Shown: one piece after another, positions 1-64,000 of the stretch
How positions within the stretch are numbered: the stretch's first letter is position 1
How the letters are laid out: each line of letters starts with the position of its first letter
Assembly: GCA_964460855.1 (NCBI GenBank)
Contig: CAYWQH010000002.1
Location: 71,506 to 135,505 of the forward strand
Length of the DNA stretch: 64,000 nucleotides
DNA from: an uncultured Candidatus Saccharibacteria bacterium
Lineage (GTDB): Bacteria > Patescibacteriota > Saccharimonadia > Saccharimonadales > UBA10212
Reading direction: 5' to 3'
Program-made: the position numbers and the translations under genes
The notes under the pieces: generated by a model
Databases searched by the model: none
Seen by the model: only the letters and a program-made list of their open reading frames with translations
Told to the model about the DNA's origin: nothing

Positions 1-1
1 T

Positions 2-235
2 ACGGTTTTTACGCGCGATACCTGCGCCTCTTGCGCCACCATTAAAAAATGGCTGGCCCTAAAGGGGTTCGATTACAAATTGGTTAACCTCGACCAGGAG
101 CCGCAATACGAATCAGAAGTTTTTGCCCTCAGCGGCGTGCGCACCGTGCCGGTTACGATTGTTACCAAAGAAAACGACATGAAAGAAGTTGTTGTCGGGC
201 CGAATTTTGCCCGCTTGGCATCAGCTACCGCTTAG
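2..235 (+). CDS. glutaredoxin/NrdH-like thiol-disulfide oxidoreductase (5' end outside window)
   Basis: Frame 2 is open from the window edge to TAG at 233-235. My translation TVFTRDTCASCATIKKWLALKGFDYKLVNLDQEP...GVRTVPVTIV has a CxxC motif (CASC) and the TVP cis-Pro signature of the thioredoxin fold. It ends 3 nt before trxB. Confidence 0.7.
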   Translation, partial: TVFTRDTCASCATIKKWLALKGFDYKLVNLDQEPQYESEVFALSGVRTVPVTIVTKENDMKEVVVGPNFARLASATA

Positions 236-238
236 CTT

Positions 239-1210
239 ATGAACGACGAAAACAGCCACGATTTAATTATTGTCGGTTCCGGACCGGCTGCTTTAAGTGC
301 CGCTTTGTATACCACCCGCGAAGACATAGATACGCTAGTAATTGAGAAAGGCGCGATAGGCGGGCTAGCGGCAATTACCGATTGGATCGATAATTATCCG
401 GGCTTTCCCGATGGTATTTCCGGAATAGACCTGGCCGAAAAGCTGCAAAAGCAAGCCGAGCGTTTTGGCATGAAAATGGATTTGGGCGAAGTAACGGCCA
501 TCCATGACGAAGGCGAATACAAGCGGCTGGAAACTACCAGCGGCGATGTTTACGCCAAGGCCGTATTAATTGCTACCGGCAGCGCCTACAAGCAACTCGG
601 CATTCCCGGCGAACAAGAAAACTTCGGCAAAGGCGTGCATTATTGCGCCACCTGCGACGGCGCTTTTTACCGCGATAAGCGCCTGGTTACCGTAGGCGGC
701 GGCAACTCGTCGGTACAGGAATCGATGTTCTTAACTAAGTTCGCCAGCCATATAGATATGCTGGTGCGCGGCGATAAACTGCGGGCCAGCGAAGTGCTGC
801 AGCATGAACTCGACCAGCACAAAGACAAAATTACCGTCCATTTCAATACTACTACCGACCGGATCGTCGCCGAAAACGGTACGGTTGCCAAAGTAATCGG
901 TACCGATGTTAAAACTGGCAAACCGGTAGAGTTTGCTACCGACGGCGTGTTCGTGTTCATCGGCCTGATGCCCAACACTGATTTTATTAAAGGTAAAATA
1001 GACCTCGACGAACTCAATTTTGTAAAAACCAACGAGTTTTTAGAAACTTCGATGCCCGGCGTATATGCCGCCGGAGATGTGCGTAGCGGAGCGACAATGC
1101 AAATTGCCAGCGCGTCGGGAGAAGGCGCTACTGCCGCCTTGCGCATCCGTGAATACTTAAACGACCACTCTAAAAAGCACCAGCCGGCAAAAAAGCTGGT
1201 TTACAGCTAA
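239..1210 (+). CDS. trxB: thioredoxin-disulfide reductase
   Basis: 323-aa ORF with a GSGPAA FAD-binding motif, the redox-active CATC (HYCATCDG), a GGGNS NADPH motif and a C-terminal AAGD motif. Confidence 0.9.
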   Translation: MNDENSHDLIIVGSGPAALSAALYTTREDIDTLVIEKGAIGGLAAITDWIDNYPGFPDGISGIDLAEKLQKQAERFGMKMDLGEVTAIHDEGEYKRLETTSGDVYAKAVLIATGSAYKQLGIPGEQENFGKGVHYCATCDGAFYRDKRLVTVGGGNSSVQESMFLTKFASHIDMLVRGDKLRASEVLQHELDQHKDKITVHFNTTTDRIVAENGTVAKVIGTDVKTGKPVEFATDGVFVFIGLMPNTDFIKGKIDLDELNFVKTNEFLETSMPGVYAAGDVRSGATMQIASASGEGATAALRIREYLNDHSKKHQPAKKLVYS

Positions 1211-1211
1211 A

Positions 1212-1928
1212 TTATTTTTTAGAATCGTGAACTAATTGTTGGCGCCGAAGCCGGTTTTTGTCGGCGAAGCGGTTTGGATAATTAGTGCACAAATATATCC
1301 GGTAATAAAACAGTTTTAGCCACCAGGCCGAAAAGCGGTTATTGACCGTATAGGCCATAACTTTCAAGCCATGAAAGCGGCAAATCCAGTAAGTATACGG
1401 GTTTAAAATCCAATAATTAAGCGTTATACCCTGGGCGCCAATTTGCCTGGCGGTATTTATAATTTCAAAAGGATTATGCCGTTCGGCCAGGAATAAAGGA
1501 AAGGGGCATTTAAGCTCGACAAGCTTCTTAATCTGCCCGTGCTTAAAAGATGTTATGCAAATCGGCAAATCACGGTACTGCATCAATACTTTAAGTAGTT
1601 TATCGGCGCCGAAATCGTCCTTATGCTCAACGAATATGATTTCTACCCGGTTGCCGGCCAGCTCCAAAGCCCCGGCTAGGGTTGCCACCGGCTGTCCGTT
1701 TAGCGTTGGCATTTTTTTGATATCTGCGAGAGTCAACTTATTAATTAATGTATCGCTGCCCGTCGCTACCATTAAATCCGGGTCGTGGCAAAGTACAAAA
1801 TGCCCGTCGGCGGTTTGGCGGACGTCGAACTCAATACCGTCAACGGCATATTTTAGGGCTTCTTCTATAGAAGCCAAAGTGTTTTCAGCGACCAGCCCGG
1901 CGGCGCCGCGATGTCCGATTATCTTCAT
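1212..1928 (-). CDS. glycerophosphodiester phosphodiesterase (GDPD family)
   Basis: 238-aa ORF. IIGHRGAAG..AENT and IEFDVRQTADGHFVLCHD are typical GDPD catalytic segments. Confidence 0.8.
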   Translation of the reverse strand: MKIIGHRGAAGLVAENTLASIEEALKYAVDGIEFDVRQTADGHFVLCHDPDLMVATGSDTLINKLTLADIKKMPTLNGQPVATLAGALELAGNRVEIIFVEHKDDFGADKLLKVLMQYRDLPICITSFKHGQIKKLVELKCPFPLFLAERHNPFEIINTARQIGAQGITLNYWILNPYTYWICRFHGLKVMAYTVNNRFSAWWLKLFYYRIYLCTNYPNRFADKNRLRRQQLVHDSKK

Positions 1929-1979
1929 AAGTGGTTACCGCAAGTATAGTACAATAAATAGCAAATCAAGGAGAAGATC

Positions 1980-2513
1980 GTGGCAGATTTTAATAAAGTG
2001 CTGGATGCCGGTGACGTCGATGGGGGCGTAGTAAATACCGTAATAGAAATTCCCAAGTGGTCGACATTAAAAATCGAATGGAACCGCCACCTGGCCGTGT
2101 TTGAATTGGACCGCGTAGAGCCCAGCATTTTTGCCAAGCCTTGCAACTATGGATTTATTCCGCAAACTTTAGACGAAGACGGCGACGAGCTGGATACGCT
2201 GGTTATTACTAATGATCCAATCCCGACAGGTATTTGCTTAAAAGGCCGGGTAGTTGGCGTTATGAACTTTGAAGACGACGGCGATATGGACCATAAAATT
2301 ATTTTAGTTCCGGCCGACGACCGCAATACCGGCGACGAAATAAAATCACTAGACGATATTCACCAGCAGTGGAAGCAAAAAATTGAGCACCATTTCAACC
2401 ACTACAAAGACCTCAAAAAACCGGGCAGTACTAAGGTGTTGGGCTGGGGCGGCATCGACGACGCCAAAAAAATAATCCACGAATCCATCGAGCGCTACAA
2501 ACAAAAAGCATGA
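1980..2513 (+). CDS. ppa: inorganic pyrophosphatase (family I)
   Basis: 177-aa ORF with a GTG start 6 nt after AGGAG. It has the VIEIPK beta-barrel start, NYGFIPQTL and a DGDELD acidic metal-binding cluster. Confidence 0.9.
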   Translation: MADFNKVLDAGDVDGGVVNTVIEIPKWSTLKIEWNRHLAVFELDRVEPSIFAKPCNYGFIPQTLDEDGDELDTLVITNDPIPTGICLKGRVVGVMNFEDDGDMDHKIILVPADDRNTGDEIKSLDDIHQQWKQKIEHHFNHYKDLKKPGSTKVLGWGGIDDAKKIIHESIERYKQKA

Positions 2514-2914
2514 TCACAGATCTAGTAACAAAGGCCATAGTTCTTAATGGTAAAAACGATATTCTAGCCTTACGTCGCGGCAAAACAGCACCGCGGCGGG
2601 CTTTACAGTGGGATCTGCCTGGTGGCCTTGTTGACGAAGGTGAAAGCCCGTACGAAGCAGTAAAGCGCGAGATCCAAGAAGAGACCGGCTTAATAGTTAG
2701 TGAAGTACATCTTATTTATAGTTTGTCTGAAATTAGGGAAAACAAAAACGTGATTTTTCTATTTTTTGTTACGCATACAGGTACAGATGCCGTCCAGATA
2801 AGTTTTGAACACGAAGAATATCGCTGGATGGATTTAGACAATGCGATAGAAAATTTTGAGTATAAAACGCAAAAAGACGCTCTCACTTATATTAAAAATA
2901 GCGAATTAATTTAA
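2510..2914 (+). CDS. NUDIX hydrolase
   Basis: 134 aa with Nudix box GGLVDEGESPYEAVKREIQEETG. It overlaps the ppa stop by 4 nt. Confidence 0.8.
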   Translation: MITDLVTKAIVLNGKNDILALRRGKTAPRRALQWDLPGGLVDEGESPYEAVKREIQEETGLIVSEVHLIYSLSEIRENKNVIFLFFVTHTGTDAVQISFEHEEYRWMDLDNAIENFEYKTQKDALTYIKNSELI

Positions 2915-2917
2915 AAG

Positions 2918-4393
2918 CTAGGCAGTTGATTCGGCTTTTAAGGCGGCTTTGATTTTCTGGCGGGCTTTTGGCGTTACGGCATGGTCCAGCCAATCGGCTT
3001 TGGGGCTGATATTGCGCCTAGTTTCTACCTCGATAATGTCGCCATTTTGCAGTTGGCGGCTAAACGGCGCGATTTTGCCGTTAATGCGTACGCTGTGGGC
3101 GTGGTAGGCAATATCGGAATGCACCATGTAAGCGAAATCCAACGGGTACGCGCCCTCGGGCAAATCAAAAATATCCCCTTTGGGGCTATGCACGAAAATC
3201 CGGTCGGCAAACAGGTCTACGCTTAATTCGCCGTCGGTTAAATCTTCGCCATTTTGCAGCTTGTCGGTTAATTGCTGCAAGCGGCTGATCCAGCTTAATT
3301 GCCGCGGCAGGGCTACCGGGCTGCGCTCGGCGTAGTTAGAAGTTAGCTTTTGCTCGTTGTAATGGAAGCTGGCGGCTAGCCCGCGTTCTGCCAAGTCATG
3401 CATATCTTTGGTGCGGATTTGGAATTCTACTATTTGTTCATTGGTAGTAAATACAGTGGTGTGCAGGCTCTGGTAGCCATTAGATTTAGGCACCGAGATG
3501 TAGTCTTTTATTTTGCTGATCATCGGTTTATAAAGGCTATGAAGAACGCCAAGCACCAGGTAGCACTGGTCTTTGGTATCGACGACGATCCTCAGGGCCA
3601 GCAAGTCGTAAACCCTCTCTATGTCGTCATCTACTTTTTTGAGTTTCTTATGCAGGCTGTATGTGCTTTTGACTCGGCCATCGATAGTGTTGGGGACTCC
3701 GGCATTGGCCAGTTCGGTGGCGATTTCACGGCGGACTTCGACGAATTTCTTCTGGCTTTTGCCTATACGTTTTTTAATGACCCTCTGCAGTCGGTCGTAT
3801 TCTTCGGGGTCCATAAACCGGAAAGACAATTCTTCGATTTCGACGCGCAACCGGCCGATACCCAGCCGGTCGGCCAGTGGCGCAAATACTTCTAGCGACT
3901 CCCTGGCTACTTTCTTTTGCTTGTCTTCCGGTAAAAACTCTAAAGTTTGCAAATTATGCAGCCGGTCGGCTAGCTTTATCAGCAGCACCCGCAGGTCGTG
4001 GCTGACGGCAATTAATAATTTGCTTAAATTCTGGCGGGTGCTGGGCAGGTATGCGCTCATGTCTTTCATGCCTTTGCGGGCCTCACTGACCTTCGTGACA
4101 CCGTCAACTAAAAAGGCCACGTCGTGCCCGAAAGTTTGTTCGATTTCTTCTAAGGTTAGGCTGGTGTCTTCCAGGCTGTCGTGCAGTACGCCGGCAATTA
4201 CCGTATGGGTATCCAATCTCCATTCGATCAACTTGGCAGCCACCGCCAGGCAGTGGTTTAGGTATGGATCGCCGCTGGTCCTAAACTGGCCATCGTGCGC
4301 CCGGCCGGCCATATTTACCGCCTGGCGAAGTAAATCCACGTCAGTTTTGGGGTAATGCTCGGCGGCTAATTCCAGCAGTTCTATCGACTCCAT
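2918..4393 (-). CDS. rel: bifunctional (p)ppGpp synthetase/hydrolase, short RelA/SpoT homolog
   Basis: 491 aa. It has an HD hydrolase region (HCLAVA...LHDSLEDT), a RelA_SpoT synthetase region (NGYQSLHTTV) and a TGS-like C-terminus (FVHSPKGDIFDLPEGAYPLDFAY...INGK). It is too short to carry the usual ACT/RRM tail. Confidence 0.85.
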   Translation of the reverse strand: MESIELLELAAEHYPKTDVDLLRQAVNMAGRAHDGQFRTSGDPYLNHCLAVAAKLIEWRLDTHTVIAGVLHDSLEDTSLTLEEIEQTFGHDVAFLVDGVTKVSEARKGMKDMSAYLPSTRQNLSKLLIAVSHDLRVLLIKLADRLHNLQTLEFLPEDKQKKVARESLEVFAPLADRLGIGRLRVEIEELSFRFMDPEEYDRLQRVIKKRIGKSQKKFVEVRREIATELANAGVPNTIDGRVKSTYSLHKKLKKVDDDIERVYDLLALRIVVDTKDQCYLVLGVLHSLYKPMISKIKDYISVPKSNGYQSLHTTVFTTNEQIVEFQIRTKDMHDLAERGLAASFHYNEQKLTSNYAERSPVALPRQLSWISRLQQLTDKLQNGEDLTDGELSVDLFADRIFVHSPKGDIFDLPEGAYPLDFAYMVHSDIAYHAHSVRINGKIAPFSRQLQNGDIIEVETRRNISPKADWLDHAVTPKARQKIKAALKAESTA

Positions 4394-4470
4394 CTTATAA
4401 GTATAAAACGATCAAATCATGATACAATCGGTACGAAACGTCTAATGCTTAAAAATGTGGGAGATAAACA

Positions 4471-5646
4471 TTGAAAACCAGAATTGCTATTAATGGTTTT
4501 GGGCGCATCGGCCGCAATGCTTTTAAGATTGCGTTTGAGCGGACTGACCTCGAAATTGTTGCTATCAATGACTTAACCGATACTAAAACGCTGGCCCATT
4601 TGCTTAAACACGACAGCAATTATGGCGGCTATAACCATGACGTCGGCCACGACGACCAAAATATAATTGTCGGCGGCCAGCATATCAGGGTATTGGCCGA
4701 AAAAGACCCGGCCGCATTGCCGTGGCGCGATATGAATATAGATGTAGTGGTGGAATGTACCGGCCTATTCGTTGACCCGGCCAAAGCCAAAGTCCATATC
4801 GACGCCGGCGCCAAAAAAGTAATTATCAGCGCCCCAGCTAAAGGCGAAGGCGCGACTACAATTGTATTGGGCGTCAACGAAGACAAGCTCGAAACGGCCG
4901 GCGATATTATCAGTAACGCCAGCTGTACGACAAACTGTATAACACCTGTGGCTGCCATAATCGAAAACAATTTTGGTATCGATAAAGCAATGATGACTAC
5001 AGTACATAGCTACACTGCCAGCCAGCGCCTGCAAGACGCGCCGGCCAAAGATTTGCGCGAAGCCCGTAACGCCGCTGAAAATATAGTTCCAACCACTACT
5101 GGCGCCAGCATTGCCGCCGCCCAGGCGTTTCCAGCCTTGCAAGGCATATTCGGGGGCCTGTCTATCCGCGTCCCCACGCCGGTAGTTTCGCTGGCCGATT
5201 TTGTATTCATAACCAAACAGCCGGTTACAGTAGATTCAGTTAACGAAGTATTCAAAAAAGCCGCCGCCGAACCGTTTTTCCAGGGCATTTTAGCCGTAGC
5301 TGAAGAACCATTGGTCAGCAGCGATTTTATCGGCAACAGCCACTCGGCAATCGTTGACCTGAAATTGACAGCCACGGTTGGCGACAACATGTTAAAAGTT
5401 GTGGCTTGGTACGACAATGAATGGGGCTATAGCAACCGGCTAGTAGAAGTCACAGCCGATGTCGGCAAGCTATTAAATAAAGACCAGCCGCCCGCCCAGG
5501 CGCCTATAAGCCAGCCCGAAGAGCATTACGACTTGGGGCACGAGAACCAACCCTTACAGCCGGCCTCTGACCAGCCCGCCGAGCACCAGCCAGATACACA
5601 GCCGGAATTCCATCCCGAACAGCAGCCTGACCAACACCACATGTAA
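4471..5646 (+). CDS. gap: type I glyceraldehyde-3-phosphate dehydrogenase with Q/P/E/H-rich C-terminal tail
   Basis: 391 aa with a TTG start 7 nt after GGGAG. It has INGFGRIGR, the active site SCTTNC and WYDNEWGYSNR. About 54 extra low-complexity residues follow the canonical end. Confidence 0.92.
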   Translation: MKTRIAINGFGRIGRNAFKIAFERTDLEIVAINDLTDTKTLAHLLKHDSNYGGYNHDVGHDDQNIIVGGQHIRVLAEKDPAALPWRDMNIDVVVECTGLFVDPAKAKVHIDAGAKKVIISAPAKGEGATTIVLGVNEDKLETAGDIISNASCTTNCITPVAAIIENNFGIDKAMMTTVHSYTASQRLQDAPAKDLREARNAAENIVPTTTGASIAAAQAFPALQGIFGGLSIRVPTPVVSLADFVFITKQPVTVDSVNEVFKKAAAEPFFQGILAVAEEPLVSSDFIGNSHSAIVDLKLTATVGDNMLKVVAWYDNEWGYSNRLVEVTADVGKLLNKDQPPAQAPISQPEEHYDLGHENQPLQPASDQPAEHQPDTQPEFHPEQQPDQHHM

Positions 5647-5648
5647 TT

Positions 5649-6143
5649 ATGAAAATCGCGCTCAGTACCGACCACGCCGGTTTTGAACGGATTAAAGCGC
5701 TGAGGTCTTTTTTGGAAGGCCTGGGCCATGAATGCGTGTATTTTGGCCCGGCTAATTTCGAAGCGCAAGACGACTACCCGGATTTTATAATGCCCGCTGC
5801 TAAAGCGGTGGCTGGCGGGCAGTGCGAAAAAGCCATAATAATGGGTGGCAGCGGACAAGGCGAAGCGATGGCCGCCAACCGGGTGCGCGGCGTGCGCTGC
5901 GCGGTATATTACGGGCCGGCCCAGTTAAAATTCGCAAACGACTCCGGCAGTAAAAGCCAAAACGACGGCTATGACATTATCAGGCTCAGCCGCCAGCACA
6001 ACGACGCCAATATTCTAAGCATTGGCGCCCGGTTTGTTAGCGACGACGAGGCCTGCCGGGCCAGCCAAATTTGGTTGGACGAAGAGTTTTCGGGCGACGA
6101 GCGCCATCAGCGGCGTATTGTAAAATTAGATAAAGCAGAATAA
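5649..6143 (+). CDS. rpiB: ribose-5-phosphate isomerase B
   Basis: 164 aa with a LacAB/RpiB pattern (MKIALSTDHAGF, GGSGQGEAMAANR). It starts 3 nt after the gap stop. Confidence 0.85.
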   Translation: MKIALSTDHAGFERIKALRSFLEGLGHECVYFGPANFEAQDDYPDFIMPAAKAVAGGQCEKAIIMGGSGQGEAMAANRVRGVRCAVYYGPAQLKFANDSGSKSQNDGYDIIRLSRQHNDANILSIGARFVSDDEACRASQIWLDEEFSGDERHQRRIVKLDKAE

Positions 6144-6148
6144 GCATT

Positions 6149-6793
6149 ATGGCAGAAATAGTACCCTCGGTAACGGCCTACGACGAAAAGTCCTACAAAC
6201 ACCAAATGGATAATATTGCCCATATTGTCGACCGCATACATATCGATTTAGGTGACGGCAAATTCGAAGATAAAAAAACGGTTAGCCCCGAACAAACCTG
6301 GTGGCCGGCCAGCGCCAAAGCCGATATACATTTAATGTATAAAAACGCGGCTAAAGCACTCGAAATCCTGTTGCCGCACCACCCTTATATGGTTATCGTC
6401 CATGCCGAATCAGAAGGTGACTTTGGCGAAGTTGTCGAAGCCTGCCAGCACTACGGGGTAAGGGTTGGCGTAGCACTACTGCAGCAAACGTCCGTGCGCC
6501 TGATCGCCGATGCCTTAAACGTAATCGACCATGTTATGGTCTTTAGCGGCAACCTGGGCCATTTTGGCGGGCAGTACGACCGGGCTTTAATCGAAAAAGT
6601 ATTGCAGGTAAAGCGCCTTAAGCCGGAAATCGAAGTAGGTTGGGACGGCGGGGTTAATGACCAAAACGTATCCGAACTGGTTTTTGGCGGCCTCGACGTG
6701 TTGAATGTTGGCGGTTTTATCCAAAATTCGCCGGACCCCGAGCGGGCCTATGTTTATTTGCAGCGCATCGCCGATGAAACCGGCACCACATAA
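6149..6793 (+). CDS. ribulose-phosphate 3-epimerase-like TIM-barrel protein
   Basis: 214 aa. Segments IVPSV, IHIDLGDGKF, DIHLM, VFSGNLGHFGGQ and VGWDGGVN line up with conserved Rpe strands. The protein is divergent, so the exact activity is tentative. The pentose-phosphate context supports the call. Confidence 0.6.
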   Translation: MAEIVPSVTAYDEKSYKHQMDNIAHIVDRIHIDLGDGKFEDKKTVSPEQTWWPASAKADIHLMYKNAAKALEILLPHHPYMVIVHAESEGDFGEVVEACQHYGVRVGVALLQQTSVRLIADALNVIDHVMVFSGNLGHFGGQYDRALIEKVLQVKRLKPEIEVGWDGGVNDQNVSELVFGGLDVLNVGGFIQNSPDPERAYVYLQRIADETGTT

Positions 6794-6798
6794 ACCTA

Positions 6799-6827
6799 TT
6801 GCTAGATTAGCAAAAATATACTATAAT
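6799..6827 (+). promoter_or_regulatory. putative promoter TTGCTA-17-TATAAT, leaderless geometry
   Basis: The -10 box ends 7 nt before ATG 6835, and no Shine-Dalgarno sequence is possible in that space. Confidence 0.5.
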
Positions 6828-6834
6828 ATATTTT

Positions 6835-8010
6835 ATGTTTATTAATAGCGCCGAAAAGCGCAATGGTGTTTCTGAATATTTGTCTAAAAAACGTAAGGCA
6901 ACTGCGGCTGTTTTAGCTATGCTGGCATTAACTGCCTGTGGCGATAGCCAACATAACCAAACTGCTAATAGTAATACAGAATCTGTACCTACGGAGACTT
7001 CAACTATGAGTCACACCAGCCCAACTGAAACATCTACCGAAACTATAATCGACGCGCCACCGTCTACAAATGAGGTAGCTCCGGTCCGCAAATTGTTGCC
7101 AGCCAAGAGCTATAACGGCGGTATACGAGCATTATCAGAGTATGAGCACGCCATTGGCCACCCGGTATTCGATTCGTCCATGCAGTTCTTCACTCCCGAT
7201 TCCGCTGAGCTTCAGGACTGGCATTTAGATGCCATCCAGCAGGTTAATGAAGCCGGTGTAAAACCATTAATCATCCTTGAGCCGGATGGCTGGGATTATG
7301 AACAAATTGCCGCCGGCGGCTACGATGCCAAAATATTAAAATACTTTACAGGTTTGAAAGAAGCCGGCGTTACGGCTGAACAGTTAGGCACTATAACTGT
7401 ATGCCCGGAATGGAATGTTGGTGGCTGGGATAACGCTACTATTGATAATTACCCCGCCTGTGTTGCAAAGTTTAAAAGTATTGCTGAACAAGTATTCCCG
7501 GGAATAGACATCACCACTTTGGTCGATACCAGTTCCCAGGAAATGGGAGCTATGTTGGATAGCCCTAAAACGTTAAACGAGCTTAAGAAATTAAATTTAA
7601 AAACTATTGGCATCCAGGCATTTTCAAATGCCCAAGTGGTTCCAGTTGAAAACGGCCATGCAGATCTTTCCGGTTACTTTAATACCAATGATATTGTGGC
7701 TCTGGCTAATGCCTTAGGAACTAAAGATATCTGGATCAACACCGGTATATCGGTTAAAGATAAAAGCGAGGGCCAGAATATTAGCCATAGCGAAGCAGAC
7801 CAAATAGCGATTGCGCGCCAACTAATCAGGAACGTTCATACCTTGCAAGAGCTAGGCTTAAACATCATGAACTTAAATATGTTTATGGAAAATAAAATTG
7901 ACAGCGAAAAAATTAATTTCCAAACGTCACCCGCAGTTGTAAAGTTAATCGCTACCAACCTGCAGCGGCTGAACGTGCCGCTGGGCGGCGAAGGCGACAA
8001 GAAGCAATAG
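6835..8010 (+). CDS. hypothetical lipoprotein
   Basis: 391 aa with a signal peptide and lipobox (LALTAC-G), an S/T/P/E-rich linker, then a ~300-aa globular region I do not recognise. TTGCTA-17-TATAAT lies 7 nt upstream of the ATG. Confidence 0.6.
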   Translation: MFINSAEKRNGVSEYLSKKRKATAAVLAMLALTACGDSQHNQTANSNTESVPTETSTMSHTSPTETSTETIIDAPPSTNEVAPVRKLLPAKSYNGGIRALSEYEHAIGHPVFDSSMQFFTPDSAELQDWHLDAIQQVNEAGVKPLIILEPDGWDYEQIAAGGYDAKILKYFTGLKEAGVTAEQLGTITVCPEWNVGGWDNATIDNYPACVAKFKSIAEQVFPGIDITTLVDTSSQEMGAMLDSPKTLNELKKLNLKTIGIQAFSNAQVVPVENGHADLSGYFNTNDIVALANALGTKDIWINTGISVKDKSEGQNISHSEADQIAIARQLIRNVHTLQELGLNIMNLNMFMENKIDSEKINFQTSPAVVKLIATNLQRLNVPLGGEGDKKQ

Positions 8011-8015
8011 CTTCA

Positions 8016-8060
8016 CCATACCGTTATAACTATTAAAAACTCCGCCATACCGCTATAATT
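8016..8060 (+). repeat. tandem 16-nt direct repeat containing -10-like boxes upstream of transketolase
   Basis: CCATACCGTTATAACT (8016-8031) and CCATACCGCTATAATT (8045-8060) match at 14 of 16 positions. The second copy carries TATAAT 11 nt before ATG 8071. Confidence 0.5.
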
Positions 8061-8070
8061 CATAAGCAAT

Positions 8071-8961
8071 ATGGCTCAACAAACGCTGAGTATCGAAGAG
8101 CTGGAAAAAAAAGCTTACGATATCCGGATAGACATTATAAAAATGCTGGAAACAGCCGGCAGCGGGCACAGCGCCGGCCCGCTGGATTTAGCTGATATTT
8201 TTACGGCTCTTTATTTTGATATTTTGCGCCACAACCCCAACAAACCTGATTGGGACGACCGCGACCTGCTGGTGTTAAGCAATGGCCACTGCGCGCCGGT
8301 TTTATATACCACTTTGGCCCATGCAGGTTATTTTGACCGGTCTGAGCTTTCGACCTTACGTAAATTTGGCTCGCGCCTGCAAGGCCATCCCGAACGCGAA
8401 CGCTTGCCGGGGCTGGAAACCACCAGCGGCCCCCTGGGCGAAGGCCTCGGTCAGGCTGCCGGTATGGCGTTGGCTATGAAAATAAATAAACAAACTCATC
8501 GCTGGGTGTATTGCATTACCGGCGACGGCGAACTGGACGAAGGCAATATCTGGGAATCGGCCATGCTGATTAGCAAATACAAGCTTAATAACTTGATAGT
8601 TTTTGTAGACCGTAACAATATCCAAATAGATGGTACTACAGAGCATGTTATGCCGCTGGAAGATTTACGGGCCAAATGGGAAAGCTTTGGCTGGCATGTT
8701 ATAGAAATTGACGGCCATAACATGGAAGCGATAATAGACGCCTCGGCCATGGCCCGGGCAATTGTAGAAAAACCGGTGGCCATAATCGCCCATACCATCC
8801 CGGGCAAGGGCGTCGATTTTATGGAATACGATTACCACTGGCACGGCATTCCTGTGGGTTCGGCCGACGTGGCCGGCGCGCCGCCTAAAAACGAACAGGC
8901 TAAAGTGGCGCTAAAAGAATTGCGAAGCTTAAAAGGTAAGATTACCGGGGACCACGAATAG
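8071..8961 (+). CDS. transketolase, N-terminal subunit (split form)
   Basis: 296 aa with the thiamine-diphosphate binding region (GSGHSAGPLDLADIFTALYF, GDGELDEGNIWE). Confidence 0.9.
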   Translation: MAQQTLSIEELEKKAYDIRIDIIKMLETAGSGHSAGPLDLADIFTALYFDILRHNPNKPDWDDRDLLVLSNGHCAPVLYTTLAHAGYFDRSELSTLRKFGSRLQGHPERERLPGLETTSGPLGEGLGQAAGMALAMKINKQTHRWVYCITGDGELDEGNIWESAMLISKYKLNNLIVFVDRNNIQIDGTTEHVMPLEDLRAKWESFGWHVIEIDGHNMEAIIDASAMARAIVEKPVAIIAHTIPGKGVDFMEYDYHWHGIPVGSADVAGAPPKNEQAKVALKELRSLKGKITGDHE

Positions 8962-9956
8962 TGAATGGCCTGCACCTCGCCGACAATATTTATAAAGATG
9001 ATGTCGCCAAAGAGCCCATCCGCAAAGGCTTTGGCCGCGGGCTCAAAAAAGCCGGTGAGCAAAATGACCAGGTGGTGGCATTATGCGCCGACTTAACCGA
9101 ATCAACCCAAATCCATCTGTTCGCCGAAGCTTTTCCCGAGCGTTACATTGAAGTTGGCATTGCCGAACAAAACCTAGCGACGGTCGGCTCCGGCCTGGCC
9201 GCCATGGGCAAAATCCCGTTTATTAGCAGCTATGCCGCCTTTAGCCCGGGCCGTAACTGGGAACAAATTAAAACTACTATCGCCCTCAATAACCAACCGG
9301 TAAAAATCGCCGGCTCGCACGCCGGGCTTTATACCGGGCCGGATGGCGCTACCCACCAGATGCTGGAGGATATCGCTTTAATGCGAGCCATGCCCAATAT
9401 GGTCGTGATAGTTCCGGGTGACAGCGTCGAAGCCGAAAAAGCTACATTGGCTATGGCTGACAACGGCAAGCCCAGCTATATAAGATTGGCCCGCGATAAT
9501 TCGCCGATTTTAACTACAGAGCAATCGCCTTTTGAAATTGGCAAAGCCTACGTTTATGACCAGGGCAAAGACATATCATTTATTAGCACCGGCGTTATGA
9601 CTTACCACGCTATGCTAGCCGCAGAAAAATTATTTACCGACGGTATCGATGCCGAAGTAATCCATGTGCCAACTATTAAACCGTTGGACACCGAAACTAT
9701 CATCGAAAGCGCCGCCAAAACTAGGCATGTTATCACCTTGGAGGAAGCCCAAATAAACGGCGGGTTGGGCGGGGCGGTGGCCGAAACATTAGCCGAGCAC
9801 CAGCCGACGCACATGATTCGGATGGGTATCAAGGACCAATATGGCGAATCCGGCAAGCCCGACGAATTATTGGAGCATTTTGGCCTGACCGCCAAACATA
9901 TCATTATGGCTGCCCACTCCTTGCTGGACTGCGACGGCAAAAAACACAAACACTAA
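8961..9956 (+). CDS. transketolase, C-terminal subunit (split form)
   Basis: 331 aa with the pyrimidine-binding and C-terminal domains (IEVGIAEQN, GPDGATHQMLEDIA). Its GTG start overlaps the preceding stop by 1 nt. Confidence 0.9.
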   Translation: MNGLHLADNIYKDDVAKEPIRKGFGRGLKKAGEQNDQVVALCADLTESTQIHLFAEAFPERYIEVGIAEQNLATVGSGLAAMGKIPFISSYAAFSPGRNWEQIKTTIALNNQPVKIAGSHAGLYTGPDGATHQMLEDIALMRAMPNMVVIVPGDSVEAEKATLAMADNGKPSYIRLARDNSPILTTEQSPFEIGKAYVYDQGKDISFISTGVMTYHAMLAAEKLFTDGIDAEVIHVPTIKPLDTETIIESAAKTRHVITLEEAQINGGLGGAVAETLAEHQPTHMIRMGIKDQYGESGKPDELLEHFGLTAKHIIMAAHSLLDCDGKKHKH

Positions 9957-10369
9957 GTCGGGAAGACTTTATAGCCTAATTGCTGAGATATATTGTCCTG
10001 GGTAAATGCGATTTCAATGTATTCAGGCTCACCGGATTCTAGTTTGCCGTCGTAGCACGACGGCGCGCCGTCGATCGTAATCGAAAATCCATTTGGATAT
10101 TTAAGCTTAACATTTTCAGGAAGATCGAACTTTGGCTTGAAAATAAAACGCAATGAACCGTCGACACATTTAATATCGTGCATTTGCGACCGCACTTGCT
10201 GGGGCGTCTCGTTAGGAATATCGGGGTATTTAGCGGCTGTACCACTAGTGTGAACGGAATTTACTTCGGCGGGCTGGGAATGGCCGCCGCAAGCCGTGGC
10301 TCCGACAGCCAGCAGCAGGGCCAATGCATGGGTTCTTTCTATTAAATATTTGCATTCAAAACTGCCCAT
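9953..10369 (-). CDS. hypothetical secreted/lipoprotein
   Basis: 138 aa with an N-terminal hydrophobic signal and a lipobox-like GATAC-G. Four further Cys follow in the mature part. It has a 4-nt convergent overlap with the transketolase C-subunit gene. Confidence 0.55.
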   Translation of the reverse strand: MGSFECKYLIERTHALALLLAVGATACGGHSQPAEVNSVHTSGTAAKYPDIPNETPQQVRSQMHDIKCVDGSLRFIFKPKFDLPENVKLKYPNGFSITIDGAPSCYDGKLESGEPEYIEIAFTQDNISQQLGYKVFPT

Positions 10370-10460
10370 AATCCGGCTACCTTACCACAATCCTGCCGAC
10401 ATATAAATAATAATTATCCCTTGGTTGTGCTAGCATATGCTTAGCTAACCAAAAACAAAT

Positions 10461-11342
10461 ATGACCTGGCAATTTTTAATTATCCTGCACACGTTTATGG
10501 CTGCCGGTATGACTTTAACGTTGAGAGGCTTGGCCCGCATACCCCAAGCCGCTAAGCTGCCATTTGCGGCTAACGGATTACTCTTCCTGATTTTATATCC
10601 TATCGGTTTGGCATTTATCCCTGTATTGGGTAATTTGCAGCTTGATGCGTGGTCCAATTACTGGCCGTTTTTGGTATTCGGCGGATTGGCTTTCGCCGCT
10701 ACTAACATATGCACTTTTAAATTACTATCATATTTGGATAGCACAGCTGGCTCGATTGTCGGCACGGTTAACGTGCTGTTTACGATTATCCTGGCCGGCG
10801 CGGTTCTTCATGAGAATTTAACGCCGCAACAGATATTAGGCGCGGCTATATTGATTCCTACAATTTGGTACGTATTGTGGCTGTCGCGCAGCGCCAAAAA
10901 AACCGATAACCGCTGGGCAATGGGTTTACTGTTCGCGTTGCTGGCTGGCATGGCATTCGCGGTGTCGATTGTAAATGAAAAGTATTTATTATCTAAAATG
11001 CCGGTCAGCAGTTATTTCTTATTCGGCTGGGGCTGGCAAATGTTTGTAGCAGTCGGACTGGCTTTATGGCTGCAGCCCAAAGGCTTTAAAACGCTATGGC
11101 AGGCCAAGTATCAGAAATGGATAATAGCAGCCGGTATAGCCAGGGCGCTGGGCGGCGTAACGTTCGTTATGGCCCAAGTGCGCAGCGATAATGTGTCGCT
11201 AATGACAGTCATTTCGAATTTCCGTATCGTACTGATTGCGCTATTTGCTTCATGGGTACTGCAGGAACGCCGTTTTTATCTGCAAAAAATCGGCGCCGCG
11301 GCAACCGCTGTGCTGGCTTTAACCATTATCTTTTGGAAATAG
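10461..11342 (+). CDS. EamA/DMT-family transporter
   Basis: 293 aa and uniformly hydrophobic, with about ten TM segments in a two-repeat layout typical of drug/metabolite transporters. Confidence 0.75.
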   Translation: MTWQFLIILHTFMAAGMTLTLRGLARIPQAAKLPFAANGLLFLILYPIGLAFIPVLGNLQLDAWSNYWPFLVFGGLAFAATNICTFKLLSYLDSTAGSIVGTVNVLFTIILAGAVLHENLTPQQILGAAILIPTIWYVLWLSRSAKKTDNRWAMGLLFALLAGMAFAVSIVNEKYLLSKMPVSSYFLFGWGWQMFVAVGLALWLQPKGFKTLWQAKYQKWIIAAGIARALGGVTFVMAQVRSDNVSLMTVISNFRIVLIALFASWVLQERRFYLQKIGAAATAVLALTIIFWK

Positions 11343-11372
11343 TCGGCCTAAACTCTTACAATAATAGTAAAT

Positions 11373-12284
11373 ATGCCGCTTACGCTTAGACAAATCAGGC
11401 AGAACTGCGAAAAAGCCCGCCAAACCATGCAGCGGGCCCGCGACGAACACTTCGCGCTGGGCGCGTTTAATTTGGATAACCAGGAAACACTCATTGCCGT
11501 GGCCCGGGCCGCCCATGCCAAACAAGCGCCGGTTTTAGTTGAGGTCAGCAAAGGCGAAGTCGATGCCCTGGGCCTCGACAACGTCCGCGATATGGTCGAT
11601 AACTACAAACACCAGTACGGAATTGAAATGTATGTAAACCTCGACCACAGCCCCAGCGTCGAAGACGCTATTGCCGGTATCGAAGCCGGTTTTGAATTTA
11701 TCCATATTGATATCAGCCAGGCTAACCACGAAGCAACCGAAGAAGAAATTATCGGCAAAACCAAAGAAGTCGTTGAAGCGGCCAAGCTATCCGGGGCTTT
11801 GGTAGAAAGCGAACCGCATTATTTTGGCGGCAGCAGCAACGTGCACACCGAAAATATAGATTACGAAGAAATTAAGAAAACTTTCACCAAGCCAGACCAG
11901 GCTAAGCATTTCGTGGAAGCTACCGGGGTTGATACGTTCGCCGCGGCCATTGGTAATTTACACGGCAGTTACCCGGTACCTAAAGTACTGGACCTTGATT
12001 TGCTGAAGCAGATCCGGGAAGCCATTAATTGTAACATCAGCCTGCACGGCGGCAGCGGCACGGCCGGCCATTATTTTATCGAAGCCGTCAAAATTGGCGT
12101 TAGTAAGATAAATATCAACAGCGATATGCGGGTGGCTTACCGCAATACATTGGAAAAAGTTTTGGCGGATAATAAAAGTGAATACGCCGTAGTAAAGTTA
12201 ATGGGCACCGTAATAACCGAGGTCCAAAAAGTCGTCGAGTCTAAGATCGATACCTTCAATTCATCCGGGAAAGCCAATCCCTAA
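11373..12284 (+). CDS. fba: class II fructose/ketose-bisphosphate aldolase
   Basis: 303 aa. LGAFNLDNQE, NLDHS and SLHGGSGT are class II aldolase metal-binding and active-site segments. Confidence 0.85.
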   Translation: MPLTLRQIRQNCEKARQTMQRARDEHFALGAFNLDNQETLIAVARAAHAKQAPVLVEVSKGEVDALGLDNVRDMVDNYKHQYGIEMYVNLDHSPSVEDAIAGIEAGFEFIHIDISQANHEATEEEIIGKTKEVVEAAKLSGALVESEPHYFGGSSNVHTENIDYEEIKKTFTKPDQAKHFVEATGVDTFAAAIGNLHGSYPVPKVLDLDLLKQIREAINCNISLHGGSGTAGHYFIEAVKIGVSKININSDMRVAYRNTLEKVLADNKSEYAVVKLMGTVITEVQKVVESKIDTFNSSGKANP

Positions 12285-12360
12285 AGTATTTTATCCTTTG
12301 AAAGCATATGCTTAATTGGTAAAATAAGCGTAATCAATTAAGTGGTGGGCGACTATACTT

Positions 12361-13371
12361 ATGGCAGAAATCCACAAGCAGTTAGATGTTTTGTCGGTCG
12401 GCGATGTCGTTACCGATGCCTTTATAAAATTAATCGATGACCAAGCGCACATCGAAAATCATGACGGCTCCCAAAACATTTGCATGCCTTTTGGCATGAA
12501 AATCCCTTACGACCACGCCGAAGTATTGGAAGGCGTCGGCAACGCTGCTAACGCGGCCGTATCTTTCGCCAGGCTGGGGCTGCGCTCCGGACTGGTAAGC
12601 AACATCGGTGAAGACGACTGGGGCCGCGATATCGTTAAAAGCTTAAGCAAAAACCACGTCGATACCCGTTTTGTCCACGCCAACCCCGGTATGAAAAGCA
12701 ATTACCACTATGTGCTCTGGTACAAAGACGAGCGCACTATATTGATCAAGCACGAAACTTATGACTACCACTGGCCGCGCTTCCGGTCCAATGATATTCC
12801 AAAATGGGTTTACTTCAGTTCCATAAGCAAGAACGCCATGGGATACCACGACCAAATTGCCGACTGGTTAGAAGAACATCCTGACGTAAAACTGGCTTTC
12901 CAGCCCGGTACCTTCCAAATGGAAGCCGGCACCGAGCGTCTCAAACGTTTATACCAGCGGACAGAAGTATTGGCTTTAAACCGCGAAGAAGCGGTAATTG
13001 TCAGCCACGGCGACTATGGCAACTTGCACGACCTGTTCGACCGGCTGCACGCTCTGGGCCCCAAAATCGTGGTAATTAGCGACGGCCCCCACGGCGCTTA
13101 TGCCAGCGACGGCACTAACCGTTATAAAATGCCCAATTACCCGGATCCGGCACCGCCTAAAGAGCGTACCGGCGCTGGCGACGCTTTTACCTCGACTTTT
13201 GTAGCTGCGTTAATTAAAGGCGCTGATCTTCAGGGCGCGTTGCTTTGGGCGCCAATCAACCCGATGAATGTCGTCCAAAAAGTCGGCGCCCAAGCCGGTT
13301 TACTAGACCAAAAAGAAATCGACCATTATTTAAGAACAGCTCCGGAATGGTACCACCCGGAAAAAATATAA
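12361..13371 (+). CDS. PfkB-family carbohydrate kinase
   Basis: 336 aa with an N-terminal VGDVVTD, GNAANAA and the C-terminal GAGDAFTS anion-hole/ATP motif. It is adjacent to fba, so it could act as a phosphofructokinase (inference). Confidence 0.8.
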   Translation: MAEIHKQLDVLSVGDVVTDAFIKLIDDQAHIENHDGSQNICMPFGMKIPYDHAEVLEGVGNAANAAVSFARLGLRSGLVSNIGEDDWGRDIVKSLSKNHVDTRFVHANPGMKSNYHYVLWYKDERTILIKHETYDYHWPRFRSNDIPKWVYFSSISKNAMGYHDQIADWLEEHPDVKLAFQPGTFQMEAGTERLKRLYQRTEVLALNREEAVIVSHGDYGNLHDLFDRLHALGPKIVVISDGPHGAYASDGTNRYKMPNYPDPAPPKERTGAGDAFTSTFVAALIKGADLQGALLWAPINPMNVVQKVGAQAGLLDQKEIDHYLRTAPEWYHPEKI

Positions 13372-13377
13372 AACGCC

Positions 13378-14634
13378 ATGTCTAAATTGCTTGCTGATTT
13401 GCTCGACGCCGAACAGCCCTTATTCGGCCGGGCGTTAAAACAATTGGAACAAGCCAGCGGCAACCCTAGCGCCGATGTCCGTTTAACTGCCGAAATAATT
13501 AGCAAACTGCAGCTAAAAACCCAGGAGCTGGGACTTGACCCGCGCGACACTACCGGCCCGGAGCTGTTTGCGGCGCTACAGCAGCGCATCGCCGAAGATG
13601 ACGCCCGGCTGGCTGGTATCTTAGGTTTGGCTGATCCTACAGATGCGGCCAAAGCTTCGGCTAATATTATCCAACGCCTGCAAACCATAGATATGCCGCG
13701 CAGTTGCTGGGTGCTCAAAAAAAGCGTGGCCAAAGACATGCTCAAAGCCATGCCGCCGCCAACAATTATGAAAACCCTCAAATACAAATCGGTAGCTTCG
13801 ATGCTTAAAAACGAGCCGGTTAACGAACTGTACGGAGCGCTGCGTTTTGCCGAAGGCCCGGACTGGCTGGAAAAATTCTTAAAACAATACAGCAAGCTAA
13901 GCCCTTCAAACTTTGAAAGCCGGCCGATTGAGCTGTGCCAAATGCCGGCTGATAAATGGGGAAATATCGCCGATGAATTCGTTAAAAAGAAACGGCACAA
14001 TGTTACACACTTAAAAGAACTGGGGGTTGTTTTACTGCTGCCGGTGCACCGCCCGCTAAAGGGCGCCAGTATTACGATTCTGCCGCTTGTATTGCATTAC
14101 TTTAACGAAATTCGGCTGTACAGCGCATTCTTCAAACTGCAGCAAGTTAAACCGGATTTTGGCGATATAATAGTTGACACTTTAATTGCCGACCCGCCGC
14201 AAGCCGCCCTGCTGGCCGGCAATAAAATACACTGGCGGGTTATCCAGCGTTATTTCGGTAAGCTTAAAAACGAACGCCACCCGGAAATATTCGAACCTCA
14301 CGTGCAGCCCGAAGATTTGCACTGGCGGCGGGCCGAAAGCTTGCTGGCCCAAATCGACAGCCATTTCGGCTGGTGGCTGGACCTGGACTATGTTGCCGGG
14401 ATCGATAAAGGCCGGCCGGTCAGCCTCAACCTGATGGACGCGGCTATTAGCTTTAGTAATAATACGCCCTATAATGAGCGCGAGGTGTACCACTTCCGCG
14501 AATCACTATGGAACGAGATATTTGCCCGTTATATGGGAGAAAAAACGCTGGAGCAGCAAGTGCTTAGGCAGCTGGACAATAATATGATCGCGCCCGAAGT
14601 AGTGGCCAAACAAATGCGCGGGCGTTTTGCCTGA
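13378..14634 (+). CDS. hypothetical protein (418 aa, no recognised domain)
   Basis: A long ORF with ordinary composition for this window, starting 7 nt after the PfkB stop. I recognise no motif. Confidence 0.6.
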   Translation: MSKLLADLLDAEQPLFGRALKQLEQASGNPSADVRLTAEIISKLQLKTQELGLDPRDTTGPELFAALQQRIAEDDARLAGILGLADPTDAAKASANIIQRLQTIDMPRSCWVLKKSVAKDMLKAMPPPTIMKTLKYKSVASMLKNEPVNELYGALRFAEGPDWLEKFLKQYSKLSPSNFESRPIELCQMPADKWGNIADEFVKKKRHNVTHLKELGVVLLLPVHRPLKGASITILPLVLHYFNEIRLYSAFFKLQQVKPDFGDIIVDTLIADPPQAALLAGNKIHWRVIQRYFGKLKNERHPEIFEPHVQPEDLHWRRAESLLAQIDSHFGWWLDLDYVAGIDKGRPVSLNLMDAAISFSNNTPYNEREVYHFRESLWNEIFARYMGEKTLEQQVLRQLDNNMIAPEVVAKQMRGRFA

Positions 14635-14654
14635 AGCGAAGGACTATAAATAAC

Positions 14655-15221
14655 ATGTATCAAATTTGCGTATCCGGGGCCTCCAAAGGCGAAAGTGTCG
14701 AAGAAGGCCGTAAACTGGCATTGGCTGCAGGGAGGGCAATTGCCGAAGCCGGCCACTCGCTTATGACCGGTGCCACAGTCGGGTTGCCTAATTACGCGGC
14801 AATGGGCTATAAGGCAGCGGGCGGGAAAATGAGCGTTGGTATCAGCCCGGCCGGCAGCAAAGTAGAGCATGTTATGAAGTACCGGCTGCCAACAGCTGAT
14901 TATGACATGATACTTTATACGGGCCTGCACTACATTGGCCGTGATACGCTATTAATTACCAGCGCCGATGCGGTCGTCAGTATTGGCGGACGACTGGGCA
15001 CGCTCCACGAGTTTACTATCGCCATGGAAAGCGATACGCCAATCGGCTTTTTGCAAGGGGCGGGCGGTATCAGTACGCAAATAGTCGATATTTTACATGC
15101 CGCCGGCGAAGAGCGCAGCGAACTGGTATTTTTTGAAGATGAACCAGCTAAGCTGGTAGCAGACCTAACCAAAGCACTGGATAAGCATTATTCGCATTAC
15201 AGGCGGTTATATAAAGACTAG
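14655..15221 (+). CDS. LOG/TIGR00725-like Rossmann-fold protein
   Basis: 188 aa with an N-terminal ICVSGAS glycine-rich strand. IGGRLGTLHEF resembles the LOG-family PGGxGTxxE motif with one extra residue. Confidence 0.6.
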   Translation: MYQICVSGASKGESVEEGRKLALAAGRAIAEAGHSLMTGATVGLPNYAAMGYKAAGGKMSVGISPAGSKVEHVMKYRLPTADYDMILYTGLHYIGRDTLLITSADAVVSIGGRLGTLHEFTIAMESDTPIGFLQGAGGISTQIVDILHAAGEERSELVFFEDEPAKLVADLTKALDKHYSHYRRLYKD

Positions 15222-15271
15222 TTTAGGTATAATAAATCCGATATAGTTTAGCCAACTAAACGGAGTAATAC

Positions 15272-15793
15272 ATGCAGAAACCGTCCGAAACATCACCAAT
15301 GGGCGACCAAAAATTCGCCCTGGTAGTACTATTTATAATGATTGCGCTGGCAGCCACTTCGGTAGTGTTTATATTGATTTTTACCCATAACGCCAATAAA
15401 AGCCTGGATGCCGCCGTGCAGTCCAGCGATAGCGCAGCGGTCACAACCTCTTATAATAAGCAGCTAACTTCTAAATTCCAGGGCTTTGATAGCTTACCGG
15501 CCGACGCCAAGCGGCTAGCCTATGCCGCGGCCATTAAAGACTATAATACTTGCAAAGATACGTATGGCGGGCGGGTAGTAAAAGTTGAATCCGGCAAATA
15601 TATAGAATTAAACAGCGGCTGCCACAACCAGGCCCAGGTTATTCTGGCCAACAATGGTAACAGCTGGGTCCAAGTATCCGGTACCGGCAAACCGCTGACG
15701 TGTGACAACACCGCTAAATATAAAATCCCGGCCAGCGTCGCGCCCACCTGCACCGATAGTACTGGCAACGCCAAACCTAACCCCACCACTTAA
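15272..15793 (+). CDS. hypothetical membrane-anchored extracytoplasmic protein
   Basis: 173 aa. GGAG lies 6 nt upstream. It has one N-terminal TM helix (FALVVLFIMIALAATSVVFILIF) followed by a Cys-containing soluble domain. Confidence 0.55.
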   Translation: MQKPSETSPMGDQKFALVVLFIMIALAATSVVFILIFTHNANKSLDAAVQSSDSAAVTTSYNKQLTSKFQGFDSLPADAKRLAYAAAIKDYNTCKDTYGGRVVKVESGKYIELNSGCHNQAQVILANNGNSWVQVSGTGKPLTCDNTAKYKIPASVAPTCTDSTGNAKPNPTT

Positions 15794-15802
15794 GCCGGTT
15801 CC

Positions 15803-15811
15803 TGATAAAAT
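15803..15811 (+). promoter_or_regulatory. extended -10 element TGaTAAAAT upstream of uvrB
   Basis: It ends 6 nt before the GTG start at 15818. Confidence 0.4.
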
Positions 15812-15817
15812 ACAGGC

Positions 15818-17779
15818 GTGAGCAAATTCAAGCTTAAAAGCGATTACCAGCCGCAGGGCGACCAGCCGGCGGCCATCGCCAAATTAATTAACGGGTTGGA
15901 AAGCGGCCAAAAAGAGCAGGTGCTATTGGGCGTTACCGGCTCCGGCAAAACTTATACTATGGCCAATGTTATAGCCCATCGCCAAAAACCTACCTTAGTG
16001 CTGAGCCACAACAAAACCCTGGCCGCCCAACTGTATAACGAGTTCCGGATGTTCTTTCCGGAAAATGCCGTTCATTATTTTGTCAGCTATTTCGATTATT
16101 ACCAGCCCGAAGCCTACATTCCGCGCAGCGACACTTATATCGAAAAAGACAGCGATATTAACGAAGAAATCGACCGGCTGCGCCATGCCGCCACCAGCGC
16201 TTTACTATCGCGCCGCGACGTTATTATCGTGGCCAGCGTCAGCTGCATCTACGGCATTGGTTCGGTAGAAGATTATGGTAACTTGGCGGTTGAGCTTAAA
16301 ACCGGCGAGCGCCGGCTGCGCGATAAGCTGCTGCGGCATTTAACCGACATCCAGTACGACCGCAACGACATCGATTTTCACCGCAGCACTTTCAGGGTGC
16401 GCGGCGACGTGGTTGATATTTTCCCGGCCGGCGACGAAGTGGCTTACCGGGTAGAATTTTTTGGAGACCAAATTGAGCGCATGACCCAGATAAACCCGCT
16501 GACCGGCGAAATCGAAAAATCTCTCAACAATTTAAAAATCTTCCCGGGCAGCCACTATGTTACCCCCAATGAAAAGTTAGTCCTTGCATTAGGCAAAATC
16601 CGCGACGAGCTGGAAGAGCGGTTGGCTTTTTACAAAATGAACAACCAGCTGCTGGAGGCCCAAAGGTTGGAGCAGCGCACCCGCTACGACCTGGAAATGC
16701 TCGAACAAACCGGTTTTGTTAAAGGCATCGAGAATTATTCGCGTTATTTAACCAACCGCAAGCCCGGCGAACAGCCAGCCACTTTAATGGATTATTTCCC
16801 CGACGATTACATGCTGTTTATAGATGAATCGCATATGACCATACCGCAAGTGCGCGGCATGTATAACGGCGACCGGGCCCGCAAAGAAGTTTTGGTAGAA
16901 CACGGCTTTAGGCTGCCCAGCGCCATGGACAACCGGCCGCTGACTTTCAGCGAGTTCGAGCGCCATGTTAATAACGTAGTGTATGTCAGCGCCACCCCGG
17001 CCGACTACGAACTGCAGCGCGGCGGTGAACCGGTGCAGCAACTCATCCGGCCGACCGGCCTGCTGGATCCGCGCATCGAAATCAGGCCGGTAGACGGCCA
17101 GATTGACGACTTGCTGGGCGAAATCAAAAAAACCGTAGACAAATCTCAACGGGTTTTAGTAACGACATTGACCAAACGGATGGCCGAAGACTTAACAGAG
17201 TATTTGCAGGAGCTCGGCGTTAAAGTGGCCTATATTCACAGCGAGGTAGATACTTTGGACCGGACGGATATTTTGCGTGACTTGCGGCTAGGTGTTTACG
17301 ATGTGTTAGTCGGTATAAATCTTTTACGCGAAGGCTTGGACCTGCCAGAGGTAAGCTTTGTGGCTATTTTAGACGCCGATAAAGAAGGATTTTTGCGAAG
17401 CGAGCAAGCGTTAATCCAAACTGTCGGGCGGAGCGCCCGCCACGAAGATGGCCATGTAATTATGTATGCCAACGTTGTGACCGGCAGCATGAAGCGGGCT
17501 ATGGACGAAACGGCCCGCCGCCGCGACCTGCAGGAGGCTTATAATAAAAAACACGGCATTACGCCCAAAAGCATCAGCCGGGCCGTTACTGACATTCTGC
17601 CCCGTACCGTCGAGCAAGAGGATAAGCCCAAACTCGACCTCAAAAAAATTCCTAAAGACGAGTACAAGAATTTAATTAAAGAGTTTACCAGCCAAATGCA
17701 CCTGGCGGCTGCTAATTTGCAATTCGAAAAAGCCGCGGAACTGCGCGACGTAATAGAAGAGATTAAGGCTAAAAGTTAA
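15818..17779 (+). CDS. uvrB: excinuclease ABC subunit B
   Basis: 653 aa with a GTG start. It has GDQPAAI, Walker A GVTGSGKT, helicase motifs and a C-terminal UVR domain ([16 protein letters not shown]). Confidence 0.95.
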
Positions 17780-17800
17780 AAGTATAAAGTTAATATTTTT

Positions 17801-17835
17801 CGCCACTGGCGCCAAATAATTTGGCGGCAATGGTG
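17801..17835. terminator. hairpin downstream of uvrB / at the edge of high-GC island 1
   Basis: CGCCACTGGCGCCAAA-taa-TTTGGCGGCAATGGTG forms a 16-position stem with 2 mismatches and one G-T pair. No 3' U-tract is present on either strand, so terminator function is uncertain. Confidence 0.35.
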
Positions 17836-17977
17836 AACGCGGAGTAAAGCGTTCTGGTTAAACCCAACTTACGCGGGCAGGGGGACTGGTGGCTGGGACA
17901 CCACGAGTTTCACGCGCCGGCTTCCTACCGTCGCAACCCCCCGCCTTCCGAGCTTGCGCAGAACAGACGGCTGCCGA

Positions 17978-18343
17978 CTAGCGCCTAAACGCTGACTTGG
18001 CCATGATCTGGCAAAGGAAGGTGTCCTTCGCCTCGGCGTTCCTGCCCAGCATCAGCATGACCTTGCCCGGTACGCCGTACGCCTCGACGAAGTCGTCGAT
18101 GTCCGACGCCAAGTCGCTCAGCAGCTTGTTGAGCTGCCGGCTGCACCAGGGGTTCGTCACCGTCAAGCGTGGCCGGGGCTTGCCCGGCCGGCAGCGAGCG
18201 GTTGGCCGGACAGTCACGCTGTGGCCTTCCGCGACCGTCGGGTAGTACGACGGCAGCACGATTTCGACGATGCGCTTGTCGCGCATCACGTTGACCGTTA
18301 TGTCGTCTGTCTGCACCAAGGTGGCTGGTGGTACCATCACCAC
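17978..18343 (-). CDS. hypothetical protein on a high-GC island (ORFan)
   Basis: 121 aa. GAAAGG precedes GTG-ATG at 18343/18340. By hand count about 105 of 120 codons end in G or C and every Lys codon is AAG, unlike neighbouring genes. I recognise no domain. Confidence 0.6.
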   Translation of the reverse strand: MVMVPPATLVQTDDITVNVMRDKRIVEIVLPSYYPTVAEGHSVTVRPTARCRPGKPRPRLTVTNPWCSRQLNKLLSDLASDIDDFVEAYGVPGKVMLMLGRNAEAKDTFLCQIMAKSAFRR

Positions 18344-18581
18344 ACCTTTCGGTTGCTAACGGTTGGGTTTGTGGGGGCTAGTATTATTAACCATTCCCAA
18401 CCGCGCGGCCAACATTGCTTTTTAGCAGTGCTCGCCGCGCGATTGGGTGTTTACTCCGCAAATAACTTTCGGGAAGCATTAGCCTCAACCGAATCTGTAA
18501 ATGCTAGCAAATAGCAAATACTTAGTCAAGGTATAAGGCGCATTACAACGCCAGTTTATCCTGCTATACTAAAGCCCAGCA

Positions 18582-18872
18582 ATGAGCAAACTTAGTACTG
18601 ATGATGTCTTAAAGTTGGCCCGTTTGAGCCGCTTGCGCTTGAGCCCGGAAGAAGTCGAAAAGTTCCGGACCGAATTGTCCGAAATTCTTAATTATGTAGA
18701 GCAGCTGGATAAAGTCGATGTCGATGGCTTGGAACCGACCTACCAGGTTACCGGGTTAACAAATGTTATCCGCGAAGACAAAGTCCAGCCATACAGTGCT
18801 ACCCCGGCAGAGCTGCTTAAAAACGCTCCGGCTATCGAAAAAAACCAGTTTAAGGTTAAGCGGGTACTTTAA
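18582..18872 (+). CDS. gatC: Asp/Glu-tRNA amidotransferase subunit C
   Basis: 96 aa. The pattern DVLKLARLSRLRLSPEE...L..IL.YV.QL is typical of GatC. Confidence 0.9.
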   Translation: MSKLSTDDVLKLARLSRLRLSPEEVEKFRTELSEILNYVEQLDKVDVDGLEPTYQVTGLTNVIREDKVQPYSATPAELLKNAPAIEKNQFKVKRVL

Positions 18873-18873
18873 A

Positions 18874-20307
18874 ATGGCCGACAATCTTTGGGATCCGATT
18901 GCTGTTATTGCCGATAAAGTAAACAAAGGCGAATTAAAAGCCGCCGATTTGGTGAGCCGGTCGCTGGCAGCTATTGATGACAATCAGGATTACCGGGCAA
19001 TTATTAGCACCGTTGAGGAGCGGGCCAAACAACGCGCCACCGAAATTGACAAATTAACCGCCAAGGGCGAATCGGCCGGCAGGTTAGCTGGGGTACCTTT
19101 TATAGTCAAAGACAATTTCTTAACCGTTGGCGGCAAAACTACGGCGGCCAGCAATATTTTAAAACCGTTCGAAGCGCCCTACCAATCGTCAGCAATTGAA
19201 AAACTGGAAGCCGAGGGGGCGGTGTGCGTAGCCAAAGCTAATCTAGACGCCTTCGCCCATGGCAGCAGCACCGAAAACAGCGATTTTTTTGTTACTAAAA
19301 ACCCCCACGACACTAATTTTGTACCGGGCGGCAGTTCAGGCGGTTCGGCGGTAGCGGTGGTTTTGAATTTGGCGCCTTTCGCGATCGGAACGGATACTGG
19401 CGGTTCGGTGCGCCAGCCAGCCAGTTTATCCGGCTGTATCGGATACAAGCCAACTTACGGCCTGGTCAGCCGCAGCGGCGTGGTAGCCATGGCCAGCAGC
19501 ATGGACGTCATCGGGCCTTTAACTAAAACCGTTGATGATGCCGCGTTAGTATTGGATGTAATGAGCGGCAAAGACGCGCTGGACAGTACGACAATCGACC
19601 GAGACCCGGAATCTTATATACCAGCCGCAAAACACCCGCTTAGCTCCGTTAAATTCGGCGTAGTAAAAGAATATATGTCCGAAGGCCTGGAACCCGGCGT
19701 GCGCCAGTTTATAAACCAGGCCATAAGCAAAATTAAAGCTGCCGGCGGCCAAGTAGAAGAAGTCAGCCTGCCAAGTTTGCCGCTTGCCCTGGCTGTTTAT
19801 TATATTGTTTGCCCGGCAGAAGTCAGCAGTAACTTAAGCCGCTACGACGGCCAGCGTTTTGGCTACTTTGACCCCCAGGCCAATAATTTATTAGACAGTT
19901 ACGAACTAAGCCGCGAGCAAGGCTTTGGCACCGAAGCCAAACGCCGCATTATGATAGGAACTTATGTATTAAGCAGCGGCTATTATGATGCCTACTACAA
20001 AAAAGCCCAAAAAGTCCGCACCAAAATTATTAACGAATTTAACGGGGCTTTTAGCGAAGTGGATTTTTTGCTGGGCCCGACATCGCCGACGGTAGCTTTT
20101 AAAATAGGGGCTAACACCGGCGACCCCCTAAAAATGTACCTGGCCGACATCATGACTGTAGCCGCTAACATTTCCGGCATACCATCTATTAATATTCCCG
20201 CCGGTAAAGACGGCAAATTGCCTGTCGGCCTACAAGTAATGGCCAACCAACGCCGCGACCGCCAATTGCTTGGTATTTCAAAACAAATCGAAGGGCTGCT
20301 GCTATGA
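18874..20307 (+). CDS. gatA: Asp/Glu-tRNA amidotransferase subunit A
   Basis: The start is taken at ATG 18874 (MADNLWDP...), 2 nt after the gatC stop. The amidase signature GGSSGGSA and the Ser-cisSer-Lys context are present. Confidence 0.92.
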   Translation: MADNLWDPIAVIADKVNKGELKAADLVSRSLAAIDDNQDYRAIISTVEERAKQRATEIDKLTAKGESAGRLAGVPFIVKDNFLTVGGKTTAASNILKPFEAPYQSSAIEKLEAEGAVCVAKANLDAFAHGSSTENSDFFVTKNPHDTNFVPGGSSGGSAVAVVLNLAPFAIGTDTGGSVRQPASLSGCIGYKPTYGLVSRSGVVAMASSMDVIGPLTKTVDDAALVLDVMSGKDALDSTTIDRDPESYIPAAKHPLSSVKFGVVKEYMSEGLEPGVRQFINQAISKIKAAGGQVEEVSLPSLPLALAVYYIVCPAEVSSNLSRYDGQRFGYFDPQANNLLDSYELSREQGFGTEAKRRIMIGTYVLSSGYYDAYYKKAQKVRTKIINEFNGAFSEVDFLLGPTSPTVAFKIGANTGDPLKMYLADIMTVAANISGIPSINIPAGKDGKLPVGLQVMANQRRDRQLLGISKQIEGLLL

Positions 20308-20711
20308 CTTTGGGTTTTATTATCGCGGTTATTATTAGCGGGCTATTATTGTTGGCAATAATCGGCTTTACCGCCAAGCGCGTACCCCGCAAGCTCAACC
20401 AGGATTATTTCCAGAAGCGCTGGATGGAGCTGCTGGCAAAAGTAAAATCGCCAGAGGGAATGGTGCTGGCCGTAATCGACGCCGATAAACTGCTGGACAG
20501 CGCCCTTAAAAAGCGGCATTTCAAAGGCAAAACCATGGGTGAACGCCTGGTGTCTGCCCAGCGATTTATAAATGATAACGACTCGGTCTGGTATGCCCAT
20601 AAGCTGCGCAACCGGCTGGTCCATGAACCCGATGTCCGGCTAAAAGAGGCCGAAGCCAAGCAGGCATTAGGCGGTTTCCGCCAGGCGCTTAAAGACTTGG
20701 GGGCTTTGTAA
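20304..20711 (+). CDS. small membrane-anchored protein with HEPN-like RNxxxH motif
   Basis: 135 aa with an N-terminal TM helix and a helical C-terminal region containing AHKLRNRLVHE (R102..H107). It has an ATGA overlap with the gatA stop and a TAATG overlap with the gatB start. Confidence 0.6.
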   Translation: MTLGFIIAVIISGLLLLAIIGFTAKRVPRKLNQDYFQKRWMELLAKVKSPEGMVLAVIDADKLLDSALKKRHFKGKTMGERLVSAQRFINDNDSVWYAHKLRNRLVHEPDVRLKEAEAKQALGGFRQALKDLGAL

Positions 20712-22159
20712 TGGCTGGCGATAGCCAATATACGCCGACAATCGGTATCGAAACCCATGTGCAGCTTAAAACCGCTACTAAGTTGTTCGCGGCAGTCGGT
20801 AATGATGCCCGCGAGGCGCCGCCCAACAGTTTGATCAGCCATATTTGCGTCGGCATGCCCGGCGCGCTGCCCGTTTTAAACGCCGAAGCCGTGCACTTGG
20901 CCATCCGCGCCGGGGTTGCGCTACAAGCCAAAATAAATTCTTTCAGTAAATTCGAGCGCAAACATTATTTTTACCCGGACCTGCCAAAAGGCTACCAGAT
21001 AAGCCAGTACGAACAGCCGATAGTCGGCGAAGGCAAAGTTGAAATAATCGTCGATGGGAGCCCTAAAGAAATCGGCATTATCCGGGCCCATCTTGAAGAA
21101 GACGCCGGTAAAAATACCCATCCCGTCGGCGCCGACTACTCTTTAGTTGACCTAAACCGGGCCGGCACGCCGCTGCTGGAAATTGTCAGCCAACCCGACA
21201 TGCATAGCGCGGCCGAAGCCAAAGCTTATGCCCGTGAGCTGTATTTACTAATGAAGTTTGCAGGCGTCAGCGACTGCGACTTGTATTACGGAAATATGCG
21301 CTTTGACGTAAACGTAAGTGTCAGCGCCGACCCAAACCAGCTGGGAAAAAGGGCTGAAGTTAAGAATTTAAATAGCTTCCGAGCCGTCGAAAACGCCGTT
21401 AATTTCGAAATAAAACGGCAAATAGAAATACTAGAAAGTGGTCAGAGTGTTATCCAAGAGACCCGGGGCTGGGACGACGCCGCCCAAAAGACTACCTCTC
21501 AGCGCAATAAAGAAGAGGCTGAAGATTACCGCTATATGCCGGAACCGGACGTACCACCAATCGTTTTAGATGACGACAGTATCCACACGGCCCAGCAAGA
21601 AATTAAACTGCCCAGCCAATGGCGCCAGCAATTGGGCAGTTTAGGCTTGCCGGGCGCCCAAATAGAAACTTTATTGGATGCCCAAGTAGAATCGGATGGT
21701 AATAATTACCTGGAAATCGTATCCGCCGATGAACAAAGCGCCAAAGCCACGGCTAATAGCCTAATTAATACGGTGATCCCGGCTAGCCGTGAGGGTAAAG
21801 TAAAACTGCCGGTAAATGACTGGCCCAAACTTATTAAGTCGATAAGCCAAATTGGCGAGGCCGGTAAAATCAGCTCGTCCGGCGCCAAAGAATTAATGCT
21901 AAAAAGTTTAGCTGAAATTTCTTTGCCAGCAAATCTGGAGGAGTTCGGTTCTGAATATATACAAGTGTCGGACGAATCGGAAATAGACCGCATAGTGGCC
22001 GAAGTAATCAGCGAAAATGCCAAAGCCGCCGAAGACGTAAAAAACGGCGAAATGAAAGCAATCGGCTTTTTAACCGGCCAGGTAATGAAAAAATCCCAGG
22101 GCAAAGCCAACCCAGGGCTAGCCCAAGAGCTTATAAAAAAACAGCTTGGCATTAGCTAA
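20711..22159 (+). CDS. gatB: Asp/Glu-tRNA amidotransferase subunit B
   Basis: 482 aa with TIGIETHVQL, FERKHYFYPDLPKGYQISQ and a C-terminal GatB/YqeY domain. Confidence 0.92.
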   Translation: MAGDSQYTPTIGIETHVQLKTATKLFAAVGNDAREAPPNSLISHICVGMPGALPVLNAEAVHLAIRAGVALQAKINSFSKFERKHYFYPDLPKGYQISQYEQPIVGEGKVEIIVDGSPKEIGIIRAHLEEDAGKNTHPVGADYSLVDLNRAGTPLLEIVSQPDMHSAAEAKAYARELYLLMKFAGVSDCDLYYGNMRFDVNVSVSADPNQLGKRAEVKNLNSFRAVENAVNFEIKRQIEILESGQSVIQETRGWDDAAQKTTSQRNKEEAEDYRYMPEPDVPPIVLDDDSIHTAQQEIKLPSQWRQQLGSLGLPGAQIETLLDAQVESDGNNYLEIVSADEQSAKATANSLINTVIPASREGKVKLPVNDWPKLIKSISQIGEAGKISSSGAKELMLKSLAEISLPANLEEFGSEYIQVSDESEIDRIVAEVISENAKAAEDVKNGEMKAIGFLTGQVMKKSQGKANPGLAQELIKKQLGIS

Positions 22160-22176
22160 GCCGTAAAATACTTTAC

Positions 22177-22204
22177 TTGCTTAGTTCAATAGTAGGGATA
22201 TACT
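22177..22204 (+). promoter_or_regulatory. putative promoter TTGCTT-16-TATACT, leaderless geometry
   Basis: The -10 box ends 6 nt before ATG 22211. Confidence 0.45.
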
Positions 22205-22210
22205 AAAAGC

Positions 22211-22477
22211 ATGAATGTTACAACTACTGAGCAATGGTTGCTGATAATTTTATCAGCAGCCCTGGCCGTATTCCTGATACTCGGCATTACGGTTTTAATT
22301 TACACGGTACAAATTATGCAGCGGTTAAAGCGTGTTGCCGAACGGGCAGAGGATATTGCCGACAGCGTTGAAGAAACGGCCGAGATGTTCCGTAAAGGCA
22401 GCGGCCCGGTATCTTTCATTAAAGTTATCGCCCAGATAATTAACGCCGCTAAAAAGAATGACAAGGATCGTAAATAA
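22211..22477 (+). CDS. small membrane protein (DUF948-like)
   Basis: 88 aa with one N-terminal TM helix followed by an amphipathic helix. TTGCTT-16-TATACT ends 6 nt before the ATG. Confidence 0.5.
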   Translation: MNVTTTEQWLLIILSAALAVFLILGITVLIYTVQIMQRLKRVAERAEDIADSVEETAEMFRKGSGPVSFIKVIAQIINAAKKNDKDRK

Positions 22478-22486
22478 AGGAGGTAT

Positions 22487-22903
22487 ATGATGCGCGACCG
22501 TAATAAACATGTGGGCCGAAATGTAGCCCTTGGCGCTGCCATAGCCGGTATTGCCGGTTATTTGGCAGGTGTGCTGACCGCTCCAAAAAGCGGTAAAGAA
22601 ACACGTAAAGACATAACCGAAGCAGCCAGTAAGGCCAGGAGACAAGCCGAACAGAAAATTACAGACTTGCGTCTGGAGCTGGACTCGGTGATTACCAAAG
22701 CTAAAACACAGGCCGTCGATATGAATGCCAGCGCCCGTAAAGAATTGGCTGCCGCGCTTGATAAAGCCCAGGACGCCAAAGACAAAGCCCGCCAAGTTAT
22801 GAACGCCTTGCGAGGCGGAGACGCGGACGATCCGGAACTGGACGACGCTATCAAAGAATTGCGCGAAGCTATCGATCATCTGTCAGAATTTATAAAGAAA
22901 TAG
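22487..22903 (+). CDS. YtxH-like general-stress-type protein
   Basis: 138 aa. AGGAGG lies upstream. A Gly/Ala-rich N-terminal anchor is followed by APKSGKETRKD and a long charged helix, as in YtxH-domain proteins. Confidence 0.6.
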   Translation: MMRDRNKHVGRNVALGAAIAGIAGYLAGVLTAPKSGKETRKDITEAASKARRQAEQKITDLRLELDSVITKAKTQAVDMNASARKELAAALDKAQDAKDKARQVMNALRGGDADDPELDDAIKELREAIDHLSEFIKK

Positions 22904-22960
22904 CCACTACAATTAGCTATAATAAATAGGTAACCGCAAACGCGAGGGCAACTATTTATT

Positions 22961-25900
22961 ATGTCAGCAAAAACAGACAATTCACCTCTGTTAGCAGGTG
23001 ACTTTGTGCACTTGCACAACCATACCCAATACAGCCTGCTGGACGGCCTGACTAAGGTGCCGGAACTTATTGATTATGTTAAGCAGGCCGGTATGGATGC
23101 TGTAGCTATTACCGACCACGGAACCATGAGCGGCGTCGTGGAATTTTATAAAACGGCTAAAGCCGAAGGTATAAAACCAGTTATCGGCATAGAAGCTTAT
23201 ATAGCCCCGCGCAGCCACCACGACCGCGACCCCAACAAAGATAAAAATTACTTCCACCTAACCATGCTGGCCATGAACCAGACAGGCTACTTGAATTTGA
23301 TGCGCTTGTCTACGTTAGCTAACTTGGAAGGCTTTTATTACAAGCCGCGCATTGACCACGAATTAATTGAAAAGTACAACGAAGGCATCATCGTTTTGTC
23401 GGGCTGTATCGGCGGCGAAGTAGCAGACGCATTGCGCCAAAACCAATACGACAAGGCTAAGGCAACAGCCAGTTGGTATAAGCAAGTTTTTGGCGACCGT
23501 TACTATATCGAGCTGCAAGACCATGGCCACCCCGACCATCCCAGCAGCTGGATCGAACAAAACCGGGTGAATGACCAGTTATTAAAACTGTCAACAGATT
23601 TAAAGATTCCGGCGGTTGTTACATGCGATGCACATTACTTAAAACTGGAGGACCAAGAAGCGCATGAAGTGCTGTTGTGTGTCCAAACCGGCGCCTATTT
23701 AAGCGACGAAAACCGCATGAGCTTAAAACAATTCCACTTAAATGTCGCCGACCCTAAAGAAGTAATAAAACGCTGGGGCAATAGCCATCCGGAACTAATC
23801 CGCACCAGCAAAAAAATTGCCGGGCGCTGCAATGTAGAACTGGAGCTTGGGGGCATATTAATCCCGAAGTTTCCGCTGCCTAAAGGCGAAACCGAACAGC
23901 ACTTTTTAACTCTACAAGTGTGGCAGGGCTTGGCCTGGCGTTACGGCGGCGTAAGCCGCAACGACGCTTTAAAAATGGGTATCGAAGCCAGCCGTAAAAA
24001 GCTCAGCCCGGAAGTTATAACCCGTGCCGAGTTCGAGCTAAAGACCATTAACAGCATGGGTTTTGACAGTTATATGCTTATTGTCGCCGATTTTATAAAT
24101 TGGGGCAAAGACCGCGGCATAGTTTTTGGGCCGGGGCGGGGTAGTGCCGCCGGATCTATCGTGGCCTACGCCTTGCGCATTACCGAGTTGGATCCTATCG
24201 CCTATGATTTGCTTTTTGAAAGATTTTTAAACCCCGACCGCATCGCCATGCCCGATATCGATATTGATATCCAGGACTCCCGCCGCGACGAAGTAATACA
24301 GTATTGCATCGAAAAATACGGCAAAGAGCAAGTTGCTAATATTGTAACTTTCGGCCGGATGGCCGCCCGCAACGCCGTGCGCGACGTAGCTAGGGTGCTG
24401 CAAGTGCCTTATGCCGAAGCCGACCGCATTGCCAAGCTCATTCCGCCGCCCATCCAGGGCCGCCACATTCCATTAAGAAAGTCTCTGGAAACCGATAACG
24501 AACTCAAAAAAGAAGAGGCCACTAACCAGCAGGCCGCCCGTGTTTTTGAGCTGGCCTCAAGGCTGGAAATGACCATCCGCAGCCACGGCGTGCATGCCGC
24601 CGGCGTAGTAATAACCCCTGACGAAATCGTAAAGTATACGCCGCTGGAACTGGCCCAAAAAGGCGTTATAGCCACCCAATACTCGATGTTTCCGATTGAG
24701 GAGCTGGGCCTGCTTAAAATGGACTTTTTAGGCCTGTCCAACTTAACAATCATTAAAAATGCCCTGCGGATTATTAAAAAAGTCGAAGGTAAAGATATTG
24801 ATATAACTGAGATACCCCTGGACGATAAAAAAACTTTCGAGCTACTGCAGCGCGGCGAAACCACGGGCGTGTTTCAGTTGGAATCGGCTGGAATGCGCCG
24901 TTATTTAAAGCAGCTCAAGCCGACGGTGTTTGATGACGTAATCGCCATGGTGGCCCTATACCGGCCGGGGCCGATGCAGTGGATAGAAGAATTTATCGCC
25001 CGAAAAAACGGCGAGCGGGCCATTAATTTTCTTCACCCGGCTATGGAGCCGGCCGTCCAAAATACTTACGGGCTGATAGTTTACCAGGAACAGGTCATGC
25101 AGATCAGCAAAGAAATGTGCGGCTTTACCGGCGGCCAAGCCGATACCCTACGCAAAGCTATCGGCAAAAAACTGCCGGAAGTGATGGCTAAATTAAAAAG
25201 TGAGTTTATTGAAGGCGCGGTCAATACCGTAAGTGCCGAGCGCCCCCTAATGGACCAGCTTTGGAAGCAGCTCGAAGACTTCGCAGCTTATTGTTTTAAC
25301 AAAAGCCATGCCGCTTGTTACGGGCTGATTGCCTACCAAACGGCCTATTTAAAAGCCCACTATCCAGCTGCGTTTATGGCTGCCGTTATGACCAGTGATT
25401 TTGACAATACCGACCGACTGGCCATCGAAATTGCCGAGTGCAAGCATATGGGCATGGAAGTTTTACCGCCTGACGTTAACGAATCGTTCCACGAGTTCGC
25501 AGTTGTACCGGGCGAAAACCAAATCCGTTTCGGCCTGGACGCCATCAAAAACGTTGGCCACGGAGCAGCCGAAGAAGTAATCAGGGCCCGCGACAGTTTG
25601 GAAGGCTCATTCGAGTCGATCGAGCAGTTTTTAACCCACGTTAATTGCCACATCGTTAACCGCAAAGCCTTGGAAAGCCTGGTAAAAAGCGGCGCGCTAG
25701 ACCGCTTTAAGCCCCGCGAAACTTTAATGGACAACCTTGACGTTATGATCCAGTTCGCCAACCGTATGCAAAAAGAAGTGGCCAGCGGCCAAGTCGATTT
25801 ATTCGGTAATTCTACGGAAGCATTGCCCGAAATGGCGCCGCAAATATATTGGGAAAACACCGGCCATGAATATTCATCGCGCGAGATCCTAACCTGGGAA

Positions 25901-26593
25901 CGCGATTTGCTGGGGCTTTATTTAAGCCAACACCCGCTGGAAGCTTATACCTCGTTCTTAGAAGAACAGGCCATGCCGTTGGTCGAATTGAACGCCGAAA
26001 TGGACAACAAAACGGTAGTTGTAGCCGGCAGCATTATGGAAAAGCGCGAAATAAACACTAAAAATGGCGCTAAAATGGCTTTTGTTAAAATCGGCGATAA
26101 CGGCGGCGAAATCGAATTGATAATTTTCCCTAAAGTTTATGCCGAAGTCAGCTCCTGGCTGGAGCGAGACCAAGTCGTGTTGGTATCCGGCAAACTTAAC
26201 GCCAAAGACCGCGACGGCGCTGTTACAACTGATATAAAAGTATTAGTGGATACCATACGCGAAGTTACCGTTGACGAGGCCCAAAATTATAAGCCGCAAG
26301 GCCAAAAACAAAAAATACCCAAAAGCAAAGCTAAAAAGCCAAGAGTAGCTGCGGAGGATAACGCTTTGCCGGAGCGGCTGTATATCCGCGTCGAAGACAA
26401 CCAGAACCACGACTTGCTAGTTGCTTTAAAACAAAAACTGGACAGTCACCAGGGCGAAACTGAGGTAGTTTTGGTTACCGGCCCGCCCAGCCAAAAACAA
26501 ATTATCCGGTTGCCGCAGCGAATCGCCGCCACAGACGATTGCGTAACTGAACTGCACGCCATATTCGGCCAGCCCAACATAGTTTTAAAATAG
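22961..26593 (+). CDS. dnaE: DNA polymerase III alpha subunit
   Basis: 1210 aa with an N-terminal PHP domain (FVHLHNHTQYSLLDG), the polymerase core (PDIDIDI), HhH motifs and an OB fold. Confidence 0.95.
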   Translation: MSAKTDNSPLLAGDFVHLHNHTQYSLLDGLTKVPELIDYVKQAGMDAVAITDHGTMSGVVEFYKTAKAEGIKPVIGIEAYIAPRSHHDRDPNKDKNYFHLTMLAMNQTGYLNLMRLSTLANLEGFYYKPRIDHELIEKYNEGIIVLSGCIGGEVADALRQNQYDKAKATASWYKQVFGDRYYIELQDHGHPDHPSSWIEQNRVNDQLLKLSTDLKIPAVVTCDAHYLKLEDQEAHEVLLCVQTGAYLSDENRMSLKQFHLNVADPKEVIKRWGNSHPELIRTSKKIAGRCNVELELGGILIPKFPLPKGETEQHFLTLQVWQGLAWRYGGVSRNDALKMGIEASRKKLSPEVITRAEFELKTINSMGFDSYMLIVADFINWGKDRGIVFGPGRGSAAGSIVAYALRITELDPIAYDLLFERFLNPDRIAMPDIDIDIQDSRRDEVIQYCIEKYGKEQVANIVTFGRMAARNAVRDVARVLQVPYAEADRIAKLIPPPIQGRHIPLRKSLETDNELKKEEATNQQAARVFELASRLEMTIRSHGVHAAGVVITPDEIVKYTPLELAQKGVIATQYSMFPIEELGLLKMDFLGLSNLTIIKNALRIIKKVEGKDIDITEIPLDDKKTFELLQRGETTGVFQLESAGMRRYLKQLKPTVFDDVIAMVALYRPGPMQWIEEFIARKNGERAINFLHPAMEPAVQNTYGLIVYQEQVMQISKEMCGFTGGQADTLRKAIGKKLPEVMAKLKSEFIEGAVNTVSAERPLMDQLWKQLEDFAAYCFNKSHAACYGLIAYQTAYLKAHYPAAFMAAVMTSDFDNTDRLAIEIAECKHMGMEVLPPDVNESFHEFAVVPGENQIRFGLDAIKNVGHGAAEEVIRARDSLEGSFESIEQFLTHVNCHIVNRKALESLVKSGALDRFKPRETLMDNLDVMIQFANRMQKEVASGQVDLFGNSTEALPEMAPQIYWENTGHEYSSREILTWERDLLGLYLSQHPLEAYTSFLEEQAMPLVELNAEMDNKTVVVAGSIMEKREINTKNGAKMAFVKIGDNGGEIELIIFPKVYAEVSSWLERDQVVLVSGKLNAKDRDGAVTTDIKVLVDTIREVTVDEAQNYKPQGQKQKIPKSKAKKPRVAAEDNALPERLYIRVEDNQNHDLLVALKQKLDSHQGETEVVLVTGPPSQKQIIRLPQRIAATDDCVTELHAIFGQPNIVLK

Positions 26594-27664
26594 CTATTGG
26601 ATTAGGCCAACGGTTTGGCCGGTCAAATACAAAATGATTGCCAAGCTAAGCACAACTATATCCAGGGCGGGGTGTTTTAATACCCACTTTTCGCCCTTTT
26701 TGAAGGCCCGACGAAGGGTGATGAAATGGCGGGCGGCCCATAAGCCGAGCAAGCATACAATCAATAGCACCGAAAAGCTGCTGGCTGTTCTAACCGGCGC
26801 CGAATCACCCAAGCTTAATTGCATTCGGCTGACTTTTTTGGTTTGAACATCCGATGGCACTGCCGAAGCGGTTGTCACAGGGGTGGTAGTTGTTTCCGTT
26901 TTTTTCTCAGGTGGGGCGCTTGCCGCCGGGGCCGAGCCGGGCGCCGTAACCGTATCCTGGTTAGCCGTTGGCGGTTTTACTGTGGCAGTCGAAGCTGGCG
27001 GGGCTGTATTACTAGAGGTAGATGCCTTTGTCACGGGCGGTGGCGGCGGAGGAGGGGTACTCGGCTCACCGTAATATGCCACTACTATTGTCATCGGGCC
27101 GCCGCCGGCTGATGTATAGTTGGCATTATTGGCAAACCCGAAACCAACTTGGCTAAACGCCGGGTCCAGCATATTTTCGCGGTGCGCCGGGCTGTTCATC
27201 CAGCCGGTGATCGTGGCATTTTCGTCGGCAAAGCCGGCTGCCAGGTTTTCGCCGATTTTTAAATAACTATAGCCTTGGGCGGTTACGAAGACCCAAGGCG
27301 GGTTGCCTTCGGGTGTATTGTGGCTCCAATAATTTCGGGCAGCCATGTCGTTGGCTTTAGCTTGGGCGGCGGCGTCTAATTTATCATTTAGCCCCAGGGC
27401 GGCAACGCCATTGGCGCCGCGTTGGGTATTGGTGGCGCTCAGTAAGCCGCCAACGCTCATAGTTGTAGCATAAGAAAGCACGCTGCCGCTGATTTGCGCA
27501 TAACCGCTCTTCGCAGCGCTGAACACTAAGCTTACGGCAATAAACAGTACAACCGGCAAGTATGGCCAATACACCCGCTCGAAAGCTTGTTTACTGACTT
27601 TTTTGGGGCGGTGGTTGGACCGGTGGTGCTTTAGCGTGTGCCTAGTTTTTGTTTTAGCAAGCAC
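26594..27664 (-). CDS. CAP/SCP (PR-1-like) domain membrane protein with Pro/Thr-rich linker
   Basis: 356 aa with an N-terminal TM and a CAP domain (NYWSHNTPEG...GENLA...GWMNSPAHRENML). A PPPPPPP plus T/S/A/P-rich stretch follows, then two C-terminal TM helices. Confidence 0.75.
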   Translation of the reverse strand: MLAKTKTRHTLKHHRSNHRPKKVSKQAFERVYWPYLPVVLFIAVSLVFSAAKSGYAQISGSVLSYATTMSVGGLLSATNTQRGANGVAALGLNDKLDAAAQAKANDMAARNYWSHNTPEGNPPWVFVTAQGYSYLKIGENLAAGFADENATITGWMNSPAHRENMLDPAFSQVGFGFANNANYTSAGGGPMTIVVAYYGEPSTPPPPPPPVTKASTSSNTAPPASTATVKPPTANQDTVTAPGSAPAASAPPEKKTETTTTPVTTASAVPSDVQTKKVSRMQLSLGDSAPVRTASSFSVLLIVCLLGLWAARHFITLRRAFKKGEKWVLKHPALDIVVLSLAIILYLTGQTVGLIQ

Positions 27665-27695
27665 AAGCTTATTAAATAGCAGTTTTGACGTAATT

Positions 27696-28208
27696 TCAAG
27701 TTATGGCCAGCCGCAACTGGTATACGGCTATGGCTGCCGCGGCGGCCACATTATAAGATTCTTTGCGCCCGTACATCGGTATTTCAAGCAATACCTCGCA
27801 TTTTACTAATAATTCTTTAGGTATGCCGGACGTTTCTTCGCCTAACAACAGAGCTATTTTCTCCGGCGGCTTAAAGCTTCTAATATCCAGGCTGGCAGTT
27901 GTATTTTCCAAACCGGCTAGCATAAAACCAGATCGCTGTATAAGGTCAAAAGCCTCACCCGGCGTTTCGAAATGCTGCCAGTCTGCTAGTTTTTCGGCGC
28001 CCAGGGCTGTTTTACTTATTTGGTCGTTGGCCCTTTGGGCGACGTAGGGTAAGCGGCGGTCATTTGTCTTTTTAGGGTAAGGAGTATAACCGCTGAACAA
28101 TATTTTTTGGACGCCTAAGCCCTCTGCCGTGCGCATTATCGCGCCAACATTATGGGCCGAGCGGATATTATGCAGCCATAACCAAATTTCGGGGTTTAAA
28201 TGCGCCAT
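27696..28208 (-). CDS. SpoU/TrmH-family RNA 2'-O-methyltransferase
   Basis: 170 aa with NVGAIMRTAEG, LLLGEETSGIP and IPMYG..ESYNVAAAAAIA (SPOUT knot motifs). Confidence 0.8.
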   Translation of the reverse strand: MAHLNPEIWLWLHNIRSAHNVGAIMRTAEGLGVQKILFSGYTPYPKKTNDRRLPYVAQRANDQISKTALGAEKLADWQHFETPGEAFDLIQRSGFMLAGLENTTASLDIRSFKPPEKIALLLGEETSGIPKELLVKCEVLLEIPMYGRKESYNVAAAAAIAVYQLRLAIT

Positions 28209-28237
28209 ATGTGCTTTTGGTTTATACTTATGCTTAT

Positions 28238-29833
28238 ATGTCCCAAGATGCCCGCCGTGACGAAGAACAGATCACGCAGCGCCGCGCTGCCGTGCTTAAA
28301 CTCAATTATGCCGACACTTCCGGGCCCAGCAAACCTCTTTTTAAAGACATCCTTAGTGTTCCGGAATTATACCAGCTGCGGGTCATACCTTTGCAAGCCG
28401 ACCAGCATTATATCCATTTTGGCATAACCAACACTACATCGCAGCAGACTATGAACATGCTGCGCAGCCGGTTTGCCGACCAGCAAATAAATTTTTCGCT
28501 GATTTCCGATAACGGTTTCGACGAATATATTAAGCTATACGACCCGCCCAAGCAGGTCGTTTACCAGGATATTGCCATTACCGGCAGCCCCGACCAAATG
28601 GTGCAATCCATATCTACGACATTGGAGCAAGTCCGGGCCGACGATATGCTGGCATACCTGGTTCAGCAAGCTTACCAGCTTAAAGCCAGCGACATCCATA
28701 TGGAAGTCCAGCAGGCCAATGTACGCATCCGGTTGCGTGTCGACGGCGTACTGCACCCGGTAGCTTTTTTACAGGTCGATAAATACCGGCAGTTGCTAAG
28801 CTCAGTGGCGATCGCGGCTAACATTTCTACCGGCTCCGGCGAGGCCCAAACCGGCCACATCAATAAAACTTACACGCTGGCTACCGGCGAGCAAGTAACC
28901 GTCAATTTAAGGGTCGAAGCCATACCTACGGCTTTTGGCCTTGACGTAGTGATGCGTTTGTTTAATCTCAATTTGGAATTCTTTAAACTTGAAAACCTTG
29001 GTTTGAGCCACGATGAAAGCGTTATCGTCCAAGATGTAATTAAACACCCTACTGGCCTGGTGTTAGTTGTAGGCCCTACCGGCTCAGGTAAAACGACAAC
29101 CTTATATTCATTAATAAATACGCTCAATTCCCCCGAAAACAAAATAATTACGCTCGAAGACCCGATCGAATATTATATGCCGGGCATAGTCCAAATACCG
29201 GTTAGCGGGCAGATGGAAGGCCACGATTTTGCCGAAAAGCTGCGTGCGGTATTGCGGCTCGACCCAGATGTTGTGATGATCGGCGAAATCCGCGACCAGG
29301 ACACAGCCCGTACTGCGTTGCAAGCTGCTTTAACCGGGCACTTGGTACTTAGCACATTCCATGCCAGTTCGGCCGCCGCCGCTTTAACTAGGATGCTCGA
29401 TGCCATTGGCATAAACCCGCTGTTTGCCAGCGCCATGCACCTGGTAATGGCCCAGCGGCTGGTGCGCCGCCTGGACGATAATTCAAAGGTTCCTTTCCAG
29501 CCGGACGACGCGCTGAAAGCCCAGCTTCAAACGGTTATTGATACATTGCCGCCAAATTTGCCGCGCCCCGACCTCAGCCAGGTTACTTTATATAAACCCG
29601 GCAGCAGCGCAACTAACCCTTTTGGCTACAGCGGCCAGGTTGCCTTGCGCGAGCAACTTAGGATGACGCCCGGCGTACAGCAAATTCTGCGCTTGCCACC
29701 TAACCAGGTAACCACCGACGCCCTGGAACGCAAAGCCGTAGAAGAAGGCATGCGCACTATGCTGCATGATGGTATCTTAAAAGTCCTGGCCGGTTTGACT
29801 ACGCTCGAAGAGGTCTACCGCGTCGTCGGCTAA
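28238..29833 (+). CDS. GspE/PilB-family type II/IV secretion (type IV pilus assembly) ATPase
   Basis: The start is taken at ATG 28238 (TATACT at 28223-28228 lies 9 nt upstream). It has an N-terminal T2SSE_N-like region, Walker A GPTGSGKTTT, Asp box and Walker B (DPDVVMIGEIRD) and a His box (TGHLVLSTFH). Confidence 0.85.
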   Translation: MSQDARRDEEQITQRRAAVLKLNYADTSGPSKPLFKDILSVPELYQLRVIPLQADQHYIHFGITNTTSQQTMNMLRSRFADQQINFSLISDNGFDEYIKLYDPPKQVVYQDIAITGSPDQMVQSISTTLEQVRADDMLAYLVQQAYQLKASDIHMEVQQANVRIRLRVDGVLHPVAFLQVDKYRQLLSSVAIAANISTGSGEAQTGHINKTYTLATGEQVTVNLRVEAIPTAFGLDVVMRLFNLNLEFFKLENLGLSHDESVIVQDVIKHPTGLVLVVGPTGSGKTTTLYSLINTLNSPENKIITLEDPIEYYMPGIVQIPVSGQMEGHDFAEKLRAVLRLDPDVVMIGEIRDQDTARTALQAALTGHLVLSTFHASSAAAALTRMLDAIGINPLFASAMHLVMAQRLVRRLDDNSKVPFQPDDALKAQLQTVIDTLPPNLPRPDLSQVTLYKPGSSATNPFGYSGQVALREQLRMTPGVQQILRLPPNQVTTDALERKAVEEGMRTMLHDGILKVLAGLTTLEEVYRVVG

Positions 29834-29845
29834 CCAATTTGCGAA

Positions 29846-29874
29846 TTGAAAATTGTTAATTTATAGGGTAAAAT
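29846..29874 (+). promoter_or_regulatory. putative rplS promoter TTGAAA-17-TAAAAT
   Basis: The hexamers are at 29846-29851 and 29869-29874, 10 nt before the ATG. Confidence 0.5.
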
Positions 29875-29884
29875 AGCCTCTTGT

Positions 29885-30406
29885 ATGCAAAGTGTGGTCC
29901 AAAAAATTGATGCCTTGGGCAAAAAAGGCGCTGTAGTCGACGTTAAAAGCGGCGACACTGTACGAGTGCACCAAAAAATTGTCGAAGGCGGCAAAGAGCG
30001 AATCCAAGTTTTCGAAGGCTTGGTTATCCGCACCGGCCGCAAACAAAGCTTAACCAGCAGCTTTACTGTCCGCCGCATCGCCAGCGGCGTAGGGGTCGAA
30101 AAAACTTATCTTATCCACTCCCCCAATGTTTTAAAAATCGAAGTTACCAAGCGCAGCAAAGTGCGCCGCAATAATCTTAGCTATATGCGCAAACTGACCG
30201 GTAAGAGCGCCCGCTTAACCGGCGTAGATTTTGACCGAAAAGCAGTAAACACCGTTAAAGACGCCAAAGCCGAAGAAGAAGCAGCTAAGGTAGCCGAAGC
30301 TGCCGCCGCCGACCACGAAGTCCAAGAGGCTAAAAAAGCCGCTAAAGCCGCCAAACAAGAAGCCAAAGCTGAAGTTGCTTTGGCTGATCACGAAGCTAAA
30401 AAATAA
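29885..30406 (+). CDS. rplS: 50S ribosomal protein L19 with Lys/Ala/Glu-rich C-terminal extension
   Basis: 173 aa. The L19 core is clear (GDTVRVHQKIVEGGKERIQVFEGLVI...RRIASGVGVEKT). About 55 extra residues are rich in A/K/E. Confidence 0.9.
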   Translation: MQSVVQKIDALGKKGAVVDVKSGDTVRVHQKIVEGGKERIQVFEGLVIRTGRKQSLTSSFTVRRIASGVGVEKTYLIHSPNVLKIEVTKRSKVRRNNLSYMRKLTGKSARLTGVDFDRKAVNTVKDAKAEEEAAKVAEAAAADHEVQEAKKAAKAAKQEAKAEVALADHEAKK

Positions 30407-30415
30407 TAATTCGCT

Positions 30416-30457
30416 GCGGGGACGGTGATCTGACTCTCGTCAGTTCACCATCCCCGC
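30416..30457. terminator. long GC-rich hairpin between rplS and the island-2 ORF
   Basis: GCGGGGACGGTGATCTGAC-tctc-GTCAGTTCACCATCCCCGC forms a 19-position stem with 2 mismatches. It starts 10 nt after the rplS stop. On the minus strand a T-rich run (ATTATTATTTTTT) follows a few nt later. Confidence 0.5.
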
Positions 30458-30503
30458 CATGTCCCCGGTTGCGAGTGCGACCACTACGGCTTGCGCGCCG
30501 AGC

Positions 30504-30755
30504 CTAGGTGGCGTGTTGCTGTTCCAGCTCAAGCGTTCGTAGAAGCGGCGGGCGCAACTCCGTACGGATTTTCCGAATGGGAGCGTACGACAGCTTCTCT
30601 TCACGCTCGTAGTCCTCGGGCGTGCAACTACGAATGTTCGCCAGGTACATAGCCCAGGCTTTTCTCTCCTGCTCGGCCAGCCTATCCAGCCGGCGCTGAA
30701 CCCGGGTTACACTGTCAACCCGGATCGTACCACTGGAATCCGCCATCCTCCTCAT
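30504..30755 (-). CDS. hypothetical protein on second high-GC island (ORFan)
   Basis: 83 aa and predicted helical. GAAAGG/AGGAGG lie around tandem ATGs at 30755/30746. Local GC is about 62-65% by hand count. I recognise no domain, and the coding call is tentative. Confidence 0.45.
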   Translation of the reverse strand: MRRMADSSGTIRVDSVTRVQRRLDRLAEQERKAWAMYLANIRSCTPEDYEREEKLSYAPIRKIRTELRPPLLRTLELEQQHAT

Positions 30756-30924
30756 CCTTTCGGGAGACTAACCTAATAAAAGCACTATAATGCAAGCTTT
30801 TCAAGGGGTTTATAAATTTTTTTGTGTATAAATTGCTAATGATTAATCTTGAGGCGCGGACAGCTCAAATGCCGCCCGTGCCAAAACATCAGTTAACTTC
30901 CTCGCGATGGGCTAAAATTAAATA

Positions 30925-31488
30925 ATGATCGGCGTTGATGAAGTGGGCAGGGGGTGCTGGGCGGGTCCGCTGCTTGTAGTTGCCGCCAGGCAAATATTGG
31001 AATTGCCGGCAGGTTTGAAAGACTCCAAGCAACTAAGCAAAAAACAGCGCGAAAAATTCAGCGCCCAATTGGAATCATATTGCCAGTTCGGCGAAGGCTG
31101 GGTGACGGCGTTTGAAATTGATGAGCACGGGCTTGCCGCCGCCATGCGGTTAGGCGCCAAACGCGCTTTGGCTGATTTAAACGTCGCTACGGAAGAAGCC
31201 ATAATTATAGATGGAAATATAAATTTAGCTCCGAAAAAATTTATCAATATAGTGTGCGAGCCTAAAGCCGACCAAAATTATCCGATAGTTTCGGCGGCGT
31301 CTATTAGGGCTAAAGTGCGGCGCGATAAATATATGGCTGACCTGGCAGTCGAACATCCCTTATATAGTTTCGAATCGCATGTGGGCTATGGCACGGCCGC
31401 CCACCACCAGGCTCTTAAAACCAACGGCCCGTTAAAGGGCATTCACCGCCTAAGCTATAAACCGGTCCAAGCACTAGCAATTGACTAA
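30925..31488 (+). CDS. rnhB: ribonuclease HII
   Basis: 187 aa with IGVDEVGRGCWAGPL, DSKQLS and a C-terminal HR.S. TAAAAT ends 6 nt before the ATG. Confidence 0.88.
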   Translation: MIGVDEVGRGCWAGPLLVVAARQILELPAGLKDSKQLSKKQREKFSAQLESYCQFGEGWVTAFEIDEHGLAAAMRLGAKRALADLNVATEEAIIIDGNINLAPKKFINIVCEPKADQNYPIVSAASIRAKVRRDKYMADLAVEHPLYSFESHVGYGTAAHHQALKTNGPLKGIHRLSYKPVQALAID

Positions 31489-31515
31489 CACTCCTGCCTG
31501 GCGGTAAATAAACTG

Positions 31516-31866
31516 ATGAATACAACGGCTATCGGCCGCCAGGCCGAACAGTTAACAGCCAGTTGGCTGGCCAGCCAGGGTTGTAAAATTATTGCCCGCA
31601 ATTGGCGGAACCGCTACTGCGAAATTGACCTATTAGCCCGGCGCCAAAATAAAATATATATTGCAGAAGTAAAGTATCGGGCCACCAATGATTACGGTGA
31701 CGGCTTGGATATAATCACGGTTGATAAGCAACGGCGGCTGCAAAAAGCAGCTGCCTCCTGGTCAAATTCAAATAACTGGACCGGTGACTTGGAGATTTTA
31801 TTGGTTAGCGTCGGCGGCTACCTAAATGATCTACGCATCAAGGATGTTATTAAATTAGACGCTTAA
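31516..31866 (+). CDS. YraN-family (UPF0102) endonuclease-like protein
   Basis: 116 aa. G...E......L...G..I...N.R....EIDL.A with EVKYR matches the restriction-endonuclease-like fold of YraN. Confidence 0.75.
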   Translation: MNTTAIGRQAEQLTASWLASQGCKIIARNWRNRYCEIDLLARRQNKIYIAEVKYRATNDYGDGLDIITVDKQRRLQKAAASWSNSNNWTGDLEILLVSVGGYLNDLRIKDVIKLDA

Positions 31867-33549
31867 TTCTTTGGAAGCGTAATCGGCTAGGTCAGACATT
31901 AAATTTTCATCAAAAGGCGAGCGCAAACCGGCAACCTTAAAAGCCTCCAAGAAACTTTCCGTTCCGCCTACATGGCACAAGTTCATATAAGTATCCAAAG
32001 CTTTTTGGTGGTCCAGGGCGTCCAACATACCAAGTTGCATAGCTCCGGTTTCGGCCAACGCGTAGTCTATGTAATAGAACGGCGACAAGAAAATGTGCTG
32101 CTGGAAATACCAGCGCGTAGCGTTGTATTTTTCGTAACCTGTCATATTTATACCGGGGCAATAATAATCGGATAATTCCTGCCATTTTTCATCGCGCTGC
32201 TTAGCGCTTGCCTTCGGGTTTTCGTAAACCCAATGCTGGAATTCATCAACAACAGATACGTAACAGAGTAAGTACACCGAATCTTTCCAGCGGCCCAGCC
32301 GGTGTTTGGCGGCGTGCTCCTTGCTGAAAAATTCGGTTATGAGCGGCAAGCTTAAAAACTCCATGCCCATGGAGTGTACTTCGCATAGCTCCAGGCTGGG
32401 ATGCTGCAAGTCAACGGCTTCTATCCACTGGCTTTCGAGCGTCTGGAACGCATGCCCCATCTCATGTATCAGTGTCGAAACGTCATCGGGGTCGCCGGTT
32501 GAGTTGCAAAACACTATGGCCTTGTTTTCGTCGCTCATGCTTGTCATGTAAGCGTTTAACTTCTTTCCGGGCCGGTTTTCCAGGTCAATCCAACCAGCTT
32601 TGCGCATATCGGCAAAATGCTTAGCTAACCGCGGATCAAGCTTGTCGAATAACCGTTGGGCGGCGTCCAGCTGAATAGAAATCGGCACAATGCCTAACGG
32701 CAAAGTAGTAGCAGGATCATATCCATCCCACGGTTGGAGCTGCGGTTTGCCAAGGTCCGCCGCTTGCCGGGCCATTAAGGTATCACGCAACGGTACCATA
32801 TATTTTTTTACGGCTTGGCGAAATGCTTCAACTTCAGCTTGTCCGTAACCTTGCCGGCCGCGGTTTTCGTAGGCCAGCGGGATATAATTTTCGTATCCTA
32901 CGTTCTTGCCCATTTGGTCGCGAAGCTTGACCAGTTTATCGTAAATTTCAGCCATTTTGGCATGGTTTTTCAATGCCCAGTCGCCGCGGGCCAGCCAGGC
33001 GGCTTTGCGTTTTGGTTCATTTTCGCCGGTTACCAGGGCCCGGGCTTTTAAAAGCGTCATTTTTTCGCCGTTAACGGTAACCATGGCTTTAGCTTGCAAG
33101 CTGTCAAATTCAGCTCCCAAGTTACCGGTTTTAACGGCTAAATCAATATTTATGGGGTCAATTGGTTTTAGTGCCTGTTCGAAATCAGGTATTAGTTGTT
33201 TGCCGAATTCAGCGGCCATTGCGTCACGGTGCTTGCTGTCTAAGAATGCTTTTACTAGAGTATGTTCGGCATCAGTTATCGCCGGCCCGATTTTCTCCCG
33301 GAAATACTTGTCGGCCGCCTCGCTTTTGGCGCTGCGCATATCTTTGGTATAGGTGTAATGGATACGGCTGGCCTCACCGCCTATGTAGCTTCCTAAGTCG
33401 TTCCAATCCCTAAATAATTTGATCCATTTGTCGGGTTTAGCGGCTTTTTCGGCTTCGTTGATCCGAGATACTAATTGGTCATAGTGTTCTTTGGCGAACT
33501 CGGCCGTCAGTTTTTTTGGTCGGTTTGGGAAATGGACGTATTTAGTCAT
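31855..33549 (-). CDS. pepF: M3-family oligoendopeptidase F
   Basis: 564 aa with the zinc motif HEMGHAF and a downstream glutamate-containing helix. Length and layout fit PepF. Confidence 0.85.
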   Translation of the reverse strand: MTKYVHFPNRPKKLTAEFAKEHYDQLVSRINEAEKAAKPDKWIKLFRDWNDLGSYIGGEASRIHYTYTKDMRSAKSEAADKYFREKIGPAITDAEHTLVKAFLDSKHRDAMAAEFGKQLIPDFEQALKPIDPINIDLAVKTGNLGAEFDSLQAKAMVTVNGEKMTLLKARALVTGENEPKRKAAWLARGDWALKNHAKMAEIYDKLVKLRDQMGKNVGYENYIPLAYENRGRQGYGQAEVEAFRQAVKKYMVPLRDTLMARQAADLGKPQLQPWDGYDPATTLPLGIVPISIQLDAAQRLFDKLDPRLAKHFADMRKAGWIDLENRPGKKLNAYMTSMSDENKAIVFCNSTGDPDDVSTLIHEMGHAFQTLESQWIEAVDLQHPSLELCEVHSMGMEFLSLPLITEFFSKEHAAKHRLGRWKDSVYLLCYVSVVDEFQHWVYENPKASAKQRDEKWQELSDYYCPGINMTGYEKYNATRWYFQQHIFLSPFYYIDYALAETGAMQLGMLDALDHQKALDTYMNLCHVGGTESFLEAFKVAGLRSPFDENLMSDLADYASKELSV

Positions 33550-33934
33550 GGGCCTCCTTTGGCTCGTTTAGCACTTTAACTTTAACGGTATCGGGCGCTT
33601 CGTTTAGGTTAGGGTATTTTTTAGCGGCGGTTACGTTGAATTCTAACAATACTTCATAATGTCCAGGATAAAGCATTTGCGGGCTATGCAGCCTTACCTG
33701 GTTGAAAGACTTTATATGGTTGATCCTGTCTATGGGCAGCACTTGGCGGCCTTTTTTGTCGCTGCGCGCTACCTCTGCCTTGATAATTTTGAGGCCATGG
33801 TTATAAAAAGTCAGGCGCTTTGACGGCCGGCCGGTTTTTTGGCCTTTAATTTTAGCCAAAGCTAACGGGCTGCCAGTAAAACGCAGCTCGTATGACTCAG
33901 CAGTAAATTGGTCGTGGGGCTTCACCTTAACCAT
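33542..33934 (-). CDS. hypothetical beta-rich protein, possibly peptidase-M1-N-terminal-like
   Basis: 130 aa with an 8-nt out-of-frame overlap (ATGACTAA) with the pepF start. Its alternating pattern (YELRFTG...LTFYNHGLKIIKAEV...GHYEVLLEFNV) resembles the N-terminal beta-sandwich of M1 aminopeptidases. This rests on weak pattern recognition only. Confidence 0.45.
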   Translation of the reverse strand: MVKVKPHDQFTAESYELRFTGSPLALAKIKGQKTGRPSKRLTFYNHGLKIIKAEVARSDKKGRQVLPIDRINHIKSFNQVRLHSPQMLYPGHYEVLLEFNVTAAKKYPNLNEAPDTVKVKVLNEPKEAHD

Positions 33935-33975
33935 TGCTAAACATCATACCAAACCGGCGGCCCAGGTGTGTAAAC

Positions 33976-34004
33976 TTGAATAAGCAGTAAGAGTATGGTA
34001 TATT
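33976..34004 (+). promoter_or_regulatory. putative nusA promoter TTGAAT-17-TATATT (TGg extended -10)
   Basis: The hexamers are at 33976-33981 and 33999-34004. An ~88-nt leader ends in a GGAG Shine-Dalgarno. Confidence 0.5.
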
Positions 34005-34092
34005 CGTACTAGACAGCCGGCCATAGTGGTCGGACTTTTTCGTTTAATGAGGCTTATATTAATAACAATTTGGTAACAATCAGGAGACACAA

Positions 34093-35307
34093 ATGGAGTT
34101 AGACTTTAAACAACTGGCGACAGCCATAAAGGCCATTGCCGAAGAAAAAAACTTACCCGAAGACCAAGTACAGTCAATCGTTGAACAAGCTTTGGCTGCC
34201 GCTTACCGCCGCGATTACGGCGAGCGCGAACAAGAAGTGCGGGTAACTATGAATTTAAATACCGGCGACGTAACGGCGTTCGTCAGTAAAGAAGTCGTTA
34301 AAGACGCCAAAGACGTTGAAGACGATAAAGTGCAACTCACCTTAAATGAAGCCCAAGTACGCCAAAAGAACGCCAAAGTCGGCGACATTATCGAAACTGT
34401 CGAGCCGGTTAAAGATTTTGGACGGGTGGCTGCCCAAACCGCCAAGCAGGTTATATTGCAGCGGCTGCGCGAAGCCGAGCGCGAAATCGTATTAAACGAA
34501 TACGAAGATAAAATTGGCACTATTGTTAATGGAGTTATCCAGCGTGTCGAAGGCCGGCTGGCCCGCGTCGAACTGGGTAAAGCCCAGGGAATTATGCCCC
34601 AGAGCGAGCAAATTCAGGGCGAGCGCTATTATCCCGGCCAGCGTCTAAAGCTGTTTTTGAAAGACGTCGAAAAAGGTTTCCGAGGCCCGCAGCTAATTGT
34701 CAGCCGGGCCTGCAAAGAATTTATCGAACAGCTGTTTAGGGCCGAAGTACCCGAAATGGAAAACGGCGCCGTAGAAATAAAAGGCATTGCCCGCGAAGCT
34801 GGAGTGCGCAGTAAAATCGCCGTTAGCAGCAATGTCCACGGCGTAGACCCGGTCGGTACCTTCGTAGGCGGCCACGGCACCCGTATTAATGCCGTCCGCG
34901 ACGAAATTGGCAACCAGGAAATGATAGATATTGTAATCTTCAGCGATAATACCCAGGAATATATCGGCAACGCCATGAAGCCGGCCAATGTCGTTAAAGT
35001 AGAACTCGACGAAGCCAATAACAAAGCGAGGGTTGTAGTAGCCGAAGACCAGTTAAGTATCGCTATCGGCAAAAGCGGCCAAAATGTGCGTTTAGCCAGC
35101 AAGCTTACTGGTTTTGAACTCGATATCGAAGCCGAAAAAGCCGGCGAACCCGCCGATAAGCCCACTGCCGAAAAAGCCGAGGAAAAGCCTAAAGTTGAAG
35201 TTGCCGGCAAGCCAGTTGTCCAGAAGCTGAAGAAAAAGAGCGAGCTGGAAAGTTCGCTGCTTGATGCCATTGCCGAACACGGCACAGACACCGAAAAAAA
35301 TAAATAA
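34093..35307 (+). CDS. nusA: transcription termination/antitermination factor NusA
   Basis: 404 aa. GGAG lies 8 nt upstream. It has an N-terminal domain, an S1 domain, two KH domains (AIGKSGQNVRLASKLTG) and an acidic/lysine-rich tail. Confidence 0.92.
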   Translation: MELDFKQLATAIKAIAEEKNLPEDQVQSIVEQALAAAYRRDYGEREQEVRVTMNLNTGDVTAFVSKEVVKDAKDVEDDKVQLTLNEAQVRQKNAKVGDIIETVEPVKDFGRVAAQTAKQVILQRLREAEREIVLNEYEDKIGTIVNGVIQRVEGRLARVELGKAQGIMPQSEQIQGERYYPGQRLKLFLKDVEKGFRGPQLIVSRACKEFIEQLFRAEVPEMENGAVEIKGIAREAGVRSKIAVSSNVHGVDPVGTFVGGHGTRINAVRDEIGNQEMIDIVIFSDNTQEYIGNAMKPANVVKVELDEANNKARVVVAEDQLSIAIGKSGQNVRLASKLTGFELDIEAEKAGEPADKPTAEKAEEKPKVEVAGKPVVQKLKKKSELESSLLDAIAEHGTDTEKNK

Positions 35308-35321
35308 GTAAAAACTGATAG

Positions 35322-35348
35322 TTGGCACTCGTTGCATGTGAGTGCCAG
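35322..35348. promoter_or_regulatory. CIRCE-like inverted repeat upstream of clpC
   Basis: The sequence is TTGGCACTC-gttgcatgt-GAGTGCCAG. The 8-bp arms are perfect with a 9-nt spacer. The canonical CIRCE is TTAGCACTC-N9-GAGTGCTAA. Confidence 0.65.
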
Positions 35349-35361
35349 AACATGCTATAGT
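35332..35361 (+). promoter_or_regulatory. putative clpC promoter (TTGCAT-18-TATAGT, TG-extended -10)
   Basis: The -35 hexamer lies inside the spacer of the inverted repeat. The -10 context is aTGcTATAGT at 35353-35361, about 70 nt upstream of the start codon. Confidence 0.5.
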
Positions 35362-35429
35362 GGATTTACGGGCTTCTACCAAAAAACCCACAGATAAAAC
35401 GGCTCGGGAAAGGCAAAATTAGAACACAT

Positions 35430-37916
35430 ATGATGCCCAATTCACCAGATTTCCAAGAATTTTTAAACCATTTAACAGATAATGCGTTGCATAGCTTAAA
35501 GCACGCCGACCAAATTGCCAGGGCCGGCGGCAGCGCCTATGTAGGCACCGAGCATTTATTACTCGGACTGCTGGCCCAAGACGGCTCAATTGGCGCCAAA
35601 ATATTAGAAGGTGCCGGCGTAACATTAGACCGCGCCCGCTTAGCACTTAACCTGACCCCAAAGACCTTAGTTATCAACATCGGCGCTAAGGGTTTAAGTG
35701 AAACTGCCAAACTAACTTTAAAAATGGCTTGGGAGATCGCCCAGGAGTTTAACCAGGATATGTGCGGTACAGAGCACATCCTATATAGCATTTTGACCCA
35801 AAAGAACGCCCGCGCAACGGTTTTGCTGCGCGACATGAACATTGATGTCGACCAACTCACAAACGAGCTGGAACAGTTCTTAAACCGCCAACAATTCGAA
35901 GACAATCCCGACGGCGACCCCACCAAGTCACTTCGCCGCAAATCCAAAAGCGGCAAAAAAACGGCCGTAGAATTCTTCGGCACCGATTTAACCGATTTGG
36001 CCAAGCAGGGGAAGCTAGACCCGGTAGTGGGCCGCGAAGCCCAGATTAAAAGGGTGGTTACCATATTAAACCGCCGCACTAAAAACAACCCGGTATTAAT
36101 TGGCGAACCCGGCGTCGGTAAAACAGCTATCGTAGAAGGCCTGGCCCAGCGCATCATTAACGAAGAAGTGCCGGACAGCCTGCTTGATAAGCGGATTATC
36201 ATGCTCGACCTGGCCGGCATGATCGCCGGTACCAAATACCGCGGCGAGTTCGAAGACCGTCTTAAAAAAGTTATGAGCGAGTTGGAAGGCGACAAGAGCA
36301 CAATTGTCTTTATAGACGAGCTGCATTTAATTGTTGGAGCCGGCGCAGCCGAAGGCTCGATGGACGCCGGCAATATGCTCAAGCCAGCCTTAGCCCGCGG
36401 CAAGATCCAGTTAATCGGCGCCACAACTACCGACGAATATACCAAATATATCGAAAAAGACGCCGCCCTGGAACGCCGTTTCCAACCGGTTCAGGTCCCT
36501 GAAACTACCGTTCCCGAAACAGTTTCTATACTAAAAGGCCTGCGCAAGTATTACGAGGAGTTCCACGGCGTAGACATTAGCGACGAAGTAATACAAGACA
36601 CTTCATACTTCGCCAAGCGCTACATTAATGACCGCTACATGCCCGACAAGGCAATTGATTTGCTGGACGAAACCGCTGCCCACCTGCGGGTCGACAAAGG
36701 CAAAACGCCGCCGGAAGTCCGCAAACTCCAGAAAGAACTTAAATTAATTAATACCCGCATCGAAGATGCCGTCGATAACGAAGACTACGAACGGGCCGCC
36801 CGCGAAAAGCAGCGCGCCAGCCAGATTAACGACCAACTGACTAAATTGCAAGCTAGCTATAAAAATGAGCAAAAACTCACCATGACCAGCGAGGATGTCG
36901 CCGAAACTGTCGCCCGGACCACCGGCGTGCCGGTAACCCGCGTCATCCGCAGCGAGGCCAAATATTTGGTTAACCTCGAAAAGAACTTAGAAAAGCATGT
37001 GATAGGCCAGCGCGAAGCCGTAGAAACCGTGGCCAAAGCTGTCCGCCGTTCGCGCTCCGGCATTGCCAGTGAGAAACGGCCGATCGGCTCTTTTATATTC
37101 CTTGGCCCAACCGGCGTCGGTAAAACCGAACTGGCTAGGGTGCTAGCTAAAGAATTCTTTGGCAGCGAAGAAGCGCTGGTTAAAATTGATATGAGCGAAT
37201 TCGGCGAGCACCATAATGTTAGCCGGTTAGTCGGCGCGCCCGCCGGTTACGTCGGTTACGACGACGGCGGCCAGCTTACTGACAAAATCCGCCGCCAGCC
37301 ATATAGCGTCGTGTTGTTTGACGAAATCGAAAAAGCCCACCCCGACGTATTCAACATGCTGCTGCAGCTGCTGGAAGACGGCAAAATAACCGACGCCAAA
37401 GGCCGGCCCATCGACTTCACCAATACGATAGTGATAATGACCAGCAATTTAGGCGCCGAAAAGCTGCAAAAAGAAGCCAGCTTTGGTTTCAGCGCGGTTA
37501 AGGCGTCTGATTTTGAAAACCTTGATGAGCTGCACGAAGCCAATAAAAACAAAGTCTTAGACGAGCTTAAGCGCATGATGCGCCCGGAAATGCTCAACCG
37601 CATAGATAAGATAGTAGTGTTCCGTGCCCTGACTAAAAAAGACGTTCTAAAAATCCTTGACTTGCAGATCGCCGATTTGCGCGGCCGTCTAGTTAAACGG
37701 GGTGTCGGCCTAAGCATTACGCCTTCCGCTAAAAATTTCCTGGTTGATAAAGGATACGATGCTAAAAACGGTGCCCGTCCAATGCGCCGCTTGCTGCAAG
37801 ATACCTTGGAAGACCACATTGCCAGCGGCTTGATTGAAGAATCTTATGAGCGCGGGGATATGGTAAGCGTTACGACTAAAAATAACGAGCTCAATTACGT
37901 TAAATCGGCCGAATAA
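35430..37916 (+). CDS. clpC: ATP-dependent Clp protease ATP-binding subunit ClpC (class I AAA+)
   Basis: 828 aa with duplicated Clp_N repeats, two AAA+ modules (GEPGVGKT, GPTGVGKT) and a middle UVR-like segment (EDYERAAREKQRA). Confidence 0.9.
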   Translation: MMPNSPDFQEFLNHLTDNALHSLKHADQIARAGGSAYVGTEHLLLGLLAQDGSIGAKILEGAGVTLDRARLALNLTPKTLVINIGAKGLSETAKLTLKMAWEIAQEFNQDMCGTEHILYSILTQKNARATVLLRDMNIDVDQLTNELEQFLNRQQFEDNPDGDPTKSLRRKSKSGKKTAVEFFGTDLTDLAKQGKLDPVVGREAQIKRVVTILNRRTKNNPVLIGEPGVGKTAIVEGLAQRIINEEVPDSLLDKRIIMLDLAGMIAGTKYRGEFEDRLKKVMSELEGDKSTIVFIDELHLIVGAGAAEGSMDAGNMLKPALARGKIQLIGATTTDEYTKYIEKDAALERRFQPVQVPETTVPETVSILKGLRKYYEEFHGVDISDEVIQDTSYFAKRYINDRYMPDKAIDLLDETAAHLRVDKGKTPPEVRKLQKELKLINTRIEDAVDNEDYERAAREKQRASQINDQLTKLQASYKNEQKLTMTSEDVAETVARTTGVPVTRVIRSEAKYLVNLEKNLEKHVIGQREAVETVAKAVRRSRSGIASEKRPIGSFIFLGPTGVGKTELARVLAKEFFGSEEALVKIDMSEFGEHHNVSRLVGAPAGYVGYDDGGQLTDKIRRQPYSVVLFDEIEKAHPDVFNMLLQLLEDGKITDAKGRPIDFTNTIVIMTSNLGAEKLQKEASFGFSAVKASDFENLDELHEANKNKVLDELKRMMRPEMLNRIDKIVVFRALTKKDVLKILDLQIADLRGRLVKRGVGLSITPSAKNFLVDKGYDAKNGARPMRRLLQDTLEDHIASGLIEESYERGDMVSVTTKNNELNYVKSAE

Positions 37917-37956
37917 TTTCAGCCGGACTCCAGCTTTGCTTGGTATAATTTAAAGC

Positions 37957-38931
37957 ATGAATGTCGCCAAGCGGCTGCTTAAAATCGGCTTGGTTTCTTG
38001 CCTAGCGGTTATACCGTTAGTTTTGCTTTGGCAATACCAAGCCATTGAAGATTGGTGGAATTTAAGAAATTACGTCCCGCCGCCAGCTATCGCCTCATTG
38101 GCAACAGCCGATACGATGAATGACAAAGGCCGGCGGTTGTTCTACGTTAATAAGCCCCAACTCGATGATAAACAGGTATTTAATAATGACTGTACCGACA
38201 GCGAACAAACCATCGTACTTGGCTGCTACAAGTCAAACTCCGGAATATACATACTGACAGTCACGGAGCCGCGCCTAAAAGGCGTCGAAGAAGTGACCGC
38301 CGCCCACGAAATGCTGCACGCCGCTTATGACCGGCTAAGCGCTGGCGAGCGCAAACATATCGATGACCTGACTAACCAGGTTTACTCCAATATAAAAGAT
38401 GACCGTTTAAGGGCCACGGTAGAACAATACCGCCAAAAAGACCCGTCGGTTGTGCCAAACGAACTACACTCTATTTTGGGTACCGAAGTAAAAGATTTGC
38501 CGCCGGAGCTGGAAGCTTATTACAGCCGGTATTTCTCCAGCCGCCAGGCAATCGTAGCTATGAGCGAGCAATACGAGCAGGAGTTTACCAGCCGCAAAAA
38601 CCAGATCAACCAATTCGACTCTAAATTAGCGACCTTAAAGAAACAGATAGATAGTTACCAGCAGTCGCTGGCAGCCCAAAACCAGGCCTTAAACGCCCAG
38701 CGCGGCCATTTGGACGGTTTGCAGAGTTCAAACACCCCGCCGGCCGATTACAACGCCCAGGTGGCCAAATTCAATAGCTCGGTAGTCAGTTATAACGCCC
38801 AGGTGGTGCAGCTGCGCGATTTAATCAAGCAATATAACGACTTAGTCTCCCAGCGCAACGCGGTGGCCAGCGAACAACGGTCGCTGGTGCAGGCTATAGA
38901 TTCACGCGTCTCAACCCAAGCCACCCAATAA
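37957..38931 (+). CDS. hypothetical membrane-anchored protein with HExxH motif and Q-rich coiled-coil tail
   Basis: 324 aa with an N-terminal TM, VTAAHEMLHAAY (HExxH) and a C-terminal Q/N/S-rich heptad-like region. TGgTATAAT ends 7 nt before the ATG. Confidence 0.55.
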   Translation: MNVAKRLLKIGLVSCLAVIPLVLLWQYQAIEDWWNLRNYVPPPAIASLATADTMNDKGRRLFYVNKPQLDDKQVFNNDCTDSEQTIVLGCYKSNSGIYILTVTEPRLKGVEEVTAAHEMLHAAYDRLSAGERKHIDDLTNQVYSNIKDDRLRATVEQYRQKDPSVVPNELHSILGTEVKDLPPELEAYYSRYFSSRQAIVAMSEQYEQEFTSRKNQINQFDSKLATLKKQIDSYQQSLAAQNQALNAQRGHLDGLQSSNTPPADYNAQVAKFNSSVVSYNAQVVQLRDLIKQYNDLVSQRNAVASEQRSLVQAIDSRVSTQATQ

Positions 38932-38949
38932 ATAAGGTAGAATTAAATT

Positions 38950-40299
38950 ATGGCGAAGAAGGTAGGTTTAAAATTCGTGTGCTCAAATTGCGGGGCGGTT
39001 ACGGCCAGCTGGACCGGCCGCTGCCAGCAGTGCGGCCAATGGAATACGCTGCAGGAGCAATTAGATATATCAAAGGAATCTGCCGCAAAATCGGGCAGGG
39101 TATTGCCAGCCGTTGACGTTAAAAGTATCAACCAGAAGCGCCGCTTAAGCCGCATAGCCAGCGGCATCAGCGATTTCGATACGGTCATGGGAGGCGGCAT
39201 CGTACCCGGCAGTATTAACCTGCTAGCCGGACAACCAGGCATCGGCAAGAGTACCATACTGCTGCAGCTGGCTTATAACATTGCCAGCCACCACCGGGTT
39301 TTATATGTTAGCGGCGAAGAATCGGCCGAACAAATCGCCCTGCGGGCCAACCGTTTGGGAACTGTCCATCAGGACCTCAAAATCGCCACTAGTACCAGCA
39401 CCAACGATATTGCCGCAACTATTGGTGCAGCCGATTACGACCTGGTAATTATCGACTCCATCCAAACTTTATCTATAGAAGAAATAAGCTCGGCCGCCGG
39501 CAGCGTCAGCCAAATTACGAATAGCACCCATATGCTGACTTTGGCCGCCAAAACCGCCAATACCGCATTGTTGCTAGTGGGTCACGTTACCAAAGAGGGC
39601 TCGATTGCCGGGCCCAAAGTTTTGGAACATTCAGTAGACGTAGTATTGCAGCTGGAAGGCGACCGCTACGGTGGTTTTAAGGTGCTGCGCGCCCAGAAAA
39701 ACCGCTATGGCAGCACCTCCGAAGCGGCCATTTTTGAAATGACTGACGCCGGTATGAAAGTAGTGGAAAACCCATCGGCAGCTTTATTGGCCGAAAGGCA
39801 GGTTAGTGACGGCTCGATTGTAATGGCTGCCCTCGAAGGCAGCCGCCCGCTTTTGGTAGAAGTCCAAGCTTTGGTTAATACCACATCCTACGGCTACCCT
39901 AAAAGGGCAGCCAGCGGCATTGATTTAAACCGGGTAAATTTACTGGTAGCGATGCTGGAGCGCCGTACCAAGTTAAAATTGGGCGATAAGGACATCTATA
40001 TTAATATTGTCGGCGGCATTCGCTTGGACGAACCAGCCGCCGACCTGGCTATTTGCCTAGCCATAGGCAGCGCCGCCAAAGGGCTGCAGCTCAAGAAAAA
40101 CGCCGTAGTTTTCGGCGAAGTCGGTTTATCTGGAGAAGTCCGGCATGTACCGATGATGGATAAGCGGCTAGCCGAAGCTAAAAAGCTTGGTTTCGAAGCC
40201 GGTATTGGCCCGGCCGTCCGCACTGGCAAAAAACCGGCATTTTTACTGCCGGTTACTGATATTCGAAGTGCTTTAAATACTTTTCTGGAAAAAGATTAG
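38950..40299 (+). CDS. radA: DNA repair protein RadA/Sms
   Basis: 449 aa with an N-terminal C4 zinc finger (CSNCG...CQQCGQW), Walker A GQPGIGKST, KNRYG and a Lon-like C-terminal domain. Confidence 0.92.
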   Translation: MAKKVGLKFVCSNCGAVTASWTGRCQQCGQWNTLQEQLDISKESAAKSGRVLPAVDVKSINQKRRLSRIASGISDFDTVMGGGIVPGSINLLAGQPGIGKSTILLQLAYNIASHHRVLYVSGEESAEQIALRANRLGTVHQDLKIATSTSTNDIAATIGAADYDLVIIDSIQTLSIEEISSAAGSVSQITNSTHMLTLAAKTANTALLLVGHVTKEGSIAGPKVLEHSVDVVLQLEGDRYGGFKVLRAQKNRYGSTSEAAIFEMTDAGMKVVENPSAALLAERQVSDGSIVMAALEGSRPLLVEVQALVNTTSYGYPKRAASGIDLNRVNLLVAMLERRTKLKLGDKDIYINIVGGIRLDEPAADLAICLAIGSAAKGLQLKKNAVVFGEVGLSGEVRHVPMMDKRLAEAKKLGFEAGIGPAVRTGKKPAFLLPVTDIRSALNTFLEKD

Positions 40300-40301
40300 C
40301 G

Positions 40302-43300
40302 TTACGGTACTACACCACTGTCGGAGTTTCCGTCGCTATCGGTAACAGTTACGGTATCGCCATGTGAGGCCAAGACTGTTGATGTTGTACAACTATGACC
40401 GCTCACATTTGTACAGCCTGGAAGCGGGGTTGAACCGTTGTAAGCAGTATATGGATTATTGCCGCCCGTCCAGTGGATAGTAGTGTTACCCCCGCCCACG
40501 TTTATTGTGCCCATGGTTAAAGGGCTGCCACCACCGCCACCTCCGGAAGCGGATAAGTCGGTGCTGATAGTATTTGTACCATCGTAAAGCACGCTGTCCG
40601 TCACCACAGCAGTTATTGTAGATGTGCCGCTCTTAGAAGCTGTAAATGTCACCGCCGGGACGCTACCGTCGCCGTTAATGGTTACTAGGCATCCGTTTGA
40701 ACAATTGGATATGGCCGAGCCGGTATATTGGACCGTTCCCTTAAACTGGTCGCTGTTAAGCGGATGGGTGCCGGCTGTAACATTGGCAGTTAGTTGGTAA
40801 ACGCCACCTCCGGTAGACGAAATACTGAATGAAATACTTGGTTTAACATCGTCGCATTTGTGGACGTCATCCGTGGCGTTTGTATTTGCGCCCCCTGTCC
40901 CGTTAAACCGGTCGCCGCTGAATGATGACGCGTCGCCGCCCGTAATATCTTGACGGGCTTTTGGCGGTGTACAGTCAGTAGCCAACTTATTGCTTACCCT
41001 ATCAATTGTTTGCTTGGAAGTCGTTTTGGCTTTAGATACGTACCAGGATGGGAACAAATCAGTACTGGGGCTGGGTTCGACAGAACCAATACCCACGTGG
41101 CTGCGGATAACATAGGCCGGCAACGATTGCAGGTCGCTTGGCTTTTGCCATTGCTCCGGCGTCTGGTTGTCGTGGGCCCGGTCCATCCAGCCCTGCCAAA
41201 TAGGCTGGGTCATGTTTTCCATGGTGCCGCTCATTGCTTTAGTTCGGCTGTGATAGCCCACCCACACGCCGGCGGCATATTTGGTCGAAAAGCCCATCAT
41301 CCAGCCATCTTTGCCGTCGTTGGTGGTTCCGGTTTTCATGGCAAAGTGCCAACCCTTATAGCGGTGCGGTTTGCGGCCGGCCGGGAAATAACTGGCATTG
41401 GGGTCGCTCATCATGTCTTGCACAATATATGCGGCATCGGGCCTAACGGCTTGGGTGCCGCTGGTTGGTTTCCACTGGTCGATAGTTTTGTTTGAGCCGT
41501 CGGTGATTTTAAGAATATAAGTCTGCGGGAGGTTTACACCGTTACGCGAAATCGTGGAGTAGCCGTGCACGTGCTCGTCGAGATGCAGGTATGCGCCGTC
41601 GCCGATGGCCGAGCTGGAATAGCACTGGGTTTCGTGCTCTTTAGTAAAGTCGCTGGAACCAGGGTCATAGCATTTATAACCGCTGCTTAAGCCCATTTTT
41701 TGGGCTGTCGCGATGGTTTTATCGATGCCGGTAGTTAGCATCGCTTTTACAGCCGGTACGTTACGCGAACCGCCCAGCGCGTAGCGCAATGTAAGCGGCC
41801 CGGGATAGCGGAAGTCATAATCTTCCAAACAGTTGCCTTGGCCTTTAGGCGGCGGCAAAGTCTTATTGGTGCATGGATAGCCTTCTAGCGGCCCCTGGCT
41901 GTCATATAGAACCGACCCGGCACCGAAATTAGTATTATTTTCGAGCAGTGCCGTATAGTCGTAAGGTTTAAAGCTGGATCCCGGCGGCAGAGGCTGCTGG
42001 GCATAATTTATTTTGCCATGGTCGGGGTCGTTAAAGTCAGCGCCTCCAACCAGCGCAACCATTTGGCCGGTCTTAACGTCCTCGGCGGCAAAAGCAGCCG
42101 TATCACCGCCCTGCCGGCGTACCTGGGCCAATCCTTTTTGGACCTGGTCTTCGGCTATACCCTGCAAATTCATATCCAGCGTAGTAGTAACTTTCCAGCC
42201 GCCGATTTTAGCCGACCCGCTGCCAATATATTTGGCTACCAGTTGGTTTTTGGCGGCTAAAACGAAGTACGGCGCTTTAATATTGTCGTACTTGGCCAGC
42301 CGCGGCTGCACTTTGGCGACAGTGTCTACCTTTAAAGCCTCATCGCGTTGCTGGGCAGTTATCTTGCCAGTTTGTTCCATAATGCCTAAAACATAATGCT
42401 GTCGCGAAGCAAAAGCCTTTTTGTCAAAATCCGGGCTGTAGGGCGAATAATAGAGCGGTGATTTTGGAATGGTTGCCAGCATAGCCGACTCGTCCAAAGT
42501 TAAGTCTTTTGCTTGTTTGTGGAAGTAATTTTCTGAAGCGGCTTCTACCCCGTATTCAATACCGCCGTACGGCGCCGAATTTAAATAGCCGGTTAAAATA
42601 TCATTTTTGGAGTAGCTGCGTTCCAGCTCAACTGCCAAGATTAACTCTTTAATTTTACGTTTATAAGTACGGTCTTTGCTCCAATCCTGGGTAAGCTTTA
42701 CCAGCTGCTGGGTAATCGTTGAACCGCCTTGGGTGCTGCCATGGTGGAAAAAGTCGTTAAAGGCCGCCCGGAAAATACCTTTCATATCAAAGCCACGGTG
42801 CTTATAAAAGTCGCGGTCTTCGAGGGCGATAGTGGCGTCGCGCATCGACTGTGGCATATCATTATACTGCACCGGAATGCGCTTAACAGCACCGTAATCT
42901 TCCCACAGCAATACCTGGCCGGTGCGGTCATAGTAGCGGATACTGCCGCCCAGGTTTCCGCCCGAAATGTCTTTAAGATTAGGCAGGTCTTTGCGGAAGT
43001 AAGCGAACACGCCGACGGTCATTACGAAAAAAACAATTATCGCGATGCCCAAAACTTTAAGGGCCATAATGGCGCCATCGCGGCTAAACCAATACTTAGC
43101 TAAACGGCGCGGGTTCAAGCGCCACATTAGCCGCTTGGTTCGCGAGCTAGGCAGCCCTTTGAGCCGGTCGGCTTTGCGCTTGGCCTTGCTCTCGCTATAT
43201 TCTTTAAAACGGTCGCTAAGACTGCGCCGGATCTTTATAACGTTACCGCTGCGGGTAGTAATATACTTACTGCTCGGCTTGCGTGGCCGGTTCTGCCCGC

Positions 43301-43325
43301 TGCGCGGGGAACGCTGTTGTGCCAT
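40302..43325 (-). CDS. class A penicillin-binding protein (glycosyltransferase + transpeptidase) with long C-terminal extension
   Basis: 1007 aa with a basic N-terminal tail plus TM, a GT51 domain (EDRDFYKHRGFD, GGSTITQQL), transpeptidase motifs (SSFKP, KTGTT) and about 270 extra Gly/Ser/Thr-rich residues. Confidence 0.9.
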   Translation of the reverse strand: MAQQRSPRSGQNRPRKPSSKYITTRSGNVIKIRRSLSDRFKEYSESKAKRKADRLKGLPSSRTKRLMWRLNPRRLAKYWFSRDGAIMALKVLGIAIIVFFVMTVGVFAYFRKDLPNLKDISGGNLGGSIRYYDRTGQVLLWEDYGAVKRIPVQYNDMPQSMRDATIALEDRDFYKHRGFDMKGIFRAAFNDFFHHGSTQGGSTITQQLVKLTQDWSKDRTYKRKIKELILAVELERSYSKNDILTGYLNSAPYGGIEYGVEAASENYFHKQAKDLTLDESAMLATIPKSPLYYSPYSPDFDKKAFASRQHYVLGIMEQTGKITAQQRDEALKVDTVAKVQPRLAKYDNIKAPYFVLAAKNQLVAKYIGSGSAKIGGWKVTTTLDMNLQGIAEDQVQKGLAQVRRQGGDTAAFAAEDVKTGQMVALVGGADFNDPDHGKINYAQQPLPPGSSFKPYDYTALLENNTNFGAGSVLYDSQGPLEGYPCTNKTLPPPKGQGNCLEDYDFRYPGPLTLRYALGGSRNVPAVKAMLTTGIDKTIATAQKMGLSSGYKCYDPGSSDFTKEHETQCYSSSAIGDGAYLHLDEHVHGYSTISRNGVNLPQTYILKITDGSNKTIDQWKPTSGTQAVRPDAAYIVQDMMSDPNASYFPAGRKPHRYKGWHFAMKTGTTNDGKDGWMMGFSTKYAAGVWVGYHSRTKAMSGTMENMTQPIWQGWMDRAHDNQTPEQWQKPSDLQSLPAYVIRSHVGIGSVEPSPSTDLFPSWYVSKAKTTSKQTIDRVSNKLATDCTPPKARQDITGGDASSFSGDRFNGTGGANTNATDDVHKCDDVKPSISFSISSTGGGVYQLTANVTAGTHPLNSDQFKGTVQYTGSAISNCSNGCLVTINGDGSVPAVTFTASKSGTSTITAVVTDSVLYDGTNTISTDLSASGGGGGGSPLTMGTINVGGGNTTIHWTGGNNPYTAYNGSTPLPGCTNVSGHSCTTSTVLASHGDTVTVTDSDGNSDSGVVP

Positions 43326-43470
43326 ACGTCGTACACATACTCCTTCTGGCAGTTATTATAGCAAAATAAGGCCTTATGCCAGCGACAAAATGCTTAAGTT
43401 TACACACATGTTGGCTGCTATCTAACAAAGCCGTTATAATAAGCTAAAATGCTGATAAAGGCCTGAAAAA

Positions 43471-44727
43471 ATGACTTTAAGCGAAGAACTCCGCTGGCGC
43501 GGTTTCGTTAACCAAACAACTCTGGCCAGCCCCGAAAACTTAGATAAACAGCCGCTAACTTTTTATTGGGGGGTTGACCCCAGCGCCCCGTCTATGACGG
43601 TTGGCAACTTGGCCATTGCTATGATGGTGCGGCACTTTATTAATCACGGCCATAAGGCTGTGCTGCTGGTGGGCGGGGCTACCGGCATGATCGGCGACCC
43701 CGACGGCAAAAACGAGGAACGCGACTTAAAAAGCGCCGATGAAATAAATAATAATAAGCAAAAATTAGCCGGGCAGTACCGCCAAATTTTTGACGGCCAG
43801 GAGTTCCAGCTGGTAGATAATATCGATTGGTTCAAAGATATTGGCTACCTTAATTTCTTACGGGACGTAGGCAAACATATGCCGATGAGCCAAATGCTCG
43901 ACCGTGAATTCGTTAAAAGCCGCCTGGGAGAGGCCGGCACTGGAATTAGCTATGCCGAATTCAGTTACGCCATGATCCAGGGCTACGACTTTTTGCATTT
44001 ATATAAGGAAATGGGCGTAACGCTGCAGGTCTGCGGCTCCGACCAATGGGGCAATTGCATAGCCGGCGTCGATTTAATCCGGCGGATTACCGGCGGCGAA
44101 GCCCACGTCTGGTCCGCCCCGCTAGTAGTAAATAAGGCCACCGGCATCAAGTTCGGTAAAAGCGAGGAAGGGGCGGTATGGTTGGATGGAGAGCTAACTA
44201 CTCCTTACCAGTTTTACCAGTTCTGGCTTAATACCGAAGATATGGATGTTATTGATTACCTAAAGATATATACGATGTTAAGCCGCGAAGATGTTGCAGC
44301 TTTTGCCGAAGAAGTCGAATCGGCGCCCGGCCAGCGCCAGGCCCAAAAACGTCTGGCCTGGGAAGTTACCAGGACGGTTCACGGCGAAGCCGCGGCAAAC
44401 AGCGTGCAGAAAATCAGTGAAACACTTTTTGGCGGCCGCGATTACCGCGAGCTCAGCGCCGAGGATTTCAACGGGCTTAAGCAGGAATTACCGGTTGTAA
44501 AAGCCATGGCCGGCCAAACGTCGTTAATCGAGTTGCTGGTAAACAGCAAATTAGCTGGCAGTAATTCCGAAGCCCGCCGGTTCCTGGAAGACAGCGCGGT
44601 GTATATTAATGGGCAGCAGTTCAGCAGCGAAAAGCATAACATTGAACAACAAGATGTAATCGCCGGCCACGCCGTGCTGCGCCGCGGTAAAAACCAACAG
44701 GCAATTATAGAATTTAACGGAAATTAA
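43471..44727 (+). CDS. tyrS: tyrosine--tRNA ligase
   Basis: 418 aa with a class I catalytic domain, KFGKS (KMSKS-type loop) and a C-terminal S4-like domain. Confidence 0.92.
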   Translation: MTLSEELRWRGFVNQTTLASPENLDKQPLTFYWGVDPSAPSMTVGNLAIAMMVRHFINHGHKAVLLVGGATGMIGDPDGKNEERDLKSADEINNNKQKLAGQYRQIFDGQEFQLVDNIDWFKDIGYLNFLRDVGKHMPMSQMLDREFVKSRLGEAGTGISYAEFSYAMIQGYDFLHLYKEMGVTLQVCGSDQWGNCIAGVDLIRRITGGEAHVWSAPLVVNKATGIKFGKSEEGAVWLDGELTTPYQFYQFWLNTEDMDVIDYLKIYTMLSREDVAAFAEEVESAPGQRQAQKRLAWEVTRTVHGEAAANSVQKISETLFGGRDYRELSAEDFNGLKQELPVVKAMAGQTSLIELLVNSKLAGSNSEARRFLEDSAVYINGQQFSSEKHNIEQQDVIAGHAVLRRGKNQQAIIEFNGN

Positions 44728-44728
44728 A

Positions 44729-45499
44729 ATGGCAACCACTAAAAAAACTATCCGTAAAGCGGACCAATATAACGACCCTAAGCATAACTACCAGGAATAC
44801 TGGCAGGGCCGCGAATACGAACACGCCGCCGAAGAAATGGCTATAGATAAGTTATTAAAAAAGCAGCATTTTAAAAATGCCGTGGACGTTGGCGGCGGCT
44901 ACGGCCGATTGAGCAAATATATCACTAAATACGCCGATAAAGTTACTTTGGCCGAGCCTTCGCAACAACAACTGGACATCGCCAAACAATATCTAAAAGA
45001 TACCCCGGAAGTTGAACAAAAATTACTGCAAGCCAGCGACCTGAAGTTTAAGGACGGTTCGGTCGATTTAGTTATGGTTGTCAGGGTTTTGCACCATATA
45101 CCAGAGCCCGCGCCGGAGTTTAACGAAATTGCCCGGATCTTAAAACCCGGCGGGACTTTCCTTTTGGAATTCGCCAATAACGCCCATGGCTTAAACCGTA
45201 TCCGCTATGCCATGCGCGGCCAGCGGGTGCCAAAGTCGCCGGTTGATATTCGCAGCGCGGCAAACCAACGGCCGGATGAGCTACCATTTGTGAACCACCA
45301 TCCCAAAACGATTATCAAGATGTTAAACGATGCCGGTTTTGAAGTCGAGTCGGTCTTAAGCGGCTCTAACTTGCGTTCGCCCCGCATCAAAAAAATGTTC
45401 AGTAAAAGCACGCTTCTATTCCTCGAAAAATCTTTGCAGCCAGTGTTAACGCCTTTATACTTTGGCCCAAGTGTGTGGCTGCGTTTGCGCAAGATATAA
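44729..45499 (+). CDS. class I SAM-dependent methyltransferase
   Basis: 256 aa with motif I VDVGGGYGRL and post-I/II acidic residues. It starts 2 nt after the tyrS stop. Confidence 0.75.
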   Translation: MATTKKTIRKADQYNDPKHNYQEYWQGREYEHAAEEMAIDKLLKKQHFKNAVDVGGGYGRLSKYITKYADKVTLAEPSQQQLDIAKQYLKDTPEVEQKLLQASDLKFKDGSVDLVMVVRVLHHIPEPAPEFNEIARILKPGGTFLLEFANNAHGLNRIRYAMRGQRVPKSPVDIRSAANQRPDELPFVNHHPKTIIKMLNDAGFEVESVLSGSNLRSPRIKKMFSKSTLLFLEKSLQPVLTPLYFGPSVWLRLRKI

Positions 45500-45517
45500 C
45501 CGGCATATAATAGATAT

Positions 45518-47554
45518 ATGGATTTGAATGCGCCGGTTTCCGGTTTGCAGGGAGTGGGCAAAGCCCAGGCTGCCAAACTGGCGGGCCTGGGTATTATGTC
45601 CATTTATGATTTAATAACCAACTTTCCGCGGCGCTACGAAGATTATTCGGCCGTTACGCCGGTGGCCAAAATGCACCCCGGGTTGGTAACGATTGAAGCC
45701 GAAATTAACCACATTACTGGCCGTTATGTACGGCGGGGTATGCATATCACCGAAGCAATTGCTCAGGATAAAAGCGGCAGTGTGCGCTTGGTTTGGTTTA
45801 ACCAGCCTTACCGCGCCACTCAAATCAAGCCGAATGAAAAGTACTTTATTGCCGGTGAGTACGCCCTGCGCCGTGGCCGGTTCAATATAACCAGCCCGTC
45901 GGTAGAAATGGTCAGTGATTTTCCGGTTAATTCGGCCCGGATAATACCCGTATACCGTGAAACTAGCGGCTTAAAGTCCAATGCCATCCGTCGCATGATC
46001 CGCAGCGCTTTGCTAGCTACTGGTGATTTGCCTGAGGAGCTGCCAAGCTGGTTAACCAAAAACTATAAACTGGCGGATTTTAGCTGGGCTGTCGGCCAAA
46101 TGCATTTTCCGGACTCTATTAAAGAACTAGAAACCGCTAAACGCCGCCTGGGTTTTGACGAAGTTTTTAACTTGTCCCTGGCCGCCTTATTAAACAAGCA
46201 GGAAATTCTCGGCGAAACAGCCATTGCTATCCCATTTAACGAAAAGCTAGCAAAGCAATTCGTAGAAGGTTTGGGTTTTAAACTAACCGATGCCCAGCGC
46301 AAAGTCATCTGGCGGATATACCAGGACCTGGCTAAAACGCAGCCGATGAACCGGCTGGTAGAAGGCGATGTCGGCGCTGGTAAAACAGTCGTAGCTGTGA
46401 TGGCTGCGCTAATGGCGATGGAGCAGGGTTTTCAAGTCGCCTTAATGGCGCCTACCGAAATTCTAGCGCGACAACACGCGGAAACTGTTTATAACCTATT
46501 AGTAGGCGTCGGCTTTGCCGAACAGGTCGGCTTGCTCATCGGCAGCCTTACTTCCAAGCAAAAAGAAATGGTCCAAGCTAAAATCGCCGCCGGGGAAGTA
46601 AGGTTAATGGTAGGGACCCATGCCCTTATCCAGCAAAAAGTTGATATGCAAAAGCTCGGTCTGATTATCATTGACGAGCAGCACCGCTTCGGGGTTGAGC
46701 AGCGCAAAAAGCTGCAAGCCAAAGCCGGCCACATGCCGCATGTTTTAAATATGACGGCCACGCCAATTCCCCGCAGCCTGGCTTTAACTTTATACGGCGA
46801 AATGGATATATCGGTACTGGATGAAATGCCGGCCAGCCGGGCGCCAATTATAACTAAAATATGCAGCCCCAATTCGCGGCCGGCTTTATATAAAGAGATC
46901 GAGGCCGAGCTGCAAAAAGGCCACCAGATGTTCGTAGTATGCCCTCTAATCAGCGAGTCGGATAATTTACCGGCGTTATCGGCCGAGCAAGTATACGAGC
47001 AGCTAAGCAAGGGCGCTTTTAAACACCGGAAAATTGGCTTACTGCATGGCAAGATGAAAGCCGAAGAAAAAGATAAAGTTATGCAGGCTTTTGCAAATGG
47101 AGAACTAGATATTCTGGTCAGTACTACCGTAATAGAGGTAGGGGTGCATGTACCAAATGCCACTATCATGCTCATAGAAGGCGCTGAGCGGTTCGGCCTG
47201 GCCCAGATCCACCAGTTGCGGGGCCGGGTGGGGCGCGGCGGCCAAACCGGCTATTGCTACCTAATGCCTAGCAACAGCCAGGCGCCGGGACCACGTCTGC
47301 GGGCGCTCGAAAACATGAACGACGGCTTTAAGCTAGCCGAGCTGGACCTTGAGATCCGCGGGCCGGGGGCAATTTACGGTACTATGCAGCACGGAGCGCT
47401 GGACCTACGGGTGGCTAAATTAAGTGACATTAAACTAATCGCTGCAGCCAGAAACGCCGCCCAGCAATTTATTGACCGCGGCGAAAAATTAAGCAAATAT
47501 CCTATATTAAACCAGCGCGTAAAAGAACTTAGAGCCATAACTAATTTAAACTAG
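45518..47554 (+). CDS. recG: ATP-dependent DNA helicase RecG
   Basis: 678 aa with a wedge/OB N-terminus, Walker A GDVGAGKT, DEQHRFG and helicase C motifs (QLRGRVGRG). Confidence 0.92.
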   Translation: MDLNAPVSGLQGVGKAQAAKLAGLGIMSIYDLITNFPRRYEDYSAVTPVAKMHPGLVTIEAEINHITGRYVRRGMHITEAIAQDKSGSVRLVWFNQPYRATQIKPNEKYFIAGEYALRRGRFNITSPSVEMVSDFPVNSARIIPVYRETSGLKSNAIRRMIRSALLATGDLPEELPSWLTKNYKLADFSWAVGQMHFPDSIKELETAKRRLGFDEVFNLSLAALLNKQEILGETAIAIPFNEKLAKQFVEGLGFKLTDAQRKVIWRIYQDLAKTQPMNRLVEGDVGAGKTVVAVMAALMAMEQGFQVALMAPTEILARQHAETVYNLLVGVGFAEQVGLLIGSLTSKQKEMVQAKIAAGEVRLMVGTHALIQQKVDMQKLGLIIIDEQHRFGVEQRKKLQAKAGHMPHVLNMTATPIPRSLALTLYGEMDISVLDEMPASRAPIITKICSPNSRPALYKEIEAELQKGHQMFVVCPLISESDNLPALSAEQVYEQLSKGAFKHRKIGLLHGKMKAEEKDKVMQAFANGELDILVSTTVIEVGVHVPNATIMLIEGAERFGLAQIHQLRGRVGRGGQTGYCYLMPSNSQAPGPRLRALENMNDGFKLAELDLEIRGPGAIYGTMQHGALDLRVAKLSDIKLIAAARNAAQQFIDRGEKLSKYPILNQRVKELRAITNLN

Positions 47555-47561
47555 GTATATT

Positions 47562-48095
47562 ATGAGAATTATTTCAGGTGTATTAGGACATAGGGTGTTT
47601 GAATCTCCTAAAGGTCGCCGCACGCATCCGATGAGCGAAAAAATCAGGGGCGCGCTGTTTAATATGCTCGGCGATATTAACGGCTTAACAGTTTTAGATG
47701 CTTTCGGAGGCAGCGGCGCGCTGTCGTTCGAAGCGGTTAGCCGCGGCGCTAAATCTGTTGTTGTTTTGGAACCGGACAAATCAGCTTTTAAAATAATCGT
47801 CGCCAATATCAATACGCTGGAGCTGAAAGACCAAGTAACAGCCATTCGGAAATTCGGCGCAAGCTGGAGCGCCGGCAATAGGGATATGCTGTTTGACATA
47901 GTTTTATTGGACCCGCCCTACGACGATATTGACCGCACCCTGTTGCTCAAAATGGCCCGCCACGCTAAGCCGGGCGGAATTTTGGTAATGTCGCTGCCGC
48001 CCGGAGTTGGCTTTAAAGTCCCTACAGATTTATTCGAAGAACTCAGCGTCAAATCGTACGGCGACGCCGAACTTCATTTTTACCGTAAAAAGTAA
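47562..48095 (+). CDS. rsmD: 16S rRNA (guanine966-N2)-methyltransferase RsmD
   Basis: 177 aa with RPT-like PMSEKIRGALFNML, LDAFGGSGALSFEAVSRGA and DPPY. Confidence 0.85.
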   Translation: MRIISGVLGHRVFESPKGRRTHPMSEKIRGALFNMLGDINGLTVLDAFGGSGALSFEAVSRGAKSVVVLEPDKSAFKIIVANINTLELKDQVTAIRKFGASWSAGNRDMLFDIVLLDPPYDDIDRTLLLKMARHAKPGGILVMSLPPGVGFKVPTDLFEELSVKSYGDAELHFYRKK

Positions 48096-48124
48096 TACTA
48101 TTAGGTGGTTTAAAATTACTGCTC

Positions 48125-48209
48125 GGGCGAGTGGTGAAATTGGTAGACACGCTAGCCTTAGGAGCTAGTGTCGCAAGACGTGAAGGTTCAAGTCCTTTCT
48201 CGCCCACCA
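48125..48209 (+). tRNA. tRNA-Leu (anticodon UAG), class II long variable arm, CCA encoded
   Basis: Folded by hand. The acceptor is GGGCGAG/CTCGCCC and the D stem is GTG/CAC. The anticodon stem is CTAGC/GCTAG with loop CT-TAG-GA. The variable arm is GTC-GCAA-GAC and the T arm is GAAGG-TTCAAGT-CCTTT. Discriminator A is followed by CCA. Confidence 0.88.
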
Positions 48210-48315
48210 TTCGACTCGGCTCGATAAATCGAGCCTCGCTCATGGTAAACCAAGCCGAGTCGAATAGTCCTGAGTATGTAGGCGGTAGGCTACGCATCGA
48301 AGGGTCCGAACCGCC
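48210..48315. other. nested inverted repeats between tRNA-Leu and the convergent membrane-protein gene
   Basis: A 12-bp perfect inverted repeat is present (TTCGACTCGGCT 48210-48221 / AGCCGAGTCGAA 48253-64). A competing hairpin GGCTCGA-taaa-TCGAGCC lies at 48218-35. A GGCGGT..ACCGCC stem (48281-86 / 48310-15) is followed by T-rich sequence. Confidence 0.45.
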
Positions 48316-48329
48316 GCGTTAGCGATTTA

Positions 48330-49022
48330 TTATTTCAGCTCGTAATAACGCAGCGCTGGCGCTACAGAATAAATTGCGGCCAATACTAGCTGTATGGCCG
48401 GACCAGCATAAGGGATAAATCCGGAGAATCCAAGAACTATCCCCACAAGAATAATTCCATAAACCGCGCCCCAATTGCCTTCAGTTAGTTTCCGGCTCCG
48501 GCGCATTGCCTCGGCAACTCCAACGTTTTGGTCCAGCATTATATATGGAGCGTAAAACAGCATTCTAAGCGCGATTAATCCCGGAACAATAAAAGCTATA
48601 AAACCAATTATCACTAACACTGAAATTACAACTAGCAGAACAAGCAGTTTGAGCCCTTTGGCGGTAAATTCTTTCCAGATATCACTAAATCCTGGATTTT
48701 TGCCATGCGCTAAGCGCAGCGCTAATATGAACTGCCACAAGGTGGCGATCAGGTTCGCGATTACTAATACGGCAACGACTGCAACGGCCGCGCCTACGGC
48801 CGTATCTGATTTTAAGCCGACCACTGCGCCGGCATCGGCAATAGCCTGGCTGGCGCCATTTGCGGTATGCCCATGATGCTGGGCGTAAATCTGCCACAAA
48901 GTTGTGGCCGCCGATATCAGGTATACAATGCTGAATACATTCAGATTTTCACGGACCCGCTCCAGGCTTTTGCCGAAAAGGTCAAATGCCGGGGTCAATT
49001 GTTTACTATTTGCATGAGACAT
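48330..49022 (-). CDS. hypothetical polytopic membrane protein
   Basis: About 6 TM helices. The start is taken at ATG 49022 (MSHANSK...) rather than 49109, because the longer form would abut the hisS start codon and consume the hisS promoter. Confidence 0.6.
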   Translation of the reverse strand: MSHANSKQLTPAFDLFGKSLERVRENLNVFSIVYLISAATTLWQIYAQHHGHTANGASQAIADAGAVVGLKSDTAVGAAVAVVAVLVIANLIATLWQFILALRLAHGKNPGFSDIWKEFTAKGLKLLVLLVVISVLVIIGFIAFIVPGLIALRMLFYAPYIMLDQNVGVAEAMRRSRKLTEGNWGAVYGIILVGIVLGFSGFIPYAGPAIQLVLAAIYSVAPALRYYELK

Positions 49023-49108
49023 GAATTTATCCGATATTACTGCCCTTAAAATAGCATAAATTGGCCTCGAGGAGCATAGAGCGGCAAAAAGCGTTATAAT
49101 CTCAAGCA

Positions 49109-50431
49109 ATGAGCTTAAGCACCCAGCCCTATAAAGGCGCCCGAGATTTTTACCCTATCGACAAGCGTATCCAAAAATACATGTTTTCGACTATCCGCAA
49201 AGTGGTGGAAAGTTACGGATACGAAGAATACGATTCGCCGGCGTTGGAGCCAACGGATTTATATTTGGTAAAAGGCAACGAAGAGATTATTACCGAACAA
49301 ACTTATACTTTTACAGACCGCGGCGACCGCAGCGTAACGCTGCGAACCGAAATGACTCCCAGTGTCAGCCGCATGGTAGCCGCTAAAAGGCAAGAACTAT
49401 CTTATCCTCTGAGATGGTATTCGATACCATTATTATGGCGCTACGAACGGCCGCAAAAAGGCCGGCTCCGCGAATTCTGGCAATTAAATATAGATATATT
49501 CGGCGTAGATAACCTAAATGCCGACCACGAAGTTATACAGGTAGCCGATAGCATTTTGCAGGCTTTTAAAGCCAAGCGCGATATGTACGAAATCCGTGTA
49601 AATAGCCGCAAGCTGGTTAACTACATGATGCACGAATATTTCGGGCTGGAAGATACCCAGGTTACGACTCTGATGCGTTTAGCCGATAGGTTGGACAAAA
49701 TCCCCCACGACGAATTCGTAGCCCTGGTGGACGCCTTGCTCAGCCCAGGCCAGCGCGATGCCGGACTGTTGGAAAAAATAATGGATTCGCTAAACGCCAG
49801 GCATATAAGTGACTTGCCTTCAGACATCCAAAGCCATGATTCAGTCCAAAACCTTAAAAAGCTTATCGAAATGCTAAAAGCCGGCGGCAGCACTAACGTT
49901 GCATTTAACATGGGCCTGATGCGGGGATTTGATTACTATACCGATATCGTTTTTGAAGTCTTCGACAAGCATCCCGACAACAACCGCTCGATGTTCGGCG
50001 GCGGCCGCTACGACGGCCTGGTGGGCCAGTTTGGCGTAGAAACGGTGCCTACAGTTGGCTTTGGCATGGGAGATGTAACCCTGCAGAACTTTTTAATGGC
50101 CCATAACTTATTGCCAAAACTGCGCCCCGAAACCGATGTGGCCATTCTTTTGGCAGGCGATATTTATAACGCGGTCCAACCAATTGCCGAACAAATGCGA
50201 GCCGAAGGCATCCGCGTTGCCATTAATTCCGATGGCGGAAAATTGGACAAACAAATCCGCTGGGCCGACAAACAAGGAATAAAGTACATTATGGTTATAG
50301 GCGAGCAGGAGTTGCAGAACCAGCGCTTTAAACTTCGCGAGCTCCAGACCGGCCACGAAGAAGAACACGGGCTGGAACGGTTAATCTCAATTATTGCCGC
50401 CCAGCACCAAGATTCTGACATTGGTTTATAA
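49109..50431 (+). CDS. hisS: histidine--tRNA ligase
   Basis: 440 aa with class II motifs (RGARDF, LRTEMTP, FGGGRYDGL) and a C-terminal anticodon-binding domain. Confidence 0.92.
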   Translation: MSLSTQPYKGARDFYPIDKRIQKYMFSTIRKVVESYGYEEYDSPALEPTDLYLVKGNEEIITEQTYTFTDRGDRSVTLRTEMTPSVSRMVAAKRQELSYPLRWYSIPLLWRYERPQKGRLREFWQLNIDIFGVDNLNADHEVIQVADSILQAFKAKRDMYEIRVNSRKLVNYMMHEYFGLEDTQVTTLMRLADRLDKIPHDEFVALVDALLSPGQRDAGLLEKIMDSLNARHISDLPSDIQSHDSVQNLKKLIEMLKAGGSTNVAFNMGLMRGFDYYTDIVFEVFDKHPDNNRSMFGGGRYDGLVGQFGVETVPTVGFGMGDVTLQNFLMAHNLLPKLRPETDVAILLAGDIYNAVQPIAEQMRAEGIRVAINSDGGKLDKQIRWADKQGIKYIMVIGEQELQNQRFKLRELQTGHEEEHGLERLISIIAAQHQDSDIGL

Positions 50432-50439
50432 TATAAATA

Positions 50440-51720
50440 ATGAAAGTGAGCCGAGAAGCTAAAAGCGATACTTTAGTATTGCTTAATATCCAAGCGGAGC
50501 AATCTGAACTGGACGAAATTAAACAGCATGTACTGCGCCGTTTGGCGCCCGGCATTAAAGCGCCGGGCTTCCGGCCGGGCAAAGCGCCGCTGAATATAGT
50601 CGAAAAACAAGTTGGCCCCCAGGTGATGCAGCAGGAATTCCTGGATGACGCGGCTAATGCGCTGTACAACCGGGCTATTAAAAACGAACGGCTTCGGCCG
50701 GTTGGCAACCCGACAGTCAATTTAAAAAAATTCGTACCGTTTACGGCTTTAGAAATGGAAGTCGAAGTTGAGGCTATCGGTAAAATCGACTTGCCGAATT
50801 ATAAAGACCTGAAAGTAGAAAAGCCGGTTGCTCAAGTTACTGCCGCCGATGTAAACGACGTAATCGAAAACCTGCGCGTCCGGATGGCCGAAAAACAAGA
50901 AGTGGAGCGGGCCGCAAAAAAGGGCGACGAAGTATGGATCGATTTTGAAGGTAAAGACAGCCAGGGCAAACCGGTAAGCGGCGCTTCCGGTAAAGACTAT
51001 CCGCTGCTGCTGGGCAGCAATACATTTATACCCGGGTTTGAAGACAATTTAATAGGCGTTAAAAAAGGCGACAAAAAAACATTTAAACTCAATTTCCCTA
51101 AAGACTATGGGTTGCAGGCATTGCAGGGCAAAGAAGTAACTTTTGAGGCCGAAGCCGTGAAAGTGCAAGAGCTTAATAAACCGGCCGCCGATGATGCCCT
51201 TGCCGCCAAAGCCGGACCTTTTAAAACACTGGCCGAGCTTAAAAAAGACGTCAAACAACAGCTTACGAGCGAGCGGCAGAACCAAGCCAAGCAGGCTTAC
51301 GATAACGCCCTGGTAAAAGCCCTGGCCGACAATACCGTAGTAACCATCCCGGACAGTTTGGTCGAAGACCAGGTTTTGCATATGGAAGAAGAAGAAAAGC
51401 GCAACCTGGTTTACCGCGGCCAGACCTGGCAGGAGCACCTGGATATGGAAGGCATCAACGAAGAGGAACACCGGGCCCGCCATAAACCGGACGCCGTATT
51501 GCGGGTCAAAGCCGGCCTGGCATTAAGCGAAATTGCCGAGCTTGAGAAAATATTCGTAACGCCCGAAGAACTGGAAATCCGCCTTGACGCGTTAAGGCAG
51601 CAATATAGCGACCCGCAAATGCAAGCCGAGCTTGCCAAGCCCGAAAACCAGCGGGAAATTACGAATCAGCTTATGACTGAGAAAACAATTAATCGGCTAG
51701 TCGAGCTCAACGCGCATTAA
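50440..51720 (+). CDS. tig: trigger factor
   Basis: 426 aa with a ribosome-binding N-domain (GFRPGKAP), an FKBP-type PPIase middle domain and a C-terminal helical arm domain. Confidence 0.9.
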   Translation: MKVSREAKSDTLVLLNIQAEQSELDEIKQHVLRRLAPGIKAPGFRPGKAPLNIVEKQVGPQVMQQEFLDDAANALYNRAIKNERLRPVGNPTVNLKKFVPFTALEMEVEVEAIGKIDLPNYKDLKVEKPVAQVTAADVNDVIENLRVRMAEKQEVERAAKKGDEVWIDFEGKDSQGKPVSGASGKDYPLLLGSNTFIPGFEDNLIGVKKGDKKTFKLNFPKDYGLQALQGKEVTFEAEAVKVQELNKPAADDALAAKAGPFKTLAELKKDVKQQLTSERQNQAKQAYDNALVKALADNTVVTIPDSLVEDQVLHMEEEEKRNLVYRGQTWQEHLDMEGINEEEHRARHKPDAVLRVKAGLALSEIAELEKIFVTPEELEIRLDALRQQYSDPQMQAELAKPENQREITNQLMTEKTINRLVELNAH

Positions 51721-52089
51721 TGGCTCCGCGTCAGGCTCAACAGTAGATTGGGGATTAGGTTCTGCTCCGGTCTCAGGCGACGACGGATAAGCAATCTCGT
51801 GAGTTCTCCAGACTGCGCCAAGCCCATGGCCTAAACCTTTTACTGCCAATCCGCCGCTAACCAGTGCTGTTCCGATATATATCCGTGGATCAGCGGGCAC
51901 AGTTTCAATCATCAAAGTAGTACTAGCAAATAAAGAACCAGCAGCTGCTAATGCGCGATAACTTTTGCGGAAAGAATTTAGCGCATTCTCGTTTAGTTCA
52001 ATATCAGGATAATGATTGCGGGCATGTCTAAAAGCTTCTCTTTCGGCAAACCTGTCGATCTTCCCGCTAATCCTGCCAATTGGTTGCAT
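51697..52089 (-). CDS. hypothetical small membrane protein
   Basis: The start is taken at ATG 52089, preceded on the minus strand by TTGATA-17-TATTTT. The GTG at 52143 would start inside the clpP operator. Two hydrophobic segments are present. Its 3' end overlaps tig convergently by 24 nt. Confidence 0.45.
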   Translation of the reverse strand: MQPIGRISGKIDRFAEREAFRHARNHYPDIELNENALNSFRKSYRALAAAGSLFASTTLMIETVPADPRIYIGTALVSGGLAVKGLGHGLGAVWRTHEIAYPSSPETGAEPNPQSTVEPDAEPLMRVELD

Positions 52090-52136
52090 AATTAGGCTAA
52101 AAATACCATAAAAGGTATATTTTATCAACCCCGTTG

Positions 52137-52163
52137 CTGGCACTCTTGACGTGCGAGTGCCAA
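52137..52163. promoter_or_regulatory. CIRCE-like inverted repeat upstream of clpP
   Basis: The sequence is CTGGCACTC-ttgacgtgc-GAGTGCCAA. It has the same 8-bp arms and the same 9-nt spacer length as the clpC site. Confidence 0.65.
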
Positions 52164-52175
52164 TTAAAGTAAACT
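52146..52175 (+). promoter_or_regulatory. putative clpP promoter (TTGACG-18-TAAACT), -10 ends 6 nt before ATG
   Basis: The -35 hexamer occupies the first six spacer positions of the inverted repeat. The geometry matches the clpC promoter. Confidence 0.55.
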
Positions 52176-52181
52176 AGATGT

Positions 52182-52760
52182 ATGGTTATACCAACGGTTA
52201 TAGAACAAGAAGGCCGCTTCGAAAGGGTGTATGACATATACAGCCGTTTGCTGCGCGACCGCATCATCTTTTTAGGCACGGACGTAAACGAACAAACGGC
52301 TAATGCCATCGTTGCCCAGATGTTATTCCTCGAAAACCAGGACCCGGACAAAGATATAGTTTTTTACATTAACAGCCCTGGCGGCAGCGTATATGACGGC
52401 ATGGGCATTTACGACACAATGCAATTTATTAAATGCGATATCCAAACGGTTGGCATTGGCTTACAGGCTAGCATGGGAGCCGTGCTTTTGAGCTCCGGCA
52501 CCAAGGGCAAACGGTTGCTGCTGCCTAACAGCAAAGTTATGATTCACCAGCCTAGCGGCGGCGCCCAAGGCAAAATCAGCGATTTAGAAATTACGCTTCG
52601 AGAATCACTGCGGGTAAAAGAAAAAATCAATCAAATCTTAGCCAAAAACACCGGCCAGACCATCAAGAAAATCGAAGTTGATGTCGACCGCGATTACTGG
52701 ATGGACGCCAAAGAAGCCAAAGCGTATGGTTTGATCGATAAAATCCTGGACAAACGCTAA
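52182..52760 (+). CDS. clpP: ATP-dependent Clp protease proteolytic subunit
   Basis: 192 aa with RIIFLG, the catalytic Ser in QASMGA, His in MIHQP and Asp in RD(Y)WM. Confidence 0.93.
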
Positions 52761-52779
52761 CATTTGATAATATTGGCCT

Positions 52780-53409
52780 ATGAGTGAGAAACGTACGCGT
52801 CTACCGCTACACATCGAACGATTCGAAGGGCCCCAGCCAGAAAAAAAGACCTTGGAAATTGCCCGTCGGCTTAGCCACGTATTGGGCGTGAGTTGGAGCA
52901 ATTTATTGGAACGTGAGCTCAAGGCGCTAGAAAATGGAACGGTTCGCCGTGAGCTGTTTGATGAAACCAACGAAGAACTTGTCAGGGCCAGACAAATAAA
53001 TGTTATTGAATCGCTGGGCCATCGGGCCGTTTATTATTTTGCCTGGTTCAATCAACAGGATTGGGGAATGGCCAAAACCACACCGTCTTACCCAAATAAA
53101 GTGCTTAAGGTAGTTGGCGCGCCGGCTAATTGCTACTTTGGATCTCTTGATTCAATTATCGCCAATATGCAAGTTGGCAGCCAGCTGTTCCAGGCCGCTT
53201 CGGCACCTTTTAAAGACGGCAAGCTAGCGGTAACCGATGTATTTAATTATCCGGAAAGCAGCACTTACCAGGCAGCATTGCACGCCGGCTTCGAACCGGT
53301 ATTACCGCAACCCGCCGATCTTGTTTTTCGCATAGGTGAATACAAATTACCGCAAATCAGGATGTCCGCCGAAATCGGCCAAATACGCGCCAGTATTAAA
53401 AGATCGTAA
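52780..53409 (+). CDS. hypothetical protein
   Basis: 209 aa with ordinary composition and no motif I recognise. TGaTAATAT ends 6 nt before the ATG. Confidence 0.55.
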   Translation: MSEKRTRLPLHIERFEGPQPEKKTLEIARRLSHVLGVSWSNLLERELKALENGTVRRELFDETNEELVRARQINVIESLGHRAVYYFAWFNQQDWGMAKTTPSYPNKVLKVVGAPANCYFGSLDSIIANMQVGSQLFQAASAPFKDGKLAVTDVFNYPESSTYQAALHAGFEPVLPQPADLVFRIGEYKLPQIRMSAEIGQIRASIKRS

Positions 53410-53426
53410 TTTATCCGTCAAATTGC

Positions 53427-53455
53427 TTGACCTGAACTGGTCCAGCCTGTAAACT
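53427..53455 (+). promoter_or_regulatory. putative rpoBC promoter TTGACC-17-TAAACT
   Basis: The hexamers are at 53427-53432 and 53450-53455. A ~126-nt leader follows, containing inverted repeats (AAGTACA..TGTACTT, TGTCGT..ACGACA). Confidence 0.5.
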
Positions 53456-53581
53456 AAGTACAAGAAGTAGTGTACTTTGTCGTGTATTTGTGGCTAAGTT
53501 TTTTGAATTGACGACAGATGTAGTGGGCTTCGCGTAAGCAAGCGATAGCAATTAATAATATGTAGGGAGTGTTGCTGTTTT

Positions 53582-56500
53582 ATGGCATCAAAAACCAGCA
53601 GCGTTTTAAAGCGCACGTACTTTACCAAACAAGAAGATATCCTCGACCTGCCAAACCTGGTGGACCACCAAAACCGGTCATTCCAGTGGTTTGTCGAAGA
53701 AGGTCTGGGAGAATTACTAGCGGAAATCAGCCCGATCGATGATTACACCGGTCAAAAGCTGAGTATCCGTTTCAAAGATTATCATTTCGAAGAGCCAAAG
53801 CTTAGCGAGGGCGAGGCTCGGGAAAACAACGTAAGTTATGAAGCTCCGCTTAAAGCGACAATAGAACTTACTAACAAAGTTACCGGCGAAGTAAAAGAAC
53901 AAGAAATTTATTTAGGCGACTACCCGTGGATGACCAGCCGCGGTACGTTCGTAATTAATGGCGCCGAGCGTGTAGTGGTAAGCCAGCTAATCCGCAGTGC
54001 CGGAGTATTCTTTACGGCCGACCTGCACGGGGCGGCAAATTTGTACGGCGCTAAAGTTATTCCCGGCCGGGGTGCCTGGTTGGAATTTGAAACCGCCGCT
54101 AACGGCGCGATCTACGTTAAGATCGACCGCAAGCGTAAAATTCCCGTAACTACTTTACTAAAGGCTTTAGGCATGACCGAAGCCCAGATTATTGATGCCT
54201 TCAAGCATGTCGACCAGGGCAAGGCCAGCCATATCCAGGCAACTATCGATAAAGACCCCACCAAAGGTGCTAACGAAGCTTTGATTGAAGTTTACCGCCG
54301 TTTGCGGCCTGGCGATTTGGCAACCGTCGATAACGCCCGCAGTTTATTAGAAAATATGTTCTATAACTTCAAACGTTTCGATTTTAGCCGTGTAGGCCGC
54401 TATAAAATCAACAAGCGATTAGACCTTAAAGTGGAAAATACAATCGATAACCGGGTTATGCGCCTGGAAGATTTAGTAGCCATTATTGCGGAGGTTATAC
54501 GGCTTAACGTTACCCAAGATTTGCCGGACGACATCGACAGCTTGGCAAACCGCCGCGTTAAATTGGTTGGCGAATTAGTCCAGCGCCAGTTCCGTATTGG
54601 GCTGCTGCGCATGGAGCGCAACGCCAAAGACCGCATGAGCATGAGCGAAATAGAAACCGTTACGCCGGCCCAGTTAATTAATGCCCGCCCGGTTGTAGCG
54701 GCAGTGCGCGAATTCTTCGCCAGCTCCCAGCTGAGCCAATTCATGGACCAAATCAACCCGTTAAGCGAATTAGCCCACAAGCGCCGCTTAAGTTCGATGG
54801 GTCCCGGCGGCTTGAGCCGCGAACGGGCCGGCTTTGAAGTCCGCGACGCCCATGCCACCCACTACGGCCGCATCTGCCCGGTCGAAACGCCGGAAGGCGC
54901 CAACATCGGATTGGTTTTGAACCTGGCATCTTTTGCCCATATTAATGAATACGGCTTTATCGAAACGCCTTACCGCCAAGTAATTAACGCTGTAACCGCT
55001 AAAGACGCCGCCGGCCACATCGCAGCCGTTGGCCTGGAAGACGAAAAAGGCAAAGTTATAGTCCGAAAAGGCAGCAAAATTACTGCCGAAGACGCCAAAA
55101 AACTGGCCGCCAATAAAAAGCAGGCCACCTGGCCGGTTAAAGCCACAGTAACCACTAAAATCGTATACTTGGATGCCGCCGAAGAAGAGCAAGTCGTAAT
55201 TGCCGGCGCCGGTAATGAAATCGATGACAGCGGTTACTTTAAAGAAGACCGTGTAAGCGCCCGTAACCGGTTAGTATCCGAAGAAGTGGACGCTAATATC
55301 GTTACCCATATGGACGCCAGCTTAAGCCAAACTATCGGCTCCAGCGCCGGTTTGATTCCGTTTATTGAAAAGAACTACGTTTATAGAAGTTTGATGGGCA
55401 GCAACCAGCAGCGCCAGGCGGTGCCACTGATCCAGCCGGAAAGCCCGATTGTCGGTACCGGATTGGAAGAAGTAGCCGCCCGCAACACCGGCCAGGTTGT
55501 TTTAGCCGATGAAGCCGGCGAAGTGATCAAAGCTACAGCCGACGAAGTACAAGTTAAATACAAAAAACACACCCGCACCTACGAACCGCAGCACTTTATC
55601 CGCAGCAACGAAGGCACCAGCATCAACCAATCGGTTGTTGTTAATAGCGGCGATAAGGTAAAAGCCGGTGATGTACTGATTGAAGGTATGAGCATCCAAG
55701 GCGGCGAGTTAGCTCTCGGTAAAGACCTGCTGGCAGCTTTTATGCCATGGAGCGGCTATAACTTCGAAGATGCCATCATTATTTCGCGGCGGCTGGTCGA
55801 AGACGACACGCTAACGTCCGTTCATATAGTTGACTATATGACCGAAGTCCGCGAAACCAAACTTGGACCCGAAATTGTGACCCGCGATATTCCTAACGTT
55901 TCCGAGGAAGCCCTGCGCCACCTGGACGAAGACGGCATCGTACGCATCGGCGCCGAAGTCCATCCCGGTGACATCCTGGTAGGTAAAATTACGCCTAAAG
56001 GTGAACAAGAATTGTCCAGCGAAGAGCGCCTGCTTCGGGCGATATTCGGCGAAAAAGCCAAAGAAGTCCGCGATACTTCGCAGCGCATGAGCAACGGTAA
56101 GCACGGCAAAGTTGTAGGCGTTAAGGTCTTTTCTCGGGCTAACGGCCACGAACTAAAAGCCGGGGTAATAATGCAAATCCAGGTCTTTGTGGCCCAAATG
56201 CGCAAAATCGCCGTCGGCGACAAGCTCGGCGGACGGCACGGAAATAAAGGTGTTATCGCCCGCATCCTGCCGGCCGAGGACATGCCATTTTTAGAAGACG
56301 GATCGCCAATCGATATCATCTTAAACCCGCTGGGCGTGCCTTCGCGTATGAATGTCGGCCAGTTGTTTGAAACCCACTTAGGCATGGCCGCCCAGGCATT
56401 GGGCATGAAAGTTGTCAGTCCGGCCTTTAACGGCGTGCCAATCGAAAAAATCCGCGACCTGCTTAAAGAAGCCGGCTTCCCCGAAGACGGCAAGCAACAG

Positions 56501-57121
56501 TTGTTTGATGGCCGAACCGGCGAATCGTTTAAAGAGCGCACCACGGTGGGCGCCATGTACATGATTAAGCTGAACCACATGGTCAGCGACAAGATCCACG
56601 CCCGCTCCACCGGGCCGTACACCATGGTTACCCAGCAGCCATTGGGCGGTAAAGCCCAAAACGGCGGCCAGCGTTTCGGCGAAATGGAAGTGTGGGCGCT
56701 GGAAGCTTACGGCGCTTCAAATACATTGCAAGAAATGCTGACTATTAAATCCGATGATGTATACGGACGGGCCAAAGCCTACGAAAGCATCATCAAAGGC
56801 ACCGAAATCCAAGGGCCTAAAGTACCGGAAAGCTTTAACGTATTAGTTAAAGAGCTGCAAGGCTTAGGCATGAAAGTCGACCTGATTACCGAAAACCAGG
56901 TAATTGACGCCGAAGCCGTACTGGCCGAAAACATCAAGGATGAAGCCAAGAATATTACCGATGACGCCCTCGAAGCCCCGGCCGAAAACCAGGGCCTGGA
57001 CGTAACCGAAGAAGCAATCGGCGATGAATTTGCCGTAATCGAAGAAATTGAAAACGAATTTGGCCCCGACGAGAGCGAGCTTGTCGCTGTAGACGGGGAT
57101 GAAGAGAAGGAGGCGGCCTAA
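53582..57121 (+). CDS. rpoB: DNA-directed RNA polymerase subunit beta
   Basis: 1179 aa. Conserved blocks include GTFVINGAERVVVSQL, NPLSELAHKRRLS, GRHGNKGV and FGEMEVWALEAYGA. Confidence 0.97.
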   Translation: MASKTSSVLKRTYFTKQEDILDLPNLVDHQNRSFQWFVEEGLGELLAEISPIDDYTGQKLSIRFKDYHFEEPKLSEGEARENNVSYEAPLKATIELTNKVTGEVKEQEIYLGDYPWMTSRGTFVINGAERVVVSQLIRSAGVFFTADLHGAANLYGAKVIPGRGAWLEFETAANGAIYVKIDRKRKIPVTTLLKALGMTEAQIIDAFKHVDQGKASHIQATIDKDPTKGANEALIEVYRRLRPGDLATVDNARSLLENMFYNFKRFDFSRVGRYKINKRLDLKVENTIDNRVMRLEDLVAIIAEVIRLNVTQDLPDDIDSLANRRVKLVGELVQRQFRIGLLRMERNAKDRMSMSEIETVTPAQLINARPVVAAVREFFASSQLSQFMDQINPLSELAHKRRLSSMGPGGLSRERAGFEVRDAHATHYGRICPVETPEGANIGLVLNLASFAHINEYGFIETPYRQVINAVTAKDAAGHIAAVGLEDEKGKVIVRKGSKITAEDAKKLAANKKQATWPVKATVTTKIVYLDAAEEEQVVIAGAGNEIDDSGYFKEDRVSARNRLVSEEVDANIVTHMDASLSQTIGSSAGLIPFIEKNYVYRSLMGSNQQRQAVPLIQPESPIVGTGLEEVAARNTGQVVLADEAGEVIKATADEVQVKYKKHTRTYEPQHFIRSNEGTSINQSVVVNSGDKVKAGDVLIEGMSIQGGELALGKDLLAAFMPWSGYNFEDAIIISRRLVEDDTLTSVHIVDYMTEVRETKLGPEIVTRDIPNVSEEALRHLDEDGIVRIGAEVHPGDILVGKITPKGEQELSSEERLLRAIFGEKAKEVRDTSQRMSNGKHGKVVGVKVFSRANGHELKAGVIMQIQVFVAQMRKIAVGDKLGGRHGNKGVIARILPAEDMPFLEDGSPIDIILNPLGVPSRMNVGQLFETHLGMAAQALGMKVVSPAFNGVPIEKIRDLLKEAGFPEDGKQQLFDGRTGESFKERTTVGAMYMIKLNHMVSDKIHARSTGPYTMVTQQPLGGKAQNGGQRFGEMEVWALEAYGASNTLQEMLTIKSDDVYGRAKAYESIIKGTEIQGPKVPESFNVLVKELQGLGMKVDLITENQVIDAEAVLAENIKDEAKNITDDALEAPAENQGLDVTEEAIGDEFAVIEEIENEFGPDESELVAVDGDEEKEAA

Positions 57122-60100
57122 TGCGACGCTACAATACAGGCACGAATATAGCTGACTTTGATGCCGTCAGGCTGGCCGTGGCCAGCCCGGAAGACATCCT
57201 GGAATGGAGCTATGGAGAAGTTACAAAACCCGAAACCATTAACTACCGCACCCAAAAGCCGGAGCGCGACGGGCTGTTCTGCGAACGGATCTTCGGGCCG
57301 GTAAAAGATATCAACCCGCATGACGCCAAATATAAAGGCGTGCGCAGCCGCGAAGCGGCCGTCGATAAAAACGGCGAGCTAGTTACTAAAAGCATTGTTA
57401 GGCGCGAGCGGATGGGACATATCAGCCTGGCCAGCCCTGTTGCCCATATTTGGTTCCTGCGCGGTACGCCCAGCGCTATCGGCCTGCTATTAGGCATGAC
57501 CGTCAAAAACCTGGAGCGCGTCGCATATTTCGCCAGTTACATAGTTCAAGTCGTTGATACCGAAAAGCGCGACAAAATGTTTGCCGATAAAGAGGCCGAA
57601 TTTGCCGCCGCCCAAGAAGCTATCAAAGCCCGTTTCGAAGCTGAAGCCGCTAAGGAAGAGGCGAATGTCAAAGCCCTAGCCGAAATGCAGACCGCTGAAT
57701 TAGAAGAGTTGGTTAAAGACTTCGAAGTTTACAAAGCCCAAATTGACAGCCTCGAAAAAATGCGACTGATGAGCGAAACCGAATACCGTAACCTGCCCGA
57801 CGACATGCAAAAGATCATTACCGTCGGCATGGGCGGCTCAGCCCTTAAGCGCTTGCTGGAAGAAGTCAACCTCGACCAGCTAATTAAAGATTTGTCGGCC
57901 GAAGCCGAAGAAGCCAAAGGCCAGCGCAAAAAGAAAATCATGAAGCGCCTGCGCTTGCTGGAAAGCATGCAGCGGGCCGGCATTAAGCCCGACAGCATGT
58001 GCCTTAGCGTATTGCCGGTTATCCCTCCAGACCTGCGCCCGATGGTGCAGCTTACCGGCGGCCGGTTTGCCACCAGTGACTTAAACGACCTTTACCGCCG
58101 GGTAATTAACCGCAATAACCGATTAAAAAAACTTATTGAATTGAATGCTCCCGAAGTTATCCGCCGCAACGAGCAGCGAATGCTGCAAGAAGCCGTGGAT
58201 GCTCTAATTGATAATAACAATGCCCGCAGCGGCCGCGCTGTAGCCTCGACCGGCCAGCGCCGACGCTTAAAGAGCCTTAGCGACATGCTCAAAGGCAAGC
58301 AAGGCCGTTTCCGCCAGAACTTACTTGGTAAGCGCGTAGACTATTCCGGCCGTTCGGTAATCGTTGCCGGCCCGGAATTAAAAATGTTCCAGTGCGGCCT
58401 GCCAAAGATGATGGCCCTCGAATTATTCAAACCTTTCGTTATAGGAAGGCTTATCGAACAGGAACTGGCCCACAATATCCGCAGCGCCACCCGCATGATC
58501 GAAACCGGCGAAGCCGAAGTTTGGGACGCCCTTGGCGAAGTAATCAAAGGTAAATTCGTGCTGCTTAACCGGGCGCCAAGCTTGCACCGTTTAAGCATCC
58601 AAGCTTTCCAGCCAGTACTTATCGAAGGTAAAGCTATCCAGTTGCACCCCTTGGTATGTAAAGGCTTTAACGCCGACTTCGACGGCGACCAAATGGCCGT
58701 CCACCTGCCATTGTCCGACGAAGCCCAGGCCGAAGCCCGCGACATCATGGCTGCCAATAAGAACCTGCTGAAACCTGCCGACGGCTCGCCAATCTTACAC
58801 ATCGAGCAAGATATCGTTTTGGGTTGTTACTACATGACCTACGAACGACCTAACGAGGTACAGAAAGATATTCGCTCATATGTCGACATCGACGAAGTAA
58901 TCATGGCCTTTGATAACGGCTCTATCGAGCTGCAAAGCCGGGTCCGTGTACCATTCCGCGGCGAAGTCCGCGAAACTACCGTAGGCCGGTTACTTTTCAA
59001 TGAAATATTCCCGGCGGATTTCCCGTTCCAGGACGAAGCTATGACCAAAAAACGCCTGGCAGGCGTAATGTCACTGACATACGCCACATATGGCCAGGAT
59101 AAGACGGCCGAAATTGCCGACGACCTTAAAGATTTAGGTTTCTCCTATGCCACCCTTTCCGGATTGAGCATGGGAATGACAGACTTTTCGGACCTAAAGG
59201 AGTTGCCAACCATTTTAGCCGAAGGCGAAAAACGGGCTACCGAAATAAGCCAGCAATACGAAGCCGGCTTCATTACCGAAGAAGAGCGCTACCGCTTAAC
59301 AGTGGATTGTTGGCAAGACATCGACAGTAAAGTACAAACTGCCTTGGCCGACCAATTTAAAGACGAAGACACTACCATGTCCATCGCCGTCGCCAGTGGC
59401 GCCCGTGGAAATATCAGCCAGATGAAAAACTCCGTAGGAATGCTGGGTATTTTCGATGATACAACCGGACGTTCAATCGAACTTCCGGTACGAAGCAACT
59501 ATAAAAACGGTTTGACGCCGCTGGAATACTTTACGGCTACCCGCGGAACGCGCAAAGCGTTAATTGACATAGCCTTGCGTACGGCCGATTCCGGCTACTT
59601 GACCCGCCGTTTAGTAGACGTTGCCCAAGACGTATTTACAATCGAACAAGATGCCGAGGACCCCGGTTTTCCGGTTTACCGCAGCGATTCTAAAGAGATA
59701 GACATTGCTTTCGGCTCGCGGCTAGAAGGCCGGTTTGCGGCCGAGAATATTAAAAAGCACGTCAAAGCCGGTGAGTTAATAACCCGAGAGATTTCCGAAA
59801 AAATCGATGCCGACGAAGCAATCGATTCCGTTAAAATCATGAGCGTCCTGTCTTGCGCCAGCGTCCGCGGTGTCAGCCGCAAGAGCTATGGCATCGACCT
59901 GGCTACCGGCCGGCTGGTAGATGAATCTTACCCGATCGGCGTCATTGCCGCCCAAAGTATCGGCGAACCAGGCACCCAGCTTAGCTTGGACTCAAAGCAC
60001 CGCGCCGGCGCCGCTACCATTAGTGACGACGCCACCCGTGGCTTACCGCGTGTCGAAGAGTTGTTGGAAGTCCGCCAGCCAAAAGGCCAAGCTTACTTAA

Positions 60101-60933
60101 CCGATATTGCCGGCACGGCCAGCGCCTGGGAAGAAGGCGACCACTATGTAGTCCAGGTAACCGCCGACGAACACGAAAGCGTTAACCTGGCCCTCGAAGG
60201 CCGCACCCCGCGCATAGCTAACGGAACCGAAGTAGCAATTGGTGATTTATTGGCCGCTGCCGACGACGAAAGCAATGCTCTTGTGGCCCCAATGTCCGGC
60301 AAAGTTTCAGTTAAAACCAGCAAACTCACCATCACGCCAACCAGTAAAAGCGTGATGCGCTACGAAATCCCCGGCTTTAAACAGCTTCATGTTGCCGACG
60401 GCGACAAAGTCGTAGCCGGCCAGCGCCTGACCAACGGTTCAATTAATCTTCATGACTTAATGCGCCTGCAAGGTGTCGAACCTACCCAGCGCTACATCAT
60501 GAATGAAATCCTGCATATATTTGCCAGCCAGGGCCAAAACATCGCCGACAAGCACCTCGAAGTAATTGTCCGGCAAATGTTCAGCCGCGTCCAAATCGAG
60601 GATGCCGGCGACAGCGAATTTGTTACTGGCGATATTGTCAGCAAATTAGCGGTTGTCGAAGCCAACCAGCAAATTGCCCATAACAAGAAAAAGCCCATCA
60701 AATACAACCAACTTCTGCTGGGTATCACCAAAGCCAGCTTAAGTACCGATTCATTCTTGAGTGCCGCATCATTCCAGGACACCACCAGGGTACTGATTGC
60801 CGCAGCCACCAGCGGTAAAGTCGATCACCTTTACGGCCTGAAAGAGAACGTAATCCTGGGCCGCCGAATTCCGGTTGGAACCGGCGTAATCAAAGACGAA
60901 CCGAATAGCGACGAAATTGACGCAACAGAGTAA
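57121..60933 (+). CDS. rpoC: DNA-directed RNA polymerase subunit beta'
   Basis: 1270 aa with the catalytic [20 protein letters not shown] and trigger-loop/bridge-helix blocks. Its ATG overlaps the rpoB stop by 1 nt. Confidence 0.97.
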
Positions 60934-60955
60934 AAGTGTTAATGTAAGGAACTAA

Positions 60956-61366
60956 ATGCCAACTATAAACCAACTAGTACGCAAGTCACGCAGCAGCAGC
61001 CGGAACAAAACTAAATCCCCGGCGCTGCAGCGCGTGGTTAATAATCTTAAAACCAAGCAATACGAAAAGCCGGCGCCGTTTAAACGGGGCGTTTGTGTCC
61101 GTGTAACTACCAAAACGCCTAAAAAGCCCAACTCGGCGCTGCGCAAAGTAGCCCGTGTCCGATTAACTAACGGCCACGAAGTATGGGCCTACATCGGCGG
61201 CGAAGGCCACAACCTGCAAGAACACGCCGTAGTATTGGTCCGCGGCGGCCGGGTACCTGATCTTCCAGGTGTGCGCTACCATATTGTCCGCGGCAGCCTC
61301 GACCTCCAAGGCGTCCAAAACCGTAAGCAGGGCCGCAGTTTATACGGAGCCAAGAAAGGTAAGTAA
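60956..61366 (+). CDS. rpsL: 30S ribosomal protein S12
   Basis: 136 aa with [10 protein letters not shown] and [21 protein letters not shown] lies 5 nt upstream. Confidence 0.95.
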
Positions 61367-61845
61367 TGCCGCGTAAAACCACCAAATCCTTAGTCCGCGA
61401 AGTCGCTCCCGACCGCATCTATAACAGCAAGCAAGTTACCAAGCTGATTAACCGGGTAATGCAAGACGGTAAAAAACAAACCGCCGAACGGCTGGTTTAT
61501 GGCGGCATGCAAACTGCCGCCGATAAGCTAAAAGTCCAGAACCCTATCGAAGTTTTCGACCAGGCCTTTAAGAACATCCAACCGCATATCGAAACCCGCT
61601 CCCGCCGGGTTGGCGGAGCTAACTACCAGATTCCTTTCGAAGTAAAAGGCCAGCGCCAGCAGCACTTAACCACTATGTGGTTTGTCGAAGCTGCCCGCAG
61701 CCGCAAAGGCATGAGTATGCAAGACCGCATCGCATTAGAACTTGTTGACGCTTACAACAACACCGGCACTGCCGTAAAGAAAAAAGAAGACACCCACCGC
61801 ATGGCCGAAGCCAATAGAGCATTCGCGCACTTCGCCCGCACATAA
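61366..61845 (+). CDS. rpsG: 30S ribosomal protein S7
   Basis: 159 aa with the S7 pattern (GKK..AE.i.y, RRVGGANYQIP). It overlaps the rpsL stop by 1 nt. Confidence 0.95.
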   Translation: MPRKTTKSLVREVAPDRIYNSKQVTKLINRVMQDGKKQTAERLVYGGMQTAADKLKVQNPIEVFDQAFKNIQPHIETRSRRVGGANYQIPFEVKGQRQQHLTTMWFVEAARSRKGMSMQDRIALELVDAYNNTGTAVKKKEDTHRMAEANRAFAHFART

Positions 61846-61924
61846 TAATTCTTTACAACAAGCAAAAACGGCGTATAGTTCGGCGTAAGAAGCTCGCAAC
61901 AACTTCTTAAACCAAATTATATAA

Positions 61925-62164
61925 ATGGAGGTTATGATGGACCGGAATCATCATACCGAACTATATCCATACCCACTTTCAGAAGACGTAACTACTTCGG
62001 ATGATGTGGGTCTGCCTATGGCTTTGGATAGGGCAAGGCAAGCACAAAGCACGCCAGAAAGCTTTATTCTAAGGCATCAAAGAATAGTTGAAGCTTTAGC
62101 TGCAACTACGCTAGCCGCTGTATATGGTTATAGCTATATGCACCGTACGACTGCCCGGCACTAG
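61925..62164 (+). CDS. hypothetical small protein inserted between rpsG and fusA
   Basis: 79 aa. GGAGG sits inside the first codons, so the real start may be ATG 61934 or 61937. It has a hydrophobic C-terminal segment (VEALAATTLAAVYGY). The coding call is tentative. Confidence 0.35.
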   Translation: MEVMMDRNHHTELYPYPLSEDVTTSDDVGLPMALDRARQAQSTPESFILRHQRIVEALAATTLAAVYGYSYMHRTTARH

Positions 62165-62186
62165 TAGCAATCTGTTACTATTCGTG

Positions 62187-62240
62187 TATAATCTTATGGT
62201 TGAAAGATACCTATATTTATAGGTGTGAAATTGTGTGAAA
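62187..62240 (+). promoter_or_regulatory. fusA-proximal control region: TATAAT, 7+7 palindrome and 8-nt direct repeat
   Basis: TATAAT is at 62187-62192. The palindrome ACCTATA-tt-TATAGGT is at 62209-62224. GTGTGAAA occurs at 62223-62230 and again at 62233-62240, one helical turn apart. Confidence 0.4.
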
Positions 62241-62276
62241 CGGGAACTCTACCCAACTTTTAATTAAGGATAATTT

Positions 62277-64000
62277 ATGGCTGAAAAAAAGTATGAATTA
62301 AAAGACGTCCGCAATATCGGCATTATTGCCCATATTGATGCCGGCAAAACTACAACTACCGAAGGTATTCTTTACCGCACCGGGCTGAAGCATAAAATCG
62401 GCGCCGTTCATGAAGGCGAAACCACTACCGACTGGATGGCCCAGGAAAAAGAACGCGGCATTACTATTACTGCCGCGGCTGTTACGTGCTTTTGGAAAGA
62501 CCACAAAATCAATATTATAGATACTCCCGGCCATATCGACTTTACCGTGGAGGTGGAGCGAAGCTTACGTGTGCTAGACGGCGCTGTAACTGTTTTTGAC
62601 GGCAAAATGGGCGTCGAAAGCCAATCCGAAACAGTCTGGCGCCAGGCCGATAAGTACGGCGTGCCGCGTATTTGTTTTATAAATAAAATCAACCAGACCG
62701 GCGGCGATTTTTATAAGAGCCTCGAATCAATCCACCATCGCTTAAATAAAAGGGCTTTCCCGATACACCTGCCGATAGGTTTCGAGCAGAGCGTTAATGG
62801 TATCGTCGACCTGGTAACTATGAAGAGTTACACCTACAAAGAATTTACCGACAAAGAACTGATTGAAGGTGAAATCCCCGCAGATATGCTCGACCAGGTT
62901 AAAAAATACCGAAGTTTATTAATCGAAAACGCCGTTGCCGAAGACGAAGCGATTCTAGAAAAGTTTTTCGAAGTTGGTGAAGAAGGCTTGAGCGAAGCCG
63001 AAGTAAAGCAAGCTATCCGAACAGCTGTATTATCTGGGCAATTCTTTGCTGTAAGTGGCGGCGATGGCCGCGGCGTAATCGTAGAAAAACTACTCGATGC
63101 CGTGGTTGATTACTTGCCGAGCCCGCTGGACCGGAGCAGCACCTGGGGCGTTGACCCTAAGACCGGGGACGAAATAGAGCGCAAACCCACCGACGCCGAT
63201 CCGTTTGCAGCACTGGCTTTCAAGATAGCAACCGACCCTTTTGTTGGCAAACTGGCTTTCTTTAGGGTTTACAGCGGCAAAGTAACTGCCGGCAGCTATA
63301 TATTAAACAGTTCAACTGGTGAAAAAGAGCGGGTTGGGCGCATTGTACGTATGCAGGCTAATAACCGCGAAGATGTTACCGAAGTCGGGGCGGGCGATAT
63401 AGCCGCAATTGTAGGCCTTAAGGGCACTACAACCGGTAATACTTTAACCGACCAGGCTAATCCGATCGTACTGGAAAGCATCAAATTCCCTGAACCGCCT
63501 GTTAGTATCGCTATCGAGCCTAAAACCAAGGCCGACCAGGAAAAAATGAGCTTGGCGCTTCAGCGGCTGGCCGAAGAAGACCCGACGTTCCGCATTAAAA
63601 CCGATAACGAGACCGGCCAAACGATTATTAGCGGCATGGGCGAATTACATCTTGATATTATTGTCGACCGCATGAAGCGCGAATTCAGTGTCGAAGCTAA
63701 CATTGGCCAGCCGCAGGTAGCTTACCGCGAAACAGTCCGTAAAGACGGGGTCGAGCAAGAAGGCAAATTTATCCGCCAAAGCGGCGGCCGCGGCCAGTAC
63801 GGCCATGTTTGGATTCGTCTCAGCCAAAACGAACAAGGCAAAGGTTTTGAATTCATAAACAGTATTAAAGGCGGCTCCATTCCCAGCGAATATATTCCAG
63901 CCGTTAAAGCCGGAATTGAAGAAGCAATGAGTAATGGCGTCCTGGCTGGTTACCCGGTTGTAGATGTAAAGACAGAGCTTTACGACGGCACCTACCACGA
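62277..64000 (+). CDS. fusA: elongation factor G (3' end outside window)
   Basis: My translation from ATG 62277 reads [29 protein letters not shown]...DTPGHIDFT...NKINQ. The frame is open to the window end and is absent from the ORF track because it has no stop. Confidence 0.95.

Follow-up and report, generated by a model that had tools for sequence, protein, structure and literature searches.

HrcA, the repressor of chaperone genes, appears to govern the Clp protease in the small-genome Saccharibacteria lineage, because relatives of the genome in this study keep the HrcA operator CIRCE at their clpC and clpP promoters. In the window, by which is meant the whole 64,000-nt stretch of DNA that was analysed, clpC and clpP are each preceded by such a palindrome, and on the strength of sequence comparison both palindromes are very probably functional HrcA operators. 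The predicted HrcA regulon of the lineage would, in all likelihood, unite hrcA-grpE-dnaK-dnaJ, groES-groEL and hsp20 with clpC and clpP. What is new here is the lineage-wide membership of clpC and clpP in the HrcA regulon; the regulon itself is well known, and the extension is a modest one.

CIRCE at the clpC and clpP Promoters

The clpC-site palindrome, TGGCACTC-GTTGCATGT-GAGTGCCA, lies at positions 35323–35347, in the 122-nt spacer that separates nusA (34093–35307) from clpC (35430–37916, plus strand, 828 aa), both genes being identified through Pfam and NCBIfam. Its left arm (35323–35330) and right arm (35340–35347), neither of which is assigned to a strand, enclose a 9-nt spacer (35331–35339, plus strand) that contains the -35 hexamer TTGCAT (35332–35337). 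The clpP-site palindrome, TGGCACTC-TTGACGTGC-GAGTGCCA, lies at 52138–52162 in the spacer between tig (50440–51720, Pfam/NCBIfam) and clpP (52182–52760, plus strand, 192 aa), the latter matching PF00574 and scoring above the cutoff of NF001368. It is likewise made up of two unstranded arms (52138–52145 and 52155–52162) around a spacer (52146–52154, plus strand), in which the sequence and a promoter consensus scan place the -35 hexamer TTGACG (52146–52151). The two sites have the same arms and different spacers, each spacer is exactly 9 nt long, and eight of the nine positions per arm match CIRCE, TTAGCACTC-N9-GAGTGCTAA. The initial annotation of this DNA had described the arms, spacer, TTGCAT, 18-nt gap and extended -10 of the clpC site and had noted a second copy at clpP, and both descriptions were confirmed in the sequence.

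Each CIRCE encloses the predicted -35 hexamer of a promoter of the sigma-70 type. At clpC (TTGCAT-18-TGcTATAGT), the extended -10 stands on the plus strand at 35353–35361, 18 nt past the -35 hexamer, with TGc at 35353–35355 and TATAGT at 35356–35361. At clpP (TTGACG-18-TAAACT), the consensus scan pairs TTGACG across an 18-nt gap with the -10 box TAAACT (52170–52175, plus strand). Both operators are intergenic, 82 nt (clpC) and 19 nt (clpP) upstream of the start codon, and the clpP mRNA is probably leaderless, as the clpP ATG (52182) begins only 7 nt past the predicted -10 box. In the ATPase encoded by clpC, two Clp_N repeats and two AAA+ modules are combined with a short UVR-like middle domain, and the second AAA+ module is followed by an FGF loop for docking to ClpP, an architecture by which the protein is classed as ClpC-type and not ClpB.

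A search of the 64-kb window with up to three mismatches returned the two perfect sites and one three-mismatch match in dnaE, where shuffling of the window gives a chance expectation of 0.10 sites on average and none of 100 shuffles reached three. The dnaE palindrome (25419–25443, TGGCCATC-N9-GAGTGCAA, 2–3 mismatches) was dismissed, being in coding DNA and at chance level.

With its two 8–9 bp arms occupied by an HrcA dimer, each operator would hide the -35 hexamer from sigma factor and RNA polymerase, and repression of clpC and clpP would be expected as long as the cell is not stressed. Judging from other bacteria, derepression would follow once HrcA becomes inactive, either on heating or when unfolded proteins titrate GroEL. 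This model was developed in B. subtilis (Mogk et al., 1997, cited in PMC7737663).

Conservation of the Operator in Relatives

Orthologous clpC loci were gathered without reference to the operator, through a metagenome scan with ClpC residues 1–170 that gave 80 loci with 77–87% identity. The palindrome is present within 300 nt upstream of clpC at 76 of these loci, in 46 cases in the canonical form TAGCACTC/GAGTGCTA, in 23 as a hybrid and in seven in the G/C form, and at the four loci lacking it the contig reaches just 113–257 nt upstream. With zero mismatches and a range of 400 nt, TNGCACTC-N9-GAGTGCNA is found upstream of clpC at 75 of the 80 loci (68 distinct sequences), standing 17–228 nt ahead of the start codon. 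The A>G / T>C change seen in the window is not a trait specific to the lineage, and most relatives have the canonical A/T form at clpC (40 of the 68 distinct sites).

For clpP, six loci (five distinct) were gathered via ClpP homologues with 73–78% protein identity. All six have a perfect CIRCE at the equivalent place between tig and clpP, with no second site in the ~20 kb of each locus. Across all 86 clpC and clpP loci, which together cover 499 kb, exactly one site is found in each of 82 loci, every time at the clpC or clpP promoter, and zero sites are found elsewhere, with ~0.002 chance hits expected in 499 kb for 14 specified bases. The motif is therefore not one that recurs at similar frequency in coding DNA, a point on which the initial annotation had staked its reading, and conservation upstream of orthologous clpC, which it had also named as decisive, was found and extends to clpP. 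The closest ClpP relatives, with 71–78% identity, include proteins named Candidatus Saccharibacteria bacterium, and Saccharibacteria names are likewise attached to relatives of HrcA and ClpC. A ClpP identical to that of the window was found on three short Logan contigs only (SRR9179559/60/63), whereas the exact ClpC matched no record. The gene order common to relatives is PBP1A-tyrS-recG-rsmD-hisS-tig-clpP-rpoB-rpoC-rpsL-rpsG.

Compared column by column, the clpC upstream regions give the footprint AATTAGCACTCTTGAC.tgaGAGTGCTAA.Tg.tataaT, and since these columns are conserved while the flanks vary, the conserved features are the arms, the -35 and the -10. The left arm is near-invariant in the 68 distinct upstreams, with only A or G at position 2, and the right arm is marked by the same footprint. 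The spacer opens with the -35 hexamer (TTGAC or TTGCA) in 66 of the 68, and a TAnnnT box follows 5–8 nt past the right arm in 63, preceded by TGn in 46. At eight loci, six of them distinct (L155, L156, L172, L177, L204, L205, L206 and L221), clpC is probably leaderless, with its ATG 6–8 nt past the -10, which would pin the position of the promoter exactly here. This is the same position at which the clpC promoter of the window had been predicted in the initial annotation, and so lends support to that placement.

The clpC leaders of the other relatives run to roughly 30–215 nt from the predicted start site, with 43–228 nt between operator and ATG. In many relatives (L157, L160–L164, L170, L171, L181, L183, L185, L196, L198, L211 and L219), the clpC 5' UTR has a hairpin, AGCGA-N8-14-TCGCT, near the predicted transcription start site, followed by an AGAAGGG ribosome-binding site. 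It may serve to stabilise the 5' end of the transcript or to regulate as a stem-loop. The clpC 5' UTR of the window (35362–35429) has no obvious hairpin of the AGCGA type.

CIRCE in Other Phyla

The initial annotation had described the palindrome as CIRCE-like, with one A>G / T>C change per arm. The change itself is correct, but it is not a departure from CIRCE, as the G-variant is common in many phyla. A scan of 185,579 species genomes for perfect G-variant arms whose spacer opens with K-T-K gave at least 120 loci. Since this sample was chosen by the motif itself, it reveals what genes may bear the site but not the frequency with which they bear it. Among the matches listed, 81 of the 98 loci from outside the Saccharibacteria have the G-variant directly upstream of groES (42), hrcA (33), groEL (5) or dnaK (1), and the phyla and groups represented include Actinomycetes, Solirubrobacterales, Acidobacteriota, Gemmatimonadales, alpha-proteobacteria, Chloroflexota and Leuconostoc. 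The palindrome also adjoins groES on two IMG/VR contigs (L004 and L007), and the HrcA site listed for Desulfovibrio vulgaris groESL is cTgGCACTC-N9-GAGTGCcAA (PMC545781, Table 8). Given the D. vulgaris listing and the occurrence of the G-variant ahead of groES, hrcA, groEL and dnaK in so many phyla, this is ordinary CIRCE, and by the same comparison both palindromes in the window are classed as genuine CIRCE, not merely CIRCE-like.

Several single loci found in these scans are of interest in their own right. In a Candidatus Omnitrophota MAG (L109, 1218–1242), CIRCE stands 25 nt ahead of a Clp/Hsp100 ATPase with 46% identity to the ClpC of the window, and in an Eubacteriales MAG (L035, 3386–3410) it is upstream of a putative HtpG (Hsp90), judged by eye. 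A contig filed as viral (L021, IMGVR_UViG_3300007662_000020) has TGGCACTC-TTGCATTTT-GAGTGCCA at 8860–8884, then TATAAT and a leaderless dnaJ; as this promoter design is the same as that in the window, the stretch is probably bacterial DNA. It was dismissed as a relative of the window, since tblastx revealed no common genes, and offers an architectural parallel only. One 40-nt stretch, tctcattttcgtgtaTGGCACTCTCCTTTCAGGAGTGCCA, recurs in the IMG/VR contigs L013 (386–410 and 4859–4883), L020 (1172) and L030 (211), and is, by its sequence, a longer hairpin unrelated to CIRCE function, because the palindrome runs into the spacer.

HrcA and Its Predicted Targets in the Saccharibacteria

Among the at least 120 matches listed, 22 loci belong to the Saccharibacteria/Saccharimonadales. 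The gene behind the palindrome is hrcA in nine of these, hsp20 (Pfam HSP20) in seven, dnaK in three (plus a second site in L113), groES-groEL in one and clpC in one, the last being a Saccharibacteria MAG (L147) whose ClpC N-terminus is 88% identical to that of the window. In two more loci, L240 and L241, which were found by HrcA protein similarity alone, CIRCE is directly ahead of hrcA-grpE-dnaK-dnaJ. The initial annotation had pointed to the classical HrcA targets and to an hrcA gene as the places where its reading could be checked; in the lineage, CIRCE is present at hrcA, dnaK, groES-groEL and hsp20, and hrcA genes with the same operator ahead of them occur throughout. It had also proposed a Clp regulon built on this operator, of which the operator shared by clpC and clpP stands, whereas a separate regulon does not, and the arrangement is better described as an HrcA regulon that absorbed clpC and clpP. 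In the 64-kb window, hrcA, groEL and dnaK were sought and none was found, groES being absent as well; the candidate ORFs proved to encode, among others, a sugar kinase, UvrB and a PilB-type ATPase.

The HrcA of the Saccharibacteria, here called mini-HrcA, has a length of 232–245 aa (~235 aa). A protein search with it gave at least 8000 matches at E ≤ 1e-10, the best 120 of which are 81–100% identical to the query. Compared with canonical HrcA (338–357 aa), the proteins of the lineage have a single gap of ~105 residues, which follows the winged helix and the linker, and the missing residues may correspond roughly to the dimerising domain that is inserted in T. maritima HrcA. The winged-helix domain is strongly conserved in the lineage and aligns to that of T. 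maritima HrcA (PDB 1stz); in a profile search of the PDB, nothing beyond this domain aligned to 1stz. In Pfam, the second (C-terminal) half of PF01628 alone matches, and an AlphaFold model of mini-HrcA built from a 25-sequence alignment was poor (mean pLDDT 47). Because ~105 central residues are missing, the oligomeric state, GroEL dependence and thermosensing of mini-HrcA may differ from the textbook model.

Mini-HrcA genes are found beside CIRCE in the Saccharibacteria loci L037, L043, L063, L074, L095, L113 and L128, and mini-HrcA is further represented by L062 (Omnitrophota) and by the proteins P0121–P0240. A broader proposal, for and against which we see the balance as even, is that in Saccharibacteria, and possibly in other lineages with reduced genomes such as some Omnitrophota, mini-HrcA is the single master regulator of proteostasis, acting on DnaK/DnaJ/GrpE, GroES/EL, Hsp20, ClpC and ClpP, so that the class I and class III regulons of Firmicutes would be merged into one, with a stereotyped operator in which the -35 is nested in the CIRCE spacer and with stress sensing that is perhaps different (without the dimerisation insert or GroEL dependence).

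Alternative Explanations

As HrcA binding is here a prediction, and the HrcA of the lineage is atypically short, it might be supposed that a different, lineage-specific regulator sharing the CIRCE sequence binds the palindrome and that clpC and clpP are not under HrcA at all. This is unlikely, as within this lineage the identical motif is found ahead of hrcA and of the genes that HrcA classically controls, the DNA-binding domain of HrcA is highly conserved, and the clpC arms vary among relatives solely between known forms of the HrcA site, with A or G at one position. The regulators that usually control clp genes left no trace either, in agreement with the initial annotation, which had reported neither a CtsR heptad nor a ClgR site and is borne out at both clp promoters. 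No CtsR heptad repeat (RGTCADNNANRGTCADN, up to two mismatches) is found in the clpC or clpP upstream regions, matches of the CtsR type across the window being near chance (22 observed against 15.3 expected), ctsR-mcsA-mcsB is absent upstream of clpC, where the neighbour is nusA, and the ClgR core CGCYNANRGCG does not occur in 35250–35430 or 52050–52182.

Control of clpC and clpP by HrcA has also to be weighed against a role of the inverted repeat in RNA, as a hairpin, terminator or processing or stability element of the nusA and tig transcripts. Read-through RNA could indeed fold into a G+C-rich stem of 8 bp closed by a 9-nt loop, and in B. subtilis CIRCE is reported to influence mRNA stability when transcribed. 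Such a role is nonetheless highly improbable for the two copies in the window, neither of which is followed by a T-run; scans for an intrinsic terminator (a G+C-rich hairpin with a T-run) were blank at both palindromes, the DNA past the right arm not being T-rich, and an Rfam scan of the clpC region matched no family. The supposed loop contains a conserved -35, with a conserved -10 after it, which is the signature of a promoter at the level of DNA, and a hairpin would tolerate compensatory changes in its arms, yet the arm sequence is invariant. That the palindromes are chance occurrences or decaying relics with no regulatory role has next to no probability and is effectively refuted by their conservation: the window has two perfect sites where 0.1 would be expected, and the 82 perfect or near-perfect sites in the 86 related loci are at two promoters, with none elsewhere in 499 kb. 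HrcA operators thus remain the preferred reading of both sites.

Comparison With Known Heat Shock Regulons

The system predicted here resembles the class I CIRCE/HrcA system of B. subtilis dnaK and groE in its operator, TTAGCACTC-N9-GAGTGCTAA, which in the window takes the form T(T/C)GGCACTC-N9-GAGTGCCA(G/A), and in its targets, with hrcA-grpE-dnaK-dnaJ and groES-groEL also being predicted targets in the lineage. It differs in that the targets include clpC and clpP, genes that fall outside class I in model organisms, and in the length of HrcA, which is ~235 aa in the lineage and ~340 aa in class I systems. The position of the operator also differs, as CIRCE is downstream of the transcription start site in B. 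subtilis, whereas the operator of the lineage brackets the -35. The hrcA genes of the lineage encode a winged-helix domain and have their own CIRCE, from which autoregulation is predicted, and in both respects they are like those of class I systems (PMC3842655, PMC545781).

A closer parallel in terms of genome biology is found in the Mollicutes, which also have reduced genomes with HrcA/CIRCE on chaperones and ATP-dependent proteases, and in which CtsR has been lost. In Mycoplasma feriruminatoris, CIRCE is located upstream of the Pribnow box of lon (PMC12597100), and lon of M. pneumoniae is also under CIRCE (PMC7737663). The Mollicutes belong to a different phylum, however, their targets are Lon and ClpB rather than ClpC and ClpP, and their arm variant, TTAGCACTT/AAGTGCTAA, differs from the arms in the window. 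The lineage may add to the Mollicutes a second, independent case in which protein quality control was consolidated under HrcA as the genome was reduced.

The clp protease genes are controlled by CtsR (class III) in Firmicutes and by ClgR in Actinobacteria. The predicted output of the present system, stress-responsive transcription of clpC and clpP, is like that of the CtsR and ClgR regulons, whereas the regulator and operator are unrelated. In lactic acid bacteria, individual clp genes have entered the HrcA regulon or carry CIRCE, as with clpP of S. salivarius, which is regulated jointly with CtsR, and clpL of L. gasseri. Those cases are sporadic and at the level of species, whereas here both clpC and clpP are involved, in a class-level lineage and with no CtsR box. 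The title of Chastanet and Msadek (2003), as cited in PMC3842655 and PMC6305308, places S. salivarius clpP in a "dually regulated" class, and clpL of L. gasseri is attributed to HrcA (PMC3192767; title of Suokko, 2008, as cited in PMC7053576).

A full-text search of the literature returned no paper connecting HrcA with Saccharibacteria, Patescibacteria or the candidate phyla radiation (CPR). Most Saccharibacteria and other CPR bacteria are epibionts that have not been cultivated; very few transcription factors can be recognised in them, and regulation in these organisms is almost unexplored. An operator–regulator pair over chaperones and Clp would thus be one of the few regulons that can be confidently predicted in them. 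The CIRCE-nested promoter may also offer a ready stress-inducible design for genetic tools, as has been the case with CIRCE in Mycoplasma. The general understanding of HrcA and CIRCE is unchanged by these findings, which are tidy and would not surprise a specialist.

Neighbouring Open Reading Frames

The spacer between tig and clpP is unusually long (461 nt, 51721–52181) and contains an antisense ORF running from 52089 or 52143 down to 51697 (130–148 aa); on the minus strand, just left of the clpP CIRCE, there is a site resembling a promoter, TTGATA-17-TATTTT (52128–52100). A homologue of the antisense ORF was sought in the related loci and none was found, and it is a candidate gene at most. 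Directly after clpP is an ORF of 209 aa (52780–53409), which has no Pfam domain and may be co-transcribed with clpP; L235 has a 205-aa ORF in the corresponding place, other relatives being without one. Directly after clpC, between it and radA, there is a 324-aa ORF (37957–38931), also with no Pfam domain and with only weak, far sub-threshold NCBIfam matches to SMC-related and helix-rich models, which may be co-transcribed with clpC.

Follow-up and report, generated by a model that had tools for sequence, protein, structure and literature searches.

The closest described relative of the arrangement reported here is the CIRCE/HrcA heat-shock regulon of the Bacillus subtilis type, which Zuber and Schumann reportedly set out in 1994. 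Canonical HrcA is a protein of about 340 aa, and in Bacillus its targets are the dnaK and groE operons only, clpP and clpC belonging there to the CtsR regulon. In the Actinobacteria the comparable factor is ClgR, an activator and not a repressor. Both CtsR (in the Firmicutes) and ClgR resemble the present case in placing clpP and clpC under a single stress-responsive factor, and differ from it in their operators, CtsR recognising a direct heptad repeat and ClgR a palindrome other than CIRCE. The consensus of the CIRCE operator is TTAGCACTC-N9-GAGTGCTAA (PMC545781, PMC6305308), and inactivation of Bacillus HrcA works through titration of GroEL (Mogk et al. 1997, as summarised in PMC7737663). 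The HrcA regulon of Mycoplasma pneumoniae comprises dnaK, dnaJ, groEL/ES, clpB, lon, pepA and pip (PMC7737663), and clpP of Streptococcus salivarius is reported to be under both CtsR and HrcA (Chastanet and Msadek 2003, as cited in PMC3842655 and PMC6305308).

CIRCE and HrcA are themselves textbook material, and what is new here is their location and build in the Saccharibacteria. In the 64-kb stretch of DNA that was analysed (hereafter the window), an inverted repeat, CTGGCACTC-ttgacgtgc-GAGTGCCAA, precedes clpP at 52137-52163, its left arm CTGGCACTC occupying 52137-52145, its 9-nt spacer TTGACGTGC 52146-52154 and its right arm GAGTGCCAA 52155-52163. The first six bases of the spacer are a plus-strand -35 box, TTGACG (52146-52151), followed after 18 nt by a -10 box, TAAACT (52170-52175), which lies at an offset of +30 from the start of the CIRCE core, and six nucleotides (AGATGT) separate this box from the ATG at 52182. 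The initial annotation of the locus had described these arms, the 9-nt spacer, both promoter boxes, the 18-nt gap and the 6 nt to the ATG, and all of them read as it described them; the promoter was also found independently by a consensus promoter scan (TTGACG-18-TAAACT, 9 of 12 matches). The clpP coding sequence (52182-52760, plus strand) specifies 192 aa, with PF00574 matched on an identical product. Since a TAA lies in frame at codon 52170-52172, the clpP frame cannot begin upstream of 52173, and the ATG at 52182 yields the conserved ClpP N-terminus MVIPTVIEQ.

The second copy, TTGGCACTC-gttgcatgt-GAGTGCCAG, is found at 35322-35348, 82 nt before clpC (35430-37916, plus strand), which encodes an 828-aa protein with Clp_N and two AAA domains. 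The initial annotation had credited the two sites with the same spacer and with identical promoter geometry, and this holds for the arms and for the spacer length of 9 nt; the clpC spacer, GTTGCATGT, is of different sequence, and the register and strength of the -35 differ as well. The clpC promoter (35332-35361, plus strand) consists of a weak -35 box, TTGCAT (35332-35337), and, after 18 nt, an extended -10, TGCTATAGT (35353-35361); the TTGCAT begins at spacer position 2 instead of position 1 and matches TTGACA at three of six bases only, which is why the promoter scan does not call it. Transcription of clpC is predicted to start near 35368, giving a leader of about 62 nt.

The repeat was left unnamed when it was first read, its identity as CIRCE going unrecorded. 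Both window sites have a perfect 6+6 core, GCACTC-N9-GAGTGC, and match the CIRCE consensus at 15 of 18 positions, departing from it in having G for A at arm position 3 and, in mirror fashion, C for T. The same arms, cTgGCACTC-N9-GAGTGCcAA, are listed as the CIRCE of Desulfovibrio vulgaris groESL (PMC545781, Table 8), and among the matches listed in our metagenome scan (below) a G at arm position 3 is present in 12, and the mirror C in 14, of 75 independent sites. When the 64 kb was scanned for GGCACTC-N9-GAGTGCC with up to two mismatches, and 100 shuffles served as control, there were two matches, at clpP and at clpC, against 0.14 expected, and no shuffle reached two (0/100). This agrees with the earlier assertion that the pair is hard to ascribe to chance. 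Relaxing the core to three mismatches gave no further copies above chance within the window, and a search of the window for the CtsR box, RGTCAAAnanRGTCAAA, returned three matches at three mismatches where five were expected, none of them near clpP or clpC.

Comparison of clpP upstream regions among relatives had been proposed as a check on the operator, and here the arms are present throughout. The window is of saccharibacterial origin. The closest relatives of the window ClpP and ClpC belong to metagenome-assembled genomes of Candidatus Saccharibacteria/Saccharimonadales, among which the gene order hisS-tig-clpP-rpoB is kept. CIRCE stands directly upstream of clpP in all 13 Saccharibacteria loci compared (ClpP 65-74% identical), with a perfect core in 11 and one mismatch in two; across the clpP promoters 166 of 168 CIRCE core cells are conserved, and the flanking intergenic sequence is unalignable. 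It is the sequence of the arms that has been kept and not mere pairing. All 14 Saccharibacteria clpP promoters carry TTGAC inside the spacer (in one of them as TTGAA), in one of two registers, CTC-TTGACnnnn-GAG or CTC-nnnnTTGAC-GAG. The same scan applied to non-Saccharibacteria clpP loci found the CIRCE core in none of 65 within 400 nt upstream, and nowhere in 697 kb. For clpC, five relatives picked by protein similarity only (L214, L215, L341, L342 and L343; ClpC 78-83% identical) all have a perfect-core CIRCE upstream of the gene, with TTGAC at spacer position 1, and a spacer of 9 nt is found at the two window sites and in every relative. The TGn of the extended -10 is likewise shared by the clpC promoters of relatives. 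Set against this family design, the window clpC site, with its -35 degenerate and shifted by 1 nt (gTTGCAT), looks like a slightly decayed version. In its sequence and spacer, in its context and in its conservation, the inverted repeat before clpP is a genuine CIRCE, the HrcA operator.

The spacing between -10 box and start codon bears on how clpP would be transcribed and translated. The initial annotation had read the transcript as leaderless or near-leaderless, and indirect support for this comes from the 12 of 13 clpP relatives in which 6-9 nt separate the end of the -10 box from the first in-frame ATG; the start site predicted from this spacing is most likely the A of ATG 52182, or a position within 1-2 nt of it, which would make the mRNA leaderless. 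The sole relative with a long leader (L005) has a Shine-Dalgarno motif, and the window clpP has none. Among the metagenome matches listed, many hrcA genes start at +41 to +45. Nor is the pattern confined to the clp and heat-shock genes. Across the gene starts of the window -10 boxes peak at -12, and of 50 window genes 12 have a near-consensus TATAAT that begins at -14 to -12, other positions having about one each; examples are tig (50440), hisS (49109), recG (45518) and radA (38950), and a Shine-Dalgarno motif precedes only about 13 of the 50. Many transcripts of this genome appear to lack a leader, and a leaderless mRNA for clpP seems both well supported by comparison and ordinary for the genome in which it occurs. 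Our literature search found no paper on leaderless mRNAs in the Saccharibacteria group.

How far the design extends beyond the two clp genes was addressed by scanning metagenomes for GCACTCTTGACNNNNGAGTGC, which was found at 80 loci at least, 75 sites being analysed; these loci were selected by pattern, so that all counts drawn from them show where the design occurs and not how often genes carry it. Flanks that were no part of the scan pattern recur all the same (TTA in 55 and TAA in 50 of the 75 sites among the matches listed), which argues that the metagenome sites are true CIRCE. Measured from the core start, TAnnnT has a sharp maximum at +29/+30 (57 of the 75 listed sites), 17-18 nt past the embedded -35. 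Among the matches listed, the genes following the design include about 20 short hrcA-like genes (217-245 aa), about 19 dnaK, 10 clpC (nine of them 69-81% identical to the window ClpC and one more distant), four clpP, three or four groES/groEL, four hsp20, one dnaJ and a few others. The initial annotation had argued for a real co-regulated clpC/clpP unit. The shared operator stands, and the notion of a unit private to the two genes does not, for the same operator serves a larger predicted HrcA regulon that includes hrcA-grpE-dnaK, groES and hsp20. Judged by their operators, clpP and clpC belong to a predicted HrcA regulon that spans the lineage and into which the genes of the Clp protease have been drawn.

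None of hrcA, groEL and dnaK lies in the window, and the presence of the regulator is known at the level of the lineage. Two metagenome loci (L337 and L339) have the order hrcA-grpE-dnaK-...-dnaJ, headed by the same operator, and one of them has gmk upstream, as in Southlakia epibionticum, where SEML1_0720 (PF01628 and PF03444, fold match 1stz) lies between gmk and grpE-dnaK according to the supplement of PMC10633639. Saccharibacteria HrcA proteins are about 235 aa long (for example L217, L276, L285, L291, L294, L337 and L339), some 100 aa below the canonical length. They match PF01628 and PF03444 above the curated Pfam cut-offs, and the winged helix aligns with residues 16-94 of Thermotoga maritima HrcA (1STZ) at E = 7e-18. 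The best 120 database relatives are all of 212-257 aa; those named by NCBI are from Candidatus Saccharibacteria or Patescibacteria, and the JGI label is heat-inducible transcriptional repressor. The Pfam HrcA_C match covers profile positions 73-215 only, and the ECOD labels given in PMC10633639 name domains A1 and A3 of 1stz and not A2; on account of this coverage and these labels, the inserted dimerising domain is probably missing from the Saccharibacteria protein. A structure prediction from 30 close homologues had a pLDDT of 41, too poor to check the loss of the domain. By gene content and operator placement, the lineage has the regulator and a putatively autoregulated core operon, and its clpP and clpC carry the operator of that operon.

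In proposing a mechanism, we need to account for an operator whose spacer contains the promoter's own -35 box. We think it highly probable that the CIRCE at 52137-52163 is bound by HrcA, that occlusion of the -35 represses clpP, that stress relieves this repression and that the transcript starts leaderless. An HrcA dimer would bind the clpP CIRCE and, with the -35 box inside the 9-nt spacer, would cover it and exclude RNA polymerase. Repression would operate on DNA, at initiation; the predicted start being downstream of the repeat, an RNA hairpin would play no part. If events run as in Bacillus subtilis, the accumulation of unfolded proteins would titrate GroEL away and HrcA would lose its activity, whereupon clpP and clpC would be derepressed together with hrcA-grpE-dnaK, groES and hsp20. 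Two features of the lineage qualify this outline. The short HrcA seemingly lacks its dimerising domain, so that dimerisation and the dependence on GroEL may differ from the Bacillus case; and at the window clpC, where the -35 is weak and stands 1 nt out of the register seen in relatives, occlusion is less clear-cut.

Other explanations of the repeat have to be set against these observations. The classical B. subtilis arrangement is itself the precedent for supposing that CIRCE is real but that the promoter lies upstream, the element then standing in a 5' leader as a roadblock and/or an mRNA-destabilising hairpin, with clpP not leaderless at all; the clpP repeat could indeed fold, as a single strand, into a hairpin of 8 bp (-7.6 kcal/mol, z = -2.9), the two repeats offering 8-9 bp. 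Yet there is no plus-strand promoter-like site in 51600-52136, and the spacer TTGAC and the -10 at +29/+30 are kept in 14 clpP promoters, as well as in the 57 of 75 listed metagenome sites, a degree of conservation that would be pointless unless these boxes are the clpP promoter. The ATG, moreover, is fixed 6-9 nt past the -10 box, and we judge an upstream promoter improbable. It is a little less probable still that in this lineage a CIRCE-like site has passed to another regulator. The want of hrcA within the 64-kb window and the truncation of the lineage's HrcA could be read in that way, but the same operator precedes hrcA, dnaK, groES and hsp20 in the lineage, a pattern characteristic of an HrcA regulon under its own control, and between the short HrcA and that of T. 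maritima the winged helix is well conserved. To our knowledge, no CIRCE-binding protein other than HrcA has been described.

The ability to form a hairpin more stable than shuffled sequence might also suggest an RNA or DNA structure with some other role, such as a terminator of the upstream gene or a generic repeated element, and the position of the clpC repeat, which begins 15 nt past the nusA stop codon, would suit a terminator. We regard this as very unlikely: neither copy is followed by a T-run (the sequences after the two repeats are TTAAAGTAAACT and AACATGCTATAG), the terminator scan found no terminator-like site at either, the nearest same-strand gene upstream of the clpP copy ends 416 nt away, and the arm sequence is conserved beyond what pairing would require. 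A generic repeat scattered without regard to promoters had been named in the initial annotation as the outcome that would count against an operator; what we find is two window copies, none added by looser matching, both at clp promoters, with the copies elsewhere standing before proteostasis genes. That the two sites are a chance pair of functionless palindromes has their short length alone to recommend it and is barely credible, for none of the 100 shuffles held two matches, and conservation in 13 of 13 clpP and five of five clpC orthologous promoters refutes it.

The reading that we prefer, of CIRCE as an HrcA operator enclosing the -35 box of clpP, can now be placed beside the described systems. 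It shares with B. subtilis the inverted repeat, the 9-nt spacer and, at the level of the lineage, the autoregulated hrcA-grpE-dnaK operon and the groES target. It differs in three ways: CIRCE is found on clpP and clpC; the repeat, which in Bacillus lies in the transcribed leader downstream of the promoter, here has the -35 inside its spacer and is predicted to be untranscribed; and HrcA is of about 235 aa, against about 340 aa for the Bacillus type. M. pneumoniae is similar in combining a reduced genome with a single HrcA over both chaperones and proteases, and its order tig-CIRCE-lon parallels the tig-CIRCE-clpP seen here; its protease targets, however, are Lon and peptidases, and HrcA control of clpP or clpC is unreported there (PMC7737663). 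S. salivarius clpP is a reported precedent for HrcA control, but one exercised jointly with CtsR, whereas CIRCE is the sole recognisable operator here and the window has no CtsR box.

The genome-reduced mycoplasmas (Lon, ClpB) and the one streptococcal clpP are the closest precedents that we found for what is proposed here, namely that one repressor governs both the chaperones and the protease arm (clpP, clpC). In the main texts covered by our literature search HrcA was not linked with Saccharibacteria, Patescibacteria or TM7, and the TM7x transcriptome supplements do not mention hrcA. The proposal thus offers a concrete and testable regulatory circuit for an ultrasmall episymbiont lineage in which gene regulation is almost uncharacterised. 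We lean, with some reserve, towards a broader generalisation: that a truncated HrcA of about 235 aa, keeping the winged helix and the sensor domain without the inserted dimerising domain, may be the sole master regulator of the entire network of proteostasis genes in Saccharibacteria, and perhaps in the wider Candidate Phyla Radiation. Its targets would be dnaK, groES/EL, hsp20 and dnaJ together with clpP and clpC, it would replace the CtsR, ClgR or sigma-32 circuits, and it would act through a fixed cassette with the -35 in the CIRCE spacer, the -10 at +30 and, in many cases, a leaderless start near +42. Such a cassette of operator, promoter and leaderless start would be a ready-made stress-inducible promoter for new Saccharibacteria genetic systems, and its motif could improve the annotation of start codons and promoters in Saccharibacteria genomes.

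Two open reading frames flank the clpP operator and gene. Downstream, 20 nt past the clpP stop, is a plus-strand ORF of 209 aa (52780-53409) with no Pfam match, which is absent from the 13 Saccharibacteria relatives, where rpoB directly follows clpP. No terminator-like site was found between clpP, this ORF and rpoB in the window, and the ORF may be read through from the putatively HrcA-controlled clpP promoter. Upstream, a divergent minus-strand ORF of 130 aa (51697-52089), read from ATG 52089, overlaps the 3' end of tig by 24 nt; its longer reading, from GTG 52143, would be of 148 aa and overlaps the left arm of CIRCE. A promoter-like site before it (TTGATA-17-TATTTT, 52128 to 52100) would give a near-leaderless start if used. 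This ORF has no Pfam match and no counterpart in the 13 relatives, which makes it doubtful that it is a gene. The earlier suggestion that it starts at 52089 is probable if it is one, and the calls in other assemblies agree, the ORF being called at 130 aa on three Logan contigs.

Several further observations concern the neighbourhood and distribution of the operator. In some relatives a small ORF (126-212 aa) with no Pfam match lies between nusA and clpC (L214 9413-9811, L215 9582-9962, L341 1983-2621); the window lacks it, and in those relatives CIRCE stands 3' of the ORF, directly before clpC. Most dnaK promoters of the design carry a second, tandem CIRCE right after the -10 (L219, L246, L250, L253, L266, L296 and others), as do some hrcA promoters (L261, L273, L339). 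The same CIRCE-promoter design also precedes genes for a Zn_ribbon_8 protein (PF09723; L242, L275) and for Zincin_1 (PF06262; L232), a zincin-like metallopeptidase, and the zinc-ribbon protein and the metallopeptidase are possible extra members of the HrcA regulon. Scans of viral contigs for CIRCE and for both embedded -35 registers returned Firmicutes-like hsp20/clpB sites and chance matches only; a -35 inside the spacer occurs at Firmicutes-like hsp20 and clpB sites too, and this feature is therefore not unique to Saccharibacteria. Canonical CIRCE is found on more than 120 contigs classed as viral (IMG/VR, loci L084-L163), one of which (L158) has three copies 49 nt apart at 5425-5547, and another (L104) one copy at each contig end, at 20-44 and 13002-13026.
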